Positions 1-64,000 of a stretch of 64,000 bases of DNA are shown piece after piece (position 1 is the stretch's first letter; every line of letters starts with the position of its first letter). The translations under genes were made by a program, and so were the position numbers. Below the pieces are notes generated by a model. That model was not told the origin of the DNA, made no database searches, and saw only the letters and a program-made list of their open reading frames with translations. Origin of the DNA: Deltaproteobacteria bacterium (GTDB lineage Bacteria > Desulfobacterota > Binatia > UBA1149 > SPBQ01); NCBI GenBank assembly GCA_029262375.1, contig JAJCZM010000053.1, positions 29,400 through 93,399 on the forward strand, in the 5' to 3' direction.

Positions 1-773
1 GCAGCCACGGCCGAGTATGGATCGGCGTGCGAGCTTCCGACGTTGCGTACCACGGTGGTCGAACAGTTCTGCTCGTGATCGGCGTGCAAGATGAAGAGTA
101 TGTCGAGTGCGCGTTCGAACACCGGGTTCGGCTTGTAGCGGAGCTCGGTCATCTTGAAGAGCATCGACAAGAAATTGCCGACGTAGTTCAGATCGTTGTC
201 CGGACTGACGAACGGGAGCCCGAGACTATGACGGTAAGCGTAGGCTGCAATGGTGGGCATCTTACCGATCAAACGCCGCACCTGAACGCGACGCGAGTCG
301 AGGTCGTCGATCTCTTTGGCGTCGGGGTAGAACGTCGAGAGCGCTCCGATCGTTCCCACGAGAATGCCCATTGGATGTGCGTCGTAGCGGAACCCCTCGA
401 TGAACTTCTTCATGTTCTCGTGGAGCATGGTGTGCATCGTGATGTTGTGATTCCACGCGGTCATGTGGTTTTCGTTGGGCAATTCGCCCTTGATGATGAG
501 ATAGGCGGTTTCGAGGTAGGTGCTATTCGCCGCCAGTTCCTCGATGGGGTAGCCGCGGTAGCGCAGAATGCCGGCGCCACCGTCGATGAAGGTGATTGCG
601 CTTCTGCAGCTGGCGGTGTTTACCAGACCCGGATCATAGGCGAGCAGGCCGAAGTCGTCGTCCGACGTCTTGATCTGTCGCAGATCCATTGACCGGATGC
701 TTCCGTCTTCGATGGGCAAGTCGTAGCTCTTACCCGTCCGATTGTCAGTTACTGTGAGTGACTCCTTCGACAT
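1..773 (-). CDS. gltA: Citrate synthase (type II), N-terminal part; runs off the window start
   Basis: Absent from the ORF track because there is no stop codon inside the window. Reverse-strand translation from the ATG at 773-771 gives MSKESLTVTDNRTGKSYDLPIEDGSIRSMDLRQI...ITFIDGGAGILRYRGYPIEELA...LFILHADHEQNCSTTVVRN. This includes the citrate synthase HADHEQN region. A GGAG lies about 10 nt upstream. The + ORF 27..692 is its antisense shadow. Confidence 0.9.
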   Translation of the reverse strand, partial: MSKESLTVTDNRTGKSYDLPIEDGSIRSMDLRQIKTSDDDFGLLAYDPGLVNTASCRSAITFIDGGAGILRYRGYPIEELAANSTYLETAYLIIKGELPNENHMTAWNHNITMHTMLHENMKKFIEGFRYDAHPMGILVGTIGALSTFYPDAKEIDDLDSRRVQVRRLIGKMPTIAAYAYRHSLGLPFVSPDNDLNYVGNFLSMLFKMTELRYKPNPVFERALDILFILHADHEQNCSTTVVRNVGSSHADPYSAVA

Positions 774-908
774 GACAACAATACTCCGGATCCTAATTTA
801 TCAAGACTGTGCGCGGGCGCAAAGTTCCCTCGGTTCGGGGCTTTGCGGCGTTACCTCGACGCGCGTGATTGTCGCCGTGCGACGCGAGCGCGGACGCACG
901 TCAGGGGA

Positions 909-1640
909 TTATGAAGGGTCGGACGCTTTTTTCGTCGCGCCGGTAAGCATGACTTCGAGCAGTGCGTTGGTGTACGCCTGCGACGCCTCAGGGCTTCGTG
1001 CGTCGATCCCATAGAGCGATTTCACCAGCGGTGCGAGGTGGAAGAAATGTTGCGCTGCGCCGAAGAAAACGAAAAGCAGGTATGCGTTCGGAATGTCTCG
1101 AACCAGTCCCGCTTCTTTGAGGTCGTCCAAGTAGACGCCCCAGCGTTCGAACAGCGGCCGAAGGTAGTATTCGGTCAGCCACTCCAGGCGCGGGCCCTGA
1201 ACCACGCCTTCGTGGTTCAGAATGCAAGCGAACTCCGGGTTCGCCGCCGCGAAGTCCATGAATCCGAACGTCAGTTCGACGAGACCGGGTGCCGAGTCGC
1301 TATCGGTCACTAACTCTTGCATCGCAGCGAGGTGCAGTTGAAGTTTTCCGAAGAGACCGTCTACGGTTGTTCGCCAAAGCGCCTCTTTGGAACCGAAGTG
1401 GTAGTGGACCAGAGGTTGAGTGACGCCCACGCGACGTGCGATCGACGCAGTGGTCGACCCTTCGTAGCCTTGCTCTGCAAACTCGGCAAGAGCGGCGTCG
1501 AGAATCATCTCTCTTGTGACTTTGGAAGAACGTCCACGGCGCGAAGGTGCAGTAGACGGATCGCGTGGATCTCGCGCATCGGTTGACGCGACGGCGGCCC
1601 CGGATGCTTTTCTCGAATTTGTGCTTTGAAGGTCGTCCAT
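909..1640 (-). CDS. TetR/AcrR family transcriptional regulator
   Basis: The N-terminal HTH region MILDAALAEFAEQGYEGSTTASIARRVGVTQPLVHYHFGSKEALW is a classic TetR_N signature. Confidence 0.85.
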   Translation of the reverse strand: MDDLQSTNSRKASGAAVASTDARDPRDPSTAPSRRGRSSKVTREMILDAALAEFAEQGYEGSTTASIARRVGVTQPLVHYHFGSKEALWRTTVDGLFGKLQLHLAAMQELVTDSDSAPGLVELTFGFMDFAAANPEFACILNHEGVVQGPRLEWLTEYYLRPLFERWGVYLDDLKEAGLVRDIPNAYLLFVFFGAAQHFFHLAPLVKSLYGIDARSPEASQAYTNALLEVMLTGATKKASDPS

Positions 1641-1655
1641 TGCTCGCTGTCGCGC

Positions 1656-2849
1656 TTATCTACGAACGCAGGGTGCAACGCAAGTCAGTTGACCCGTGCT
1701 GCTGCGCGGCAATTTGGGACGGTTTAGGCCACGTGCCGTGGCATTGTCTCGAATAGGATCCTGTAGGCGTATTATTCCCACACGGTCGTCGAAAACACTG
1801 CTCAGAAAGACTTCTCCGTTCACTTCGAGTGCGGTTGCTACGGCGCCAATGGTATCCCCCGAATGCGCGAATCGCTTCGTGACTTTCAGCGTCTCCGGCG
1901 TGATTTCGTAAACGGCCCAGGCGGACCTACAGGCTCCCCGACGAAAGAAACATCCGAACAACTCGTACGCTCTCGTGTGTGTGGCGACGAGGAGAGTATC
2001 GCGCGACGTCCACGTCAAATTGTCGGGAGCGCCGTCGAGATCGATGTGGATCGCACCATCCGCCGTACTGATGGCGCGGCGATGTAGGCGCTGTGCGATG
2101 GTCTCGGTGTAGAGCGCTGTCGCCCCGTCCCTTGATAGCGCTACGCCGTTCGCCATCAGTGATTGCGTCTCGGGCAGATGGCTCCAACCGGTTTCGCGCG
2201 TCCATGTCATGACATCGCCGGTTGGCTGTCGGAAAAGCGACGCCTTCACCGAATGGCGGTGGGAAGAGTCCGGCAGGTAGTTCGATGCCAGTATGAGCCC
2301 GTCTGCAGACACCGCCACATCGTTGATCATCACGCTATCGGGAGAAGGAATGCAGGCCTTCCACGTCAGCTCCGTCGTCGAAGCGGTACCGGTCAACTTG
2401 AAAATCTCGATGGCCTCGCGGCCGCCCCCATCGCCGGCGTGCGCAGCGACGTAAACTGTGGCGCCGTTCGCGTCGGCGATCGAGGTCAGTCCGTGCGGGG
2501 AGAAACTCGCGGCCGTCGGCGCCTCGGTGCAGCGGGGATCGCCGAGCGACGGGTCCGGGGCTGAGGCACCGTCGGGCCAGAGCAGGTGTGTTTCTCGCGA
2601 TTGCGGCAAAAGCGCGCTGAGAAAGCCGCCGCTTTCGAGAGGCCCGTCGCTTTTCTGCCCGCCGTCGTGGCGCATGTTCGACACGATGATGATGTCGGCC
2701 GTTTCGACGAACTCGATATCTTCGGGGTTGCGAAATCCGCAAACCGTTTCGAGTTCCTCTCCGCGCGAACACGGTGGCCGGTCCGGGCCGGCGCAAGCAC
2801 CTGCACCAACAGCCAACGCGAGTCCCAATAGCAACGAGAAGTGCTTCAT
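1656..2849 (-). CDS. Lipoprotein, SMP-30/gluconolactonase/arylesterase-like beta-propeller (tentative)
   Basis: I used the internal start MKHFSLLLGLALAVGAGAC (signal peptide plus lipobox-like GAC) of track ORF 1656..3683. Motifs such as NDVAVSADGLILASN and ANGVALSRDGATALYTET recall SMP-30/LRE-type propellers. The upstream 278 codons of the track ORF overlap the opposite-strand BNR gene and were dropped. Confidence 0.55.
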   Translation of the reverse strand: MKHFSLLLGLALAVGAGACAGPDRPPCSRGEELETVCGFRNPEDIEFVETADIIIVSNMRHDGGQKSDGPLESGGFLSALLPQSRETHLLWPDGASAPDPSLGDPRCTEAPTAASFSPHGLTSIADANGATVYVAAHAGDGGGREAIEIFKLTGTASTTELTWKACIPSPDSVMINDVAVSADGLILASNYLPDSSHRHSVKASLFRQPTGDVMTWTRETGWSHLPETQSLMANGVALSRDGATALYTETIAQRLHRRAISTADGAIHIDLDGAPDNLTWTSRDTLLVATHTRAYELFGCFFRRGACRSAWAVYEITPETLKVTKRFAHSGDTIGAVATALEVNGEVFLSSVFDDRVGIIRLQDPIRDNATARGLNRPKLPRSSTGQLTCVAPCVRR

Positions 2850-3135
2850 CGCCAAGCACCATAGCCTCTGCGGGCGGGTCGGCGAAGGCGCTCGTGCAGG
2901 CGATATGCCCCACCCGCGTCTGGCCATGGCAACGCCGGCTGCGTAATTGTGGGTCTGTGCCCACCCTTCCGGGGTAGGAGCCCTGTTTTTGCCGCGGTCG
3001 AAACCGGCTACTCTCGAAAGTCGTGCTCGCGTGTTGGTGCGCCCGTGTACCGTGTGCCCTGCGATGGTCCGCGCACGCACGCACAAACGGAAAGGAATGA
3101 GCGGGGCAATGAGACAGCGAATGCAAAGCGGCAAC

Positions 3136-4611
3136 ATGAACAGGACGAAGAAGATGAAAAGACGTTCGCTACGCGCTGTTTTGCCCGTGATCGCGACCTG
3201 CGCTTTGGTTGCGCTGTGGACGGCTTCCTCTGACTCCGCCGGCCGACTTCTCCCGTCCTTCGGGCAACAGTCGTTGCTCAGTGAACACCAGGCGCGTGGC
3301 AGCGTCACGAACATTTTTGGCTCGACAGGCTCCGACAGTAATCCTTCGGTGGCGACCGGCTCCGACGGTTTGTGGATCGCAGTGTGGCACTCCTCGGAAA
3401 CGCGCGGCAACACGCTCGGCAGCGACTGGGACGTTTTCGTATCACGCTCGAGCGACGGCGGTAACACTTGGGACGAGGGGTCTCTTCTCAATGACAACGG
3501 GGCTGATGACAAAGGCGACGACCTATCGCCGTTTGTCGCAACCGACGGCGATGGCAACTGGGTCGTGGCTTGGACATCTAGCGAGGCGATGGGCAACACT
3601 TTCGGTCGCGACCGCGACATCCTGTATTGTCGCTCGACCGATAACGGTACAACCTGGAGTTCGCCTGCACCGCTCAACGTCAACGCGGCGCAAGACTACG
3701 GTCACGACTCACACGTTCGGCTCGCCAGCGACGGCAACGGTAGTTGGGTGGCGATTTGGGTCTCCACCGACAGCCTTGTAAATCGAGTCGGCGGAGACAG
3801 CGACATCTTCGTCTCACGTTCGCGCGACAACGGTGCGAGTTGGACGCACCCGATGCCGCTCAACACCAATGCGGCCGTCGACACTGGATTCGATACTACG
3901 CCGGATATCGCAGTAGACTCCGCCGCTAACTGGACCGTCGTTTGGTCGTCCGGAGACGCTCTGGACGGCTCGCTTGGGTCCGATCGCGACATATTCGTTG
4001 CTCGTTCACAGGATGCCGGCGCGAGTTGGACCGATCCGGCCGCCCTCAACCTGACCGCAGCCGAAGACGCTCTTCACGATTGGAGCCCGCGTCTCGCGGT
4101 ATCGGACAACGGGGTGTGGGTAACCGTTTGGTCTTCGGCAGACACGCTCGGCGGAACGATCGGCATGGACAGCGACACGCTACTTGCACGTTCGCAGGAC
4201 CACGGGGCGACATGGTCCCGCCCCGTTCCTATCGATCCGCGCGCCGCTTCGGATTCTCAAGAGGACGCGTCGCCCTCGATCGTTACGGACGGCAAGTCCA
4301 AGTGGATGGTCGTTTGGCACTCGTTCTCCGCGGCCTCGGCCTACGGCGCAGCGGACTCAGATGTTGTCGCATCCATATCGCAGGACGACGGCCTGACGTG
4401 GAGTCTGCCGAAGGCTGTCAACGGGGCCGCTGCCGACGACTCCGTGGACGATTCGCATCCACAGCTCGCGACCGACGGTGCGGGGAACTGGGTCGTGATC
4501 TGGCAGACCTACGCCGTTTCCGGCGGAACGACGATCAGCGACGACGTTCGCTCGGGCTGGACCGTCCAGACGGCGCACGGTCGCCTCGTAGAGAGCGTAG
4601 ATACCAAGTAG
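3136..4611 (+). CDS. Secreted BNR/Asp-box repeat protein (sialidase-like beta-propeller)
   Basis: Asp-box motifs S-x-D-x-G-x-T-W recur as SSDGGNTW, STDNGTTW, SRDNGASW, SQDAGASW, SQDHGATW and SQDDGLTW. They are embedded in a repeat unit of about 59 aa (ATDG-GNWVV-W...D-DI...RS-D-G-TW). The signal-like N-terminus is MNRTKKMKRRSLRAVLPVIATCALVALW. The start is uncertain: 3121, 3136 or 3154. Confidence 0.8.
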   Translation: MNRTKKMKRRSLRAVLPVIATCALVALWTASSDSAGRLLPSFGQQSLLSEHQARGSVTNIFGSTGSDSNPSVATGSDGLWIAVWHSSETRGNTLGSDWDVFVSRSSDGGNTWDEGSLLNDNGADDKGDDLSPFVATDGDGNWVVAWTSSEAMGNTFGRDRDILYCRSTDNGTTWSSPAPLNVNAAQDYGHDSHVRLASDGNGSWVAIWVSTDSLVNRVGGDSDIFVSRSRDNGASWTHPMPLNTNAAVDTGFDTTPDIAVDSAANWTVVWSSGDALDGSLGSDRDIFVARSQDAGASWTDPAALNLTAAEDALHDWSPRLAVSDNGVWVTVWSSADTLGGTIGMDSDTLLARSQDHGATWSRPVPIDPRAASDSQEDASPSIVTDGKSKWMVVWHSFSAASAYGAADSDVVASISQDDGLTWSLPKAVNGAAADDSVDDSHPQLATDGAGNWVVIWQTYAVSGGTTISDDVRSGWTVQTAHGRLVESVDTK

Positions 4612-4661
4612 CGGCGTCGTACGTTTGGTTTTTCCCCAGTCAATGTTACGAGACTCTCCCT

Positions 4662-5663
4662 ATGGGCAAGGGGCAGACTCTACACGCACATCTTCTTGAC
4701 GCATCATCGAACGGAACGATCGACGACGGGTTGCTGACGCTGATTCTCGACCTGGTGCGGGTCTCTTGCACCATATCCGATGAAGTGAACCGCGCCGGTC
4801 TGGCCGACATACTCGGCGTCACCGGTGAGCGAAACGTTCATGGTGAAGAGGTCAAGAAGCTCGACATGCGAGCCAACGACCTGCTCATCGACGCGATGCG
4901 CGAGTCGGGCAGCGTGTGCGGCATGGCGTCTGAAGAGAACGAGGACGCGATCGATGCGTCGGCGAAAGGCGAATCCAGCGAGTACGTCTTGTTCTTCGAC
5001 CCGCTCGACGGTTCCTCGAACATCGACGTGAATGTGAGCATCGGCACTATCTTCTCCATCTATCGAAGAAAGTCCGAGCGCGGCACATCGGCCACCCCCG
5101 AGGACTACCTGCAGCGCGGCACAGAGCAGGTCGCCGCCGGCTACTTTGTCTACGGTTCGAGCACGATGCTCGTCTACACTGCCGGAAACGGAGTGCACGG
5201 ATTCACACTCGATCCATCCAAGCGCGAGTACTTTCTCTCGCATGCGAGCATCCGCACGCCGTCGAGAGGAAGGGTCTTCAGCTGCAACGAAGGCAACACG
5301 AACACGTGGTGCAGCGGCACGCAGAAGTACGTCGCGTCGCTCAAGGCGTCCGACACCGCGGGAAAGCCGTATTCCGGCCGCTACGTCGGCTCGTTCGTGG
5401 CCGACTTCCACCGCAATCTGCTCAAGGGCGGAATCTTCCTCTATCCGTCGCAAGACCAGGGGCCGGGCAAGCCGCGCAAAGGTAAGCTTCGGCTGATGTA
5501 CGAAGGCAATCCTATGGCCATGGTCGTGGAGCAAGCGGGCGGCCGCGCCAGTGACGGTGCTCGTCGCATCATGGATATCGTTCCCGGGGAAATTCACGAG
5601 CGCGTCGCTTTGATCATCGGCTCTAGCGATGACGTCGAAGAGTACCTGGGCTTCGTCAAGTAG
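4662..5663 (+). CDS. fbp: Fructose-1,6-bisphosphatase class 1
   Basis: Internal ATG of track ORF 3942..5663. Motifs include FFDPLDGSSNIDVNVSIGTIFSI, GYFVYGSSTMLV, GRYVGSFVADFHRNLLKGGIFLYP and LRLMYEGNPMAMVVEQAGG. Confidence 0.95.
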   Translation: MGKGQTLHAHLLDASSNGTIDDGLLTLILDLVRVSCTISDEVNRAGLADILGVTGERNVHGEEVKKLDMRANDLLIDAMRESGSVCGMASEENEDAIDASAKGESSEYVLFFDPLDGSSNIDVNVSIGTIFSIYRRKSERGTSATPEDYLQRGTEQVAAGYFVYGSSTMLVYTAGNGVHGFTLDPSKREYFLSHASIRTPSRGRVFSCNEGNTNTWCSGTQKYVASLKASDTAGKPYSGRYVGSFVADFHRNLLKGGIFLYPSQDQGPGKPRKGKLRLMYEGNPMAMVVEQAGGRASDGARRIMDIVPGEIHERVALIIGSSDDVEEYLGFVK

Positions 5664-5861
5664 TTCGCTACAGTCCACCTCGTAACATTCCGCGCGCCGT
5701 TTGCGACGCAACGCCGTCGCCTGCGCGACGGATCGGCATCACGATGGCGTCGGCTGCGCTGCTCAGGACGCGTTGCGACGGTCTTCTGTCGTAGTCGTGC
5801 GCATCGATTCGATCGCTGCAGTCGCCTATCTGCCACGGTTTGCAGCCGCTGACCCCCGCGT

Positions 5862-5877
5862 TGGCGTCCCCATTGCA
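5862..5877 (+). promoter_or_regulatory. Candidate sigma-54 (-24/-12) promoter upstream of module gene A
   Basis: TGGCGTCCCCATTGCA has the GG-N10-GC spacing of the consensus TGGCAC-N5-TTGCW. The -12 element TTGCA is exact. It lies 66 nt upstream of the GTG start at 5943. Confidence 0.45.
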
Positions 5878-5942
5878 TAGTTCTCTCTCAACGCGTTGGC
5901 GGGCGTGCACCCGCTGCGTAACATTTGTTGGAGAGTTGAGCA

Positions 5943-7400
5943 GTGCGAACGAAGTTTGGTTCGATATGTAGTTTGATTGGTTTCGGCGTAGCGGGGTTGG
6001 CGTTGGCGACCGCCTCAGACGCGGCGGCACAGGTCGATTGTAGTTTCTCGATCCATCTCGACGATGCAGTCGCGATCGGCTCGATACAGTACACGCTCGA
6101 CTATTCCGGTACCGGTGGCGACATCAACGGGCTGGGCGGTGACGTGGAGTGCAGCGACCTGACCAGCTCGTTCGTTACGTTTTTCGATGACGACGCCGGT
6201 AGCGTGAACGCGGCCTACCTGAGTTTCACCGGTTTCAACGGCCCGACCGACATGGCCACCTGCAACATGACGGCGCCGATCGTTCCAAGTGCGGGCGACT
6301 TCAGTGTGGTCGTGAGTGACGCTGCCGATCCTTTCACCGCGCCGATCGATCCGCTGCCGGTGGCTTCGGTCACCGATATCAGTTGCTCGGGCGGCGCTGG
6401 ATCGACGACCACGACCTTCGGTGGAACCACGACGACTTCCACGACTTCCACCACCAGCACGACATTCCCGGGCAGCCCGTTCTGCTGGGTCCGCGTTTCG
6501 ATGACGACGAATGAGTCGCTCGGTTCGCTGCAATACGATCTGGACTACAGCGGCGCGTCCGGTGAGTTCGAAGGCTCGGCCGATTCCGTAACTTGCGAGA
6601 ACCTGGTCGGCGGTGCGATTTCCACGATGGCTGATGACGACGTCGATACGGTCGGGGTCGCAGTGATCTCGCTCAGCGGGTTCACGGGGCCGACCGATGT
6701 AACTCGCTGCGTATGGTTGCCGAGCGGTGCCGATCCGGTTGCCGGCGACTATTCCATCACTATCGTCGACGCGTCGGATACGGATGCGATGCCGGTGATC
6801 CCCCAGCCGACCATCGAAATTTCCGATATCAGCTGTTTCGCAGGGCCGACGACGACTACCACATCGACGACCACGACGACGTTGGCGCCGTATTGCGGCG
6901 ATGGAATGATAAATCTCGACGATGAGTGTGACGATGGCGCCGGCAATTCCGACGCGCTGCCCGATGCCTGCCGCACGGACTGCACATTGCCGACCTGTGG
7001 CGACGCCGTGACCGATAGCGGTGAGGGCTGCGATGACGGGCCGGGCAATTCGGACTCCGGTGCCGACGCCTGTCGAACCGATTGCACTCCCGCGACCTGC
7101 GGCGATAGCGTTGTGGATACCGGTGAGGACTGCGATCTCGGTGCGCAAAACAATCCTGAAGCTTCAAACGGTTGTTACGACGACTGCAGCGAGTTCATGC
7201 TCTGCGGCGACGCGAACGGTGACATGAACGTCACTGCGCCGGACGCGCAGCAAGTGCTCCAAGCCGGCGTCGGTTTGATCGCCGACTGTCCTCTCGAGCG
7301 TTGCGACGCTAGCCAGGACGGTGTGGTGACCGCCGGTGACGCACATCGCGTGTTGGCGGGTGCGGTCGGCCTCCTTATATTGGACTGCGAACAGCCCTAG
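5943..7400 (+). CDS. Secreted modular protein A: 2 unassigned four-Cys modules + Thr linkers + 3 Myxococcus-type Cys-rich repeats + dockerin-like C-terminus
   Basis: Signal peptide MRTKFGSICSLIGFGVAGLALATASDAAAQ. Modules lie at 6033-6386 and 6480-6836. Linkers are TTTTFGGTTTTSTTSTTSTT and PTTTTTSTTTTT. Cys-rich repeats of the form CGDG-x5-E-x-CDDG-x-C-x2-DC lie at about 6894-7200. The dockerin-like pair CGDANGDMNVTAPDAQQVL...CDASQDGVVTAGDAHRVL lies at about 7202-7390. Confidence 0.85.
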   Translation: MRTKFGSICSLIGFGVAGLALATASDAAAQVDCSFSIHLDDAVAIGSIQYTLDYSGTGGDINGLGGDVECSDLTSSFVTFFDDDAGSVNAAYLSFTGFNGPTDMATCNMTAPIVPSAGDFSVVVSDAADPFTAPIDPLPVASVTDISCSGGAGSTTTTFGGTTTTSTTSTTSTTFPGSPFCWVRVSMTTNESLGSLQYDLDYSGASGEFEGSADSVTCENLVGGAISTMADDDVDTVGVAVISLSGFTGPTDVTRCVWLPSGADPVAGDYSITIVDASDTDAMPVIPQPTIEISDISCFAGPTTTTTSTTTTTLAPYCGDGMINLDDECDDGAGNSDALPDACRTDCTLPTCGDAVTDSGEGCDDGPGNSDSGADACRTDCTPATCGDSVVDTGEDCDLGAQNNPEASNGCYDDCSEFMLCGDANGDMNVTAPDAQQVLQAGVGLIADCPLERCDASQDGVVTAGDAHRVLAGAVGLLILDCEQP

Positions 7401-7597
7401 ACGCTTTCGACGAAAGAACTCCTCAGATACGTCGTCGCTTTGGTGTCGCGTATCCTCCTCAGCGCGCCCTGTCGGTCCCCAAGCCGACGGGGCGCAGCTG
7501 GTTTGAGGGCAACTGTGTCGTACTCGCCCCTGAGTAGGACCGGGCGGCCTTGCTCGTGGAGAGTTCCCGGGACTACGCTGTAGCCGGTACGCGCTGA

Positions 7598-8458
7598 ATG
7601 TTACGAACCGCAAAGCGAGTGGCCTATCTGTTGGCCGTATGGGCCACGTGCACATTGTTGTCGGCCCGCACCGTACCGACCGCGTCGGCGGCTGGATCGG
7701 GCTTTACCTGCCGTGTCTCCGTCGGCATGACGGAGCCGCTTCTAGGCCTGATTCGCCTCGATTTCGACCTATTCTATCCGTCGGGAACCGCCAACGTCGT
7801 CGGCTCCGGGAGCGATGCTGCGTGCAGAGGCCTGGCGATCGACGTGAACGACCAGCCGGTTGCCACTCAGTTCATCGACGACGACGACGGAACTCTCAGC
7901 GCGTCGCTGGTCTCGCTCAACAGCTTCGCCGGCTTTACCCCGTTGGCGCTATGTACTGTGTTCACCTCGGTTCCGCTCGTGATGTCGGATTTTTCAGCTG
8001 GAGCAGTGCTCGCAAACATTCCGGGCGGGGCGCCTGCGGAGATGCTGCCGCCGATCCAGATCACGGGGGTCGATTGCTCGATGGGGACGACGACGACGTT
8101 GTCGACCAGTACCACGAGCATGACGACACTGACTACCACGACGACATCGACGACGACGACTACTACTCTCAGTATGCCGACTACGACTCTCGTCATGCCG
8201 ACCACGACCGTAATCGGCTCTACGACGACCACGACCACGCTTGGCGGCTCGCTGCCCACATGCGGCGATCCTGACGCATCCGGCTCTACTACCGCCACAG
8301 ACGCTCTGTTCATCCTGAAGGGCTCGGTTGGGCTTCTCGCCTGCGCTGCCGAGTTCTGCGATGTCGATTCCAGTGGCAGTGTAACCGCCAGCGATGCGCT
8401 GCGGGTTCTCGGCGTCGCCGTCGGGCTACCTCACGAACTCAGCTGCCCCGGCACCTGA
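7598..8458 (+). CDS. Secreted modular protein B: 1 four-Cys module + long Thr-rich linker + dockerin-like C-terminus
   Basis: Signal peptide MLRTAKRVAYLLAVWATCTLLSARTVPTASA. The module lies at 7703-8077. A Thr-rich linker of about 55 aa lies at 8084-8245. The dockerin-like pair CGDPDASGSTTATDALFIL...CDVDSSGSVTASDALRVL lies at about 8261-8440. Confidence 0.8.
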   Translation: MLRTAKRVAYLLAVWATCTLLSARTVPTASAAGSGFTCRVSVGMTEPLLGLIRLDFDLFYPSGTANVVGSGSDAACRGLAIDVNDQPVATQFIDDDDGTLSASLVSLNSFAGFTPLALCTVFTSVPLVMSDFSAGAVLANIPGGAPAEMLPPIQITGVDCSMGTTTTLSTSTTSMTTLTTTTTSTTTTTTLSMPTTTLVMPTTTVIGSTTTTTTLGGSLPTCGDPDASGSTTATDALFILKGSVGLLACAAEFCDVDSSGSVTASDALRVLGVAVGLPHELSCPGT

Positions 8459-8724
8459 ACCGCCGACTGGAGCGACCAGCCGGCGTCGCGCGACCTGCGC
8501 TAGCGCATACAGTCCGTCATCCACCCCACCTTTGCGGTGTAGCTCTTTGCAGCGCCGTCTCTGCGCTCGCGGCAATGACCGGCATGTAGTCGTCGTTGAG
8601 CGCGACGGTATTTTGACGCGTGTGTCGATGGGCCGACACGAACTCTAAACAACCGCGTAAACGGTGTCGCAAGGTGCAACATGACATCCGTCAAGTTTGT
8701 TCCATTACGACGCGAAATTCGTCG

Positions 8725-8740
8725 TGGCTTGCGCCTTGCA
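8725..8740 (+). promoter_or_regulatory. Candidate sigma-54 (-24/-12) promoter upstream of module gene C
   Basis: TGGCTTGCGCCTTGCA has GG-N10-GC spacing with an exact TTGCA -12 element. It lies 56 nt upstream of the ATG at 8796. Confidence 0.45.
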
Positions 8741-8795
8741 AAAGCCCCGAGACCCGGGCCCTCCGGTCCGGGATACGTCTGCGAGGTAATACACG

Positions 8796-11162
8796 ATGAT
8801 TGGCAATGTAATCCGACTCTCTCTTTTGGCCTATGCGTGGTCCCTGGTTCTTCCAGTGATCGCGGGAGCGGCACAGTGTGAAGTGACCGTAGGCTTTACC
8901 GAGGAGGTCAGCGCAAGCGGAATTCTCGTAGACGTGGCTTACCCCGCCAGCGGCATCTTCGAAGGCGCCGGCGACCAGGCCGAGTGCCGGACGAACGTTC
9001 CCGGCGGACTCGCGACCTTCAACAATAAGACGGCCGACGGTGTGCTCACCACGGCGCTGATTCGAATCGACCCATTCTCCGGCGCTGACCTTTTTAGTTG
9101 CACATGGAGCGGCGCCGAGGTCAGTGCTAGCCAATTCTCGGTTTCGACCGTCGATGCGACCGACTCGAACATCAATACGATCGAGCCTTTTCCTGCTCTC
9201 GCGGTCACCAACGTGACCTGCGACGGAAACGATACGACCGGTGATACGCCCGATGGCGGCACGGCCGCGAATGACGGCGGTTGCTACATGGTCGTCAGCG
9301 CGAGCAGCTCGCAACCCATCGGCGGCCTGATGGTCGACGTGAACTACCAGGGGGCCGGCATCGAAATTGCCGGCGCAAACGACACTGCCGAGTGCTACAC
9401 GCTGGTTGCCGGCGGACTCGGCGCCTACAACGATAAGGAAGACGAGGGCAAGCTGACCGCGGCGATCGTCCATCTCTCGGGCTTTAGCGGCTACACCGAT
9501 GTCGTCGAGTGTTACGTAGATACCTACGGCGAGCCGTCGGCGGCCGACCTCGACGTCGTTGTCCTCGACGCGGTGGATCCTTCGGGCGCGGCGTTACTCC
9601 AGATTCCTGAGATCGACGTCCGCTACACGGATTGCGATTTCTCCGACGGCTCGAGCGAGCCCACGGGTACCGACGACTCGCCCAGCGATCCGGTTGCCGG
9701 CGGTGACGAGTGCACCGACGGCGCATACGATGTGACGTTCGGCGTCGATGCGACGGTCGAGATCGGATCACTACAATTCGAAGTGAACTACGCATCTGCC
9801 CCGGGCGGATTCGAAGGGACGGGCAGTACCGTTGGCTGCGAGGTCGTTGCCACTGGCAGCGGAACCTTCGCATCATTCAACGATCAAGACACGCAGTCGC
9901 GCCTCATCGCCGGCTTGGTAAGTGTCGGCGGCTTCGATGCCCCAGGCGATGTCGTTCGTTGCCGCTTCGAAGCTGAAGGCGCAGCGCCGACGGCCGCTGA
10001 CTTCTCGACTTCGGTCAACGACGCATCGACGCCCAATGTACAAGCGATCGTTCCGACCCCGGGCGTTGTTGTTACTTCGATTTCGCCTGCAGCCGATAAC
10101 GCATGTGGTGGCGAGTGCGGCAACGGTGTCGTCGACGGAAACGAGGCCTGTGACGATGGCAACGACAGTGATTTCGATTCTTGCAAGAACGATTGCACCG
10201 AAAATACCTGCGGCGACGGCGTGCTCAACGACAGCGTCGAGGACTGTGACGACGGGAACAACGACGACACCGACGCCTGTGTGTCCGACTGCACCGAGAA
10301 TGTCTGCGGTGACGGAAACGTCTACGGCGGCGTAGAAGACTGCGACGACGGCTCTGCGAACTCGGACAGCGCGGCCGATGCTTGTCGATCCGATTGCAGC
10401 CTGCCGGTGTGCGGTGACGGCGTCGCCGACTTCGGGGAAGACTGTGACGATGGCAACGATGCCGACGACGATTCGTGCCTCTCGGATTGTGTCGTAGCCT
10501 ACTGCGGTGACGGTTTCGTAAACGTCGGTGTCGAGGACTGCGACGACGGTGCGCTCAACAACGATGCCGACCCGGATACCTGTCGCTCCGACTGCACGTG
10601 GCCGCTGATCTGCGGCGACGTCGATAGCAACGGCGTGGTGACTGCAACCGACTCGCGACGCGTCCTCGAGAGCGCGGTGGGCCTGTCGGACCATTGCGCC
10701 GGTCGCCTCTGCGATGTTGACGGTAACTCGCGTGTCACTGCGACCGACGCCCAGCTGGTGCTCGGATACGCCGTCGGCGTGGACATAGAGCTGCAGTGCA
10801 TGATGCCCGTGATCGTATCGATCGACTCGGACCAGGCCTTCGGTGCGCTCCAGTTCACCATCGACTACGCCGCAACAGGATCGACCTTCATGGGCAATGG
10901 AGCCGACGTCTACTGCATCAACCTCGTCGAGGATGGAGCGCTAGTCAGCTTCAACAACATGACGGATACCTCGCAGCTCCACGTTGGAGTGGTCAGCGTG
11001 GGAGCGGTCCAGGGGCCGCTCGATGTCCTCGCTTGCAGCTTCTATCCGACGGGCGACAGCCTCTCGGCGGAAGACTTCCAGGTTGAAGTGACCGACGCGA
11101 CGGATGCAGCGGTTAACGAGATCCCGCTCGAGGACGTCGTGATAGGAGTGCGATTTGAATAG
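8796..11162 (+). CDS. Secreted modular protein C: 4 four-Cys modules + 5 Myxococcus-type Cys-rich repeats + dockerin-like module
   Basis: Signal peptide MIGNVIRLSLLAYAWSLVLPVIAGAAQ. Modules lie at 8877-9221, 9282-9635, 9711-10090 and 10801-11159; the last one sits after the dockerin. Five repeats of CG[DN]G-x5-E-x-CDDG...C-x2-DC lie at about 10116-10600. The dockerin-like pair CGDVDSNGVVTATDSRRVL...CDVDGNSRVTATDAQLVL lies at about 10611-10790. Confidence 0.85.
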   Translation: MIGNVIRLSLLAYAWSLVLPVIAGAAQCEVTVGFTEEVSASGILVDVAYPASGIFEGAGDQAECRTNVPGGLATFNNKTADGVLTTALIRIDPFSGADLFSCTWSGAEVSASQFSVSTVDATDSNINTIEPFPALAVTNVTCDGNDTTGDTPDGGTAANDGGCYMVVSASSSQPIGGLMVDVNYQGAGIEIAGANDTAECYTLVAGGLGAYNDKEDEGKLTAAIVHLSGFSGYTDVVECYVDTYGEPSAADLDVVVLDAVDPSGAALLQIPEIDVRYTDCDFSDGSSEPTGTDDSPSDPVAGGDECTDGAYDVTFGVDATVEIGSLQFEVNYASAPGGFEGTGSTVGCEVVATGSGTFASFNDQDTQSRLIAGLVSVGGFDAPGDVVRCRFEAEGAAPTAADFSTSVNDASTPNVQAIVPTPGVVVTSISPAADNACGGECGNGVVDGNEACDDGNDSDFDSCKNDCTENTCGDGVLNDSVEDCDDGNNDDTDACVSDCTENVCGDGNVYGGVEDCDDGSANSDSAADACRSDCSLPVCGDGVADFGEDCDDGNDADDDSCLSDCVVAYCGDGFVNVGVEDCDDGALNNDADPDTCRSDCTWPLICGDVDSNGVVTATDSRRVLESAVGLSDHCAGRLCDVDGNSRVTATDAQLVLGYAVGVDIELQCMMPVIVSIDSDQAFGALQFTIDYAATGSTFMGNGADVYCINLVEDGALVSFNNMTDTSQLHVGVVSVGAVQGPLDVLACSFYPTGDSLSAEDFQVEVTDATDAAVNEIPLEDVVIGVRFE

Positions 11163-11228
11163 CTGAGCCAGGTGCCCTGCACGGGGCCTCCGAGCGATGG
11201 CTGTTTGCTCGGGGATTGCCAACCACAG

Positions 11229-11265
11229 GAAGGCCGGTCTCGAAGGAGGCCGGCCTTCTCTGGTT
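11229..11265 (+). terminator. Candidate intrinsic terminator after gene C
   Basis: A 9-bp stem GAAGGCCGG / CCGGCCTTC with a 12-nt loop is followed by TCTGGTTTGG. The T-tract is weak. Confidence 0.4.
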
Positions 11266-11306
11266 TGGGCCGTGCGCGATCTTGGATAGCACCGCACGGC
11301 AATGTT

Positions 11307-11774
11307 ATGGGTTGTGCGGTGAAGGGTCTTCTGCAGAGAGTCTCTGGGGCAGCGGTTGTCGTTGGCGACGAGACCGTCGGGGCGATCGGTCCGGGTCTGT
11401 GTGTCCTGGTCGGAGTCGGCCACGATGATGTCGAGCGCGATGCGCAGCTATTGGCCGAGCGGCTCATCAATCTGCGGGTGTTCGAAGACGGCGACGGAAA
11501 GATGAACCTCTCGCTTCTCGATGGCGGAGGCGAGTTGCTCGTCGTCTCCCAGTTCACGTTGATGGGCGACACGCGCCGAGGCCGACGGCCTTCGTTTGTT
11601 GCGGCTGCTGCGCCTGAGCGGGCGGCTGAACTGATCGAGCACGTCGTCGCGTGCGTGCGCGATGTAGGTATTGGAGTGGCTACCGGGCGTTTCGGCGCAC
11701 ACATGAACATCGATATCCAAGCCGACGGGCCGGTCACTCTGATGCTCGATACTGCGGAGAAACGCAGTGCCTAA
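11307..11774 (+). CDS. dtd: D-aminoacyl-tRNA deacylase
   Basis: Motifs LLQRVSGAAVVV, GPGLCVLVGV, GKMNLSL, LLVVSQFTLMGDTRRGRRPSF, TGRFGAHMNIDIQADGPVTLMLD. An alternative GTG start at 11319 (MKGLLQRV...) aligns better with the typical Dtd N-terminus. Confidence 0.9.
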   Translation: MGCAVKGLLQRVSGAAVVVGDETVGAIGPGLCVLVGVGHDDVERDAQLLAERLINLRVFEDGDGKMNLSLLDGGGELLVVSQFTLMGDTRRGRRPSFVAAAAPERAAELIEHVVACVRDVGIGVATGRFGAHMNIDIQADGPVTLMLDTAEKRSA

Positions 11775-12240
11775 AGCCGGGTTCTGGGCGATCGGCGGCT
11801 ACGACATCAACTTCCGCAGGGATGGTAGATGGTACGCCGACGACGAGTTGGTCGAGAACAAGCGCATCGCGTTGCTGTTCTCCCAGCACGTACAGTCGGA
11901 CGGTGAAGGTGGGTGGGTTATCGATCTGCAGATCGACAGGCAGCCCGTTCGCGTCGAAGACACTGCACTGGTCGTGCAACGGGTCGAGGGCGACCCCGCC
12001 GCCGGGTTCCAGGTCCGTACGAATGACGCGGTCGTCGAGCCTCTAGACTGTGCCTCACTCGAGATTGGTCCCGACAATGTCTTGTACTGTACGGTCGACC
12101 GCGGTGCTCGTGGGAAAATCAGGGCGCGATTCCTACGAAGCGCTTACTATGCGTTGGTCCAGCATCTCGTAGAGACCGACGAGGGCATCGTGTTGCCGTG
12201 CGTTGGTTCCAACTATCCGATCCGCGAACACGCGGGCTGA
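11767..12240 (+). CDS. DUF1285-like protein
   Basis: The GTG start overlaps the dtd stop. FRRDGRWYADDELVENKRIALLFSQHV matches my memory of the DUF1285 N-terminal pattern (F-I-R-DG-W-H-G-PI-R--L--LF). Confidence 0.55.
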   Translation: MPKAGFWAIGGYDINFRRDGRWYADDELVENKRIALLFSQHVQSDGEGGWVIDLQIDRQPVRVEDTALVVQRVEGDPAAGFQVRTNDAVVEPLDCASLEIGPDNVLYCTVDRGARGKIRARFLRSAYYALVQHLVETDEGIVLPCVGSNYPIREHAG

Positions 12241-12249
12241 GGCGAATCG

Positions 12250-12702
12250 ATGCGCATCGTTCTTCTTGAACCTGAAATTCCACAAAACACCGGGAGTATC
12301 GCACGCCTTGCTGCGGCCACGAAAACGCCGCTCGACCTGATCGGCCCACTCGGCTTCTCGCTCGAAGACAAATACCTCAAACGTGCCGGGCTGGACTACT
12401 GGCCCTACGTCGATCTGACGGTCTACGAGAACTGGCTGGACTACGGCAGCGAAGCGCACGAGGGGAGGGCGATCGCCTTCTCCGCGCGGCGCGGAGAGAG
12501 CTATGTGCGGTGCGAGTACCGTAGCGACGACAGGTTATTCTTCGGCAAAGAAACGAAGGGACTTCCGGCTGAGTTTCTCGACAATATCGCGAGCGATGTC
12601 TTTACGATTCCGATCGCGGAGCCTGCCGTACGCAGCCTGAATTTGGCCAACGCCGTGAGTATCGTCGTCTACGAAGGACGCCGACAGCTCGGTCTCGAGT
12701 AA
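12250..12702 (+). CDS. trmL: tRNA (cytidine/uridine-2'-O-)-methyltransferase TrmL (SpoU family)
   Basis: MRIVLLEPEIPQNTGSIARLAAAT, KYLKRAGLDYW, LFFGKETKGLP, RSLNLANAVSIVVYEGRRQ. Confidence 0.9.
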   Translation: MRIVLLEPEIPQNTGSIARLAAATKTPLDLIGPLGFSLEDKYLKRAGLDYWPYVDLTVYENWLDYGSEAHEGRAIAFSARRGESYVRCEYRSDDRLFFGKETKGLPAEFLDNIASDVFTIPIAEPAVRSLNLANAVSIVVYEGRRQLGLE

Positions 12703-12706
12703 ACGA

Positions 12707-13381
12707 CTAGCCTCTTTTCAGCTCTGCGATGAACGAATCCGCCTCTGCTATCGAGGCGTTCATCTCACGAATCAATCGCTCGACGCCGATCTCTATCGAG
12801 TCGAGTTCCGCGCTGAGCGAGTTGATCGCTTGCGCGTTGAGGTTGTGTTTCAGGAACAGGACCTGGTCGCGAAACGCATCCAAGACGGGGTCGATTTTGC
12901 TTTCGGCCCGTTTCATCGCAGCGATGAGATCGGTGTAGCGCGACTTCGTCGTCGACAGTTTCTTCTCACTGGAGCGTCGAAGTTCGCTGCTGCTGTACTG
13001 TGCCAGCTCCTTCTTCCATTCGGCGAACATTGCGCCGGCGACGTCTTCGACGAGATCGATGCGCTCATGCACGTCGGCTGCTTTGGCTTCACTGCGGCCG
13101 AGTTCGGCATCGAGCACGTCGTACTTTTTCTGCAGGTCGCCTTCCGTGCTGCCGAGTACGGAATTGACTCGCTCGAGCGCGGATCCGAATTGTTCCTTCG
13201 CATCCTCCTGGCTGTCGCGTGCGTTCTCGACTCGCGACACGAAGATGTCGCGCTTGTGTACGCCCACGCTTTCCCAGGCGTTGTAGTAGGCTCGCTGACA
13301 GCCCGTGTTGGCCATGATGAAACCCGCGAGGATGACCGCGGGGAGGACTCTCGTTGCCTTACAACTCAGATCGGATCGCAT
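12707..13381 (-). CDS. DUF2959-like lipoprotein
   Basis: Lipobox MANTGC is followed by AYYNAWESVGVHKRDIFVSRVENARDSQEDAKEQF, a coiled-coil protein that matches my memory of DUF2959. Confidence 0.6.
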   Translation of the reverse strand: MRSDLSCKATRVLPAVILAGFIMANTGCQRAYYNAWESVGVHKRDIFVSRVENARDSQEDAKEQFGSALERVNSVLGSTEGDLQKKYDVLDAELGRSEAKAADVHERIDLVEDVAGAMFAEWKKELAQYSSSELRRSSEKKLSTTKSRYTDLIAAMKRAESKIDPVLDAFRDQVLFLKHNLNAQAINSLSAELDSIEIGVERLIREMNASIAEADSFIAELKRG

Positions 13382-13393
13382 GATTCGGATGGC

Positions 13394-14020
13394 TCAGCTC
13401 GTCGCGTTGCCGCCCACGGGTCGATCTTTGTCAGGCTCGTTGATCGCGAAGGCTTGATCGCCTTTGCTCTCGAGTTCGGACGCCGCCTTCTGAGCTAGCT
13501 CCGACGGCTGGCTCTGCTCGGGGGCGGTGGATTCGTCCGAAGCTTGGGGCGCGGCGGCAGCCGCTGTTGCGCTTTGCGAGGCTTGCGCTGCGGTAGTCTC
13601 GTCCGACGAATCGCGTTCGTTGGGTTCGCCGGTCGAGTCGGCGGCCGCCGGTGTCGCGGCCACAACGGTTTCGCCGACGGCGACCGTCGGGTCGTGGATG
13701 ATGCGCTGGCCGCCGAACACGGAGTTCGTCAGCGCGTCATAGTCACCGCAAAGAGACTGAGCGCCGTATGCCAGATGGTCGTACACTTTCTTGTACGACT
13801 GGGTCATCTCGCCGACGAGTTCTGCGGTTTGCTTGAAATGATCGGTGACGCCGCCGCGATATACATCGTGCTCTTTGCGGAGTTGTTCGAGCTCTTCCTC
13901 GAGCGCACGCACGCGTTTCGGTCCTGGGAGGACGGCTGCGGCGATCAGTGCGCCGACAACGGCACCTGCTGCGATGAGAGCGATGACCAGTCCGACGTTG
14001 GCAGTAATGACTTCGACCAT
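13394..14020 (-). CDS. yhcB: YhcB/ZapG-like (DUF1043) inner-membrane protein with acidic/Ala-rich tail
   Basis: An N-terminal TM helix is followed by ELEQLRKEHDVYRGGVTDHFKQTAELVGEMTQSYKKVYDHLA. This parallels E. coli YhcB (EL..YR.ELVSHFARSAELLD.M..DYRQLYQHMA). Confidence 0.65.
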   Translation of the reverse strand: MVEVITANVGLVIALIAAGAVVGALIAAAVLPGPKRVRALEEELEQLRKEHDVYRGGVTDHFKQTAELVGEMTQSYKKVYDHLAYGAQSLCGDYDALTNSVFGGQRIIHDPTVAVGETVVAATPAAADSTGEPNERDSSDETTAAQASQSATAAAAAPQASDESTAPEQSQPSELAQKAASELESKGDQAFAINEPDKDRPVGGNATS

Positions 14021-14364
14021 GTGGGTCTCCCGGGACTCGAGGCGCGTAGGATTGCGACGGAGCGACTCGAGGCTCTGCGAAATGTACCTAGCGCTGTGGT
14101 AGCTAGAAAGTCGCTACGGCACAACGCGCGCCGTCAGGGAGGCGGCGAATTCGACGTTCGTGTCAGCCGTTTCATCCCTCGCATCATCGCATCGCCGCGT
14201 CGCGCGAAGGTACGTCTGAGCCATTAGAAGAGTGTCGCATCCTCGCGGTCCGGCTCACGAGTCCAGCGACCGAAGCGGAATGCGGCGAAACGATATCGAT
14301 AGCACTCGCTGTGCAGCGGTCATGTTCTCACGATGACGCGCGACCGTGTGCTCGACGATCGCGC

Positions 14365-14413
14365 TTGACTCACGGCGGTCTGTTTTGCATAATACCGGAA
14401 TCGGAATTCCGGT
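14365..14413 (+). promoter_or_regulatory. Sigma-70-type promoter plus palindromic operator upstream of the TetR gene
   Basis: TTGACT (14365-14370), a 17-nt spacer, then CATAAT (14388-14393). An inverted repeat ACCGGAAT-cgga-ATTCCGGT follows directly at 14394-14413. The ATG is at 14456. Confidence 0.65.
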
Positions 14414-14455
14414 TTCGCTATATGCGGATCCGCTCTCTCTTGATCTGCTATCGCA

Positions 14456-15133
14456 ATGCCTGACACGTCGACTGCCACCCAACTCCGCATGCTCCCCCTC
14501 GAATGGGTAAAGCCTCCTCACCAGGCCCGCACGCACGCCACGCTCGGCAAGCTGCTCGACGCTGCGGAGCAACTGCTGGCCGAGAAATCTTGGGGTGACA
14601 TCGCGGTCGCCGAACTGGCCAAGGCGGCCGGCTCGTCGGTCGGCGCGTTCTACCGGCGGTTCGGCGACAAAGACGCGCTGCTGCACGCGGTACACGAGCG
14701 CTACGTTCAGGAAGCAATGGCAACCGCCGACGCGACCCTGGACGTCGAACGCTGGCACGGTGCGACGCTCTTCGACGTATTGGAACAGACCGTCGGCTTC
14801 GTGATCCAGGTGTGGCGCGAGCGGCGCGGATTGGATCGAGCCGTCTTCGAACGCGCGCTCGTCGATGACGTTTTCAAAGAGCGCAACAATCGCATGACGC
14901 GCTACGTGGTCGAGTGCATGACGAAGCTCGTAGACGCGCGTAGCGAAGAAGTCTCACATCCTCGACCCGATATCGCGGTCCAAGTCGCGTTGCGACAAAC
15001 TTTCGGCTTTCTCACCGACTCCTACACGATCGGTCTCAACGACTACGGAGCGGCGACCTTGAGCGACGACGAACTCGCGCACGAGATCGCGCGAAGCATG
15101 ACGGCGTACCTCGGGGCTCAAAACAGAGATTGA
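14456..15133 (+). CDS. TetR/AcrR family transcriptional regulator
   Basis: HTH region LLDAAEQLLAEKSWGDIAVAELAKAAGSSVGAFYRRFGDKDALLHAV. Confidence 0.85.
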   Translation: MPDTSTATQLRMLPLEWVKPPHQARTHATLGKLLDAAEQLLAEKSWGDIAVAELAKAAGSSVGAFYRRFGDKDALLHAVHERYVQEAMATADATLDVERWHGATLFDVLEQTVGFVIQVWRERRGLDRAVFERALVDDVFKERNNRMTRYVVECMTKLVDARSEEVSHPRPDIAVQVALRQTFGFLTDSYTIGLNDYGAATLSDDELAHEIARSMTAYLGAQNRD

Positions 15134-15160
15134 CCAGCGATTGACGGCGATTGACGGCGA
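15128..15160 (+). repeat. Three tandem copies of GATTGAC(C/G)(A/G)GC spanning the TetR stop codon
   Basis: The sequence reads gattgaccagc gattgacggc gattgacggc gat. It lies about 50 nt upstream of the ATG of the diiron-protein gene. Confidence 0.7.
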
Positions 15161-15207
15161 TATATGTCGTCCAACTTTCTAAGCTACGCAGGAGGGAGAA
15201 GAACCCC

Positions 15208-16251
15208 ATGAACACGAACAGCGATCACAGCACCGAGCATCTAGAAACCTTCACTGTCGAACAGTCGGTTTCCTACAATTGGGCCTACGATACCGATCGG
15301 GCGAGCTTGATGCGTCTGTATGAGAACGCCAAGCGCGATCAGTGGAATTCGACCGATGTGCTCGATTGGTCGACGGACGTGGATCCACGTAGCGAAGTTC
15401 TACCCGACATCGGCTTCGGTATTTACGGCACATCGGTGTGGAACAAGCTCACAAAGTCTGAGATCGAAAAACTGCGGCACGAAGCGCTTGCGTGGCAGCT
15501 CAGTCAGTTCCTTCACGGCGAGCAAGGGGCTTTGCTCGCGACCGCGCAGATCGTCGATGCGGTTCCGTGGTACGAGTCGAAGCAGTACGGCAGCACCCAG
15601 GTCATGGACGAAGCGCGTCACGTCGAGGTGTATCGCAAGTACCTCAAGGAGAAGGTCGAGCTGGAGTATCCCATCAATCCGGAGCTCAAGAATCTTCTCG
15701 ACCAAATTCTCACGGAATCGCGCTGGGACATGAAGCTCATCGGCATGCAGATCATCGTCGAAGGGCTCGCGCTGGCATCGTTTGCGAGCATTCGAGACGT
15801 CTCGGCCGATCCACTCCTCAAAGAACTCACGCAGTACGTCATCAGCGACGAGTCGCGCCATGTGGCGTTCGGTGTGCTGTCGCTGCGCGAGTATTGCCAG
15901 GACCTCACCGAAGCCGAACGCAACGAGCGCGAAGACTTCATCTACGAGGCCTGTCTCTTGATGCGCGACCGCATCGTGATGCGAGAGGTGTGGGAGAACA
16001 TGGGAATGGACGCCGATCACTGCATCGCCGTTGAACTGGACTCGGCGTTCTTCAAGGACTTCCGCGTCCGCCTGTTCTCGAAGATCGTTCCGAACGTGAA
16101 GAGCCTCGGCTTCCTGTCGGATCGTCAGCGAGCCCGTTTCGAGCAGATGGGTATTCTGCACTTCGAGAGCGAGACCACGTCCGATGTCGACCATGACATG
16201 GAGATGGAGCGCCGCATGCGCTCCGGCGAGCTCGACCAAAGCGCGGCCTGA
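15208..16251 (+). CDS. Ferritin-like diiron-carboxylate protein (R2/AurF-like oxygenase family)
   Basis: SD GGAGGGAG lies 10 nt upstream of the ATG at 15208. There are two E...ExxH pairs: LHGEQGALL...MDEARHVEVY and IVEGLALASF...SDESRHVAFG. Confidence 0.75.
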   Translation: MNTNSDHSTEHLETFTVEQSVSYNWAYDTDRASLMRLYENAKRDQWNSTDVLDWSTDVDPRSEVLPDIGFGIYGTSVWNKLTKSEIEKLRHEALAWQLSQFLHGEQGALLATAQIVDAVPWYESKQYGSTQVMDEARHVEVYRKYLKEKVELEYPINPELKNLLDQILTESRWDMKLIGMQIIVEGLALASFASIRDVSADPLLKELTQYVISDESRHVAFGVLSLREYCQDLTEAERNEREDFIYEACLLMRDRIVMREVWENMGMDADHCIAVELDSAFFKDFRVRLFSKIVPNVKSLGFLSDRQRARFEQMGILHFESETTSDVDHDMEMERRMRSGELDQSAA

Positions 16252-16282
16252 CGAAACGCGCGAACCACACTCCGAATGAGAA

Positions 16283-16317
16283 GGCGCCGCGCGGACGATC
16301 GCGCGGCGCCTTTTTTT
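16283..16317 (+). terminator. Rho-independent terminator
   Basis: A perfect 11-bp stem GGCGCCGCGCG / CGCGCGGCGCC with a 6-nt loop is followed by TTTTTTT. Confidence 0.9.
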
Positions 16318-16463
16318 GAATCTTAATTCCCTATATTCGACGATCTAATCGTTGTTCCTGAGTCTGAGAAGCCACGCTTCTCGATATTCCGAAACGCGCG
16401 AAACGCGCGACGATGCCTCGCGGGAAAACCCTTAAAAATTCGCTCCTTACGAACGCGGGCGAA

Positions 16464-16479
16464 TGGCACGGCTGTTGCG
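16464..16479 (+). promoter_or_regulatory. Sigma-54 (-24/-12) promoter
   Basis: TGGCACGGCTGTTGCG matches TGGCACG-N4-TTGC exactly. It lies 62 nt upstream of the ATG at 16541. A tandem GAAACGCGC x2 lies at 16391-16408. Confidence 0.65.
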
Positions 16480-16540
16480 ATGCAAAGAGCCGAAAGCGAG
16501 CCGTACCGCGTCACGGCGGCATCGCGCAGGAGGTTCTCAG

Positions 16541-16843
16541 ATGTTGTTTCTTACCTACGCCATTCCACTAGCTGCTTGGGTCGCGTTCGTTTACGTCCAG
16601 CACCACTTTGGCGATCGGCCGACGACTCACAATTGGTGGGCGCTAATGACGGCACTCGGCGTGTTCGAACTCGGCAAGGGCATGTTCGGCCTCATCGTGC
16701 CTGAGCACGCGGTGACGATGGCGCTGTTTACCGCGTTCGTGTGCGGCGGACTGGTACAGGTCGCTTGGGTGCGATCGAGCTGGCCGACGGTCGAGGAAAG
16801 CGACGAGTATGCGGAGGATCTGTTGGCCACGAATACGCACTGA
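16541..16843 (+). CDS. Small hypothetical membrane protein (100 aa, about 3 TM)
   Basis: SD AGGAGG lies 7 nt upstream of the ATG. Hydrophobic segments are MLFLTYAIPLAAWVAFVYV, WWALMTALGVFELGKGMFGLIV and MALFTAFVCGGLVQVAWV. I recognised no family. Confidence 0.6.
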   Translation: MLFLTYAIPLAAWVAFVYVQHHFGDRPTTHNWWALMTALGVFELGKGMFGLIVPEHAVTMALFTAFVCGGLVQVAWVRSSWPTVEESDEYAEDLLATNTH

Positions 16844-16888
16844 GCGCGCGTCCCCGTGCTTACCGTATAGGCCGACAGCTGCCCGATG

Positions 16889-16928
16889 GAGACCAGGCGT
16901 TCTGCCTGGTCTCGTCGGGCTTTCTTTC
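16889..16928 (+). terminator. Candidate intrinsic terminator between convergent genes
   Basis: A 10-bp stem GAGACCAGGC / GCCTGGTCTC with a 5-nt loop is followed by GTCGGGCTTTCTTTC. Confidence 0.55.
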
Positions 16929-16939
16929 ATCTAGACAAG

Positions 16940-17434
16940 TTAGTCTACGTTGAAAGCTGCTTTCAACAGATCGAGTTCTCGATCTTCATGCATGTACATA
17001 CTGGTCAGCCAGGCCCCGATGCGCGCGGTCAGCGGGCGATCGGTGTGGCAGACGTCGGGTTCGACGCGAACCGCCTCATGAATCGCTGAAAGTTCCGCCA
17101 GTAGCCCCTCGTGCTCGCGTTCCAGCTCGTTGACGATGCCGGCACGGTCGACGGGGAGCGCGTCGCGCAACTTTTCGAACATCCCCGAGTCTTCCTCGGT
17201 CTTCATGTGTGCTGCGCAGGCCTTGTCCAGTTCTTCAAGCGTGGAGAGCAGATGCTTCCAACCGTGCGGCGTCTGCGCCTCGGCGAGCGCCAGCTCCACG
17301 GATGAGAGCAATTCGTAGAAGACGATGTGGTGACGCCTAGCGCGGAATCCGGGGGTCAGGTGGGCACGATACGACGTAACAAACGCTTCACCGCTCGCAC
17401 CGCCCGCGCGTGCACCGTGTGTCGAATGGCTCAT
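16940..17434 (-). CDS. Hemerythrin-like (HHE cation-binding) domain protein
   Basis: The patterns AHMKTEEDSGMFEKL, EREHEGLLAEL and MHEDRELDLL fit H-x2-EE...F and H-E-D-x-E hemerythrin-like helices. Confidence 0.55.
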   Translation of the reverse strand: MSHSTHGARAGGASGEAFVTSYRAHLTPGFRARRHHIVFYELLSSVELALAEAQTPHGWKHLLSTLEELDKACAAHMKTEEDSGMFEKLRDALPVDRAGIVNELEREHEGLLAELSAIHEAVRVEPDVCHTDRPLTARIGAWLTSMYMHEDRELDLLKAAFNVD

Positions 17435-17744
17435 GTGAGTCCTCCCTGCGGCCCTGTTGTGGCGGATTCCGATACGCCGTTATACCCCTAAACTAACGGG
17501 TTGCCGCCACCATGAAAATGCAGAGTTCGTGCCACACTCAATGCCGCGGTGCGCATTGGGCATACGGCCTGTCTGCAAGGCTCAGGCATGCGCGCGTCGC
17601 GCGCCTCGGCGGCGCTGCCTTCCCACGCTTGGGAACGCACCGGTGCAAGGTTCCCAGCGGTGCGAAGAGCGGGGCTGTGGCTGTGAATAATCGTAGTCCC
17701 GTCGCTGGCACACGTCTTGGAGTAAATAGGGGTAGGAGGCGGAA

Positions 17745-18740
17745 GTGATTCACCCGGACGAACCTCACAACGTCGTTGCACCTGGCAGTAATCGGCTGGA
17801 TCCCGTGTTCGCGAGGTTACTGGAACACACGCCGCCTCCAGCTCATCTGCTTCCTCCGATCGAAGAGCGCCGCGCCGCGGCCCGCCGCATGTACGAGCCG
17901 CTTTGCGCTGCCGCGCGTCGCCCGTCGCTTGCACGTTCGATGGACGTACTACTACCCGGCGTTGGCGAGGCAATTCATCTGCGCGTCTACACCCCGCACG
18001 GCGTGGCGCCGATGCCGGCTTATATCTATTTTCACGGTGGCGGCTGGTCGACGGGATCCGTGGCCGATGCGGAGCCGCACTGCCGCAATGTTGCCGCCGA
18101 TGCCGGCGTCATCACGATCAACGTCGGTTACTCGCTCGCCCCCGAGCACGGCTATCCGTGTGCTCTCGAGGAGGCGTACTCGGTGCTCCAGTGGGTCGCG
18201 GGCGCTGGTGCTTCCAGGTTGGGCATCGACACGAAGCATATCGCAGTAGGTGGAACGAGCGCCGGTGCGAACCTCGCCGCGGCGCTGTGCCTGCTGGCGC
18301 GCGACAGGAGCGGGCCGCACATTGAGTTTCAGTATCTCGACTCGGCACCTCTCGATGCAACGATGTCGTCGCGCTCGATCGTCGAAAACGGTGAGGGCTT
18401 CCTGCTGACGGCGGACGCGGTTCGGTACATGTACGCGCAGTACCTCGGAGAGCACGGTGTTCTCGATGATCCGTACGTTTCTCCCCTGAAAGCCGATGAT
18501 CTATCGAGTCTGCCACCGGCGCTGATCGTTACGGCCGATTGCGATCCGCTGCGTGACGATGGGCTAGTCTATGCCGAGCGGCTGCGCGACGCCGGTGTGG
18601 ATGCGACCTCGCACAACTACGAAGGCATGTTGCACGGCTTCACGGCGTTGGAAATCCTGACGCCGCGCGCTAAAGAGGCGCACGTCGAACTCGCTCGGGC
18701 GCTACGAAGCCTCCATGGTGTACAATCCGATGTACTGTGA
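17745..18740 (+). CDS. Alpha/beta hydrolase, HSL-family esterase/lipase
   Basis: GTG start with an AGGAGG SD. Oxyanion motif YFHGGGWSTGS, nucleophile elbow GGTSAGANLA, C-terminal DPLRDDG and HGF. Confidence 0.85.
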   Translation: MIHPDEPHNVVAPGSNRLDPVFARLLEHTPPPAHLLPPIEERRAAARRMYEPLCAAARRPSLARSMDVLLPGVGEAIHLRVYTPHGVAPMPAYIYFHGGGWSTGSVADAEPHCRNVAADAGVITINVGYSLAPEHGYPCALEEAYSVLQWVAGAGASRLGIDTKHIAVGGTSAGANLAAALCLLARDRSGPHIEFQYLDSAPLDATMSSRSIVENGEGFLLTADAVRYMYAQYLGEHGVLDDPYVSPLKADDLSSLPPALIVTADCDPLRDDGLVYAERLRDAGVDATSHNYEGMLHGFTALEILTPRAKEAHVELARALRSLHGVQSDVL

Positions 18741-20203
18741 CGGATGTCGGCAATATTGCCGCGTGGACAGACGCGTGGCTCCCCGGCGTGCTGACGGCGG
18801 CTACGGCGCTGATCTCGCTGGTGGCATCGCTGCACGCGATCATGATCAAGCGAGATGTGCGCGGCGCATCCGCTTGGGCGGCGATCTGTTGGCTGGTGCC
18901 GATATTCGGACCGATTTTCTACCTCTTGCTCGGCGTGAATCGCATCGAGCGCCGCGCCGCATCTTTGCGCGGCGCGCGAGATGCAGGCGAGGTCGAGCGC
19001 GGTCCGGCTGGCGACACGGAACGAACGCTGCCGGCACTCCCGCGCGTAGCAGCACACTTAGGCTCGCTCCAGCGTCTACTCGACCGCATCGTCGATAGCA
19101 CGTTATACGAAGGCAATCGTGTTGGCGTCTTGGTGAACGGCGACGAAGCCTATCCCGCGATGCTCGAGGCGATCGAGAATGCGCGCGAGTCGGTTGGTCT
19201 ATCCACGTATATTTTTGACAGCGACGATGTCGGTCGCGCCTTCCACGCGGCGCTCGGCGACGCGGTTGCGCGAGGCGTCGAAGTTCGTGTTCTGATCGAT
19301 GCCGTCGGCGCACGCTACAGCTTCCCCTCGAGCTACAAGAAGTTGGTTCGCAGCGCTATTCCGTGCGCGCGGTTCCTACACTCGACCTGGCCCTGGCGCA
19401 TGCCGTATCTCAACCTGCGCAATCATCGCAAATTCCTGTTGGTCGATGGCCGCGTCTGTTTCACCGGCGGAATGAACATTCGTGCCGGCCACATTTCGAC
19501 CGCGAAGGCACCCGCCAAGATCCGCGACGTTCACTTTCTGTTCGAAGGACCGGTGGTGGCGGGTCTCATGCGTATCTTCGCGCAAGACTGGCATTTCACG
19601 ACCGACGAGAACCTCGAGGGGGAGCGTTGGTGGCCCGCTCTGGAGCCCTGCGGTGAAACGCTCGCGCGGCCGATCCCCGACGGCCCCGACAAGGATATGG
19701 ACAATCTTCACTGGACCCTGATGGCCGCCATCACCAGTGCCAGATCGTCGGTTCGAATTGCGACCCCGTACTTCCTGCCCGACGACACGCTCATGACAGC
19801 GCTCAGTCTGGCGGCAATGCGTGGGGTGGAAGTCGAGATACTGCTGCCATCGAAGAACAATCTACCGACAGTGAAGTGGGCCTCGATGCACCAGATGCCG
19901 CGATTGGTAGCGCGTGGATGTCGCGTGGCACTCACGCAGCCGCCGTTCGATCACTCGAAGATTTTCGTGGTGGACGGGGTTTGCTCGCTCGTTGGCTCTG
20001 CGAACTGGGACGCTCGCAGTCTGCGACTGAACTTCGAAGTCGATGTGTTGTGCTACGACGAAGTACTCGCAGCCTGTTTGGGCGATCTGCTCGATACCAA
20101 GAAACAGGGAGCGCACTGGCTAGCCGCCGCCGATTTCCACGATCGACCGGCGCTCGTGAAATTGCGAGACGCGGTCGCGCGGTTGGCCTCGCCGTACCTG
20201 TAG
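18737..20203 (+). CDS. cls: Cardiolipin synthase (PLD superfamily)
   Basis: Two HKD motifs are present: HRKFLLVDGRVCFTGGMN and HSKIFVVDGVCSLVGSANWDARS. There are N-terminal TM helices. The start overlaps the esterase stop by 4 nt. Confidence 0.9.
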   Translation: MTDVGNIAAWTDAWLPGVLTAATALISLVASLHAIMIKRDVRGASAWAAICWLVPIFGPIFYLLLGVNRIERRAASLRGARDAGEVERGPAGDTERTLPALPRVAAHLGSLQRLLDRIVDSTLYEGNRVGVLVNGDEAYPAMLEAIENARESVGLSTYIFDSDDVGRAFHAALGDAVARGVEVRVLIDAVGARYSFPSSYKKLVRSAIPCARFLHSTWPWRMPYLNLRNHRKFLLVDGRVCFTGGMNIRAGHISTAKAPAKIRDVHFLFEGPVVAGLMRIFAQDWHFTTDENLEGERWWPALEPCGETLARPIPDGPDKDMDNLHWTLMAAITSARSSVRIATPYFLPDDTLMTALSLAAMRGVEVEILLPSKNNLPTVKWASMHQMPRLVARGCRVALTQPPFDHSKIFVVDGVCSLVGSANWDARSLRLNFEVDVLCYDEVLAACLGDLLDTKKQGAHWLAAADFHDRPALVKLRDAVARLASPYL

Positions 20204-20230
20204 GATCCGGCGCGAGCCGCGATAGAAACG

Positions 20231-21586
20231 CTAGCTGTCGCCGGCTTCGAGCTCTTCGAGCTTGCGGTACAGCGAAGACAGGCTGATTCCCAGCGCACTC
20301 GCGGCGCCTCGCTTGTCGCCGTCGCACTCTGCGAGCACGTTCTCGATGTGGTTGCGCTCGAAGGTTCGCATCGCCGATTTCAGATCGCCGCCGGCGTATT
20401 CGCGTCCGCCTACGCTCGCAGCGAATCGCGCGGGTAGGTCTTCGACTCTGATCCAGTCGCCGGATCCCAGAATCATCGCGTGCTCGATGATGTTGTCGAG
20501 TTCGCGAACGTTTCCTTTCCACGCCGCGCCGACGAGTATCTTCATCGCGGCGTTCTCGACTCCCTTGAAATGGCGATTCATTTCTTCGTTGTGGCGTCGC
20601 ACGAGGAAATCCACGAGTAGGGGAATGTCTTCCCGTCTCTCGCGCAGCGGCGGGATGTCGATGCCGAACACGTTGAGTCGGTAGTAGAGATCCTCGCGAA
20701 ACTCGCCGGCCCCCGCCGACGCTTCGAGGTCGCGATTGGTTGCCGCGATGATTCGTACGTCAACGTGCGCGGGCTCTGTGGACCCGACCGCAAGGACTTC
20801 GCGCTCTTCGAGTACACGCAGCAATTTCACCTGAAGCCCGAGCGGAAGCTCGCCGATTTCGTCGAGAAAGATCGTGCCGCTTTTGGCGCGTTGGAACAGG
20901 CCTTCCTGCGCCGTGACCGCTCCCGTGAACGCACCGCGTACATGACCGAATAGTTGACTCTCGAGAAGGTTCTCAGGGATTGCGCCGCAGTTGATCGGCA
21001 GGAAGATGCGGTCTGCGCGCATACTCTGGCGGTGCACGGCGCGCGCAACGACCTCTTTCCCGACGCCGCTTTCACCGCTGATCAACACGGTGGAATCGGT
21101 AGGCGAGACCTTCTTGATCAGCCCGACGATCTGTTTCATTGCCGCGCTCTGCCCGACCAGATTGTCGAAATCGAAGCGTTCTTCGACCTCACGGCGCAGG
21201 TGCTGGATCTGCCATGCCAGCTGTCGTCGTTCCAGCAAGCGCGCGATCTTCGCCAGTGCATCCTCGAACACGAGCGGCTTGATCATGTAGTCGTGTGCGC
21301 CCTGTCGCAGAGCTTCCACGGCGGTTTCGACACTCGCGTAGGCCGTCATGAGAATCACCAACGTCTGAGGACGAAGTTGGCGTATGCGCTTCAAGAGCGC
21401 GACGCCGTCCACCTCCGGCATGCGTAGGTCGGTGATGACGAGGTCGAAATCGTTGGATTCGAGCATCTCGATGGCGCTTGCGCCGCCTGCGGCCGTCGCC
21501 GTTTCGTAGCCTTCATCGCTGAGTACATCGACCAAGCTCTCACGGCTGGCTGCTTCGTCGTCAACTACTAGTATGTTCCCGGTCAT
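20231..21586 (-). CDS. Sigma-54-dependent response regulator (NtrC/Fis-type enhancer-binding protein)
   Basis: REC domain (ILVVDDE...DLVITDLRMPEVDG). AAA+ domain with GESGVGKE and the GAFTGA loop (GHVRGAFTGA), plus RELDN. C-terminal HTH ends in LGISLSSLYRKL. Confidence 0.92.
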   Translation of the reverse strand: MTGNILVVDDEAASRESLVDVLSDEGYETATAAGGASAIEMLESNDFDLVITDLRMPEVDGVALLKRIRQLRPQTLVILMTAYASVETAVEALRQGAHDYMIKPLVFEDALAKIARLLERRQLAWQIQHLRREVEERFDFDNLVGQSAAMKQIVGLIKKVSPTDSTVLISGESGVGKEVVARAVHRQSMRADRIFLPINCGAIPENLLESQLFGHVRGAFTGAVTAQEGLFQRAKSGTIFLDEIGELPLGLQVKLLRVLEEREVLAVGSTEPAHVDVRIIAATNRDLEASAGAGEFREDLYYRLNVFGIDIPPLRERREDIPLLVDFLVRRHNEEMNRHFKGVENAAMKILVGAAWKGNVRELDNIIEHAMILGSGDWIRVEDLPARFAASVGGREYAGGDLKSAMRTFERNHIENVLAECDGDKRGAASALGISLSSLYRKLEELEAGDS

Positions 21587-21718
21587 CGTTTACTCACTTT
21601 AGGTTTGTGCCTTGCGCCTGACAAGCCGAGGTGCTCGAACGCCCCGGCGCGACGACCTCAGTCGGTACGCCGACGCGACGCATTGACTGCGGCGCGGTGG
21701 GCTGAGAGAAAAACGACC

Positions 21719-22999
21719 GTGGCCGACATAACACTCATCGAACTCGTCAGCATGGGGCAGGAAGATCGCGACGAACGTCTCGCGTACCTGGGCATCGATC
21801 GGGTTAAGCGGGAGCGTCTCTCGTCTCTTACTGGGTTCGTCGAAGGGATCGCCGATGATCTGGTTGAGCGGTTCTATGACCATCTCAATTCCTTTGCAGC
21901 GACGCGCGTGTTTTTGTCGGATCCCACGCTCGTTGTCAGGCTCAAGAGCGCGCAGCGGGCGCACCTCATCAGCCTGACTTCGGGGGCGTTCGATGAGGCG
22001 TACTTCGAATCGCGGCTGCGCGTCGGACTGACTCACGCGCTCATCAGCCTGGAGCCCCAGTGGTACATCGGTGCCTACATGGCGCAGTTGTCCATCATGA
22101 CGGCCGGCTTGTTTGAACACTTCGACGATCCGGACGATGTGCGCGACTCGATCGATGCCCTCACGAAGGCAGTCATGCTCGACATCGAGTTGGCGATCGA
22201 TGCCTACATCTACGGTGGTTTCGTCGAAAGATCGTTGGCGGACTCGCACCGGGCTGCGGCCGAGCGTGCGACAGCGGCGCTCGCCGCCCGAGATGAACAG
22301 GAAGCGCGGAAAGAAGAACTCCTGCGAATGGTTGTTCATGATATTCGCAGTCCTGTGACCGCGATGATGTCGACTGCGCGCGTCGGGCTGCGCCGAGCCA
22401 GTGATCTCACCGTGGCTCCCGGCAAACAGTTTCGATTGATCGAGGATGCCGGCGTTCACGTGCTCCAGATCATCGATAACATGCTGACGATTGCGCGTGT
22501 CACGCGCGGTCAACTTCCGATCTCGCTCGAGGCGTTCGATGTCGGCCAGGTCGTTGCCGAATGTGTTCACGAACTGCAGGAGTATGCGTCGCAGGCGCAG
22601 CACACCCTCATCTATGAGGGCGACTCCGCCGTTGAGGTTGAGTCGCTCGATCAGACGCTCGTGCGTCGCATGGTCTTCAACCTCGCAACCAACGCCATCC
22701 GCCATACGCCCGAGGCTACACAGATCTGGGTTCGATGCGTACTCGAGTCCGAGCGCTGCATGATTACCGTAGCCGACGATGGGCCGGGTCTTCCGCGTAA
22801 CGTTCTTGAGCAGCTGGACGCCGTGCTCAGCGGTACCGGCGCGCGCAGCGAGGGCGCATACTTGGACAGCGGCCTCGGTCTTCCGTTCTGCGCGCTTGCC
22901 TGTGAACGCCTCGGCGGCCGCTTGTCGGTCGATACCGGCACGACGACCGGAACCAGGTTTGTGATCGACCTGCCCGTCGCTGCCGGTGTATTCGAGTAG
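21719..22999 (+). CDS. Globin-coupled sensor histidine kinase
   Basis: The N-terminal protoglobin/globin-coupled-sensor pattern is RLAYLGI...L...I-DDLVERFYDHL...D-LV-RLK-AQ-AHL--L-SG-FDEAYFESRLRVGLTHALISLEPQWYIGAY. The candidate distal Tyr codon is at 21875-21877 and the proximal His codon at 22034-22036. An H-box (VVHDIRSPV) and an HATPase domain (NLATNAIRHTP, DDGPGL, GLGLPF) follow. The start is uncertain: GTG 21719 or ATG 21752. The track start at 21605 would leave only 18 bp to the divergent gene. Confidence 0.85.
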   Translation: MADITLIELVSMGQEDRDERLAYLGIDRVKRERLSSLTGFVEGIADDLVERFYDHLNSFAATRVFLSDPTLVVRLKSAQRAHLISLTSGAFDEAYFESRLRVGLTHALISLEPQWYIGAYMAQLSIMTAGLFEHFDDPDDVRDSIDALTKAVMLDIELAIDAYIYGGFVERSLADSHRAAAERATAALAARDEQEARKEELLRMVVHDIRSPVTAMMSTARVGLRRASDLTVAPGKQFRLIEDAGVHVLQIIDNMLTIARVTRGQLPISLEAFDVGQVVAECVHELQEYASQAQHTLIYEGDSAVEVESLDQTLVRRMVFNLATNAIRHTPEATQIWVRCVLESERCMITVADDGPGLPRNVLEQLDAVLSGTGARSEGAYLDSGLGLPFCALACERLGGRLSVDTGTTTGTRFVIDLPVAAGVFE

Positions 23000-23067
23000 C
23001 ATTGCCTCGACCAGCGTCGGCTCAAGTGGCGGGGACGCAGGTAGCACCGACGGAATTTCCGTTGCGT

Positions 23068-23658
23068 TCAGGGCGTCCGTCCCGTGTCGGGATGTTCCGC
23101 GGCGCTACGGAGCGATGTCGCTTGCGATTCGCTCACGGTGCGCTCGAGGGCCTCGATGCGCTCGCTATGACTGGAGCATGAACCCGTCTTTGAGAGGCGA
23201 TTGCCGAAGCGCTTGAGCGCCGGGCGTGCTAGGTCGCGCATCTCGGCGAAGAGGTGATCGAACTCCGAGCGCTCGAGCGCCGCGCACAGTGGTACCGCGT
23301 CGGCCGGCGCAATTCCCTCGTGAACTCGGGTGTAGCAATCACGAACCAGCTTGGCGCAGCCGTTCACGCGAGCATCGAAGCCGACCAAGAAAGGGCCGTC
23401 GTCGTCGAGCGCGTCGTGGATCGCTAGCAGTGCCGCCAATTGGCGAGAGTGAGAGCGCTCGTCTGCGGCAAGCGCATGCCATGTCGAAGCCAGGGTGGGA
23501 GTGCGCTCGTGCTGGGAGGCCAGTTCGTCGTACATCCGCGAAATCTCCTCCTCGAGATCGCGGCAGTGACTGAGTGCGTCGCGTAAATACATGCCTGTGG
23601 GAAAAGCATTCGGCGTGCCAGCCTCGTTGGCCGGAGAAACCCACGGAATTGGTGTCAT
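23068..23658 (-). CDS. Ferritin/rubrerythrin-like helical protein
   Basis: Helices with DLEEEISRMYDELA, WHALAADERSHSRQLAALL (ExxH) and LERSEFDHLFAEM. The internal ATG at 23658 was chosen because the track start at 23805 would abut the divergent gene. Confidence 0.5.
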   Translation of the reverse strand: MTPIPWVSPANEAGTPNAFPTGMYLRDALSHCRDLEEEISRMYDELASQHERTPTLASTWHALAADERSHSRQLAALLAIHDALDDDGPFLVGFDARVNGCAKLVRDCYTRVHEGIAPADAVPLCAALERSEFDHLFAEMRDLARPALKRFGNRLSKTGSCSSHSERIEALERTVSESQATSLRSAAEHPDTGRTP

Positions 23659-23770
23659 GCAGACTGTTGAAGGTCGATTCGGCTTCTCGGGATTGAGAAT
23701 GGCACCCAGGTGATTCCCAGCGGTGGGAATATTCGTGCGTCGACCAGGCGAAAAGACAGGGGACCGCAGA

Positions 23771-23786
23771 TGGCACGGGGCATGCA
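23771..23786 (+). promoter_or_regulatory. Candidate sigma-54 (-24/-12) promoter for the PyrD-like/Usp/beta-CASP operon
   Basis: TGGCACGGGGCATGCA has one mismatch to TGGCACG-N4-TTGCA with correct spacing. It lies only about 19 nt upstream of the ATG at 23805, so the leader would be very short. Confidence 0.45.
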
Positions 23787-23804
23787 AAAGGGCATGTAGG
23801 TGCA

Positions 23805-24833
23805 ATGAGCGATCTCAGCTGCAAATACCTCGGCCTGAATCTGGATTGCCCCCTCGTGGTGGCAGCCTCCCCGCTTTCGCGCGACCTTGATACTGCTGCG
23901 GCGCTCGCGTCAAACGGTGCCGGTGCCATCGTATTGTTCTCGGTGTTTCAGGAACAGTTCGGTGAGCATGACGCGCACATGCGTCGCGCGTGGGAGAACC
24001 AGTCGCGCGCGAGCTATCTGCTCGGTGCAGAGCAGGTTCGGCGTGCCTCTCCGGTCGCCCATGCGCCGTTGCTCGACCGCGGCGAGTTTCTCACTACGCC
24101 CGAGGCCTATCTCGAACATCTGAGCGCGCTCAAGCGTCGCGTGTCCATTCCGGTGATCGCGAGTCTGAACGGATATGACAACGGGCGTTGGCTGTCCTTC
24201 GCCAAGAAACTCGAAGACGCCGGCGCCGATGCGCTGGAGATCAATATTTATCGACTCGGCGCCGATCCATACGTCGCAAGCTCAGCGACCGAGTCCGTGT
24301 ACCTGGAAGTCCTCGATGCGGTTCGCAACGAGGTCTCGTTGCCTGTGGCACTCAAGCTGTTGCCTTTCTTCAGTTCTTTCGCGGCGATGGCACACAAGCT
24401 GGACGAAGCCGGTGCTGCCGGTCTCGTCCTATTCAATCGATTCTACCAGCCTGACATTGATATAGAGCGTCCCGGCCTGACAACGGACCTTTGCCTGTCG
24501 TCCTCTGAAGACGCGCGCCTACCCCTGGCTTGGGCTGCGATGCTCGCGGGTCGGATCAAAGCCGATATCGCGGTCACGACGGGCATCCACTGCGCAGAAG
24601 ACGCCATTAAAGCGGTCATGGTCGGAGCAAGCGTGGCAATGCTCGGCTCGACGCTGATCCGCAATGGTGTCGATCGAATGAGTACCATTCGCGACGGGAT
24701 GGACGACTGGTTAGGGTCACATGGCTATCGCTCGGTTGAAGCGGTCCGCGGGATCCTCGCGCAGGCGCGACACGCCGATCCAGCCGTGTTCGAGCGTGAA
24801 GGCTATACGAAGGTGATCAACCGCTATTGGTAG
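23805..24833 (+). CDS. Dihydroorotate dehydrogenase-like (class 1 PyrD-like TIM-barrel) protein
   Basis: MSDLSCKYLGLNLDCPLVVAASPLSRDLDT...GAGAIVLFSVFQEQ...ALEINIY...LKLLPFF...GLVLFNRFYQPDID. The layout matches the PyrD-like family. True DHODH activity is not implied. Confidence 0.75.
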   Translation: MSDLSCKYLGLNLDCPLVVAASPLSRDLDTAAALASNGAGAIVLFSVFQEQFGEHDAHMRRAWENQSRASYLLGAEQVRRASPVAHAPLLDRGEFLTTPEAYLEHLSALKRRVSIPVIASLNGYDNGRWLSFAKKLEDAGADALEINIYRLGADPYVASSATESVYLEVLDAVRNEVSLPVALKLLPFFSSFAAMAHKLDEAGAAGLVLFNRFYQPDIDIERPGLTTDLCLSSSEDARLPLAWAAMLAGRIKADIAVTTGIHCAEDAIKAVMVGASVAMLGSTLIRNGVDRMSTIRDGMDDWLGSHGYRSVEAVRGILAQARHADPAVFEREGYTKVINRYW

Positions 24834-24852
24834 CGCCGGAGGACGTCATCTG

Positions 24853-25377
24853 ATGGAGCGGTTCAAGAATATACTCGTCGCTACCGATCTCGAGGCGACC
24901 TCGCTCGGGGTGGTTTCGTATGCGGCGCATCTGCTACCGGTCGAAGGCGGAGAGTTGGGGATCGTTCACGTGGCCCCGACGGTTTCGCTCGGCGACTACG
25001 CCGGCTTCGTGCCCGCGCATGATCTCGATGACGTTGATCGCGACCTGCTGGCGCATGCGCGTATGACGCTCGAGGAGTGGGTACATCGACACGTCAAAAC
25101 GACTGCTCGCGTGAATATCACAGTCGAGCAAGGCGTGATTTACGAAGTCGTGTGTCGTGTCGCGGAAGAGATGAACGCGGACGTGCTTGTCGTCGGGTCA
25201 CACGGCCGCGACGGACTCAGTCGCCTGGTGCTCGGGAGCACGGCCGAGAAACTGATGCGACATGCGCCCTGTCCCGTGCTCGTGGTGCGGCCACCGGAGC
25301 CGAGCAAACAAGATCCGAAGGCCGACGACGACGCAGCCGCGGATGCCAACCCATCAACGAACGGAGTAACAGCATGA
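24853..25377 (+). CDS. Universal stress protein (UspA family)
   Basis: FKNILVATDL..., VLVVGSHGRDGLSRLVLGSTAEKLMRHAPCPVLVVR. Confidence 0.88.
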   Translation: MERFKNILVATDLEATSLGVVSYAAHLLPVEGGELGIVHVAPTVSLGDYAGFVPAHDLDDVDRDLLAHARMTLEEWVHRHVKTTARVNITVEQGVIYEVVCRVAEEMNADVLVVGSHGRDGLSRLVLGSTAEKLMRHAPCPVLVVRPPEPSKQDPKADDDAAADANPSTNGVTA

Positions 25378-25862
25378 AGCAGTTCAAACGCATTCTCGCC
25401 CCAACCGATCTGACCCCCGAGTCGCTCGATGTCGTAAAGTACGCAGCGCATCTCGCCGAGGCCCAAGGCGCGGAGCTGACAGTTCTTCACGTAGTGCATA
25501 CGACGTCGATCGCGTATGCGGGCTTTGTTCCGACCGTCGATTTTAGCGGGCTCGAAGCCGAACTCATCAAGGGAGCTCGTGAACACCTCGAAACTTGGGC
25601 GAAGAAGAGCATCAAGAAGGTGAAGCGGGTCGATCTCATGGTTCGCATGGGGCTCGCCGATGAAGTGATCGAGAAGGTTGCGAAAGAGATCGACGCGAGC
25701 GTGGTCGTGATGGCCACCCACGGGCATCGTGGCGTGAAGCGCGCGTTGCTCGGAAGTGTCACTGAATGGTTCGTGCGGCGTTCCCCTTGCCCGGTTCTCG
25801 TAGTCCGTCCGCCGAAGCGGGCTCCGAAGAAAAAGAGCTCGAGTCGCAAGAAGGCCGCCTGA
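25374..25862 (+). CDS. Universal stress protein (UspA family)
   Basis: The ATG overlaps the upstream stop (ATGA). FKRILAPTDL..., VVVMATHGHRGVKRALLGSVTEWFVRRSPCPVLVVR, and a Lys-rich tail. Confidence 0.88.
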   Translation: MKQFKRILAPTDLTPESLDVVKYAAHLAEAQGAELTVLHVVHTTSIAYAGFVPTVDFSGLEAELIKGAREHLETWAKKSIKKVKRVDLMVRMGLADEVIEKVAKEIDASVVVMATHGHRGVKRALLGSVTEWFVRRSPCPVLVVRPPKRAPKKKSSSRKKAA

Positions 25863-25869
25863 ACGGTCT

Positions 25870-27339
25870 ATGAAGGCCGGAAATTCGACGTCGTCGCCCG
25901 GTGTGAGGCGAAAAATTCCTCCCCGAAAAGAGTCACGCACCGCGGCGGCGGCGGCGACTACAAGCCTTCGATTTCTCGGCGCCGCCCAAACGGTAACCGG
26001 CTCGCGATTCGTCGTGGAGCATGACGGTGCTTCTGTACTCGTCGATTGCGGTCTGTACCAAGGCCACAAATCGCTACGGGAGCGCAACTGGAAGCCTCCG
26101 ACTTACCCCATCTCGAAGCTCGATGCCGTCGTGCTCACGCACGCACACATAGACCACTCCGGGTATCTTCCGCGCCTGTGTCGCCTCGGGTATCGCGGGC
26201 CGACCTATGTGACCGACGGTAGCGCCGCGCTTCTCGACATACTGCTGCCGGACGCCGCGCATCTTCAGGAAGAAGCCGCCGCGTACGCCAACCGAAAGAA
26301 GTTCTCCAAGCACGATCCCGCACTTCCGCTCTATACGATCGACGACGCGCACATGGCCCTCGACGGGCTCCGACGTGTTCCGTATCGGACGGCGTTTCAT
26401 CCCGCGAAGGCCTTCGATGCGTCGTTCTTTCCGGCCGGACACTTGCTGGGCTCGTCATCGGTTCTGTTGCACTGGGGAAGCGGCTCATCTCGCCGTACCG
26501 CGTTGTTCAGTGGCGACCTCGGCCGTTACGACAGTTGTTTCATGGCTGATCCGCACCCTCCGACCGGCACCGTCGACTACCTCATCATCGAATCGACTTA
26601 CGGCGATCGCTTGCATGAGAGCGACGATCCGAGCGACCAACTCGCGCAGGTCATTAACGACACGGTGGATCGTGACGGAGTCTTGCTCATTCCTGCGTTC
26701 GCGGTAGGGCGTACGCAGGAGATTCTATTCTACTTATCGCGGCTCGAGACGGCTGGTGCGATTCCGAGTCTACCCGTGTTCGTGGATTCTCCGATGGCGG
26801 TAAGCGCCTCCGATACGTACGGTCGATTCCGCGATGATCTGAATTTCGAATGGGATGAGCACGTAAACCGCCTGGCGACGCCGCAAACCACGTTCGTGCG
26901 CTCGGTACGCGAATCCAAGCGACTGCACGAACTCGATGGACCGGCGATTATCATGAGTGCGAGCGGAATGGCGACCGGCGGTCGCGTACTACACCATCTT
27001 GCGCGCAGAATCGGAGACCCGCGCAATACGGTGCTGTTCGCAGGCTTTCAAGTGGATGGCACCCGAGGTCGCAAGCTCATCGAGGGAGCCGAAACGATCA
27101 GGATGCTAGGCGAGGACTTCCCGGTACGGTGCCACGTCACCCATCTGGAAGGAATGAGCGCGCACGCGGATCGCGCGCAATTGCTTCGGTGGACCAAGTC
27201 TCTCGGTTGCACGCCGCGCCGCACGTTCGTCGTACACGGTGAGCCGGCGTCGGCAGAGGCTCTGGCGCAGTCGCTGCGCGAGGAACTCGGACACAAGGCC
27301 GAAGTGCCGAGCATCGATACGATAGTCGATCTCGACTAA
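25870..27339 (+). CDS. MBL-fold metallo-hydrolase of the beta-CASP type (RNA-metabolising family)
   Basis: LRFLGAAQTVTGSRFVVEHDGASVLVDCGLYQG, VVLTHAHIDHSGYLPRL, beta-CASP region IPAFAVGRTQEILF, C-terminal SAHAD. Confidence 0.85.
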   Translation: MKAGNSTSSPGVRRKIPPRKESRTAAAAATTSLRFLGAAQTVTGSRFVVEHDGASVLVDCGLYQGHKSLRERNWKPPTYPISKLDAVVLTHAHIDHSGYLPRLCRLGYRGPTYVTDGSAALLDILLPDAAHLQEEAAAYANRKKFSKHDPALPLYTIDDAHMALDGLRRVPYRTAFHPAKAFDASFFPAGHLLGSSSVLLHWGSGSSRRTALFSGDLGRYDSCFMADPHPPTGTVDYLIIESTYGDRLHESDDPSDQLAQVINDTVDRDGVLLIPAFAVGRTQEILFYLSRLETAGAIPSLPVFVDSPMAVSASDTYGRFRDDLNFEWDEHVNRLATPQTTFVRSVRESKRLHELDGPAIIMSASGMATGGRVLHHLARRIGDPRNTVLFAGFQVDGTRGRKLIEGAETIRMLGEDFPVRCHVTHLEGMSAHADRAQLLRWTKSLGCTPRRTFVVHGEPASAEALAQSLREELGHKAEVPSIDTIVDLD

Positions 27340-27415
27340 GCCGGACCGTCAGGTAGCAAGCGCGGTCACGCCGCCAGTCCGCAAGGCTGACTACGGAAAC
27401 AGGCCGTAAGGCCGA

Positions 27416-28210
27416 TTATGAATTGATAATTTCGTCGGGAAACTCGACCACACGATCGGCCAACGTCAGGATCAGGAAGCGGTGTGCTTGTTCGGCAGCG
27501 GCTTCCCATCCGATCGACGGCCACCAGCGACCTACGACCCTGGCCTCGGCCGCCTTGGAGACGTGATCGTCGGCGAATCCGAGTGAGTGTTCGGTGTCGA
27601 CGGCGGGATCGTTCTGCGCGCCGAACACGATGGTCGGCGGTTGCGACGCGGGGCGCTCGAAGGCCACTCCGCCGGCGAGATCTTTCATGAATGTCGCAGG
27701 TTCCGGCGAGACGTCGGTCTTTTGATACGCCCCAGCTCGATGTTTCTCGGGCACTTCCACGATAGCGCCGCTGTGTTTGGCGAAGCGGCGTTTGCCGAAG
27801 AAGCCGAGCGAGTTCGTGAATGATTCGACGGCGCGTTCCGGCTCACTCGGCGCGAACAGCCCGAGTGCCATCGGCTTGGTCTGCTCGAGCGTCGCCAGTG
27901 CCATGGCGGCACCGACATCGGAGCCGAAGATGATGAGCTTCTCGCCCAGACGCTCCGAAGCTCTCACTACATCGGCAAGCGCCTCATCCCAGGATTTATC
28001 TTTTTCGTCGATCTTTCCGCTGGCCATGTCGCGCACGAGACGAGGCAGCAGGTACACCTCCCAACCTCTATGCGCGAGTATGGAGGTGACTCCGCGCCAA
28101 CAGATCGCAGACTGAAACAGACCCGGAAGGATGAGAATAGGTGCGTGGTAACGCGCCGCCTCGGGCGGCTCCATGTGAAGAACGATGTCTCCGACGGCAA
28201 CCGAACGCAT
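27416..28210 (-). CDS. Alpha/beta hydrolase fold protein
   Basis: PILILPGLFQS...GWEVYLLPR and an elbow-like FGSDVGAAMA. The family is generic. Confidence 0.6.
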   Translation of the reverse strand: MRSVAVGDIVLHMEPPEAARYHAPILILPGLFQSAICWRGVTSILAHRGWEVYLLPRLVRDMASGKIDEKDKSWDEALADVVRASERLGEKLIIFGSDVGAAMALATLEQTKPMALGLFAPSEPERAVESFTNSLGFFGKRRFAKHSGAIVEVPEKHRAGAYQKTDVSPEPATFMKDLAGGVAFERPASQPPTIVFGAQNDPAVDTEHSLGFADDHVSKAAEARVVGRWWPSIGWEAAAEQAHRFLILTLADRVVEFPDEIINS

Positions 28211-28306
28211 GAACGCAGGCTAGTGGGGGCGGGTGTGAATGGCGAATCCGATCCTCTACGTTGACGCCGACGCGACGAGCAGTAACGTCGAACAGGAGAT
28301 CCGTTC

Positions 28307-29467
28307 ATGCCCGATCGTCCAGAACCCATCACCGCGCCGCCGAGCGAACGCGAAATGGCGTCGCGCATCGCGGCTCTACGGGCACGCTTGGCCGAAAACC
28401 GCCTCGATGCCTACGTCGTTTTCGATCCCGACAATATTTTCTATCTGACGAACTTCGCGAACTACGTGCACGAGCGCCCGTTCGTACTGGTGGTGCCGGT
28501 CGAAGGTACGGTGTCGTTCGTGGTTCCGGAGCTCGAGTGCGCGCATGTGCGAATACGCGCCGTGGGACCTATCGAACTCGTAACTTACTTCGAGTTCCCG
28601 GCGCCGGCGGGTGAAGCGTGGTCGGATCGGCTTGCATCCGTACTGCCGAGCGCCGGTCGAATCGGGATCGAACCGGTCTGTCCGGTTTACCTCGCGCACG
28701 CATTGCCCGGCGAGGCGGTGCGCACCGCCCTCGTGGACGACGCGCGTATGGTGAAATCCGATTACGAGATCGGGCGGCTCGCGCATGCCGGCCGCATCGT
28801 GAGCGACGGCCATCGTGAACTCTTGGCGGGGTGCCGACCCGGTGAATTGGCGATCTCTCTGTTCGGGTCGGTGACGCGCTCGATGATCACGCAGATGCTC
28901 ACCGATATGCCGCATGCGAACATGCTTGCGAGTAAGTTTGCCGCCATCGTGCAGCCGCCGAGTCTTTCGCACGACCCTCACAATTTCACCGATACCTTCG
29001 TCGCACTCGAAGAGGGCGGACCGCACGTGAGCGTCATCAACTGTCGGGTGAATGGTTACGGTGCGGAGATCGAGCGAACTTTCTTTCTAGGATCGGTTCC
29101 CGATGCCGCGCGTGCTCCGTTCGAGGCGATGATGGCCGCACGCCGCCTGGTCTTCGAGCGTCTCGTCCCCGGGGCGGATACAGGCGAGATCGACGCAGCG
29201 GTGCGAAGCCTCTTCGAGACGGCCGGCTACGGCGACCGAATGCTTCATCGAAGTGGACACAGTTTCGGCGTTACCGGCCACGAGGCGCCGTTTCTGGCAG
29301 TGGGAGAGAGCCGCGAGGTCGAGCCCGGGATGCTCTTCAGTATTGAGCCGGGGATATACATCCCCGGTATCGGTGGCTTTCGGCACTCCGATACGGTCCT
29401 GGTCGCCGAATCGGGCAACGTCAGTCTGACGGACGGACCCGATCAGCTCGCGGATCTCGTCTTCTGA
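28307..29467 (+). CDS. M24 family metallopeptidase (Xaa-Pro aminopeptidase/creatinase-like)
   Basis: Creatinase_N-like RIAALRARLAENRLDAYVVFDPDNIFYLTNF. Pita-bread motifs HRSGHSFGVTGHE, GMLFSIEPGIY and GGFRHSDTVLV. Confidence 0.85.
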   Translation: MPDRPEPITAPPSEREMASRIAALRARLAENRLDAYVVFDPDNIFYLTNFANYVHERPFVLVVPVEGTVSFVVPELECAHVRIRAVGPIELVTYFEFPAPAGEAWSDRLASVLPSAGRIGIEPVCPVYLAHALPGEAVRTALVDDARMVKSDYEIGRLAHAGRIVSDGHRELLAGCRPGELAISLFGSVTRSMITQMLTDMPHANMLASKFAAIVQPPSLSHDPHNFTDTFVALEEGGPHVSVINCRVNGYGAEIERTFFLGSVPDAARAPFEAMMAARRLVFERLVPGADTGEIDAAVRSLFETAGYGDRMLHRSGHSFGVTGHEAPFLAVGESREVEPGMLFSIEPGIYIPGIGGFRHSDTVLVAESGNVSLTDGPDQLADLVF

Positions 29468-29489
29468 TGCGCGGGCAGGCCTGGTAATA

Positions 29490-29537
29490 CCGCGGCGCGC
29501 GGGCGATAAACGCCGGCGCGCCGCGGCTTTATTTTCT
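29490..29537 (+). terminator. Rho-independent terminator
   Basis: A 16-nt stem CCGCGGCGCGCGGGCG / CGCCGGCGCGCCGCGG with one central mismatch and a 5-nt loop ATAAA is followed by CTTTATTTTCT. Confidence 0.8.
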
Positions 29538-29567
29538 AAGTCACCCGCGGCTTCGGAGAACAGATAA

Positions 29568-31262
29568 GTGTACCGAGAGCTTCGCGAAGCGTGGGGGCAG
29601 TTGACCACCGAAGGCGCCCCCTTCGAAATTGTAGAATCTGAAGTCCTGGGACGACGTCTGCGCACTTACAAGGCGGCACCGCCCTCGCTACGTGACGTCT
29701 GGGTACCCACCGCCGGATACGGCGACAACGACTACATTGTCTACGCCGACGAACGTTGGACTTACAACCAAGCGCATCGCGATGTTGCCGCCATCGCGAG
29801 CTGGTTGGTCGCGCAGGGCGTGGAGCCCGGCGATCGTGTCGCGATTGCGATGCGTAACTACCCGGAATGGATGCTCCTTTACTGGGCCACCGTTTCGATC
29901 GGTGCTGCTACCGTGGGAATGAACGCCTGGTGGGTCGGGGCGGAAATGGTCTACGCTCTGCAAGACGCGCGGCCGAAGGTTCTCATCTGCGACGAAGAGC
30001 GACTTGCGCGTTATCTCGAAGTGCGAGACCAGGCGCCGCCCGTGAAGGTGATAGCGGTTCGAACCAACGGCGCGCCGGCCGACGGAGTGGAGCCGTTCTC
30101 CGTCATGACTGCCGGCGGAGGTGAGATGCCCGACGTCGCCATCGATACCGATAGCGACGCATGTATCTTCTACACATCGGGAACGACCGGCCGCCCGAAG
30201 GGCGCGCAACTCACCCATCGCGGTTGTGTCCACAATCTCATGAGCATGGCGTTCTGGAATGCTGCGCAGTCGATGGCGCGAACCGCAGCAGGCAAGGCGC
30301 GTGAAAGCGAAGCGACGCCCGGTCCGCTGTCGGCGCTGGTCGTCACGCCGCTCTTCCATGTAACGGCGAACAACTGTGTCGCGCATGGCGCGACCGCCAC
30401 GGGCGGTAAGCTCGTCTTGATGTACAAGTGGGAGCCGGGCGAAGCGCTTCGACTCGTCGAGGCCGAGAAGGTCACTAACTTCAGCGGTGTGCCGACGATG
30501 GCGCGCGAACTGGTTTCGCACCCGGACTTCGAGAAGACCGATACCTCGAGTCTCAAGTCGGTCGGCGGCGGTGGTGCGCAGATTCAGCCTGACCTCGTCG
30601 ATAAGATCGAGAAGTCGGGTAGCGGTCGTCCCGGTACCGGTTATGGCATGACCGAGGCCTGCGGAATCATCACAATGAACTCGGCCGACTACTTCGTCGA
30701 TAAGCCCGAGAGTGCCGGGCCGGCGATGCCGTGTTTCGAAGCGCAGTGCGTTGACGCGAACGGCAATCCCGTCGCGCAAGGCGAGGTTGGCGAACTGTGG
30801 GTGCGCGGTGCGCAAGTGATTCGCGGATATATCAACCGCCCCGAAGCCACCGACGAGAGCATCACCGACGGCTGGCTACATACCGGCGACATCGCTCGCA
30901 TCGACAAGGACGAATTCATCTTCATCGTCGATCGTGCCAAGGACATGGTGCTACGCGGCGGGGAGAACGTGTACTGCGCCGAAGTCGAGGCGGGGATCTT
31001 CGAACACCCCGACGTTACCGAGGCTGCCGCGTTCGGCGTACCCGATGATCGATTGGGTGAAGAAGTCGGCGCCGCGGTCGTGGTTCGCGCGGGCGCAACG
31101 TTGACCGCCGATGCCCTGCGCGCGCACCTGACCGAGCATCTCTCGAAGTACAAGATTCCGCGCTATCTGTGGTTCCAGACCAACCCGTTGCCGCGCAATG
31201 CGAGCGGGAAGTTCCTGAAGCGCGAATTGCGCGATACGCTCGATACCAACGACGCCGTCTGA
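29568..31262 (+). CDS. AMP-dependent acyl-CoA synthetase/ligase (class I adenylate-forming enzyme)
   Basis: IFYTSGTTGRPKGAQLTH, GYGMTE, WLHTGDIARIDKDEFIFIVDRAKDMVLRGGENVY, PRNASGKFLKREL. Confidence 0.9.
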   Translation: MYRELREAWGQLTTEGAPFEIVESEVLGRRLRTYKAAPPSLRDVWVPTAGYGDNDYIVYADERWTYNQAHRDVAAIASWLVAQGVEPGDRVAIAMRNYPEWMLLYWATVSIGAATVGMNAWWVGAEMVYALQDARPKVLICDEERLARYLEVRDQAPPVKVIAVRTNGAPADGVEPFSVMTAGGGEMPDVAIDTDSDACIFYTSGTTGRPKGAQLTHRGCVHNLMSMAFWNAAQSMARTAAGKARESEATPGPLSALVVTPLFHVTANNCVAHGATATGGKLVLMYKWEPGEALRLVEAEKVTNFSGVPTMARELVSHPDFEKTDTSSLKSVGGGGAQIQPDLVDKIEKSGSGRPGTGYGMTEACGIITMNSADYFVDKPESAGPAMPCFEAQCVDANGNPVAQGEVGELWVRGAQVIRGYINRPEATDESITDGWLHTGDIARIDKDEFIFIVDRAKDMVLRGGENVYCAEVEAGIFEHPDVTEAAAFGVPDDRLGEEVGAAVVVRAGATLTADALRAHLTEHLSKYKIPRYLWFQTNPLPRNASGKFLKRELRDTLDTNDAV

Positions 31263-31288
31263 CGTCTTCGCGTCCTCCCTTTTTCGTT

Positions 31289-33727
31289 CTACGGCGCCGG
31301 TGGGAAGATGCAGCTGACACCGAGGTTGAGGAACGCGCAGGCGAGATCTCCCTGCACCGAGATGTTCGTCGTTTGCACCTCCGATTCCTTGCCCCAGCCA
31401 CAGCCGGGCCCATCCGGATCGGGGAAAAACGAGGTGTCTGACAGCGTCGCGATGTCCACACCGTAGCCTTCGCCGTGCAGGTGGTCGTCGTCACAGCCGA
31501 AGTCCACGCCGACGTTTCGCAGCTGACACAGCGGAATGACGAATCCGCCGACCAGCAGACCCGACACTGAAATTGGCGGACCGTCGTAGCAGAGCTCGCA
31601 CATGCAGGTTTCGGGGGTACAGACTTCCCCCTCCATGCAGCCCACATCGGCGGTGTCGGGCCCTACGGTGACAACATCGCAGTTCTCTAAACCGGGAGTA
31701 AACACCCCATCGCCGCAGCGTTGCGTGACGAGCCCGCATTCGCACCGCGTGGTACACGAGTCTCCCTCTGTTACGCAGCCGCTGGGTACCGCGAGCGGGT
31801 CGCAGTGCTCACCTGGATCGATGACGCCGTTCGGGTCGCACGGGAACTCCGTGCACGTGCATCGCAGCTCATTGCACGTGAGCGGATCGGGGCACATGAC
31901 ACCGACTTCACAGGCTTCTCCGGCTTCGAGCGTACCGTTGGGGCACAGGGGCTCGCCGGTATCCGGAACGCACTGGCAGTTCGCTAGATTGCACTGTTGC
32001 TGCGCAGGACAGCCGCCGGCGGCGCGGTCGCACTGTTCGGCTCCTTGTAGGATGCCGTCGCCGCAGTACGGTCCGGGATTGCAGACACAGTTCGGTGCGC
32101 AGACGTCACTGGGGTTCACGCAGCCGGTCGGATTGGCGGTCGGATCGCACGGCTCGCCAGCATCGACGGTTCCGTTGCCGCACAGCTTCGGCTTGTAGCA
32201 CATGCAATCAATCCCGCTGCAGAACTGGCCGGCAGGGCAGGTGGGTGTCGGGAACTCACACTGTTCCGGCAGAGTGAGAATGCCGTCCTCGCATTGCGAC
32301 AGTGAGCAAGTGCAGTCGGTCATGTTGCACGCCGCCGCCGGATTCGCGCACGCGATACCGACCTCACATTGTTCCGGAGCGACCAAGACCCCATCGCCGC
32401 AACCGCAGGTGATCGCAGAACCGCTTTGGATTTCGAGCGCATCGATGTCGTCGGTCAGATCGAGCCCAAGCGCGATCTCGTCTACCGCGAGCTGGTTGGT
32501 GCCGTTGCCCTGCGACACGAAGATGTCGGCCGCTGCTTCGCCGAATACGTGCTGCGCGTTGACCGCACTGCCGGGCGCACCGACTGAAGCCGGAGACACT
32601 GAGAATAGGATGTAGTCTTCGTTGTTGAAGATGCCGTCGTCATCGATGTCTTGGACTACCAGTGCATCAACTTCATCGCTTTCAAGTAGGCCGATGTTGG
32701 CCGCCGATAGGATCTGGCTGGTTGCACCGCCGGACGAGCGGAAGATCGATGCGCCTCCCGTACCGTTTCCGGCCACGCTGAGGAAGTACGGATTGCCGCT
32801 ACTGCCGAAGTCCAACGCGTCGAGATCGTCGGTCGGGTCGCCGGCCAGGTCGTGCGGGTGCAGTCCGAGCGCGATCTCGTCTCGCGATAGTGTGTTGGTT
32901 CCGAGCGCGGTTCCGCCCTGGCTCGAAAAGATGTCGCCGGCATAGGTTTCCGTCTGTGACTCATCGCGTGCTGCACTGCCGCTGAGGCCGGTGCTGCGTG
33001 GCGAATCGGCGAGCGAGAAGAAGTATGTGTACGGCGAATGTACGTATCCGCCGAACGAGATGCCGTCTAGTTCATCGCTGGTTGCGAGACCCAATGCGCT
33101 CTCTTCGACGGCCAGCGTATTGTCGCCGGCTGCCGCCGGTGCATGCTCGCCGGTCCCTGCGCTCGTGTAGAGGTCAGCGGAGTGTTCGCTGACCGCAGAC
33201 TCTGCAGCAACGTCGCTTCCGGGTACGCCCGAGCTTCCGGCCGTCACTCCGAAGCTCAGGCCGGCTTCCGGAATTTCGAAGGTTGGGCACGTCGTCGATG
33301 TCGTCGTGCTACCGCCTCCGTCGCAGGCGGGGCAGTTCGCAGTGATGCTCTGGCCGACCGCCAGTGCGAGCGTGAGCAATGCGTCGGCTGCGGTGACTGC
33401 GCCGCTCCCGTTGACGTCGCACACGCACAGAACGCACGATTGTAGCCCGACGGCTGCTTGCAGAACGAGCAATGCATCGGTGGCGGTGATGATGGCCGCG
33501 CTTCCGGGTGCCGGTTCGCCGTTAGAAGTCGCGACCAAAGCAATCGGATCTCCACAGACCTGCGTCGTGGCGGATGCATGAATGGCGGCTGTGCGAGTCT
33601 GTGCCGTCGTCTCGGCAGCGGGCGCCAGTAGCCACGCTGCGGTGACGAACGTCGCCAGTGCCATCGTGACGGGCGCCACGCGGCGCACGAAGAAATCTTC
33701 AATCGCTTGGGTCGAGTGATCGGCCAT
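31289..33727 (-). CDS. Large secreted protein D: N-terminal dockerin-like module, 4 ALGL...DxLDAL repeats, 7 six-Cys repeats, Cys-containing C-terminal domain
   Basis: I used the internal ATG at 33727, with AAGGAG 7 nt upstream. The signal-like segment is VAPVTMALATFVTAAWLLAPAAETTAQ. The dockerin-like segment (about 33337-33560) includes CDVNGSGAVTAADALLTL. Six-Cys repeats CG[DN]G-x5-E-x-C...C...C...C-x-C x7 lie at about 31589-32407. Confidence 0.8.
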   Translation of the reverse strand: MADHSTQAIEDFFVRRVAPVTMALATFVTAAWLLAPAAETTAQTRTAAIHASATTQVCGDPIALVATSNGEPAPGSAAIITATDALLVLQAAVGLQSCVLCVCDVNGSGAVTAADALLTLALAVGQSITANCPACDGGGSTTTSTTCPTFEIPEAGLSFGVTAGSSGVPGSDVAAESAVSEHSADLYTSAGTGEHAPAAAGDNTLAVEESALGLATSDELDGISFGGYVHSPYTYFFSLADSPRSTGLSGSAARDESQTETYAGDIFSSQGGTALGTNTLSRDEIALGLHPHDLAGDPTDDLDALDFGSSGNPYFLSVAGNGTGGASIFRSSGGATSQILSAANIGLLESDEVDALVVQDIDDDGIFNNEDYILFSVSPASVGAPGSAVNAQHVFGEAAADIFVSQGNGTNQLAVDEIALGLDLTDDIDALEIQSGSAITCGCGDGVLVAPEQCEVGIACANPAAACNMTDCTCSLSQCEDGILTLPEQCEFPTPTCPAGQFCSGIDCMCYKPKLCGNGTVDAGEPCDPTANPTGCVNPSDVCAPNCVCNPGPYCGDGILQGAEQCDRAAGGCPAQQQCNLANCQCVPDTGEPLCPNGTLEAGEACEVGVMCPDPLTCNELRCTCTEFPCDPNGVIDPGEHCDPLAVPSGCVTEGDSCTTRCECGLVTQRCGDGVFTPGLENCDVVTVGPDTADVGCMEGEVCTPETCMCELCYDGPPISVSGLLVGGFVIPLCQLRNVGVDFGCDDDHLHGEGYGVDIATLSDTSFFPDPDGPGCGWGKESEVQTTNISVQGDLACAFLNLGVSCIFPPAP

Positions 33728-33991
33728 GTCAGGGCTCCTTGACGGAGTATCGCCTACGCGCTTGCGACGAGGGCTCCGTGTTGACAGGTGATTGTCCAGA
33801 CATTTTGCAGTGAAGCGAGCAAGTTGGAGACAGGCGGCGGGGGACGGTGCGCGATTTGTCCACGCCCGGTCGTCCGTATATCCCATGGCTGGTTCGAGGC
33901 ACCGATTCGCGGTGTCCCGCGTCGCGTCACATCACGTTGCATCACGTCGTCCGGCCGACCACACGGCGGACAAGGCACGCAAGGATTTAGA

Positions 33992-34654
33992 ATGGATAGG
34001 GACTACGAACGCCGGCTTGTTTTGCACGGCATCATCATCATTTTCCTCGGTTTGATTGCGGGTTTTCCCTTTGTCACCGCAATTCAGAGCGGCACGGCCG
34101 AAAACGTGCGTGCCTGGCGCATGGCCCACATGGAAGGCGTCATCAACGGGCTGTTGATGCTTGCGATCGCCGGTGTCGGTAGCCGTATCGCGCTCGATGC
34201 ACGCAAGCAGGCGATCGCCTTCTGGGGGCTCATGATCACCGGCTATGGCAACATCATCGCTTCCATCGTCGGTGCCGTCACCGGCAACCGAGGTCTGGAG
34301 CCTGCCGGTCCGGTAGCAAACTACGTCGTGCTCGGCCTGTTCACGCTCGCCATCATCGGTGTCGTGGTCGCTCTGGCGCTGATTGCGTACGGCGCGCGCT
34401 CCGGCGGGAGCCCGGCGACCACCAAAGTCACCGTGGAAGTGAGCAGCGGCGGTACGACGAAGTCATCGACCGCGTCCAGGCCGGCAGCGAAAGTGCGGCC
34501 GTCGATCGATACGAGCGCAACCGTCACCAGCGTCAGTACCAGTGTCGATGTGGCCGTCGATGCAGACCATGACGAAGATGATGACGACGACGACGGCGGC
34601 GGCATGCAGCTGTCACGCTCCGAGCGACGTCGTCTGAAGAAGAAGGGGCGCTAG
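33992..34654 (+). CDS. Hypothetical 4-TM membrane protein with S/T-rich and poly-Asp/basic C-terminal tail
   Basis: Internal ATG of track ORF 33788..34654. TM segments are LHGIIIIFLGLIAGFPF, INGLLMLAIAGVG, FWGLMITGYGNIIASIVGA and VVLGLFTLAIIGVVVALALIAYG. The tail reads ...DADHDEDDDDDDGGGMQLSRSERRRLKKKGR. The core resembles, from memory only, styrene-oxide-isomerase-like membrane proteins. Confidence 0.6.
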   Translation: MDRDYERRLVLHGIIIIFLGLIAGFPFVTAIQSGTAENVRAWRMAHMEGVINGLLMLAIAGVGSRIALDARKQAIAFWGLMITGYGNIIASIVGAVTGNRGLEPAGPVANYVVLGLFTLAIIGVVVALALIAYGARSGGSPATTKVTVEVSSGGTTKSSTASRPAAKVRPSIDTSATVTSVSTSVDVAVDADHDEDDDDDDGGGMQLSRSERRRLKKKGR

Positions 34655-34659
34655 CTCGT

Positions 34660-35748
34660 ATGGGTGCCGCTCCCCGTTGGCGATTTCTAGGTACGCCGCT
34701 CTCGTACTTTTCTGCGAAGATCAGACCGTTGTTGCGCTACAAGCGCATCGCGTACATCGAGATCGATCCCGACATCAGTGCTTACATGTCGACGATCATC
34801 CCGCGTACCGGTGTGGCGTTCATCCCGGTGGTGACGACGGATCGTGACGAAACCCTGCAAGATACGCCGCGTATTATCGAGCGTATCGAAGAACTCGTAC
34901 CGTCGCCGGCCGTCATTCCCACCGATGCCGTCGTGCGAACCGTTTCCGAGATCATCCAGGATTTCTCCGACGAAGCATTGATACTTCCGGCGATGCACTT
35001 TCGCTGGAACTTTCCCGAGCAGCGTGAATGGATCACGCGTGACTGGACGCGGCACATGGGCTCGGCGGCCGTCAAGATGACTGAGCGCATGAGCGGATCG
35101 CTGCCGTTTCTCGGGATTACCGACAAGACCCGTGGCGCGATAGACGGCTGGTACGATCAGCTTCTCAACCTGATGGATTCGCACCTGGCAGAACAGCGTT
35201 TCATCATGGGCAACAGGATCTCGTTGGCCGATCTCGCGCTTATCGGGCCTTTCTATCCGCACCTGGGACGAGATCCAGTACCTGCGGCTCGCATGCGCGA
35301 ACGCGCACCGCGCGTATCTTCTTGGGTCGGCGATGTGAACGACGCGGCGACGCCGGAGAGCGAAGAGTTTGATCCTATCATCGCGGACACCCTCACTCCG
35401 TTGCTCGAGGAGATCGCGGCCGTCTTTCTCCCGATGCAAGACGCGGGGCATGTCGTCGTTGCAGAGACGCTGGCCGACATGGAAGACGACGAGGCCGTCG
35501 AGCGTGTGCTCGGCATGGTCGATACCCCCATCCTCGGCAAGAGCGAGCGGCGCATGGTGAACGTCTATAGTTCGTGGCGGCGTGAGCGCACTGCGCGTCG
35601 TTACCGCGGGCTCGATGATGCGGATCGTAAGCGCGTAGATGCAGTGCTCGAGCCCGTTGGTCTACTGCCGTACGTGGCCGGCGGCGGCGCGCGCGCGCGG
35701 GTCCGTATGAGAGGCTTCAATCTCGTAGTCGGCGAACCCGGTAGCTAG
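34660..35748 (+). CDS. Glutathione S-transferase-like (thioredoxin-fold N-terminal domain) protein
   Basis: GTPLSYFSAKIRPLLRYKRIAYIEI...FIPVVTTDRDETLQDTPRIIERIEE fits the GST_N pattern. The C-terminal region includes RISLADLALIGPFY. Specificity is unknown. Confidence 0.6.
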   Translation: MGAAPRWRFLGTPLSYFSAKIRPLLRYKRIAYIEIDPDISAYMSTIIPRTGVAFIPVVTTDRDETLQDTPRIIERIEELVPSPAVIPTDAVVRTVSEIIQDFSDEALILPAMHFRWNFPEQREWITRDWTRHMGSAAVKMTERMSGSLPFLGITDKTRGAIDGWYDQLLNLMDSHLAEQRFIMGNRISLADLALIGPFYPHLGRDPVPAARMRERAPRVSSWVGDVNDAATPESEEFDPIIADTLTPLLEEIAAVFLPMQDAGHVVVAETLADMEDDEAVERVLGMVDTPILGKSERRMVNVYSSWRRERTARRYRGLDDADRKRVDAVLEPVGLLPYVAGGGARARVRMRGFNLVVGEPGS

Positions 35749-36018
35749 TTCTACCTGCTCGCTGTGCCCCCAGGTGGGCTAAGTACTAAGGCCCGCAGCG
35801 CTAGGCTGCAGCACTAGGCCGAATGTCCGTCTTGTCGCTAGCTGTGTTTGGTATCAGGATCAGCAGTACGCAATCGGTCCTCCTCCCCGGATCTTGCGTG
35901 TCGTCATCGGTGGGAGTGGAGGCGGAGAGCCCGCTCATCCTCCTTGATTCGCTCCCGCATTACGATGACGGCGGAAGAGAAGCCCCCCCTCTTTTCTTCC
36001 ACTTCTCGCTGGACCAAC

Positions 36019-36057
36019 AGGGCGGGGCGGGCCACGGCTCGCCCCGCCCTTTCCTTA
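36019..36057. terminator. Strong GC hairpin between convergent genes (terminator)
   Basis: A perfect 11-bp stem AGGGCGGGGCG / CGCCCCGCCCT with a 10-nt loop. TTCCTTAGTT follows on the + strand. It lies 19 nt past the stop of the minus-strand MBL gene. Confidence 0.7.
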
Positions 36058-36068
36058 GTTGGACTGCG

Positions 36069-37100
36069 TCAGTTTGCTACGTGCGCGAGTTCGGTGGCTT
36101 GGAAGACCGGTACGGGCGCTAGATAGGGCATGAAGCGCAGCTCCATCGCAGTCGATTCATCCAAATAGGCCGCAAGGGCCGCCAGCGTGCGTTCTAGATC
36201 GTCGAACAACGCCGGTATCGGCTTCTCGTGTGCGGACGCGGGAAGTAGAAAATCCTCGAAATGTATCGGGATGACCCGATCGGGCGCGGTGGCTCCGATG
36301 AGCGCATCGAAATACCCGTTCACGTACGCTTCGTCCTTGGTGCCGAGCGCACCGACTCCGAGAAACAACACGTCGACGTCCAGGCCGTCGAGCAGCCCGT
36401 CTACGTAGCCGGCGCTACCTTGAACCAACGCCTTGCCGCTCGGGTGTTCGATGAGGATCGAGTAACTGCCGCCCTCGAGCCACTCGGACGCACGAGCCGG
36501 CGGCGTCAGCGGCTCGCTCAAGCCTCGACCGATGAGCGACGCGTTCCATGACAACGGTACGTGACGCGATTCGAGCATCGTGACGGTGAACGCACCGTAC
36601 GTGTAGACGGCGCCATAGTCAGCAATGCGAATGCGCGGCTCGGGCAGGTTCAGGCCGCGCCCGATCCAGGCGGTTGACTGCGAGCCGATCAGATCGGCCC
36701 CTGTTTTCAGTGCAACCGTCGGTGAATCCATGCAGTGATCGTAGTGTGAATGTGCGCACACTACGGCAGCGATCGTGTCTGCGCCCATGTTCGCGATCCC
36801 GTCGTCTATCGCTTGCGTGTCCAGATCGATGCGCGTTGCTAGAACTTCGAGCAGGCTCGGGCGCGAAAAGAAGCCATCGATCATGATCGACGTCGTTCCG
36901 TCGGTGAAGAGGAGTGTCGCGACTCCGCCGTATGTCACCGTTACTTGACCCGTCGGCGCGGCTCCGTCCGCCAGGTGTAACGATTCGTAGGCGCTCAGGT
37001 CGGGGTAGTCGTAGCGGCGAACGACGAGGACGGCGACGATCGCAGCGGCGACGAAGAGTAGTGCGATCAGGATCCATCGAAAGATGCGCAACCGAATCAC
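36069..37100 (-). CDS. Membrane-anchored MBL-fold metallo-hydrolase
   Basis: The GTG at 37100 overlaps the upstream TGA (GTGA). TM helix ILIALLFVAAAIVAVLVV. Metal motif VCAHSHYDHCMDS (HxHxDH). Confidence 0.8.
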   Translation of the reverse strand: MIRLRIFRWILIALLFVAAAIVAVLVVRRYDYPDLSAYESLHLADGAAPTGQVTVTYGGVATLLFTDGTTSIMIDGFFSRPSLLEVLATRIDLDTQAIDDGIANMGADTIAAVVCAHSHYDHCMDSPTVALKTGADLIGSQSTAWIGRGLNLPEPRIRIADYGAVYTYGAFTVTMLESRHVPLSWNASLIGRGLSEPLTPPARASEWLEGGSYSILIEHPSGKALVQGSAGYVDGLLDGLDVDVLFLGVGALGTKDEAYVNGYFDALIGATAPDRVIPIHFEDFLLPASAHEKPIPALFDDLERTLAALAAYLDESTAMELRFMPYLAPVPVFQATELAHVAN

Positions 37101-37645
37101 TTGATGGCGTCTATGATCTTGGTATCGGCCGGTGGGTCGATGTCGACGTCGGTGGTTTCGCAAAGCATCGCGACGGTCGTGTAGAAGCCGATCGCGAGAA
37201 CCATTTCGACGATCTCGCGCGGTGAGAAGAACCCGGCGACGGTGGCAAAGGTTTCGTCGCTCGCACGGCCGCTCTCACAGACCTCGGTCGTCATCTGCAA
37301 CGCGGCCTTCTCGGCAGCGTTGAAGCAGTCGGCGGTGATGTCGCCGGCATGGATCGCGTCGATCTCGGCATCGGTAGCGCCAACAGCCTTCGCGATCGGA
37401 ACGTGCTGATTGTCTTCGTAGCGTCCGTTCCAAATCTTAGCGACCTGAAGGATCACCAGCTCGCGAATTTTTGCGTCGAACTGTTGTTGCGCCAGAATCG
37501 ACGTTCCGTAGCGCAGGAACGGCGCGAAGCAAGTCTCGGCGTTTGCGACCATCTTGAAGATATTGAGCTCGATCGGGAGCTGCTCAAACGTCGTCTTGAC
37601 CTCGTCTGAGGCGTTGTCGAGATCAATGTAAGGGATGCGTGCCAC
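37097..37645 (-). CDS. Carboxymuconolactone decarboxylase (AhpD-like) family protein
   Basis: GTG start at 37645 with a GGAGGA SD, giving (M)ARIPYIDLDNASDEV.... Other motifs include FKMVANAE and LVILQVAKIWNGRYEDNQHV. The longer track ORF (start at 37750) lacks an SD. Confidence 0.75.
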   Translation of the reverse strand: MARIPYIDLDNASDEVKTTFEQLPIELNIFKMVANAETCFAPFLRYGTSILAQQQFDAKIRELVILQVAKIWNGRYEDNQHVPIAKAVGATDAEIDAIHAGDITADCFNAAEKAALQMTTEVCESGRASDETFATVAGFFSPREIVEMVLAIGFYTTVAMLCETTDVDIDPPADTKIIDAIK

Positions 37646-37691
37646 GTGTTTCCTCCGAAGGTGCGCCGAATACGGATACTTCGCTCGCCGC

Positions 37692-38495
37692 CTAAGCCAT
37701 GTAAAGGCCGCCGTTGACGTCGAGCGCCACTCCGTTGATGTAGCTCGCATCTTCGGACGCTAGAAAAGCGATCGCTGCGGCTTGTTCGTCGGCGCTGGAC
37801 AAGCGTTTGATCGGCATGAAGTAGCCGTACGCTTCGACGCGTTTGCGACGTGCGTCGGCCTCGGCCTGCGAACTCGCATTGGCCGCGCCGGCGGCACGAA
37901 TCATCGGAGTATCAACCCCGCCAGGGCAGATGGCGTTCACGCGCACTCCCTTGGGGCCGTAGTCGAACGCAAGGTGACGCGTCAGTCCCAACAGGCCGGC
38001 CTTGCTCGAGCTGTAAGCCAGTCCACCGTTCGCGCTCTTCGAACGACCGGCCAGCGACGAGACGTTCACGACCGCGCCGCGACCGCGAACGGCCATCCCG
38101 GGCAGTACCGCCTTGCACAGGTAAAAAGGGCCGCTCAGGTTCACATCGAACACGCGCTGCCAACGATCGTCGGCGAGCGTCTCGATCCCGCCGAGCCCGG
38201 CTGTGTCGCCTATGCCGGCGACGTTCGCCAGGACGTCGATGGTTCCCAGTTCGTTTTCGGTTCGCGATACCGCATCGCTGACGGCTTCGGGCGACGCGAC
38301 ATCGCACTCCAAGGCGATGGCGCGCACGCCGAGTGCGGCGAGTTCTTTGATGGTTTCTCCGACGGCGTCACCGCGCACATCGAGCGCAGCGATGCTCGCG
38401 CCTTCGGTTGCAAGGCGGACGCAGGTCGCGCGACCAATGCCGCTACCGGCGCCCGTTACCAGCGCGACCTGATCGCTAAAGCGTTGAGTAGACAT
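37692..38495 (-). CDS. SDR family oxidoreductase
   Basis: VALVTGAGSGIGRA (TGxxxGIG), NVAG, catalytic YSSSKAG, PGGVDTPM. Confidence 0.9.
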   Translation of the reverse strand: MSTQRFSDQVALVTGAGSGIGRATCVRLATEGASIAALDVRGDAVGETIKELAALGVRAIALECDVASPEAVSDAVSRTENELGTIDVLANVAGIGDTAGLGGIETLADDRWQRVFDVNLSGPFYLCKAVLPGMAVRGRGAVVNVSSLAGRSKSANGGLAYSSSKAGLLGLTRHLAFDYGPKGVRVNAICPGGVDTPMIRAAGAANASSQAEADARRKRVEAYGYFMPIKRLSSADEQAAAIAFLASEDASYINGVALDVNGGLYMA

Positions 38496-38557
38496 TCGCC
38501 AACGCTAGGCCCGGCGCGGGCTTGAGAAAAGAGCGATTTAGCTGCGAGTGCATGCGG

Positions 38558-39661
38558 CTACCTGAGGTCCGCGCGTTTCATGACCACGGCATCGACCGGA
38601 GGGTGTTCGTCCGCGCCGATCCATCGCCAACAGAGCGTGCCTAGACTGTGGCCGGCGGTCTCAATCCAGTTAGGTAGCCCCGGGTCGTCGTGAGATACGA
38701 TCACGCGAACGCTTCCATCGGCTTCGTAGTGCGCGGTGTGCTTGTTCACGTGTACGGTGTGGTAGCGATAGTCGAGCGACTCCATCCACCAGTTGTCGAG
38801 CTGAAAGTTCCAGGTCTGGCACTCGGGAATCTTCTTTGCGTGCAGCACGAGCACCTCGTCGTCGGCGAGCTGCCACGCGCTGTGGAAGTAGTAGATGTTC
38901 GGATCGCCACCGATCGATTGGCAGTAGGCCTGGTCGGCGGGAGCGATTTCGTTGAGCGTGGGTAGGAAGCTCTCGGCCCAGCCCTCGAACAGCTGCGTCG
39001 TGCCTTGCAGGAACATCGTCGCACCTGCGAGGCCGCGCTCGAGTCTTTCCGCAGTGAACGGGGCAGGGCGTTCTTTCTCGGCGCCGATGCGGGCGATCTC
39101 GATCTCGGCTGCTTTCTCGCTCGTGCGGTCCTGAAACGTTTGTCGAATGTTGATCGCGTTCGTCTCGGGGCCCATCGCAAGCCAATTGCCCGGCTTCTGG
39201 GTTTGACTGACGATGATCTCGAATCGGCCTTCGTCGTCGATGTCGATTTGCCGAGAGTCGAGCCAGCCCGTGGTCTTCATACCGCCGCCTGTGGCGTAAC
39301 GATTGATGACCGTGCCGAAGCCGAGATAGTCCACGCTGCCGCGCGTACCGGTTATGCGGTAGTCGTAGCGCGGATCGATGGAGGCGTTTTGGTAGAAGTT
39401 GTCGGGGTTGTCGGCACCGAGCTTGATGGTCGTGTGAGCCGGGCAGCGTAGCTCGGGGAACGCGGGGTCGCCGTGTTCGAGGAAGCTTTCGAGTCCTGCA
39501 CGCAGTAAGCGCGTCAGATACCGATACCCCTCTGCTTTGTTGAAAACGTCGCTGGGTGCTTTCTCGCTATGTACGACTTTGCCGGCTTCTTTGAGCGCGT
39601 CACAAAAGTCGTCCCATAGCGTGCCGTCCAGTACTCGCTGCTGCGCATCGTTTGTCGACAT
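38558..39661 (-). CDS. Conserved hypothetical protein (DUF1214-like, tentative)
   Basis: WDDFCDALKEAGKVV...AEGYRYLTRLLRAGLESFLE resembles, from memory, DUF1214-type proteins common in actinobacteria. No catalytic motif was recognised. Confidence 0.5.
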   Translation of the reverse strand: MSTNDAQQRVLDGTLWDDFCDALKEAGKVVHSEKAPSDVFNKAEGYRYLTRLLRAGLESFLEHGDPAFPELRCPAHTTIKLGADNPDNFYQNASIDPRYDYRITGTRGSVDYLGFGTVINRYATGGGMKTTGWLDSRQIDIDDEGRFEIIVSQTQKPGNWLAMGPETNAINIRQTFQDRTSEKAAEIEIARIGAEKERPAPFTAERLERGLAGATMFLQGTTQLFEGWAESFLPTLNEIAPADQAYCQSIGGDPNIYYFHSAWQLADDEVLVLHAKKIPECQTWNFQLDNWWMESLDYRYHTVHVNKHTAHYEADGSVRVIVSHDDPGLPNWIETAGHSLGTLCWRWIGADEHPPVDAVVMKRADLR

Positions 39662-39882
39662 GACGACATCCCTACCTGAGATTTCCGCCCACGCGAATCC
39701 TGCTCAGAGGAACGTCGTGGCACCGCGGAAAGCAAAGGCCGCAACGTCCGACGCCGGGAACTCGCTCGGTTGCCGACGGTGCAGGCCCGCGATACAAGCG
39801 CGAACATGATCGATTTTCGTCGGTTATCGTCGATCATTGTCGAGATAGCACGACGTTCCCCGGTTCTTGAAGGAGTCCTGCC

Positions 39883-40479
39883 ATGTCCGTATTGCGAATT
39901 TTTCTGATCACCATTGTGACCGCGACCTCGCTCGTGTCGCTTTGCGAGCCCGCTGATGCGGCGACGATGGACGAGATCAAAGAGGCTACCGATGCGCTCG
40001 TCGAGTTCATCGAGAAGGGCGACTTGAAGAAGGCGCAGGAAGAAGTCGATTTTCTTGCAGCCGCGCTCAAGGAACTCGACTTCGCGGCGAAGAAGGATTT
40101 CTTCAAGGATGATCTCGCCGGCTTCCTCGGCGGCGAAACGAGCGTACAGGCGGCGATGGGCGTTTCCGTGATTGAACGGACGTACAAGCGCGGCGGCCAA
40201 ACGGTCAAGGTGTCGCTCACCGAGATGGGTGGCGGCGGGCTTGCCGGCCTTGCAGCGATGGGGCAGATGTTCGGACAACCGCAAGGCACGTTTCGCCTAC
40301 CGGGCCGCATTCCCGCATCGGTTACCAACCAGGGCGGACGCGTCGAGATCACGGCGACCATCGGTACGGCGATGTTCAAAGTGGAGAGTTCCAGCGCCAA
40401 GGAAGAGATCGTCAAAGCAGTGGCGAACGCGTTCCCGACAAAGGAACTCAAGGAACACATGGACGGCGCCACCCAGTGA
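39883..40479 (+). CDS. Hypothetical secreted protein
   Basis: Signal peptide MSVLRIFLITIVTATSLVSLCEPADA. It has helical Lys/Glu-rich and Gly/Met-rich segments. I recognised no family. Confidence 0.6.
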   Translation: MSVLRIFLITIVTATSLVSLCEPADAATMDEIKEATDALVEFIEKGDLKKAQEEVDFLAAALKELDFAAKKDFFKDDLAGFLGGETSVQAAMGVSVIERTYKRGGQTVKVSLTEMGGGGLAGLAAMGQMFGQPQGTFRLPGRIPASVTNQGGRVEITATIGTAMFKVESSSAKEEIVKAVANAFPTKELKEHMDGATQ

Positions 40480-41525
40480 AGATCGGAATCAACCTCGGCT
40501 ACTCCGGACGCACCGTCGAACTGCCGCTCCAGCAGATCAAGGAAGCCGAGGCCATGGGCTGCGATTCGGTGTGGACCGCCGAAGCGTACGGCTCTGACGC
40601 GTTGACACCGCTCGCCTGGGTCGGCGCACACACGAGTAAGATCAAACTCGCCACGGGAATCTGCCAACTATCTGCGCGAACTCCCGCCGCGACGGCGATG
40701 GCGGCCATGACGCTCGATCAGCTGAGCGACGGACGCATGATACTGGGGCTCGGCGTTTCCGGGCCGCAGGTCGTCGAAGGTTGGTACGGTATGCCGTACA
40801 AGCGCCCGCTCGGTCGTATGCGTGAGTACGTGGGCATCATGCGCGAAATCTTCAAACGCGAGCAGCCGCTGGCCTACGACGGCACGCATTATCAGCTACC
40901 CTTTCGTGGCGAAGGTTCAGTCGGACTGGGCAAGCCGCTCAAGAGCATCATTCACGGTCGCGCGGACATTCCGATCGTCGTCGGCGCGGAAGGGCCGAAG
41001 AACATTGAACAAACCGCAGAGATCGCCGACGGCTGGCTCGCGATGCTGTTGTCGCCTCTACACTTCGACCGCGTCTATCGTGAGAAGTTGGATGCAGGGT
41101 TTGCCAGAGCCGGTAACGGCAAGTCCATCGACGATTTCGGTATCTATGTGATGCAGCCCATCGTGCCGGGCAACGATCTCGACGAATGTCGTGACGGCGT
41201 TCGCCCCTATCTGGCGCTCTACATCGGTGGGATGGGTGCCAAGGGACAAAATTTCCACAAAAACGCGATCGATCGCTACGGCTTCGAGGATGCGACCGAG
41301 CAGATCCAGGAACTCTACTTGGCCGGTCGCAAGGACGAAGCGGCCGCGGCGATTCCCAACGAACTCATCGACCAACTGGCTTTGCTCGGACCGAAAGAGC
41401 ACATGCGTGATCAACTCGAGCACTGGAAGGCGCTCGACATCGATTTCACGTTGCTGGTCGGTCTCGACCCGCGCAATTCCAGCAGGCAGCTGACGCTCAT
41501 CCGCGATCTCATCGAGCTGCTGTAG
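40476..41525 (+). CDS. LLM-class (luciferase-like) flavin/F420-dependent oxidoreductase
   Basis: GTG start overlapping the upstream stop. MKIGINLGYSG...AEAMGCDSVWTAEAYGSDALT...MILGLGVSGPQVVEGWYG. Confidence 0.85.
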   Translation: MKIGINLGYSGRTVELPLQQIKEAEAMGCDSVWTAEAYGSDALTPLAWVGAHTSKIKLATGICQLSARTPAATAMAAMTLDQLSDGRMILGLGVSGPQVVEGWYGMPYKRPLGRMREYVGIMREIFKREQPLAYDGTHYQLPFRGEGSVGLGKPLKSIIHGRADIPIVVGAEGPKNIEQTAEIADGWLAMLLSPLHFDRVYREKLDAGFARAGNGKSIDDFGIYVMQPIVPGNDLDECRDGVRPYLALYIGGMGAKGQNFHKNAIDRYGFEDATEQIQELYLAGRKDEAAAAIPNELIDQLALLGPKEHMRDQLEHWKALDIDFTLLVGLDPRNSSRQLTLIRDLIELL

Positions 41526-41548
41526 CCGGTGTTGGGAACGACCGCAGC

Positions 41549-42763
41549 ATGACGACCGATTCTGCGCAGCGATGTTTCGAGCCCGCGCTACTCGGCCGGT
41601 TGAGTCTGCGTAATCGACTCATCAAAGCCGCAACGTTCGAAGGCAAGAGTCCGAACGGAACCGTTACCCCGGAACTGATTCGTCTACACGAACGACTGGG
41701 CGAGGGGGGGATTGCGCTCACGACGCTCGCGTACTGTGCCGCAGAGGCCGACGGTCGCATCAACGAGCACATGCTCTACATGCACGAGGGGATTCGTCCG
41801 CAGCTCGAGCAACTGATCGCGCGCGTGCACGGCACGGGTGCGAAAGTGTCGGGCCAGCTCGGGCACTGTGGAAACTTCACGAAGAACCGCGAGTTCCATG
41901 GAAAACGGCCGCTCGGTCCGTCGCGCACGATCAACGCGCTCGGCCTTACCTACGGTCTGCCCATCGCAGGCGCCCTCACCATCGCGCAGATACGCGACCG
42001 CGTGAATGTGATGGCGCGAGCCGCCGGGTTCATGAAGTCGGTGGGCTTCGATGCGATCGAGATCCATTTCGGTCACGGATACGGGATCAGCCAGTTCATC
42101 AGCCCGCTAACGAATCGGCGCAAGGACGAATACGGCGGAACGTTGAGCAACCGCATGCGCTTCGGTCTGCAAGTTCTCGAAGCGGTCCGAAAGGAAGTCG
42201 GCGACGACGTGGCGTTGCTGGCGAAGATCAGCATGACCGACGGCGTGCGCGGCGGTACCACCGTCGACGACGCCGTCGAGATCGCCGCCATGCTCGAAGC
42301 CGGCGGAATAGACGCGATCGTTTGTAGCGGCGGTACCAGCAGCATGAACCCGATGTTGTTGTTTCGCGGCGACAGTTTGTTGCCCGGACTACTCGAGCAA
42401 GAAAAAAGTGCCATCATGCGCTTCGGTATGCGGCTGGTCGGCGAGCGCATGTTCCGGAAGTATCCGTACGAGGAGAACTACTTCATGGAACAGGCGGCGC
42501 GCATCCGTGCGCGCGTGCAGTGCGGCGTGTGCTACATCGGCGGTGTCTGCACGACCGAGAGTATTGCTGCCGTTATGGCTGAAGGCTTCGATTTCATTCA
42601 ATTGGGTCGAGGCTTACTGTTCGATCCCGACATGCCCAGGCGCGCCGCCGCCGAAGCCGACTACGTGAATCGCTGTTCACACTGTAATCGCTGCGCGACC
42701 CTCATAGACGCTCCCGGTGGCATTTACTGTGTCGAGCGGCCGAACAATTTTCTCCCATCCTGA
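41549..42763 (+). CDS. NADH:flavin oxidoreductase (Old Yellow Enzyme family)
   Basis: LSLRNRLIKAATFEG, GFDAIEIHFGHGYGISQFISPLTNRRKDEYGG, and the C-terminal region NRCSHCNRC. Confidence 0.88.
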   Translation: MTTDSAQRCFEPALLGRLSLRNRLIKAATFEGKSPNGTVTPELIRLHERLGEGGIALTTLAYCAAEADGRINEHMLYMHEGIRPQLEQLIARVHGTGAKVSGQLGHCGNFTKNREFHGKRPLGPSRTINALGLTYGLPIAGALTIAQIRDRVNVMARAAGFMKSVGFDAIEIHFGHGYGISQFISPLTNRRKDEYGGTLSNRMRFGLQVLEAVRKEVGDDVALLAKISMTDGVRGGTTVDDAVEIAAMLEAGGIDAIVCSGGTSSMNPMLLFRGDSLLPGLLEQEKSAIMRFGMRLVGERMFRKYPYEENYFMEQAARIRARVQCGVCYIGGVCTTESIAAVMAEGFDFIQLGRGLLFDPDMPRRAAAEADYVNRCSHCNRCATLIDAPGGIYCVERPNNFLPS

Positions 42764-42809
42764 TTGTCTGCGAACGAGCGCGTTTCGTTCGCGCGGTGAA
42801 AGGGGCAGT

Positions 42810-43583
42810 ATGAGCGCGAGCGACGACGTGACCGATTCGAAGACCAAGAACTGCCCATACTGCGGCGCTGAGCTGCGTGCGTTGGCGATGCAGTGCCGAC
42901 ACTGTCGGCGCTGGATGCCCGATGTCGATGGCCCCGAGCGCCACGACGACGAACCGACGGTTCGACACGAAGCCTCGTACGCTGAGGCGGACGTGGCGGC
43001 GCCGCGCACTGTCGCGCAGGCCGGCCCAGCCGGTACCACCGTTGACGCGTCGCAGGAGTCGCCGGGACAAAATCCCGTGCACCTCGTCATTCTGACCGTC
43101 ATCTCTCTGGGGCTGTACGAGTTCTACTGGATCTGGCGTGGCTGGTCGGCACTCAAATCCGAGACCGACGCCGACATCAGTCCCGGATGGCGCACGGCGG
43201 CCTTCCTCATCCCGTTCGTCAACGTGATGGTCCTGTACTTTCTGCTTCGCGATACCAAGGAACTGGCGGAGCGTCGCGGCGTTGCAGCCGACTACTCGCC
43301 TGGGACGCTAACGGCAATGTTCTATGCGCTGCGGCTGCTAGGAAATGCCGCGCTGGTCGGCGGTGCGCCGCTCGCGTGGCTTGCGGGCATGGCCACCGTG
43401 CTTCCGCTGCTGCCGGTTCAGGTCGTTTGGAACGCGTACTGGAAGAAGACGCGGCCCTCGGCCGACATCCGGGTTTCGCTCAACCCGTCAGAACTGGCGA
43501 TCGCGGTGCTTGCGGGACTGCTGGTTATGATGGTTGCCGCACTTCTTGCGACCGGTGCCGATCCTGTGAGCCTCCCCGGCTAG
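42810..43583 (+). CDS. Zinc-ribbon membrane protein (DUF4234-like, tentative)
   Basis: Internal ATG. The zinc ribbon is CPYCGAEL...CRHCRRW, followed by multiple TM segments (LVILTVISLGLYEFYWIW...). Confidence 0.6.
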   Translation: MSASDDVTDSKTKNCPYCGAELRALAMQCRHCRRWMPDVDGPERHDDEPTVRHEASYAEADVAAPRTVAQAGPAGTTVDASQESPGQNPVHLVILTVISLGLYEFYWIWRGWSALKSETDADISPGWRTAAFLIPFVNVMVLYFLLRDTKELAERRGVAADYSPGTLTAMFYALRLLGNAALVGGAPLAWLAGMATVLPLLPVQVVWNAYWKKTRPSADIRVSLNPSELAIAVLAGLLVMMVAALLATGADPVSLPG

Positions 43584-43615
43584 AACGGTGCCCCTGCCTC
43601 GGGTAGGCTCGCTGC

Positions 43616-44419
43616 GTGTATCCGGTCATCTGGGATTTCGGCAGCATCTCCGTTTTCGGGCTCGAGTTTCACCCTGCAATTCATTCGTTCGGCGCGATGA
43701 TGGCGCTCGGATTCTTCGTCGCCGCCTACGTTTCTTCGCAGGAGTATCGACGGCGTGGCGGCGACAGCGAGCAGATGTGGAATCTGCTGCTGTACGTCTT
43801 CATCGGCGGTTTGATTGGTTCGAAGGTGCTTTCGCTCGGCAACGACATTCCAGCGTTTATCTCGCATCCGATCGACACCATCACCGCCGGCAGCGGATTC
43901 GTGTGGTACGGAGGCCTCATCGGCGGCGCGGGCACAGCCTGGTTTCTTCACAAGCGCTATCAGATCGAATTCTCGGCGTTGCTCGAATGTACGGCGCTGG
44001 GCTTGCCGATTGGCCAGGCGATCGGCCGCATCGGCTGCCATGTCGCCGGTGACGGCGACTGGGGCATCGTTACGGATCTCCCCTGGGGAGTTGCGTACAC
44101 GCAGGCCATCGTCGGCTGGGACTACCCGACCGGCGTGAACGTACACCCAACGCCTCTGTACGAATTTGCGGCCTATATGGGCGTATTTTTTGTCTTGTAC
44201 TCCCTGCGCAAGCGAGACCTACCGTCACCGACTCTGTTCGGCGGCTACCTGGTCGGAGCATCCTCGGCGCGGTTCTTGGTCGAATTTATTCGCATCAATC
44301 CAGAAGTCGCATTCGGTCTCACGCAGGCGCAGTTGATCGCGATGGTTCTGGTGACCGCCGGATTTGTGATCCTGGCGCGTACTCGCAACCGTATGGCCCA
44401 GCAGCAGCCCGCCGCATGA
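43616..44419 (+). CDS. lgt: Prolipoprotein diacylglyceryl transferase
   Basis: HSFGAMMALGFFVA, GGLIGSK, WYGGLIGG, GQAIGRIGCHVAGDG, HPTPLYEF. Confidence 0.9.
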   Translation: MYPVIWDFGSISVFGLEFHPAIHSFGAMMALGFFVAAYVSSQEYRRRGGDSEQMWNLLLYVFIGGLIGSKVLSLGNDIPAFISHPIDTITAGSGFVWYGGLIGGAGTAWFLHKRYQIEFSALLECTALGLPIGQAIGRIGCHVAGDGDWGIVTDLPWGVAYTQAIVGWDYPTGVNVHPTPLYEFAAYMGVFFVLYSLRKRDLPSPTLFGGYLVGASSARFLVEFIRINPEVAFGLTQAQLIAMVLVTAGFVILARTRNRMAQQQPAA

Positions 44420-45045
44420 GAAGGATGACACGGGTGACATCGATGGAGACAGTATTGCGGAAATCGCCGGCCGCGGTGGTGGCCGGACGGGCTGCGCGAC
44501 TTACCTGTAGCGCGAGCAAAGCATGCATCCCGTGCATTTCGGCCGTGGCGCTCGTGCTCTCATTGGCGATGGTGCTTGCCGGCTGCAAAGGCGCTGCCGG
44601 GCCTCGAATCGGAGAGGTCGTGCCCGATTTTGTGTTGCCTCGGCTCGACGGCAAGGTGCTGAAGCTGTCGAATTATCGCGGCAAGATCGTGATGCTCAAC
44701 CTTTGGGCGACGTGGTGTCCGCCGTGTATCGCCGAGATGCCGCTTCTGAACACGATCGCTGAGCGCTATGGCCCTAAAGGGCTCAGCGTCGTCGGGATCG
44801 CCGGCGACGAGAATGCCGATGACGTCCGTTCCTTTGTGCAGGAAACCCCGCTGCAGTTCGACGTTCTCCTTGACCCCCACGGAGCAGTTGGTACAGAGTA
44901 TGGAATAACCGGTTATCCGGAGACGTTCCTGATTGATCGCGAGGGCAAGCTGCTCGTGAAGTTCATCGGGCCGCTTCCGCATCCCGGTGGCCAACCGACG
45001 CCCGAACTGGTGGACGTGATAGACCGCGCACTCGGTTCGATGTGA
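44416..45045 (+). CDS. TlpA-family thiol:disulfide oxidoreductase lipoprotein
   Basis: Lipobox LAGC. Thioredoxin motif LNLWATWCPPCIAEMP. The start is uncertain; there are several in-frame Met codons. Confidence 0.85.
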   Translation: MRRMTRVTSMETVLRKSPAAVVAGRAARLTCSASKACIPCISAVALVLSLAMVLAGCKGAAGPRIGEVVPDFVLPRLDGKVLKLSNYRGKIVMLNLWATWCPPCIAEMPLLNTIAERYGPKGLSVVGIAGDENADDVRSFVQETPLQFDVLLDPHGAVGTEYGITGYPETFLIDREGKLLVKFIGPLPHPGGQPTPELVDVIDRALGSM

Positions 45046-45111
45046 CGGGAGCGTTTTTGGCCGCAGTTGTCGTGTGGTGAGAGGGGCAGCAAGTAGCTGC
45101 CGGTAGCCGGA

Positions 45112-45810
45112 TTGATTCGCCTATATAAGGTAACGAAGCGTCTCGGTGAACATAAGTTCGCCCTGCGCGACGTTACGCTCAACGTAGCGCCCGGCGAGTT
45201 CGTGCTCGTGACCGGCCCCACCGGGTCGGGCAAATCCACCCTTCTCAAAGTGCTGTTCGGAGACGAGGACTTCGCGAGTGGTCGCGGGATAGTCAACGGG
45301 CGCAATCTCAATCGCCTCGATGGCCCCGGGCTCGCTTCGTTGCGCCGGGAATTGGGCCTGGTGTTCCAGGATTCTCGGTTGATCGATCGTCTTCCGATCG
45401 TCGATAACGTCTCATTGGCGGCCGAAGTCGCAGGCGTACCTCGCCCCGAAGCGCGCGCGCGGGCGCGGCGCTTACTCGAAACGATCGGCCTCGGCGACCA
45501 TGCAGAAGTCTCGCCATTGGTGTTGTCGGCCGGAGAACGACAGCGCGTCAGTCTGGCTCGCGCGCTCGTCAACAATCCGGCGCTTCTCTTGGCCGACGAG
45601 CCTACCGGTAGTCTCGACCCGGACGCCAGCAACGAAATCCTCGACCTGCTCGTCGAGGTGAACCGCGGCGGTACGACGGTGGTCATCGCGACCCACGACC
45701 AAGAGGCTCTGTCTCTACTGCGCTGCCGCACTCTGTTCATGTACGAAGGCCGCTTGATCGAGGAGGATCAATCGGGATTCGACGACACGCGTATCGTGGC
45801 GGATCTGTGA
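45112..45810 (+). CDS. ftsE: Cell division ATP-binding protein FtsE
   Basis: TTG start. Walker A GPTGSGKST, signature LSAGERQRVSLARAL, Walker B LLLADEPTGSLD. It is followed directly by ftsX. Confidence 0.9.
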   Translation: MIRLYKVTKRLGEHKFALRDVTLNVAPGEFVLVTGPTGSGKSTLLKVLFGDEDFASGRGIVNGRNLNRLDGPGLASLRRELGLVFQDSRLIDRLPIVDNVSLAAEVAGVPRPEARARARRLLETIGLGDHAEVSPLVLSAGERQRVSLARALVNNPALLLADEPTGSLDPDASNEILDLLVEVNRGGTTVVIATHDQEALSLLRCRTLFMYEGRLIEEDQSGFDDTRIVADL

Positions 45811-46718
45811 ATCGTAGACCTGCACACGGCCAGCCCCTCGCCTACTACCTCCGCCGCGCGGTGGACAGCATTCTCGCCACCCCCGTCATCGCCGGTGTTA
45901 CCATCACGAGCATCGCGGTTAGCGTGTTGCTTGCCGGGGCTGTACTGCTCGTCGGCTCGAATGCGTATCGATTGATCGCGAGTTGGGGTGCGGCTGGCGT
46001 CGACGTTTCGATCTACCTGAACCCGGGCGTGGATGAAGCGCGGATCGTCGAGCTCAAGAACGAACTCGGCGCCGATCCGGCGGTCATCGAGGTCAGCTAC
46101 TTCTCGCAAGACGAAGCATGGCAGCTGCTCGCCGACAATCTCGGCGACAGTGCCGAACTTCTCGACGGACTCGATGCATCCGTGTTGCCTGCTTCGTTCG
46201 AAGTTGCGCTCGGTCGATCGATCGAAGACGCGAAACTGTTCGAGATGCTCGCGATTTGGCAAGAAATCGCCGAGGTCGATGACGTTCAATACAACCGGCA
46301 ATGGATCGACCGTCTGCGCAACGCGATGGGGATCGTGCGCTGGGTTGCGTGGGCTCTCGGTGCGTTGGCACTGATCGTCTCGGCGATCATTGTCGGAGCG
46401 ACTTTTCAGCTGGCGGCGTTCTCCCGTCGTGAAGAAATGGAAGTTCTCCGTCTGGTGGGCGCGGTGGGTGCCGTTTATTGGGGGCCCGTGCTGCTCGCCG
46501 GACTAATCGAAGGAGTGATCGGATCCGCCGCAGCGATCGGATTGCTCGTAATGATCTATCAGATCACTGCCGCGCCCATCGCGACCGAACTGCCCATGCT
46601 GCAAGGTACGCTCGATTTTCTCACCGTAGGGCAGTGCGGCACGCTCATCTTGTGGGGCGCGGGCCTCGGCGTTGCGGGCAGTTGGCTTGGCATGCAGCGG
46701 TTCGGGTCATGGCGATAG
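45807..46718 (+). CDS. ftsX: Cell division permease-like protein FtsX
   Basis: The GTG start overlaps the ftsE stop. It has a 4-TM layout with a periplasmic loop (VSYFSQDEAWQLL) and a C-terminal FtsX-type TM bundle. Confidence 0.85.
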   Translation: MNRRPAHGQPLAYYLRRAVDSILATPVIAGVTITSIAVSVLLAGAVLLVGSNAYRLIASWGAAGVDVSIYLNPGVDEARIVELKNELGADPAVIEVSYFSQDEAWQLLADNLGDSAELLDGLDASVLPASFEVALGRSIEDAKLFEMLAIWQEIAEVDDVQYNRQWIDRLRNAMGIVRWVAWALGALALIVSAIIVGATFQLAAFSRREEMEVLRLVGAVGAVYWGPVLLAGLIEGVIGSAAAIGLLVMIYQITAAPIATELPMLQGTLDFLTVGQCGTLILWGAGLGVAGSWLGMQRFGSWR

Positions 46719-47980
46719 CGCGGATTTGTTCGGCACGCTCCGTTTTCGCAGTACTTCCTGTAGTAGGCAGGTTCGTCGCGTTCTTCGCGCTAGGCACGCT
46801 CGGCATGCTCAGCCCGCTCGGCTTGCCCTCGGCTGTGGCGCAGGATTCGGCGGAGCCTGAAGCACCGGCGGTCGAGGAACAGCTCAGCGAGATTCGTGCC
46901 GGGTTGGCGAAGCACGAGCGAATCGCCAACGAAGGCGAAGAGAAGGCCGGCAAACTTCTCGAAGAGATCAGCAAAATCGACACGCGTATGTTGTCGTCGG
47001 CTCGTCGACTCGATTCGCTTCAAGGCGAGGAGGCGCAGTTGACGGAAGACTATCGCCTGCGCGTACGCAACCTCGAGCGTTTCGAGCAGGAGCGCGCCGA
47101 TGCCGAGGCACTTCTCGAGAAGCGTCTCACCAGCATTTACAAGCGAGGACGACTCGGAAGTAGCCGCGCACTTGCGCAGGCGGCGACGTCGACACAGCCG
47201 CTGCGCATGGCGCGGTATCTCGCCGCCATCAGTCAAGCTGACAAGCGCGCCTTCAAAGCCTTCGAGGACGCGCGGCACCGCTACACCGAAGAACTTGCGA
47301 CAGTAGAAGCGCAACGCGACAGCGCAGTCGAGAAGAAGAAGTTGCTTGCCGTCGAAAAGAAACGCTACGAGGGCGCGCGTCGTGCCAAGACGTCGCTGTT
47401 GACCAGCATTGAAAAGGACATTGCGGCGAGTAGGGTCGAGCGTGAGCGACTCGTTGCCATCGAAGAGGAGCTGCAACGCATCATCGTCGCGAGTTCTCGA
47501 GAGCCCGAGCCTGTCGAGCCGGAGGATTCTCGTTCGCTGGTGTCGCGCATTTTTCGACCGCGACGCGAGACCAAACCCTTCGATTCGCTCAAGGGAGAAC
47601 TACAGGCGCCGATCAAAGGCTCGCTGCTCGCCCTGTACGGTCAGCAGCAGGACGACGGCGGCCCGCGCAGTAAGGGCCTGGTCGTCAAAGCGGCCGGCGA
47701 TCGCCAGGTGGCCACCGTTGGCGAGGGCGAGGTCGTGTTTTCGGGGCCGTTCCCAGGGTTGGGTAACACGCTGATCATCAACCACGGGGGGCGATTCCAC
47801 AGCATCTATGCGCATCTTGGTTCGATTCACCACGAGGTCGGCGAAAAGGTCGCTCAGTACGAGATTCTCGGATCGTTGGCTCCCAACGATCCGACACTTC
47901 ACTTCGAGATTCGGGCCGAAGGCAAAGCCATCGATCCGGAGCCGTGGTTCACCGGTGGATATAGCGCGTTCAAACGGTGA
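46709..47980 (+). CDS. envC: Murein hydrolase activator EnvC-like (coiled coil + M23/LytM domain)
   Basis: Internal ATG with signal peptide. A long coiled coil is followed by the C-terminal LIINHGGRFHSIYAHLGS...LHFEIRAEGKAIDP. Its position after ftsEX supports the call. Confidence 0.8.
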   Translation: MAIARICSARSVFAVLPVVGRFVAFFALGTLGMLSPLGLPSAVAQDSAEPEAPAVEEQLSEIRAGLAKHERIANEGEEKAGKLLEEISKIDTRMLSSARRLDSLQGEEAQLTEDYRLRVRNLERFEQERADAEALLEKRLTSIYKRGRLGSSRALAQAATSTQPLRMARYLAAISQADKRAFKAFEDARHRYTEELATVEAQRDSAVEKKKLLAVEKKRYEGARRAKTSLLTSIEKDIAASRVERERLVAIEEELQRIIVASSREPEPVEPEDSRSLVSRIFRPRRETKPFDSLKGELQAPIKGSLLALYGQQQDDGGPRSKGLVVKAAGDRQVATVGEGEVVFSGPFPGLGNTLIINHGGRFHSIYAHLGSIHHEVGEKVAQYEILGSLAPNDPTLHFEIRAEGKAIDPEPWFTGGYSAFKR

Positions 47981-48081
47981 CGCGCCGCGCACGCAGCCGG
48001 CCGGTCAGCCAGATGGATGGGAGGCGTCTGCGCAAATCTCTGATTGTCGGCCCGCATTGTGTTCGGTATACTCAAAGGGTT

Positions 48082-49422
48082 ATGGGTTCTGACAAACGGC
48101 CGGTAAGAAAGACCTTTTTCGTGGCAATGGGCGTTCTGTCTCTGGGGACGTTCCTGACTCTCGCGCCGGCAGCGCGCAGTACTGCTGCCGCAGCACGCGA
48201 TGCGTACGCCAGTCTCGACACGTTCGCCAACATCATTCACATGGTGCAGCGGCATTACGTCGATGATGTGACGACCGAAGATCTGATCCAAGGCGCCATC
48301 GACGGGATGATCTCGTCGCTCGATCCGCACAGTGCCTATCTGACGCCGGAGCTCTATCGTGAGCTTCAGGTCGATACGCGTGGTTCGTTTGGCGGTCTCG
48401 GTATCGAGATCACGATTCGCGACGAGGTACTGACGATCATCACGCCTCTTGAAGATACGCCGGCGGATCGCGCGGGTGTGAAGCCGGGCGATCAGATCAT
48501 CAAGATTGGCGACAAGCTCACCAAGGGCATGAATCTCATGGAGGCCGTCTCCTTGATGCGCGGCCCGAAGGGGACACCGGTGGTACTCACGCTACGCCGC
48601 GACGGCGCGCGCGAGTTGATCGACGCGGAGATCACGCGAGAAATCATCAAAGTTAAGAGCGTCAAAGACGCAAAGGTTTATCAGGAAAAGTATGGCTACG
48701 TGCGTGTCACGCAGTTCCAGGAAGGAACGTCGCGCGAACTGGCCGCTGCTATCGAGAAGCTCGAGAAGGAAGTCGGGCGTGAGCAGCTGGAAGGTCTGAT
48801 CCTCGATCTGCGACTCAATCCGGGCGGACTTCTCAACGAGGCCGTGAAGGTCTCCGATTTGTTCCTCGACGCCGGGCTGATCGTATACACCGAAGGCCGC
48901 GTTGAGACTCAAAAGCAGAGATTTTTGGCCCAGAACGACGGCGACGAAGGCGATCGCGCCATGGTCGTGCTGGTCGATGAGGGGTCGGCGAGTGCGTCCG
49001 AGATCGTGGCCGGTGCACTGCAGGACCACCGCCGGGCGGTCATCGTCGGCAGCAGGACCTTTGGTAAAGGGTCGGTGCAGACGATCTTGCCGCTCGATCG
49101 AGACTCGGCGCTGCGTCTGACGACCGCGAAGTACTTCACGCCGGCCGGGCGCTCGATCCAAGCCATTGGCATCGAGCCCGACGTGACCGTCGATAAGAAC
49201 GTGCGCGTCGCGAAGGCGGACGAGCGATTCCAGGTTCGCGAGGAAGATCTCGCAGGGCATCTCGAGAACGAAGCGACCGTCACCGACGCCGACGGGATCG
49301 GTGTTGATCCGCAGCTGGAGCGCGCTCTCGATCTACTCAAGACCTGGCAGGTATTCTCGCGATTCCATGATCGCGGTGCGGGAATCCGGGCGCTTCAGCA
49401 GAGCGCTTCGGCAGGTGAGTAG
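48082..49422 (+). CDS. ctpA: Carboxy-terminal processing protease (S41)
   Basis: PDZ domain (GGLGIEITIRDEVLTIITPLEDTPADRAGVKPGDQIIKI). Catalytic region VVLVDEGSASASEIVAGALQD...GSRTFGKGSVQT. Confidence 0.9.
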   Translation: MGSDKRPVRKTFFVAMGVLSLGTFLTLAPAARSTAAAARDAYASLDTFANIIHMVQRHYVDDVTTEDLIQGAIDGMISSLDPHSAYLTPELYRELQVDTRGSFGGLGIEITIRDEVLTIITPLEDTPADRAGVKPGDQIIKIGDKLTKGMNLMEAVSLMRGPKGTPVVLTLRRDGARELIDAEITREIIKVKSVKDAKVYQEKYGYVRVTQFQEGTSRELAAAIEKLEKEVGREQLEGLILDLRLNPGGLLNEAVKVSDLFLDAGLIVYTEGRVETQKQRFLAQNDGDEGDRAMVVLVDEGSASASEIVAGALQDHRRAVIVGSRTFGKGSVQTILPLDRDSALRLTTAKYFTPAGRSIQAIGIEPDVTVDKNVRVAKADERFQVREEDLAGHLENEATVTDADGIGVDPQLERALDLLKTWQVFSRFHDRGAGIRALQQSASAGE

Positions 49423-50806
49423 AGACGACAGTCTCAGCTTTGAATTCGACGGTCGCGATGAGCAGGAGCCTCCGCGCGAAGAGGTGCCCCTGGGCGTCTC
49501 AGAACTCGTCGGCCTGATTTCGGACACGCTCGAAGGAGCGTTCTCTCAAGTGCTCGTGCTCGGCGAACTGTCGAGCTTCAAGCAGGCCCCGAGCGGGCAT
49601 TGCTACTTCACACTTTCTGACGATAGCGCGTCTATCGACTGTGCCATGTGGCGCAACGACGCGCGCCGCCTGGCGTTCAAGCCCAAGGCCGGCGACGAGG
49701 TCGTCTGCAAAGGCCGCGTCAGCGTGTACGCGAATCAAGGCCGCATGCAGCTCTACGCTGTTGCGCTAAAACCCGTCGGAGCCGGAGCCGCGCAACGGGC
49801 GCTCGAAGAACTGAAACGCAGACTCACGGCGGAAGGCCTGTTCGATGCCGATCGTAAGCGCGATCTGCCGTATCTTCCCCGAACCATCGGCGTCGTAACC
49901 TCGCGTACAGGTGCTGCGGTGCACGATATCCTGACCACTGTTCGGCGCCGATTCAGCCGGTGTCACGTCGTTCTCAGTCCCGCTGTCGTGCAAGGAGCCG
50001 ACGCGCCTCGGGAGATCGTGCGCGCCCTTTCGCTGCTACAGACCTTCGGTGGTTGCGATGTCGTCATCATCGGGCGTGGCGGCGGTGCAGTTGAAGATCT
50101 CGCCGCGTTCAACGATGAGTCGGTCGTACGCGCGGTGGCGGCCTTCCCGGTACCGATCGTTTCCGCGGTCGGCCACGAAGTGGACTACAGTCTTTGCGAT
50201 CTTGCGGCCGATCATCGTGCGGCCACCCCCACTGCCGCCGCCGAATCGGTCGTGCCGGTGCTCGCCGATCTGGTTGAGGAGCTCGGAGCACTCGATCTGC
50301 GGCTGCGCTCATCCGCTGTGCGGTATGTCGAAAACATGCGGCATCGGATCGATAGCCGCGCGGGCCGCCTCAAGGACCCTGCAAAATCGGTCGCCGAGTC
50401 CCGTCAGCGTGTCGACGAACTGGCGATGCGCCTCGAAAGGGGCCTCGTTGCGCGCCATCGGCTCGCGACCAGGAGGCTGGCGGACGCGAGCGGCCGATTG
50501 CACCAGTTGGGTAGTGAATACGTCGAAAATTTAGGTGCCTCACTGGAAGCGCTCGACAAACGCATGCACCATGCATTGGAGCAGAAGCGTCGAAACGCAG
50601 TGACGTCGTTTGCTGAGTTGCGCTCGAAGCTCGATGCGTTGAGTCCGCTGGCGGTGCTCGACCGCGGCTATAGTCTGACGACGAAGTCCGACGGTCGCAT
50701 GGTCCGCAGCGCGAATGAGCTCGAGAACGATGAGACGGTCGAGCTTCGTTTCCGCCAAGGCGGCGCGACGGCACGGATCATATCAACGGGGAACGGAGAC
50801 ACATGA
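49367..50806 (+). CDS. xseA: Exodeoxyribonuclease VII large subunit
   Basis: OB-fold region VLGELSSFKQAPSGHCYFTLSD..SIDCAMW, PRTIGVVTSRTGAAVHDIL, GRGGGAVEDLAAFNDE, and a C-terminal coiled coil. An alternative GTG start lies at 49415. Confidence 0.9.
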   Translation: MIAVRESGRFSRALRQVSRDDSLSFEFDGRDEQEPPREEVPLGVSELVGLISDTLEGAFSQVLVLGELSSFKQAPSGHCYFTLSDDSASIDCAMWRNDARRLAFKPKAGDEVVCKGRVSVYANQGRMQLYAVALKPVGAGAAQRALEELKRRLTAEGLFDADRKRDLPYLPRTIGVVTSRTGAAVHDILTTVRRRFSRCHVVLSPAVVQGADAPREIVRALSLLQTFGGCDVVIIGRGGGAVEDLAAFNDESVVRAVAAFPVPIVSAVGHEVDYSLCDLAADHRAATPTAAAESVVPVLADLVEELGALDLRLRSSAVRYVENMRHRIDSRAGRLKDPAKSVAESRQRVDELAMRLERGLVARHRLATRRLADASGRLHQLGSEYVENLGASLEALDKRMHHALEQKRRNAVTSFAELRSKLDALSPLAVLDRGYSLTTKSDGRMVRSANELENDETVELRFRQGGATARIISTGNGDT

Positions 50807-51657
50807 AATCAGTCCTAGCGGCGAGCGTAGCGCTCGCAAGCATTCTCTTTGTTGCGCCGCAGTCGGCCGAAACCCAAGAGTACGAGTTTTTCTTCAACCG
50901 CGAGGTCATCCGCCAGGGCGACATCGTGCAGGTCTCGACGAGACTGCCGTTCCGCGCCAAGACCGGCACCGCCAAGTTCAGCGACGCCACCTACAACGGC
51001 TATGTGACAGGCGGCCTGTTCAACGTCTTGGTCGGTATCGACATGGATACCGAACCCGGCGAGCACGAAATCGTCTACACCTTCGATACGGGTGAGTCGC
51101 GCGAATTCATGCTGACGATCGAGAGCCGCGATTTTGGCAAAGAATCACTCAAAGTTGCGTCGAAATATACAGACCTCGATGAGAAGACGCAGGAGCGTGT
51201 TGCCGACGAGAAGAAGCTACTCGATGCACTCTGGACGACGTCGAGTCCGAACCGGCTCTGGAAAGGTGCGTTTCTCAAACCTGCGATCGGCGGTCTGGGG
51301 TCTCCGTTCGGACTGCGTCGCTTCTTCAACGATCAGCCTCGTAGCCCGCATTCCGGTCTCGACTTGAAAGCGCCTGCCGGCAGCGAAGTCTACGCTTCCA
51401 ATTTCGGCAAAGTGATGGTTGCCGCCGATCTGTTTTTCACCGGCAATACTGTCGTGATTGATCACGGGCACGCGGTCTACACCATCTACGCCCATCTCTC
51501 GAAGATGAATGTGAGCGAGGGCGACGATGTGGAGCGTGCTCAAGTCGTCGGGCTCGTCGGAGCGACCGGAAGAGTGACGGGGCCGCACCTTCATTGGGGC
51601 GTGAAGGTCAATGGCGCGCGTGTCGATCCCAGCACGCTTCCGGGTGCGCGGCTGTGA
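50803..51657 (+). CDS. M23 family metallopeptidase
   Basis: Signal peptide, then HSGLDLKAPAGSEVYA, VVIDHGHAVYTIYAHLS, GATGRVTGPHLHWGV. Confidence 0.88.
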   Translation: MKSVLAASVALASILFVAPQSAETQEYEFFFNREVIRQGDIVQVSTRLPFRAKTGTAKFSDATYNGYVTGGLFNVLVGIDMDTEPGEHEIVYTFDTGESREFMLTIESRDFGKESLKVASKYTDLDEKTQERVADEKKLLDALWTTSSPNRLWKGAFLKPAIGGLGSPFGLRRFFNDQPRSPHSGLDLKAPAGSEVYASNFGKVMVAADLFFTGNTVVIDHGHAVYTIYAHLSKMNVSEGDDVERAQVVGLVGATGRVTGPHLHWGVKVNGARVDPSTLPGARL

Positions 51658-51665
51658 GCTGAGCC

Positions 51666-52742
51666 TTGGGATACCCGATACTCGAGCTCGAGCGTCGTGC
51701 AGACCCCGACGGGGAATGGATCTCCTACGGCGTACGCATGATGCTCGATTTGGCCGGGCTCAAGATATCCCTAGAAGATTGGCAGAAGCTGCCGCGCTCG
51801 AAGCGCGATGAGCTGACCGCAACGCGCGCAGAGACGGACGGCGAGTTGCGCGCGTTCGTTGAAAAGCTCGAACGTGCGCTCGTCGATTCGGGTGTCGCGG
51901 CGCGGCCGCTTTCGCAGGCGAAGCAGGCCGAGGTTGCTTTCTGGCGCGTTGCTACCGAGCCGAATCCGGATGCAGTCGCCGTTCTCAACGAACTCAATGC
52001 TGACCCGATCTGGCCGCAGCTCGATCGCTTCGCGCGCTATCTCGTATGCTCCTTCTCACGCAAACGAGACATCGAGCGGGCGCGAAGCGCACTTGAAGAA
52101 CTTGGATATCTACCGACAGGCAGCGCTGTGGTGCGCATCGACGGAATCGTGTTGGCCGGAGGCCTCTCGACGCGTTTCGGCCGCGACAAACGAACCGTAG
52201 AGTTTGCCGGGGAAGAACTGGTGGCGAGTGCGTGTCGGCGCATGTCGGCGGCAGTGGACGGTCGGGTCGTCACCGTCACTGGAGAGCGCGAAGAGCACTT
52301 GCCAGGCACCGAAGTCGGAATCGTGTGTGCCGATGACGAGCCCGGTCGAGGGCCTCTCGGCGGATTGGCAACGGGACTGGCACGTACACGCTTCGGGGCC
52401 GTCGTCATGGCCGTCGACACACCGATGGTTAGCGTAGAGACGTTGGCCCGCTTGGCCGCTATCGGGCGCGCCAAAGGGCACCCGGCGGCGCTCAAGACGG
52501 GCAGTCGGTGGGAGCCATTGGTCGCATTCTATCCGCGCTCGGTTTTGAACGACGTTCGCGCTGCGCTAAGTGAGGGCAGATCCGCACCGCATCGATTGCT
52601 CGACGATTGGCGCACGATCGCCGTCGAGCCGACGCACGGCGACGAGGTTTCGAACATCAACACGCCGACGGATCTTGGTCGAACGCTCGAGCGAGCGGCC
52701 GGCCGTTCGGACAAGCGAGCGACCAAGAAGGAAACGCTATGA
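51666..52742 (+). CDS. mobA: Fusion: nitrate-reductase-associated-protein-like N-domain + molybdenum cofactor guanylyltransferase MobA
   Basis: The N-terminal 150 aa or so (YGVRMMLDLAGLKISLEDWQKLPRSKRDEL) match my memory of the nitrate reductase associated protein family pattern (R-KLD--GIKLSL--W--L----R--L). The C-terminal part has GIVLAGGLSTRFGRDK, DDEPGRGPLGG and AVDTPM of MobA. TTG start. Confidence 0.7.
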   Translation: MGYPILELERRADPDGEWISYGVRMMLDLAGLKISLEDWQKLPRSKRDELTATRAETDGELRAFVEKLERALVDSGVAARPLSQAKQAEVAFWRVATEPNPDAVAVLNELNADPIWPQLDRFARYLVCSFSRKRDIERARSALEELGYLPTGSAVVRIDGIVLAGGLSTRFGRDKRTVEFAGEELVASACRRMSAAVDGRVVTVTGEREEHLPGTEVGIVCADDEPGRGPLGGLATGLARTRFGAVVMAVDTPMVSVETLARLAAIGRAKGHPAALKTGSRWEPLVAFYPRSVLNDVRAALSEGRSAPHRLLDDWRTIAVEPTHGDEVSNINTPTDLGRTLERAAGRSDKRATKKETL

Positions 52743-53032
52743 GCGCGAAGGCCACCGGCAAATCGAAGGGAAGTAAGGGAACGGGCGCAGCAGAGGGCGC
52801 GGGCGATGAACTGAAATTCGAGGACGCGATGTCGCAGCTCGAAGAAGTCGTTCGAAAGCTCGAAGGCGGCGATGTCCCGCTCGAGGAGTCTCTCGCCGCG
52901 TTTGAGAAAGGTGTCGCTCTCGTGCGTACGTTGCATACACGGCTCGACGGCGTGCAAGAGAAGATCGAGCAGCTTACGGCGGGCAGTCGCGGCGAGCCGT
53001 TGCTCGAGCCGCTAGCCGTAGACGATGACTAA
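52739..53032 (+). CDS. xseB: Exodeoxyribonuclease VII small subunit
   Basis: FEDAMSQLEEVVRKLEGGDVPLEESLAAFEKGVALVRTLHTRL. The ATG overlaps the upstream stop (ATGA). Confidence 0.88.
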   Translation: MSAKATGKSKGSKGTGAAEGAGDELKFEDAMSQLEEVVRKLEGGDVPLEESLAAFEKGVALVRTLHTRLDGVQEKIEQLTAGSRGEPLLEPLAVDDD

Positions 53033-53954
53033 GCAGGTCGATACCGACGGCAAACTCGCCGAGTTCACCCAACTCGTCGAACGTGCTCTTGACGGCGCGT
53101 TGCCGGCGCGAGCCGACTCGACGGACTGCGACTTCGGGCGCGAGCGCCTTCTCGATGCGATGGCGTATAGCTTGCATACGCCCGGCAAGCGCATTCGTCC
53201 GCTTCTCCTATTGTGCGCCGCCGATGCAGTGGGAGCCGACGCCACGGCCTTTGCTCGCTTCGCCTGCGGCGTTGAAATGATCCACGCCTATTCTCTCGTC
53301 CACGATGATCTCCCCGCGATGGACGACGACGACCTACGTCGAGGGCAACCAACGAATCACGTCGTTTATGGCGAAGGGATGGCTATTCTCGCCGGCGACG
53401 GTTTACTGACGCACGCGGCCGTCGTCATGATGGAGCCCGTCGCACAGGCGGCCTCGTCATCTCAGATGACCGTCGCGCGCGAGATCATGATTGCCGCCGG
53501 TTGTGATGGGATGGTCGGCGGACAGGCGGCCGATCTCATGGCGGAGGGACGCGAACCTCAGCTCGACTTGCTGGCCGGAATTCATCGTCGCAAGACGGGC
53601 GCGCTCATATGGGCTGCCGTGCGCGGCGGGGCGTTGCTTGGCGGAGCGAACGAGAAGGATTCGCGAGCGCTCGACGCGTTCGGGCGCCGTTACGGTCTCG
53701 CGTTTCAGATAGCCGACGACGTGAAAGACGAAGTTGCGCCGACGGAAGTGAGCGGCAAGAGGCCCGGCGGCGATCGAGAGGCCGGCAAGATGACGTATCC
53801 GAGTTTGCTCGGGGTAGACGAGTCGATCGCGCGCTGTCGCACCGAGTTGGCTGCAGCGATTGCGGAGCTCGATGTCCTGGGAGATCGCGCGGATGCGCTT
53901 GTCGCGCTAGCCGCCGATTCCATTGCGCCGGCGCTTGCGGGTCGTGGGAGCTGA
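53025..53954 (+). CDS. ispA: Polyprenyl (farnesyl/geranylgeranyl) diphosphate synthase
   Basis: FARM motif LVHDDLPAMDDDDLRRGQPTNH and SARM motif FQIADDVKD. It shows the canonical xseB-ispA linkage. Confidence 0.9.
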   Translation: MTKQVDTDGKLAEFTQLVERALDGALPARADSTDCDFGRERLLDAMAYSLHTPGKRIRPLLLLCAADAVGADATAFARFACGVEMIHAYSLVHDDLPAMDDDDLRRGQPTNHVVYGEGMAILAGDGLLTHAAVVMMEPVAQAASSSQMTVAREIMIAAGCDGMVGGQAADLMAEGREPQLDLLAGIHRRKTGALIWAAVRGGALLGGANEKDSRALDAFGRRYGLAFQIADDVKDEVAPTEVSGKRPGGDREAGKMTYPSLLGVDESIARCRTELAAAIAELDVLGDRADALVALAADSIAPALAGRGS

Positions 53955-53957
53955 GCA

Positions 53958-54689
53958 CTGGCGCGCCGCGCGAGAGCTGACCATCTATTGGTCGAACGCG
54001 GGCTCGCGGACTCGACTGACCGGGCTGCACGGCTCGTCATGGCCGGTAGCGTGCATGTTGCCGGACGCCGCATCGAGAAACCTGGGGAACTGATCGATCG
54101 CGACGTCGAGCTTCACGTAAAGGGCGCGAAACGCTTCGTCTCGCGTGGCGGCGACAAACTCGAAGGTGCACTGCGCTGCTTTGATCTGGACGTAAGCGGC
54201 CTACGCTGCCTCGATGCCGGTTGCTCGACCGGCGGTTTTACCGACTGCCTGCTCCAACATGGAGCGGCGCACGTCGTCGCCGTGGACGTCGGCTATGGCG
54301 ACTTCGACTGGAAGCTGCGTAACGATGTGCGTGTCACGCTACTGGAGCGCACCAATATTCGTGCGCTCGATCCCCGAGAGCTTAGCGAACCCGTCGATCT
54401 GGTTACTGCCGATCTCTCGTTCATCGGCCTCGCGACCGTACTTACGACGCTGGTTCGTCTCGTGCGCCCGTGCGGCGAATTGTTACTGCTGGTCAAACCG
54501 CAGTTCGAGCTGCCTCGCGCGATGGTGAGTGGTGGGGTGGTACGCGACCCAGCGCTTCATGAGCGCGCGATCGAGTCGGTGGAGGCTGCTGCCCGCGCGG
54601 CCGGTACCGAGCCCATCGCAAATGCGCGATCGGTTCTCGAGGGACCGGATGGGAATGTTGAGTACTTCGTCCACCTAAGAGTGCTTTAG
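53958..54689 (+). CDS. tlyA: TlyA-family rRNA (cytidine-2'-O)-methyltransferase; probable CTG start
   Basis: S4 domain plus FtsJ-like domain (FVSRGGDKLEGAL, CLDAGCSTGGFTDCLL, VVAVDVGYG, DLSFI). The conserved N-terminus (L)ARRARADHLLVERGL begins at CTG 53958, upstream of the first canonical start (TTG 53988). GGGAG lies 8 nt upstream of the CTG. Confidence 0.85.
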   Translation: MARRARADHLLVERGLADSTDRAARLVMAGSVHVAGRRIEKPGELIDRDVELHVKGAKRFVSRGGDKLEGALRCFDLDVSGLRCLDAGCSTGGFTDCLLQHGAAHVVAVDVGYGDFDWKLRNDVRVTLLERTNIRALDPRELSEPVDLVTADLSFIGLATVLTTLVRLVRPCGELLLLVKPQFELPRAMVSGGVVRDPALHERAIESVEAAARAAGTEPIANARSVLEGPDGNVEYFVHLRVL

Positions 54690-55077
54690 CGCGGCGTGAA
54701 AGTGCGTAGTCGCGTTGTTGGCCTTCCGGGGCATCTGTAGGATCCGCCTCGGTCGTGGATTCCGGTTCCAAGGGCGATCATGGCGGTAGCGGGTTTGTAT
54801 GGTGTGGCGGTCGGCTCTGGCGCCGGTGTTCCTTGTCGCGGTATCTGTCCCCAGGACGCTACCGTTTGCGCAAGCGGGGATGCCGGAGGCGGTCATTCTC
54901 ACGGGTGAGGTTGATCCATAGGGTCGACCCATCTCCGGCGACTTCTCCTGCACCGGGCGACGCTTTGCCTGTTCAGCCCTGACGGCGTTCGTCGCGCCGG
55001 CCGCGTTGGCCGTGCGAACTCCCTGATTTCTCGACGAAAATCGCCCGTCTCCTTGATCTCGCCGCGCCGTCGCAACG

Positions 55078-55106
55078 TTGACTTCGAGCGACGCGCGGAT
55101 TAGCGT
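55078..55106 (+). promoter_or_regulatory. Candidate sigma-70 promoter for rpoZ
   Basis: TTGACT, a 17-nt spacer, then TAGCGT. It ends about 23 nt upstream of the ATG at 55129. The -10 element is only partially consensus. Confidence 0.3.
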
Positions 55107-55128
55107 CTCGTTTTCTCCGAGGGAGCAG

Positions 55129-55356
55129 ATGGCACGAATAACCGTTGAAGATTGCTTAGAACGAATCCCGAATCGCTTTCAGCTCGCCCTAGTGGCCGTG
55201 AAACGCTCAAAAATGTTGCTGCGCGGAGCACGTCCTCTTGTGGAGTCCGATAACAAGGAGGTCGTGACCTCTCTGCGCGAGATCGCCGCAGGCGAGGTTA
55301 AGCTCATCCACGACGAAAGCATCGACACTGGAATGCCGGTGATTGAGCAAAAGTAA
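55129..55356 (+). CDS. rpoZ: DNA-directed RNA polymerase subunit omega
   Basis: [34 protein letters not shown], with a GGGAG SD. Confidence 0.9.
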
Positions 55357-56410
55357 GAAGAGCAACGTTCCCCCACCGTCCGGTGCAGACTGCGCAGTTC
55401 CCGTGAGCGGCGAGCCGTCCGAAGAAGACGATATCGGTTCGATCGAAGCCGAAGTCGTCAGCGATGACGGATCCGAGGTCGTAGCAGACCTAGCCGAGGC
55501 AGACTCTGAAGACGACAACGTCGTCGACGTCCCGTCCGCGCACGGCAATGCCGTTGCGCTGCGTGACTCGTTGTCGGCGTATCTCGCCGACATCCGCAAA
55601 TATCCGATTCTCTCGCGCGAAGAGGAGCACGAACTCGCTGTAGCCCTGCATGAAGATGGCGACCGCGAGGCCGCCTACAAGCTCGTCACGTCAAACTTGC
55701 GGCTCGTCGTCATGATAGCGCGTGAATATCAGCGCGCTTTCCACAACCTCCTCGACCTCGTCCAAGAGGGCAATGTGGGGCTGCTCGAGGCGGTCAAGCA
55801 GTTCGATCCGTATCGAGGCGTGCGGTTTCCGTCGTATGCTGTCTGGTGGATACGCGCCTACGTGATTCGCCACGTCATGAACAACTTCCGTCTCGTGAAG
55901 GTCGGGACCACTCAGGCTCAGCGCCGACTCTTCTTCAATCTGCAAAAGGAGAAAGCGCGCCTCGAGGCCAAGGGGTTCAAGCCGACGCCGGAGATGATTG
56001 CCGACAATCTCGGCGTGAAACCGAAAGAAGTCATCGAGATGGACATGCGCATGGGCACGGGCGCTGAGGTATCCGTGGATGCGCCAGTCAGGGGCGGGGA
56101 GGGCGATGCACGCGTCCTGGACCTGCTTCCAGCCGAAACGATGTCGGTCGAGGATTCCGTCGCCAATTTCGAGTTATTCAGCCTCATGACTGAAAAACTC
56201 AGCGAATTCCGCGAAACGCTCGAGGGCCGGGATCTCGAAATCATCGAGGAGCGTCTGCTGGCCGAGGATCCCATCACACTTCAGGAGCTCGGTGACCGCT
56301 GGGGTGTCAGCCGCGAGCGCGTGCGCCAGGTCGAAGAGGCACTGAAGAAGCGCCTGAGGGAGTTTCTGGTCGAGGCGGTCCGCGACGACGAGGTCATCGA
56401 GCTCGACTAG
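55343..56410 (+). CDS. rpoH: RpoH-like sigma-70 family sigma factor with acidic N-terminal extension
   Basis: Region 2 [12 protein letters not shown]...[37 protein letters not shown]. The RpoH box is [14 protein letters not shown]. Region 4 is [22 protein letters not shown]. About 75 N-terminal residues are Asp/Glu/Val-rich. The TTG start is uncertain. Confidence 0.85.
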
Positions 56411-56514
56411 TCGGCCGCGCACGGACGGGCGTACGCGAATGGCCGCTATTGCACGGCTGTGCTAATGTTTCCCCCGTTCCTGCTCGTATTTTCGTACGTC
56501 GGAACAGAGCCGAG

Positions 56515-57258
56515 ATGCCTCACGATTCCGCGACGAAAACGGCGGCAATGGTCGTTATCGGTAACGAGATCCTTTCGGGAAAGGTGACCGACTCCAATTC
56601 GCCCTTTCTGGCGAAAGAACTCCGCGCCGCCGGGGTTTCACTCGAGCGTATTGCCGTCATTCCCGATGAGATCGCCCTGATCGGATCCACCGTGGCCGAC
56701 TTTGCCGCGCTGTTCGACTTCGTCTTTACGTCAGGTGGCGTAGGACCTACGCACGACGACATGACGATGGATGGTGTCGCCTGCGGCTTCGGCGTTCCGG
56801 TCGTCGAACATGTGGAGTTGCGCGAGATGATCGCGCGCGCCGTCAGTGGTAGTCTCACCGAGTCGCATCTGAAGATGGCTCAGATTCCCGAGGGCGCCGA
56901 GCTGGTTGGTGACCATGAACACTTTCCGACCGTGCGCATGCGAAACGTTTTCGTGTTGCCAGGGATCCCCGAGATCTTCGAAGCCAAGATCAGGGGGTTG
57001 CGCGATCGGTTTGCAGGCGACCCGTATTATCTTCGCCAGATACTCGTTTCAGTCAGTGAGACCCGAATCGCGGACTTCCTGAACGAGACCCTGGCAGCGT
57101 TTCCCGAGTTAATGCTCGGGTCATATCCGAAGTTCGCGAACGAGGAGTACAGCGTACGTCTGACTCTGGAGTCGAAGAACGAGGACTATCTCGAGGCTGC
57201 TCTCGCCGATTTGATGGCACGCATGCCCGAGTCTTACATTGTTGAAGTTGTTCGCTGA
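56515..57258 (+). CDS. Molybdopterin-binding (MoCF_BD/CinA N-terminal-like) domain protein
   Basis: AAMVVIGNEILSGKVTDSNSPFLAKELRAAGVSLERIAVIPDE...FVFTSGGVGPTHDDMT. Confidence 0.8.
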   Translation: MPHDSATKTAAMVVIGNEILSGKVTDSNSPFLAKELRAAGVSLERIAVIPDEIALIGSTVADFAALFDFVFTSGGVGPTHDDMTMDGVACGFGVPVVEHVELREMIARAVSGSLTESHLKMAQIPEGAELVGDHEHFPTVRMRNVFVLPGIPEIFEAKIRGLRDRFAGDPYYLRQILVSVSETRIADFLNETLAAFPELMLGSYPKFANEEYSVRLTLESKNEDYLEAALADLMARMPESYIVEVVR

Positions 57259-57266
57259 GGAGGTGA

Positions 57267-57626
57267 ATGAGGATGAGTAGGAAACGGAACAATTCAGTAG
57301 CGGCCATATTGGCCACCCTCGTGTTTTCGGTGGCGATGTTGGCGACCAGTGTCGTGCATGCCGATGACGTCCAACGGGCCAAGTCCGATGCCGGTCTCGG
57401 TCTCGCGACCGTTGTGGCTAATGTCTTCTATATTCCGGTCAAAGTGGCGTATGCGGCCGTCGGTGGCATAACCGGTGGGCTGGCTTATGCGGTCACGGCG
57501 GGCAACAAAAGTGTTGCAGAACGGGTCTGGGTCTCGTCCGTGGGCGGCGACTATGTGCTGACCGGCGATATGGTCGCAGGACAGCAGAAGATTCAGTTCA
57601 GCGGTAGTACCGACCCCGACCTCTAG
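57267..57626 (+). CDS. Small hypothetical exported/membrane protein
   Basis: GAGGAGG SD. A signal-like N-terminus is followed by a Gly/Ala-rich hydrophobic segment (VKVAYAAVGGITGGLAYAV). I recognised no family. Confidence 0.55.
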   Translation: MRMSRKRNNSVAAILATLVFSVAMLATSVVHADDVQRAKSDAGLGLATVVANVFYIPVKVAYAAVGGITGGLAYAVTAGNKSVAERVWVSSVGGDYVLTGDMVAGQQKIQFSGSTDPDL

Positions 57627-57731
57627 GCCGATAGCGGCGCGAGTCTTGTCATGCGGTGCGTACTGCGTTACGGTTTCGCGCTGCCGGCACACCCGTGCCG
57701 GTCAAGTTCTGCCAGAGGGGTTCGGTATACT

Positions 57732-58334
57732 ATGCGAATGACCAAGTACTTTTTGATTTGTCTTACGCTCGTCGCGGTGGTCGGGACATCCGGCTGCGAC
57801 ATGATCATGGGATACTTCCGCGCGCAGTCGGCTGCGACGAAGTGGGAAGGTGCCGTGGCTGAGATCGTATTCGAGCGACTCGAGAAAGACGGCAAAGTGT
57901 TCGACGTCGAGATGCACTCCCGCATCGATGCGCCGGTCGACAAAGTCTGGGCCGCAATGAAACAGCCCGAAAAACTCGCCGACTTCAGCGAGCAGTACAA
58001 GAAGAGCAAGCTGCTCAAAGAAGAGGGCAACAAGAAGCAGCTCGAATTGCACGTTCTTGCCCTCGACAACCTGCAGCAGTTCACCGTCGAGTTGGCTTTC
58101 GACGAAGCGGCCAAGAAGGTTGTGATCTCGACGATTCAGTCCACGCTCGCCGACATCAGTGGATCCTATGAACTGAAGCCGTCGCCGGACGGTCTGAAGA
58201 CGCTCTACATCTACAAGGCGACTCAGACCGACAAGATCGCGCTGCCCATCTCGGTGGACGTGCAGCGAAGCGGTCTCAAAGAAGCGTTCGTGAACCAGGT
58301 TCGAGCGATTAAGAAACAGATCGGCGTGAGCTGA
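57732..58334 (+). CDS. SRPBCC/START-like lipoprotein (tentative)
   Basis: Lipoprotein signal MRMTKYFLICLTLVAVVGTSGC. IDAPVDKVWAAMKQPEKLADF resembles the N-terminal strand-helix of SRPBCC proteins. TATACT at 57726-57731 lies immediately upstream, so the second ATG (57738) could be a leaderless start. Confidence 0.6.
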   Translation: MRMTKYFLICLTLVAVVGTSGCDMIMGYFRAQSAATKWEGAVAEIVFERLEKDGKVFDVEMHSRIDAPVDKVWAAMKQPEKLADFSEQYKKSKLLKEEGNKKQLELHVLALDNLQQFTVELAFDEAAKKVVISTIQSTLADISGSYELKPSPDGLKTLYIYKATQTDKIALPISVDVQRSGLKEAFVNQVRAIKKQIGVS

Positions 58335-58369
58335 GAGTCGGCCGATCCGGCCGCAATATTCGCATCGCG

Positions 58370-58425
58370 CGCCGCCCATCGGTCTATCCGGTGGGCGGCG
58401 CCTTGCGTTTTGCGTTTTGCGTTTT
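58370..58425 (+). terminator. Intrinsic terminator with T-rich tail formed by GCGTTTT x3
   Basis: A 13-bp stem CGCCGCCCATCGG / CCGGTGGGCGGCG (one G-U pair) with a 5-nt loop is followed by CCTT GCGTTTT GCGTTTT GCGTTTT. Confidence 0.7.
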
Positions 58426-58470
58426 GGAGGGACGGCCCAGGCAGCCGAGATTGCTGCTAAGCTGGTCAAA

Positions 58471-59049
58471 GTGAAAATCACGAGTGCCGAATTCGTGGCA
58501 GCAGCCACGCGCCCTGCGGAGATTCCCAAGCCGCACTTCCCAGAGGTGGCTCTGGCAGGGCGCTCGAACGTCGGCAAGTCGTCGCTGATCAACAAACTCA
58601 CTTCGCGTAAGAAACTAGCGCGCACGAGCGGCACGCCGGGGTGCACCCGTGGCCTCATATTCTTCGACATCAACGAGACACTGACCTTGGTAGATCTGCC
58701 GGGCTACGGCTGGGCGAAGCGATCGCTGGCGGAGCGCGATCGCTGGAAGATCTTGGTCGAGACCTATCTTCTCGGCCGGGAGGCACTGGCCGGCGTACTC
58801 ATCTTGATCGACGTACGTCGCGGTCCGCAGGAAGAAGAGAGCATGCTGGCCGAGTTCCTTGCTACGCACGAGATCGCGTACGCTTGGGTGCTGACCAAGT
58901 GTGACAAGATCAAAAAGGGGGCGTTGCGTTCGCGCCTGACCGAACTCGGGGGCGAGCTGGGGGATGTCACTGTCTTGCCCACGTCCGCGAGTGCGGGAAC
59001 CGGAACGGACGCTGTATGGCGTTGGGTGCACGAGGCGCGTACGGCCTAG
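58471..59049 (+). CDS. engB: Ribosome biogenesis GTP-binding protein YsxC/EngB
   Basis: The GTG at 58471 gives (M)KITSAEFVAAATRPAEIPKPHFPEVALAGRSNVGKSSLINKL, which matches the usual EngB N-terminus. Also present are DLPGYG and TKCDK. The track start at 58417 lies inside the terminator tail. Confidence 0.88.
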   Translation: MKITSAEFVAAATRPAEIPKPHFPEVALAGRSNVGKSSLINKLTSRKKLARTSGTPGCTRGLIFFDINETLTLVDLPGYGWAKRSLAERDRWKILVETYLLGREALAGVLILIDVRRGPQEEESMLAEFLATHEIAYAWVLTKCDKIKKGALRSRLTELGGELGDVTVLPTSASAGTGTDAVWRWVHEARTA

Positions 59050-59058
59050 GCCGAGTCC

Positions 59059-59925
59059 ATGAACGATATCATCGCGCTGCTCAGACCCGCGCAATGGGTC
59101 AAGAACGCGTTCGTTCTCGCGCCGCTGGTGTTCGCCCAACGATTCTTCGAGCCGGATGAGTTTGCGCATGCAGGTGCCGCCGTGCTGAGCTTTTGCTGCG
59201 CTTCGAGTGCGGCCTACGTATTCAACGACATCGTAGATCGGCATCGCGATCGCCGCCATCCACTAAAGCGTGACCGACCCATTGCCGCCGGGCGCGTCTC
59301 GGTCAGATCTGCCGCGATCGTCGGGGTCGTTGCTTTGTTGGCAGGCACGTCGCTCGGCTCGCTCATCGGCGAGTCTTTCATGGCTGTACTGGGGGCGTTC
59401 TGCCTGTTGCAGATCCTGTACTCGACGGTCTTGAAGAACATCGTAGTCGTCGACAGCGTCTCGATCGCCGTCGGTTTCACGCTTCGAGCCGCCGCCGGAG
59501 TCGTGGCGGTGGATGCGGCGATGTCGCGCTGGTTGTTGGTCTGCACGTTCCTGCTAGCGCTGTTCCTCGCACTCGGGAAGCGGCGCCACGAGTCCGTGCT
59601 TCTCGGCGACGACGCAGGTAGTCACCGCGACGTTCTCGGACGATATTCGCTGCTGTTACTCGACCAGTTCATCGGGATCTCAGCCGTCTCTACGACGATC
59701 ATCTATGCGATGTATTGCTTGTCGCCGCAGGTCGCCGCCAAGCTCGGAACAGAGTATCTTTATCTCACGATCCCTTTTGTGGTCTTCGGGGTTTTCCGAT
59801 ACCTATTTTTGGTTTACGGGCGTGAAGAAGGTGGCTCTCCGACTGACGTTTTATTGGGAGATCTGCCCCTTCAGCTGGGGATTTTCGGCTGGATAACGAC
59901 GGTTTTCCTGCTCCTGTACCAGTAG
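59059..59925 (+). CDS. UbiA-family decaprenyl-phosphate phosphoribosyltransferase-like prenyltransferase
   Basis: LLRPAQWVKNAFVLAPLVFA, NDIVDRHRDRRHPLKRDRPIAAG, and multiple TM helices. Confidence 0.8.
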   Translation: MNDIIALLRPAQWVKNAFVLAPLVFAQRFFEPDEFAHAGAAVLSFCCASSAAYVFNDIVDRHRDRRHPLKRDRPIAAGRVSVRSAAIVGVVALLAGTSLGSLIGESFMAVLGAFCLLQILYSTVLKNIVVVDSVSIAVGFTLRAAAGVVAVDAAMSRWLLVCTFLLALFLALGKRRHESVLLGDDAGSHRDVLGRYSLLLLDQFIGISAVSTTIIYAMYCLSPQVAAKLGTEYLYLTIPFVVFGVFRYLFLVYGREEGGSPTDVLLGDLPLQLGIFGWITTVFLLLYQ

Positions 59926-59978
59926 CCTGTATCGGTGGCGTGCACCGGTAAACCTGCACCGGTGACCTGTACCGGCCA
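59913..59978 (+). repeat. Five tandem 13-14-nt repeats CCTG(Y)A(Y)CGGTRR with ACCGGT/CACCGGTG palindromic cores
   Basis: The copies read cctgtaccagtag / cctgtatcggtgg / cgtgcaccggtaaa / cctgcaccggtga / cctgtaccggccaa. The first copy contains the stop codon of the prenyltransferase gene. Confidence 0.8.
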
Positions 59979-60012
59979 ATTGCCCACCGCGGCGAGCGAA
60001 GACGGACGAAGG

Positions 60013-60036
60013 CGTAAGAGCGTAAGAGCGTAAGAG
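60013..60036 (+). repeat. Three perfect tandem copies of CGTAAGAG abutting the ATG of the DUF362 gene
   Basis: cgtaagag cgtaagag cgtaagag ATG. Confidence 0.9.
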
Positions 60037-61173
60037 ATGGAAGAGAGCGTCGTAGCGGTCCTCAAGACGAAACCCGAAACGGTCGTCGACGACTATGGTC
60101 GGCTGATGGAACTCGCAGACGTAGAGCGCTTCCTACCGCGTGAACACCAGACCCTCATCAAGCTCAATCTCTCCTGGACGAAGTACTTCCCCTCATGCTC
60201 CTCGCAGCCCTGGCAGGTCGAAGGGGTAGCGCGGGGGCTGCTCGATCGCGGCTATACCCGCGACCAGCTCGTCCCGGTCGAGAACAAGACCGTCGTCACC
60301 GATCCGCTCAAGGGGTGCGAGAATAACCTCTGGGGCGGCGTGCTGCGCCACTACGGATTGGATTTCATCCCACTCACGCATGTCGATTGGAAGGTTCGCA
60401 AGTTCGAGAGTCCGCTTTTGAAGCTCCAGGAGATCTTTCCCGAAGGGATCGAAGTGCCGGCGATGTTCGAAGGCAAGAACGTCGTGCATCTTCCTACGGT
60501 AAAGACGCACGGACATTCGACTACCACCGGAGCGATCAAGAACGCGTTCGGCGGGCTTCTCAAAGAGGTTCGTCACTACGCGCACAAACATATCCACGAG
60601 GTGCTGGTAGATCTCGTCTACATGCAGCGTGAGCTGCACCCGGGCGTCTTCGCGGTGATGGATGGAACGGTTTGCGGCGACGGTGCCGGTCCTCGCACGA
60701 TGACTCCCCGAATCAAGAACTACATTCTCGCCAGCGGTGACTCGGTTGCCATTGATGCCGTCGCCGCAGCGATGATGGGATTCAATCCGCTCGAGATTCC
60801 GTATCTGCGCATGTGCCACGATCGAGAGCTCGGCTGCGCCGATATGCAGAAAATCAAGCTGGTGGGAGAGGACGTGCGCGGCGTGAACTTCGGTTTCGAG
60901 ACGAAGAAAAGCTTCGTCATCTGGGGTGACCAGATGCTACGAAAGGGGCCGCTGCAGTTCCTCGAGCACGCCGCGCTGCACTCGCCACTCGTGGTATGGG
61001 CGCCGATGGCGTCGAACCTTTATCACGACTTCATGTGGTACCCGACGATCGGTCGCAAACGTATCAAGGAGTTCGAGTCGACCGAGTGGGGACGCTTGTT
61101 CGATAGCTATCGCCGCCCTCCTGCCGGCGGTGCCGAACCCGTCGCGGCAGAACTGGCCGAGCAACCCGCTTGA
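60037..61173 (+). CDS. DUF362 domain-containing protein
   Basis: IKLNLSW..., LPTVKTHGHSTTTGAIKNAFGGLL, VMDGTVCGDGAGP, ILASGDSVAIDAVAAAMMGF. These match my memory of the DUF362 layout. Confidence 0.75.
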   Translation: MEESVVAVLKTKPETVVDDYGRLMELADVERFLPREHQTLIKLNLSWTKYFPSCSSQPWQVEGVARGLLDRGYTRDQLVPVENKTVVTDPLKGCENNLWGGVLRHYGLDFIPLTHVDWKVRKFESPLLKLQEIFPEGIEVPAMFEGKNVVHLPTVKTHGHSTTTGAIKNAFGGLLKEVRHYAHKHIHEVLVDLVYMQRELHPGVFAVMDGTVCGDGAGPRTMTPRIKNYILASGDSVAIDAVAAAMMGFNPLEIPYLRMCHDRELGCADMQKIKLVGEDVRGVNFGFETKKSFVIWGDQMLRKGPLQFLEHAALHSPLVVWAPMASNLYHDFMWYPTIGRKRIKEFESTEWGRLFDSYRRPPAGGAEPVAAELAEQPA

Positions 61174-61197
61174 GCGGCGTCGTCCGATGATCAAACA

Positions 61198-63885
<2,688 letters not shown>

Positions 63886-63888
63886 TCA

Positions 63889-64000
63889 TTGAAGATCGAC
63901 CCACGCCCCACACCGCCATCCGTACGAGGCTTCCGATTTTCTGGAGTTCATGGTGGGCTCAAGCCGCGCGGCAAACGCGATTTCGGTCTGATCGTCGCCG
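63889..64000 (+). CDS. argJ: Probable ArgJ (glutamate N-acetyltransferase/amino-acid acetyltransferase), N-terminal fragment running off the window
   Basis: TTG at 63889 with GGGAGGA 9 nt upstream. The translation (M)KIDPRPTPPSVRGFRFSGVHGGLKPRGKRDFGLIVA fits the ArgJ N-terminal pattern GF-x-x-G-x-x-x-G-x-K-x-x-G-x-x-D-x-x-L-I. Only 37 codons are visible. Confidence 0.5.
   Translation, partial: MKIDPRPTPPSVRGFRFSGVHGGLKPRGKRDFGLIVA

Follow-up and report, generated by a model that had tools for sequence, protein, structure and literature searches.

The window analysed here, a 64,000-nucleotide stretch of DNA from an uncultured Gram-negative bacterium, contains three neighbouring genes that raise the question of whether their products join outside the cell, as the parts of a cellulosome do. 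As initially annotated, genes A (5943–7400, 485 aa), B (7598–8458, 286 aa) and C (8796–11162, 788 aa) were all recovered as ORFs on the plus strand, and the signal peptide attributed to each agreed with N-termini that are signal-peptide-like by sequence and in a hydropathy window. After this N-terminus, the product of A contains two modules of predicted cohesin fold, three Cys-rich repeats and a C-terminal dockerin, that of B one module, a Thr-rich linker and a dockerin, and that of C three modules, five Cys-rich repeats, a dockerin and a directly fused fourth module. No catalytic domain was found in A, B or C, and no glycoside hydrolase near them. The exact product of A also appears on an NCBI contig of 268 kb, the identical product of C is present in a second assembly, and B is called as 286 aa on a Logan contig vs. 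243 aa at NCBI. Moreover, the locus is conserved in a relative, where one gene resembling A and one resembling C share a neighbourhood.

The seven related module copies proposed in the initial annotation aligned over about 118 columns with 27–38% identity to A1, and each matched the family HMM (E 6e-21 to 2e-42); the A1/A2 identity, estimated by eye at about 40%, was 38% in the alignment. All lie on the plus strand. Gene A encodes A1 (6039–6386, aa 33–148, four Cys, family HMM E 7.6e-36 and alignment) and A2 (6483–6836, aa 181–298, four Cys, E 1.5e-42, also modelled with AlphaFold2 and compared with Foldseek). Gene B encodes B1 (7709–8077, aa 38–160, E 5.6e-21 and alignment), the most divergent copy. 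Gene C encodes C1 (8877–9221, aa 28–142, E 2.5e-33), C2 (9282–9635, aa 163–280, E 2.1e-33), C3 (9711–10088, aa 306–431, envelope from 9726, E 4.8e-40 and alignment) and C4 (10797–11159, aa 668–788, E 1.3e-33), which abuts the dockerin without a linker. The annotated positions held overall, although C4 is in frame at 10800 (10797 with the Cys) rather than 10801, and C3 ends at 10088/10091. DNA comparison gave only short matches of 60–80%, in linker, Cys-repeat and dockerin DNA, and this lack of a DNA-level repeat linking the modules fits the old protein-level duplication that had been suggested.

Four Cys had been described as conserved in the module. The inner two are indeed near-invariant in the family (243/245 and 245/245 sequences), whereas the outer pair is optional, its members co-occurring with an odds ratio of 27 (p = 3.5e-23). 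C3 lacks the last Cys; C4 also lacks it and shares its first Cys with the dockerin end, so that only the inner pair is its own. The Cys counts of the mature proteins are all even (24 in A, 8 in B and 38 in C), which, together with the invariant inner pair and the covarying outer pair, points to extracellular chemistry. On the best explanation of the sequences, A, B and C would be modular proteins that are exported and have all their Cys in disulfide bonds.

The module, for which no named family had been recognised, gave no sequence-profile match in Pfam, NCBIfam or the PDB, and no unrelated well-characterised family claimed it in profile searches. A whole-database search with the module HMM retrieved representatives of 945 clusters (50% identity) at E ≤ 1e-3 and 656 at E ≤ 1e-10, which, with the family-HMM scores, places the module far beyond chance. 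It is strongly supported as a large, widespread, previously unmodelled family of about 118 aa, with mostly two to four copies per protein. The family dockerin HMM detected a dockerin in the module's own chain in 68 of 157 family proteins (43%), the remaining 57% showing none; Pfam Dockerin_1 matched the module's chain for 32 of the 93 members searched. Among the 157 proteins, those with a dockerin most often have the MMcDM architecture, and 11 MMcD members end in a free dockerin, as do A and B. Of 41 dockerin-to-module junctions in the family, 36 are 0–5 residues long, while the median module-to-module linker is 31 residues and the median module-to-dockerin spacer 100. Thus, the dockerin-then-module order of C, initially considered unusual, proved to be the one that dockerin-bearing family members most often show, with almost no linker. 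In addition, 23 family lipoproteins combine a conserved N-domain with two modules and are dockerin-free, and fusions to FG-GAP_2, Disintegrin and BNR_2 occur once each among 93 members. At the loci L035 and L036, dockerin-like domains are carried by a beta-helix protein and a beta-propeller-like protein encoded next to module genes; at two other loci, L001 type and L033, no dockerin was found within 10 kb.

The fold of the module was predicted by running AlphaFold2 on A2 as a single module with a 95-sequence alignment. The model is a nine-strand beta-sandwich (pLDDT 98.0, pTM 0.89), and nearly all of its top ~20 Foldseek matches in the PDB were cohesins (probability 0.9–1.0), including 2jh2, 2xdh, 5g5d, 6kgf, 2ccl and 1ohz and spanning types I, II and III as well as non-cellulosomal cohesins. 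The Foldseek E-values were modest (0.02–0.3, none ≤ 1e-3), and the TM-scores of 0.5–0.66, the best being that of 2xdh (0.66, rmsd 3.4 Å over 112 columns), indicate a shared fold class but no close resemblance. YcnI, ConA and CBM3 were low-probability matches, and Ig, fibronectin and CBM folds ranked below cohesins. The match list of an independent, weaker module model (pLDDT 76) was likewise headed almost exclusively by cohesins. Both models therefore bear out the predicted cohesin-like beta-sandwich, and it is strongly supported by modelling that cohesins are the nearest solved structural relatives of the module. The claim that the module opening resembles the start of cohesins did not survive, as no sequence resemblance was detectable: Pfam Cohesin matched none of the seven modules or 93 family members, cohesins were absent from the profile-versus-PDB results, and hhalign against a CipA cohesin gave a probability of 0.4%.

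Exactly one dockerin per protein was confirmed in A, B and C, all on the plus strand. That of A (7197–7388, family dockerin HMM E 4.5e-27 and alignment) has the F-hand repeats DANGDMNVTAPD and DASQDGVVTAGD and four Cys, that of B (8255–8443, E 1e-27) contains DPDASGSTTATD and DVDSSGSVTASD, and that of C (10605–10796, E 8.7e-28) contains DVDSNGVVTATD and DVDGNSRVTATD. Against the Pfam Dockerin_1 cut-off of 22.9 bits, C scored above (29.5 bits) and A and B below (22.3 and 17.1 bits). All six Ca-loops fit the canonical D-x-[DNS]-x-[DNS]...D pattern, and the family dockerin alignment is conserved. The Dockerin_1 scores and six canonical loops uphold the dockerin-like double Ca-loop first noticed here, and the sequences strongly support a duplicated Ca-loop plus helix, stapled by four Cys, as the predicted dockerin of each protein. 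Against a cohesin/dockerin reading stands the abundance of dockerin-like modules in cohesin-free genomes, described by Peer et al. (2009) according to PMC5244752.

The remaining parts are linkers and Cys-rich repeats, again on the plus strand. Regular-expression searches located a Thr/Ser-rich linker in A (6402–6473, also read directly), a second Thr-rich linker in A (6849–6890) and the Thr-rich linker of B (8087–8248), which has about 58 residues, close to the 55 initially estimated; these linkers are probably extended and possibly glycosylated, and together with the Cys-rich acidic repeats they connect the rigid parts of the proteins. The counts of Cys-rich acidic repeats of the DUF4215/TIGR02232 type given previously were correct, with three in A (6894–7187, four Cys each, regular expression and Pfam) and five in C (10116–10595, regular expression, Pfam and TIGR02232). 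DUF4215 scored 55.4 bits in C, above the cut-off of 27, and 20.1 bits in A, below it; TIGR02232 scored 22 bits in C vs. a cut-off of 20.8.

A fourth dockerin-like protein is encoded on the minus strand at 31289–33886 (family dockerin HMM E 7.7e-20), about 20 kb from A, B and C. Its dockerin-like pair lies at 33335–33508 and reached only 13.7 bits with Pfam Dockerin_1 (E 0.073). The ORF also encodes an N-terminal hydrophobic segment resembling a signal or membrane anchor, a Thr-rich linker, an uncharacterised region of about 300 aa and many Cys-rich repeats, and contains no cohesin-fold module. Its sequence makes it a candidate partner or cargo of A, B and C.

Comparison with known systems revealed both likenesses and differences. 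Archaeoglobus fulgidus, an organism without cellulosome enzymes, has a cohesin and a dockerin in one polypeptide. Its non-cellulosomal cohesin 2xdh is the module's best TM match (TMq 0.66, probability 1.00), but the two share only 14% identity with no sequence-profile relationship detected, and the window modules differ in having two disulfides and up to four copies per chain, in being connected through Thr-rich linkers and DUF4215 repeats, and in their Gram-negative host. Clostridium perfringens cohesins (2jh2, 2vo8, 2w1n and 2o4e) are also top Foldseek matches (E 0.024–0.16, probability 0.99–1.00), and cohesin-dockerin pairs there join secreted proteins for purposes other than cellulose degradation; however, those cohesins reside on glycoside hydrolases, unlike in the catalytic-domain-free A, B and C, and are unrelated in sequence to the window modules at profile level. 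The scaffoldins of cellulosomes, both adaptor and anchoring, similarly carry several sockets but just one dockerin in each chain, along with Thr/Pro-rich linkers, and anchoring scaffoldins are paralleled by the dockerin-free, membrane-anchored lipoproteins of the family. In contrast to cellulosomal scaffoldins, the window has no CBM, SLH or sortase anchor and no nearby dockerin-tagged glycoside hydrolases, and clostridial systems lack the Cys-rich repeats and disulfides of A, B and C. The X-module-dockerin dyads of type II/III complexes (such as 5g5d and 4iu3) likewise have a non-cohesin-binding partner domain packed on the dockerin, whereas C has the dockerin-then-module order rather than X-then-dockerin, and its adjoining module is itself of cohesin fold. 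Non-cellulosomal precedents are known from archaea and Gram-negative bacteria (PMC5244752, PMC6461901, PMC10553843), including assemblies hypothesised for Planctomycetes (the 'planctosome'; PMC6461901) and for ANME archaea with sulfate-reducing partners (PMC5244752, PMC10553843). These resemble the present case in their secreted cohesin and dockerin proteins, their non-cellulolytic, uncultured and partly Gram-negative hosts, and the surface complexes or adhesins proposed, whose function there is unproven; they differ in having been found by canonical domain models, which the window module, with its own large family, escapes. The models and sequences suggest that the A/B/C system may be a sequence-divergent take on this non-cellulosomal cohesin-dockerin theme.

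The cohesin-fold modules and the one dockerin per protein suggest that A, B and C may join outside the cell, and whether they do so as cohesin/dockerin-type proteins, as cellulosome parts do, is in our judgement evenly poised on the predicted structures and sequences. The initial proposal to this effect stood in respect of fold and dockerin motif and failed in respect of sequence resemblance to cohesins. It is practically inconceivable that the three genes are spurious ORFs in GC-rich DNA or low-complexity repeats with no real proteins behind them: the GC content is 62% and the opposite strand has long overlapping ORFs, but this explanation is refuted by homologues numbering in the hundreds at E ≤ 1e-30, in-frame Pfam domains, the confident fold (pLDDT 98), conserved synteny and identical products in independent assemblies.

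A possible, if somewhat doubtful, explanation is that the modules are beta-sandwich domains of a generic kind, forming stalks or mediating adhesion in secreted adhesins or matrix proteins, with the dockerin-like domain binding another target or forming a Ca2+-stabilised cap. The lack of detectable sequence homology to cohesins allows for convergence or such a generic role, most family members have no same-chain dockerin, the occasional fusions noted above are of adhesion type, and published accounts regard such domains as putative adhesins of unexplained mechanism. However, the fold matches cohesins specifically, ahead of the other beta-sandwich folds, and 34–43% of members have a dockerin in the same chain, a strong association for domains that are not related. 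Module ligands of this kind could be a polysaccharide or a surface, or the module a mere spacer, and the dockerin target could be another receptor or the outer membrane. We consider it unlikely that the dockerin instead pairs mainly in-chain with the module fused after it, as at the C-terminus of C, giving a structural end-cap in the form of a self-capped terminal unit and no polymeric network. The very short dockerin-to-module junctions, compared with the longer linkers elsewhere, and the prevalence of MMcDM speak for this arrangement, whereas the dockerin is terminal and free in A, B and the 11 MMcD members, and with no residues in between it may be unable to reach the binding face of the next module. 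A closed terminal unit may bind a different target, the dockerin being free in A and B.

If A, B and C do act as cohesin/dockerin-type proteins, the modules would be the sockets into which the dockerins plug in a Ca2+-dependent manner, and with one plug and one to four sockets per chain the three proteins could join themselves and each other in branched extracellular assemblies. Further dockerin-tagged proteins might be drawn in, for instance the one encoded at 31289–33886. At the C-terminus of C, the dockerin and C4 would form a rigid dyad, in which C4 may stabilise its neighbour much as the X-module does in XDoc dyads, or the two may instead form an intramolecular plug-in-socket. Across the family, the two-module lipoproteins would provide a cell-anchored base and A/B/C-like proteins the adaptors, which would mirror the division of labour between anchoring and adaptor scaffoldins, here with no glycoside hydrolases in the vicinity. 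The likely biological role of A, B and C would be that of a surface or matrix scaffold, or of an adhesion structure.

The three open reading frames A (5943–7400, 485 aa), B (7598–8458, 286 aa), and C (8796–11162, 788 aa) were all present on the plus strand at the coordinates of the initial annotation. The G+C content of this region (62%) is similar to that of the remainder of the window, and promoter and terminator scans returned nothing exceeding shuffle expectation. Each protein begins with one or two basic residues and a hydrophobic stretch followed by an Ala-rich cleavage-like site, an N-terminal pattern from which we infer export. The Cys counts without signal peptides are all even (24 in A, 8 in B, and 38 in C), which is consistent with fully disulfide-bonded extracellular proteins. 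In the NCBI record, gene B is 243 aa long and starts at Met44, which removes the signal peptide as well as the first strand and first Cys of its module; the 286-aa start, as in a Logan assembly, is the better fit to the family alignment.

The seven module copies (A1, A2, B1, and C1–C4) could be aligned over about 118 columns, with 27–38% identity to A1. The start of C4 had been placed one base off, at 10801, and the in-frame start is 10800, or 10797 with the Cys included. The modules had been regarded as products of old duplication, and this view held: no module-to-module DNA repeat was found, and the DNA self-matches were only short (60–80%), in Thr-codon linkers, Cys-rich repeats, and dockerin halves. 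A recent DNA duplication was therefore ruled out as the origin of the modules.

The two Ca2+ loops of each dockerin were read directly as DANGDMNVTAPD and DASQDGVVTAGD in A, DPDASGSTTATD and DVDSSGSVTASD in B, and DVDSNGVVTATD and DVDGNSRVTATD in C. All six fit the EF-hand-like pattern D-x-[DNS]-x-[DNS]-x6-D, and the helix motif A-x-x-V-L-x-x-A-V-G comes after every one of them, giving A, B, and C the tandem 12-residue loop (D1, D/N/S3, D/N/S5, D12) plus helix of a dockerin. Relative to the gathering threshold of Pfam Dockerin_1 (PF00404, 22.9 bits), C scored above (29.5 bits), A just below (22.3 bits), and B below (17.1 bits). The three dockerins align closely with one another and with 22 dockerins of family members (family dockerin HMM, E ~1e-27), and the layout of two repeats flanked by four Cys is kept in those 22. 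A pattern search for CG[DN]G...E-x-CDDG...C-x2-3-DC bore out the reported number of Cys-rich repeats, three in A and five in C. Protein C matched DUF4215 at 55.4 bits (cut-off 27) and TIGR02232 of NCBIfam at 22.0 bits (cut-off 20.8); the DUF4215 score of A was 20.1 bits, under the cut-off of 27, with three clear repeats by pattern.

Sequence models did not place the modules among the cohesins. Pfam Cohesin (PF00963) matched none of the seven modules at E ≤ 10, and no cohesin chain was matched when module profiles built from 7 and 95 sequences were searched against PDB sequences. In addition, hhalign of the 95-sequence profile with one CipA cohesin sequence, a query confirmed as 1aoh-like (E 1e-89), gave a probability of only 0.4%, and no canonical cohesin was found in the loci retrieved for comparison. 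The matches obtained in the PDB sequence search (DARPin and PD-1) had E > 1 and were attributed to chance, and those to Big_3 (E 0.012), Sporozoite_P67, and LIC10920 were trivial Thr-rich or borderline matches judged compositional. Pfam, NCBIfam, and PDB sequence profiles thus assigned the module to no family, and the profile searches suggested in the initial annotation returned no claim by an unrelated one.

The module fold was then predicted using AlphaFold2. A first model from a ten-sequence alignment (pLDDT 76) already had cohesins as its best PDB matches, with the same ranking as the later model. With 95 diverse family copies, module A2 was modeled at pLDDT 98.0 and pTM 0.89 as a nine-stranded beta-sandwich of the jelly-roll type, as in cohesins. 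Foldseek comparison of this model with the PDB showed that cohesins make up nearly all of the top ~20 matches (probability 0.9–1.0, TMq 0.51–0.66, rmsd 3.4–4.3 Å), with modest E-values of 0.02–0.3, none ≤1e-3, and identities of 9–18%. The matches heading the list include the C. perfringens cohesins 2jh2, 2vo8, and 2w1n, the type I cohesins 2ccl, 1ohz, 3ul4, and 6kgf, the type II cohesins 5g5d and 3l8q, and the type III cohesins 2zf9 and 4iu3, and the non-cellulosomal A. fulgidus cohesin 2xdh matched with TMq 0.66 and rmsd 3.4 Å over 112 columns. YcnI, concanavalin A, and B4GALNT1 folds ranked lower, with low probability. The model therefore agrees with the cohesin-like beta-sandwich that had been anticipated. 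With such E-values and identities, and the null hhalign result with CipA, the cohesin-like fold of the module may reflect either distant homology or convergence.

To assess the extent of the family, an HMM built from ten module copies was scored against 1.84 billion cluster representatives. The scan recovered 945 proteins at E ≤ 1e-3, of which 656 reached E ≤ 1e-10 and 119 reached E ≤ 1e-30; among the matches listed, most proteins have two to four copies. Word-indexed homologue searches with module alignments had returned 5 and 2 matches, as against the 945 of the exhaustive scan, because divergence makes common 5-mers rare in this family; similarly divergent families may be under-reported by such searches. 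The matches from a locus search with protein C were confined to DUF4215 repeats and came from Myxococcota, Binatia, archaea, and CPR. Among 245 full-length module copies, the inner two Cys are near-invariant (243/245 and 245/245), and the outer two, at the first and last positions, are optional yet co-occur (odds ratio 27, p = 3.5e-23). This pattern suggests one obligatory and one optional disulfide, the latter probably linking the first and last strands.

Of 93 family representatives analysed with Pfam, 43 had DUF4215, 32 had Dockerin_1, and none had Cohesin (E ≤ 0.01); an HMM made from the family's own dockerins, more sensitive than Pfam, detected a same-chain dockerin in 68 of 157 family proteins. 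With M for module, c for Cys-rich repeats, D for dockerin, and N for an N-terminal region, the commonest layouts were M-M (46 proteins, many of which may be fragments), N-M-M (23), M-M-c-D-M (18), and M-M-c-D (11). The module that follows the dockerin in C (C4) had been considered an unusual order, but M-M-c-D-M is in fact the main dockerin-bearing layout. Moreover, the dockerin-to-module junction comprises 0–5 residues in 36 of 41 cases, indicating that the dockerin and the following module form a rigid dyad. The linkers that join modules are 35% Thr, with a median length of 31 residues, and the median length of the spacers leading from a module to a dockerin is 100. Modules before and after the dockerin did not split clearly into subfamilies, and the mean identity was 29–35% in all classes.

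The 23 N regions cluster together. They open with a signal of the lipoprotein type (…G-C-D/N), after which comes a Cys-containing, weakly module-like domain. This domain of about 120–170 aa (lipobox Cys, then …FF.. G.G.C..V…DL…) is joined by a Thr-rich linker to two canonical modules in P0010, P0031, P0038, P0049, P0050, and 18 other proteins, all outside the window. Its match to the module HMM is weak (E 0.04 for P0010), and it is possibly a third module that has degenerated. Another family protein, P0002, is a lipoprotein with a single module.

When all six frames of the window were scanned with the HMMs of the family, no module beyond the seven was detected, and one further dockerin-like domain appeared, in an ORF at 31289–33886 on the minus strand. 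Its 865-aa product has 58 Cys and a Thr linker but no module, and looks secreted or membrane-anchored. The dockerin-like domain scored E 5.6e-16 to 7.7e-20 with the family HMM and only 13.7 bits with Pfam Dockerin_1; no other Pfam family and no recognised enzyme domain was found in this protein. The dockerin-like pair is N-terminal (33335–33508) with a degenerate first loop, and the remainder contains a region of about 300 aa in which the motif D-x-[LI]-D-[AG]-[LI] recurs, then numerous Cys repeats of the CG[DN]G type and a C-terminal domain without assignment. The modules are thus encoded together with dockerin-bearing proteins, namely A, B, and C themselves and this ORF.

Dockerin-like helix pairs also adjoin module genes on two unrelated contigs, in a Beta_helix_4 protein (L035, 13427–15370, plus strand, E 9e-4) and in a beta-propeller-like protein of 750 aa that has a long Thr/Pro linker (L036, 13296–15551, minus strand, E 3e-7). 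Both pairs are degenerate and have extra Cys, with the acidic Ca2+ loops replaced by P-L-[ST]-x-G-A-x-P-x-A-S-D, and they may represent a dockerin variant that does not depend on Ca2+. In the ORF at 31289–33886 of the window, the first half of the dockerin-like pair looks similar. At the L001-type locus and at L033, other loci with module genes, no dockerin was present within 10 kb. Module genes often have a second module gene within a few kb. At L033 (13775–15724, minus strand) it encodes 456 aa with a single strong module, and at L035 (15509–16654, plus strand) a DUF4215 protein of 379 aa that also has a single module, an arrangement reminiscent of the A, B, and C cluster.

The flanks of A-B-C are mostly housekeeping genes, including class 1 FBPase (fbp, ending at 5663), D-Tyr-tRNA deacylase (dtd), a DUF1285 protein, a SpoU-type methylase (trmL-like), a DUF2959 protein, and a ZapG-like protein. 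The closest named relatives of the FBPase are in Candidatus Binatia MAGs (61–64% identity; metagenome proteins reach 84%), and the ZapG-like and DUF2959 neighbours look proteobacterial. The lineage is treated here as that of an uncultured Gram-negative bacterium. Upstream of A (909–4611) lie genes for a TetR regulator, for an SGL protein (SMP-30/gluconolactonase-like), and for a secreted beta-propeller protein with BNR repeats (2947–4611). These three genes keep their order in a relative, L031 (GCA_966190875.1; 3835–7404), where the whole locus reads TetR–SGL–BNR–A-like–C-like–dtd–DUF1285–methylase, without B. The three upstream genes may be functionally linked to the module proteins. BNR_2 is fused to modules in one of the 93 family members.

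No unrelated family claims the module and its predicted fold is a cohesin-like beta-sandwich, so the view that cohesin-fold modules and dockerins share secreted chains remains supported. That the modules bind the dockerins, so that A, B, and C would self- or hetero-assemble, is close to an even call. Plausibility comes from the strong same-chain association of modules with dockerins, the additional dockerin-like proteins nearby, the dockerin-free lipoprotein members as possible anchors, and the precedent of other lineages. Non-cellulosomal cohesin–dockerin proteins are found in ANME archaea and sulfate reducers (PMC5244752, PMC10553843) and in Planctomycetes (PMC6461901), where their function is called unknown or hypothetical. 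We consider it less probable, though a serious competitor, that the modules act as a generic adhesin or stalk and the dockerin binds something else. A mainly intramolecular arrangement, with the dockerin and a module of one chain forming a cap, seems unlikely.

Dockerin-mediated assembly could take a more specific form, which we advance tentatively. An uncultured Gram-negative lineage may possess an extracellular assembly of its own that resembles a cellulosome, is hardened by disulfides, and uses a cohesin-fold family unseen by standard cohesin models. Its base would consist of lipoprotein-anchored two-module proteins, adaptors that combine modules with a dockerin, A, B, and C among them, would provide a branching scaffold, and dockerin-tagged non-CAZyme proteins (Cys-rich, beta-helix, and beta-propeller) would be the cargo. 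A cellulosome has a CBM, a cell-wall anchor, and scaffoldin cohesins to which dockerin-tagged carbohydrate-active enzymes are recruited, and the A-B-C locus does not fit this description: Pfam identified no glycoside hydrolase, CBM, or SLH domain in A, B, or C, and none was seen among the flanking genes scanned.

The cohesin–dockerin pairing is among the strongest and most widely reused protein–protein connectors. To our knowledge, its natural roles beyond cellulose-degrading Firmicutes are largely guesswork. Because such systems are known outside cellulosomes, the A-B-C case is not categorically new. The novelty lies in the module family, which is disulfide-bonded, unseen by cohesin sequence models, and abundant in uncultured Gram-negative bacteria (Gene3D or ECOD may already tag it as cohesin-like), and in its combination with DUF4215 repeats and a fixed dockerin–module dyad; a search of the accessible literature for DUF4215 together with dockerin found nothing. 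If the modules do not bind dockerins, they still constitute a new and well-defined domain family, confidently modeled in its fold, that merits a database model. If they are dockerin receptors, cohesin censuses based on sequence models would have missed at least about 950 sequence clusters, and protein engineering would gain connector pairs that are small (~118 aa), stabilised by disulfides, and possibly orthogonal. The family would then also be a tractable case of extracellular self-assembly in diderm bacteria, one in which the anchors, adaptors, and candidate cargo are already identifiable from sequence.
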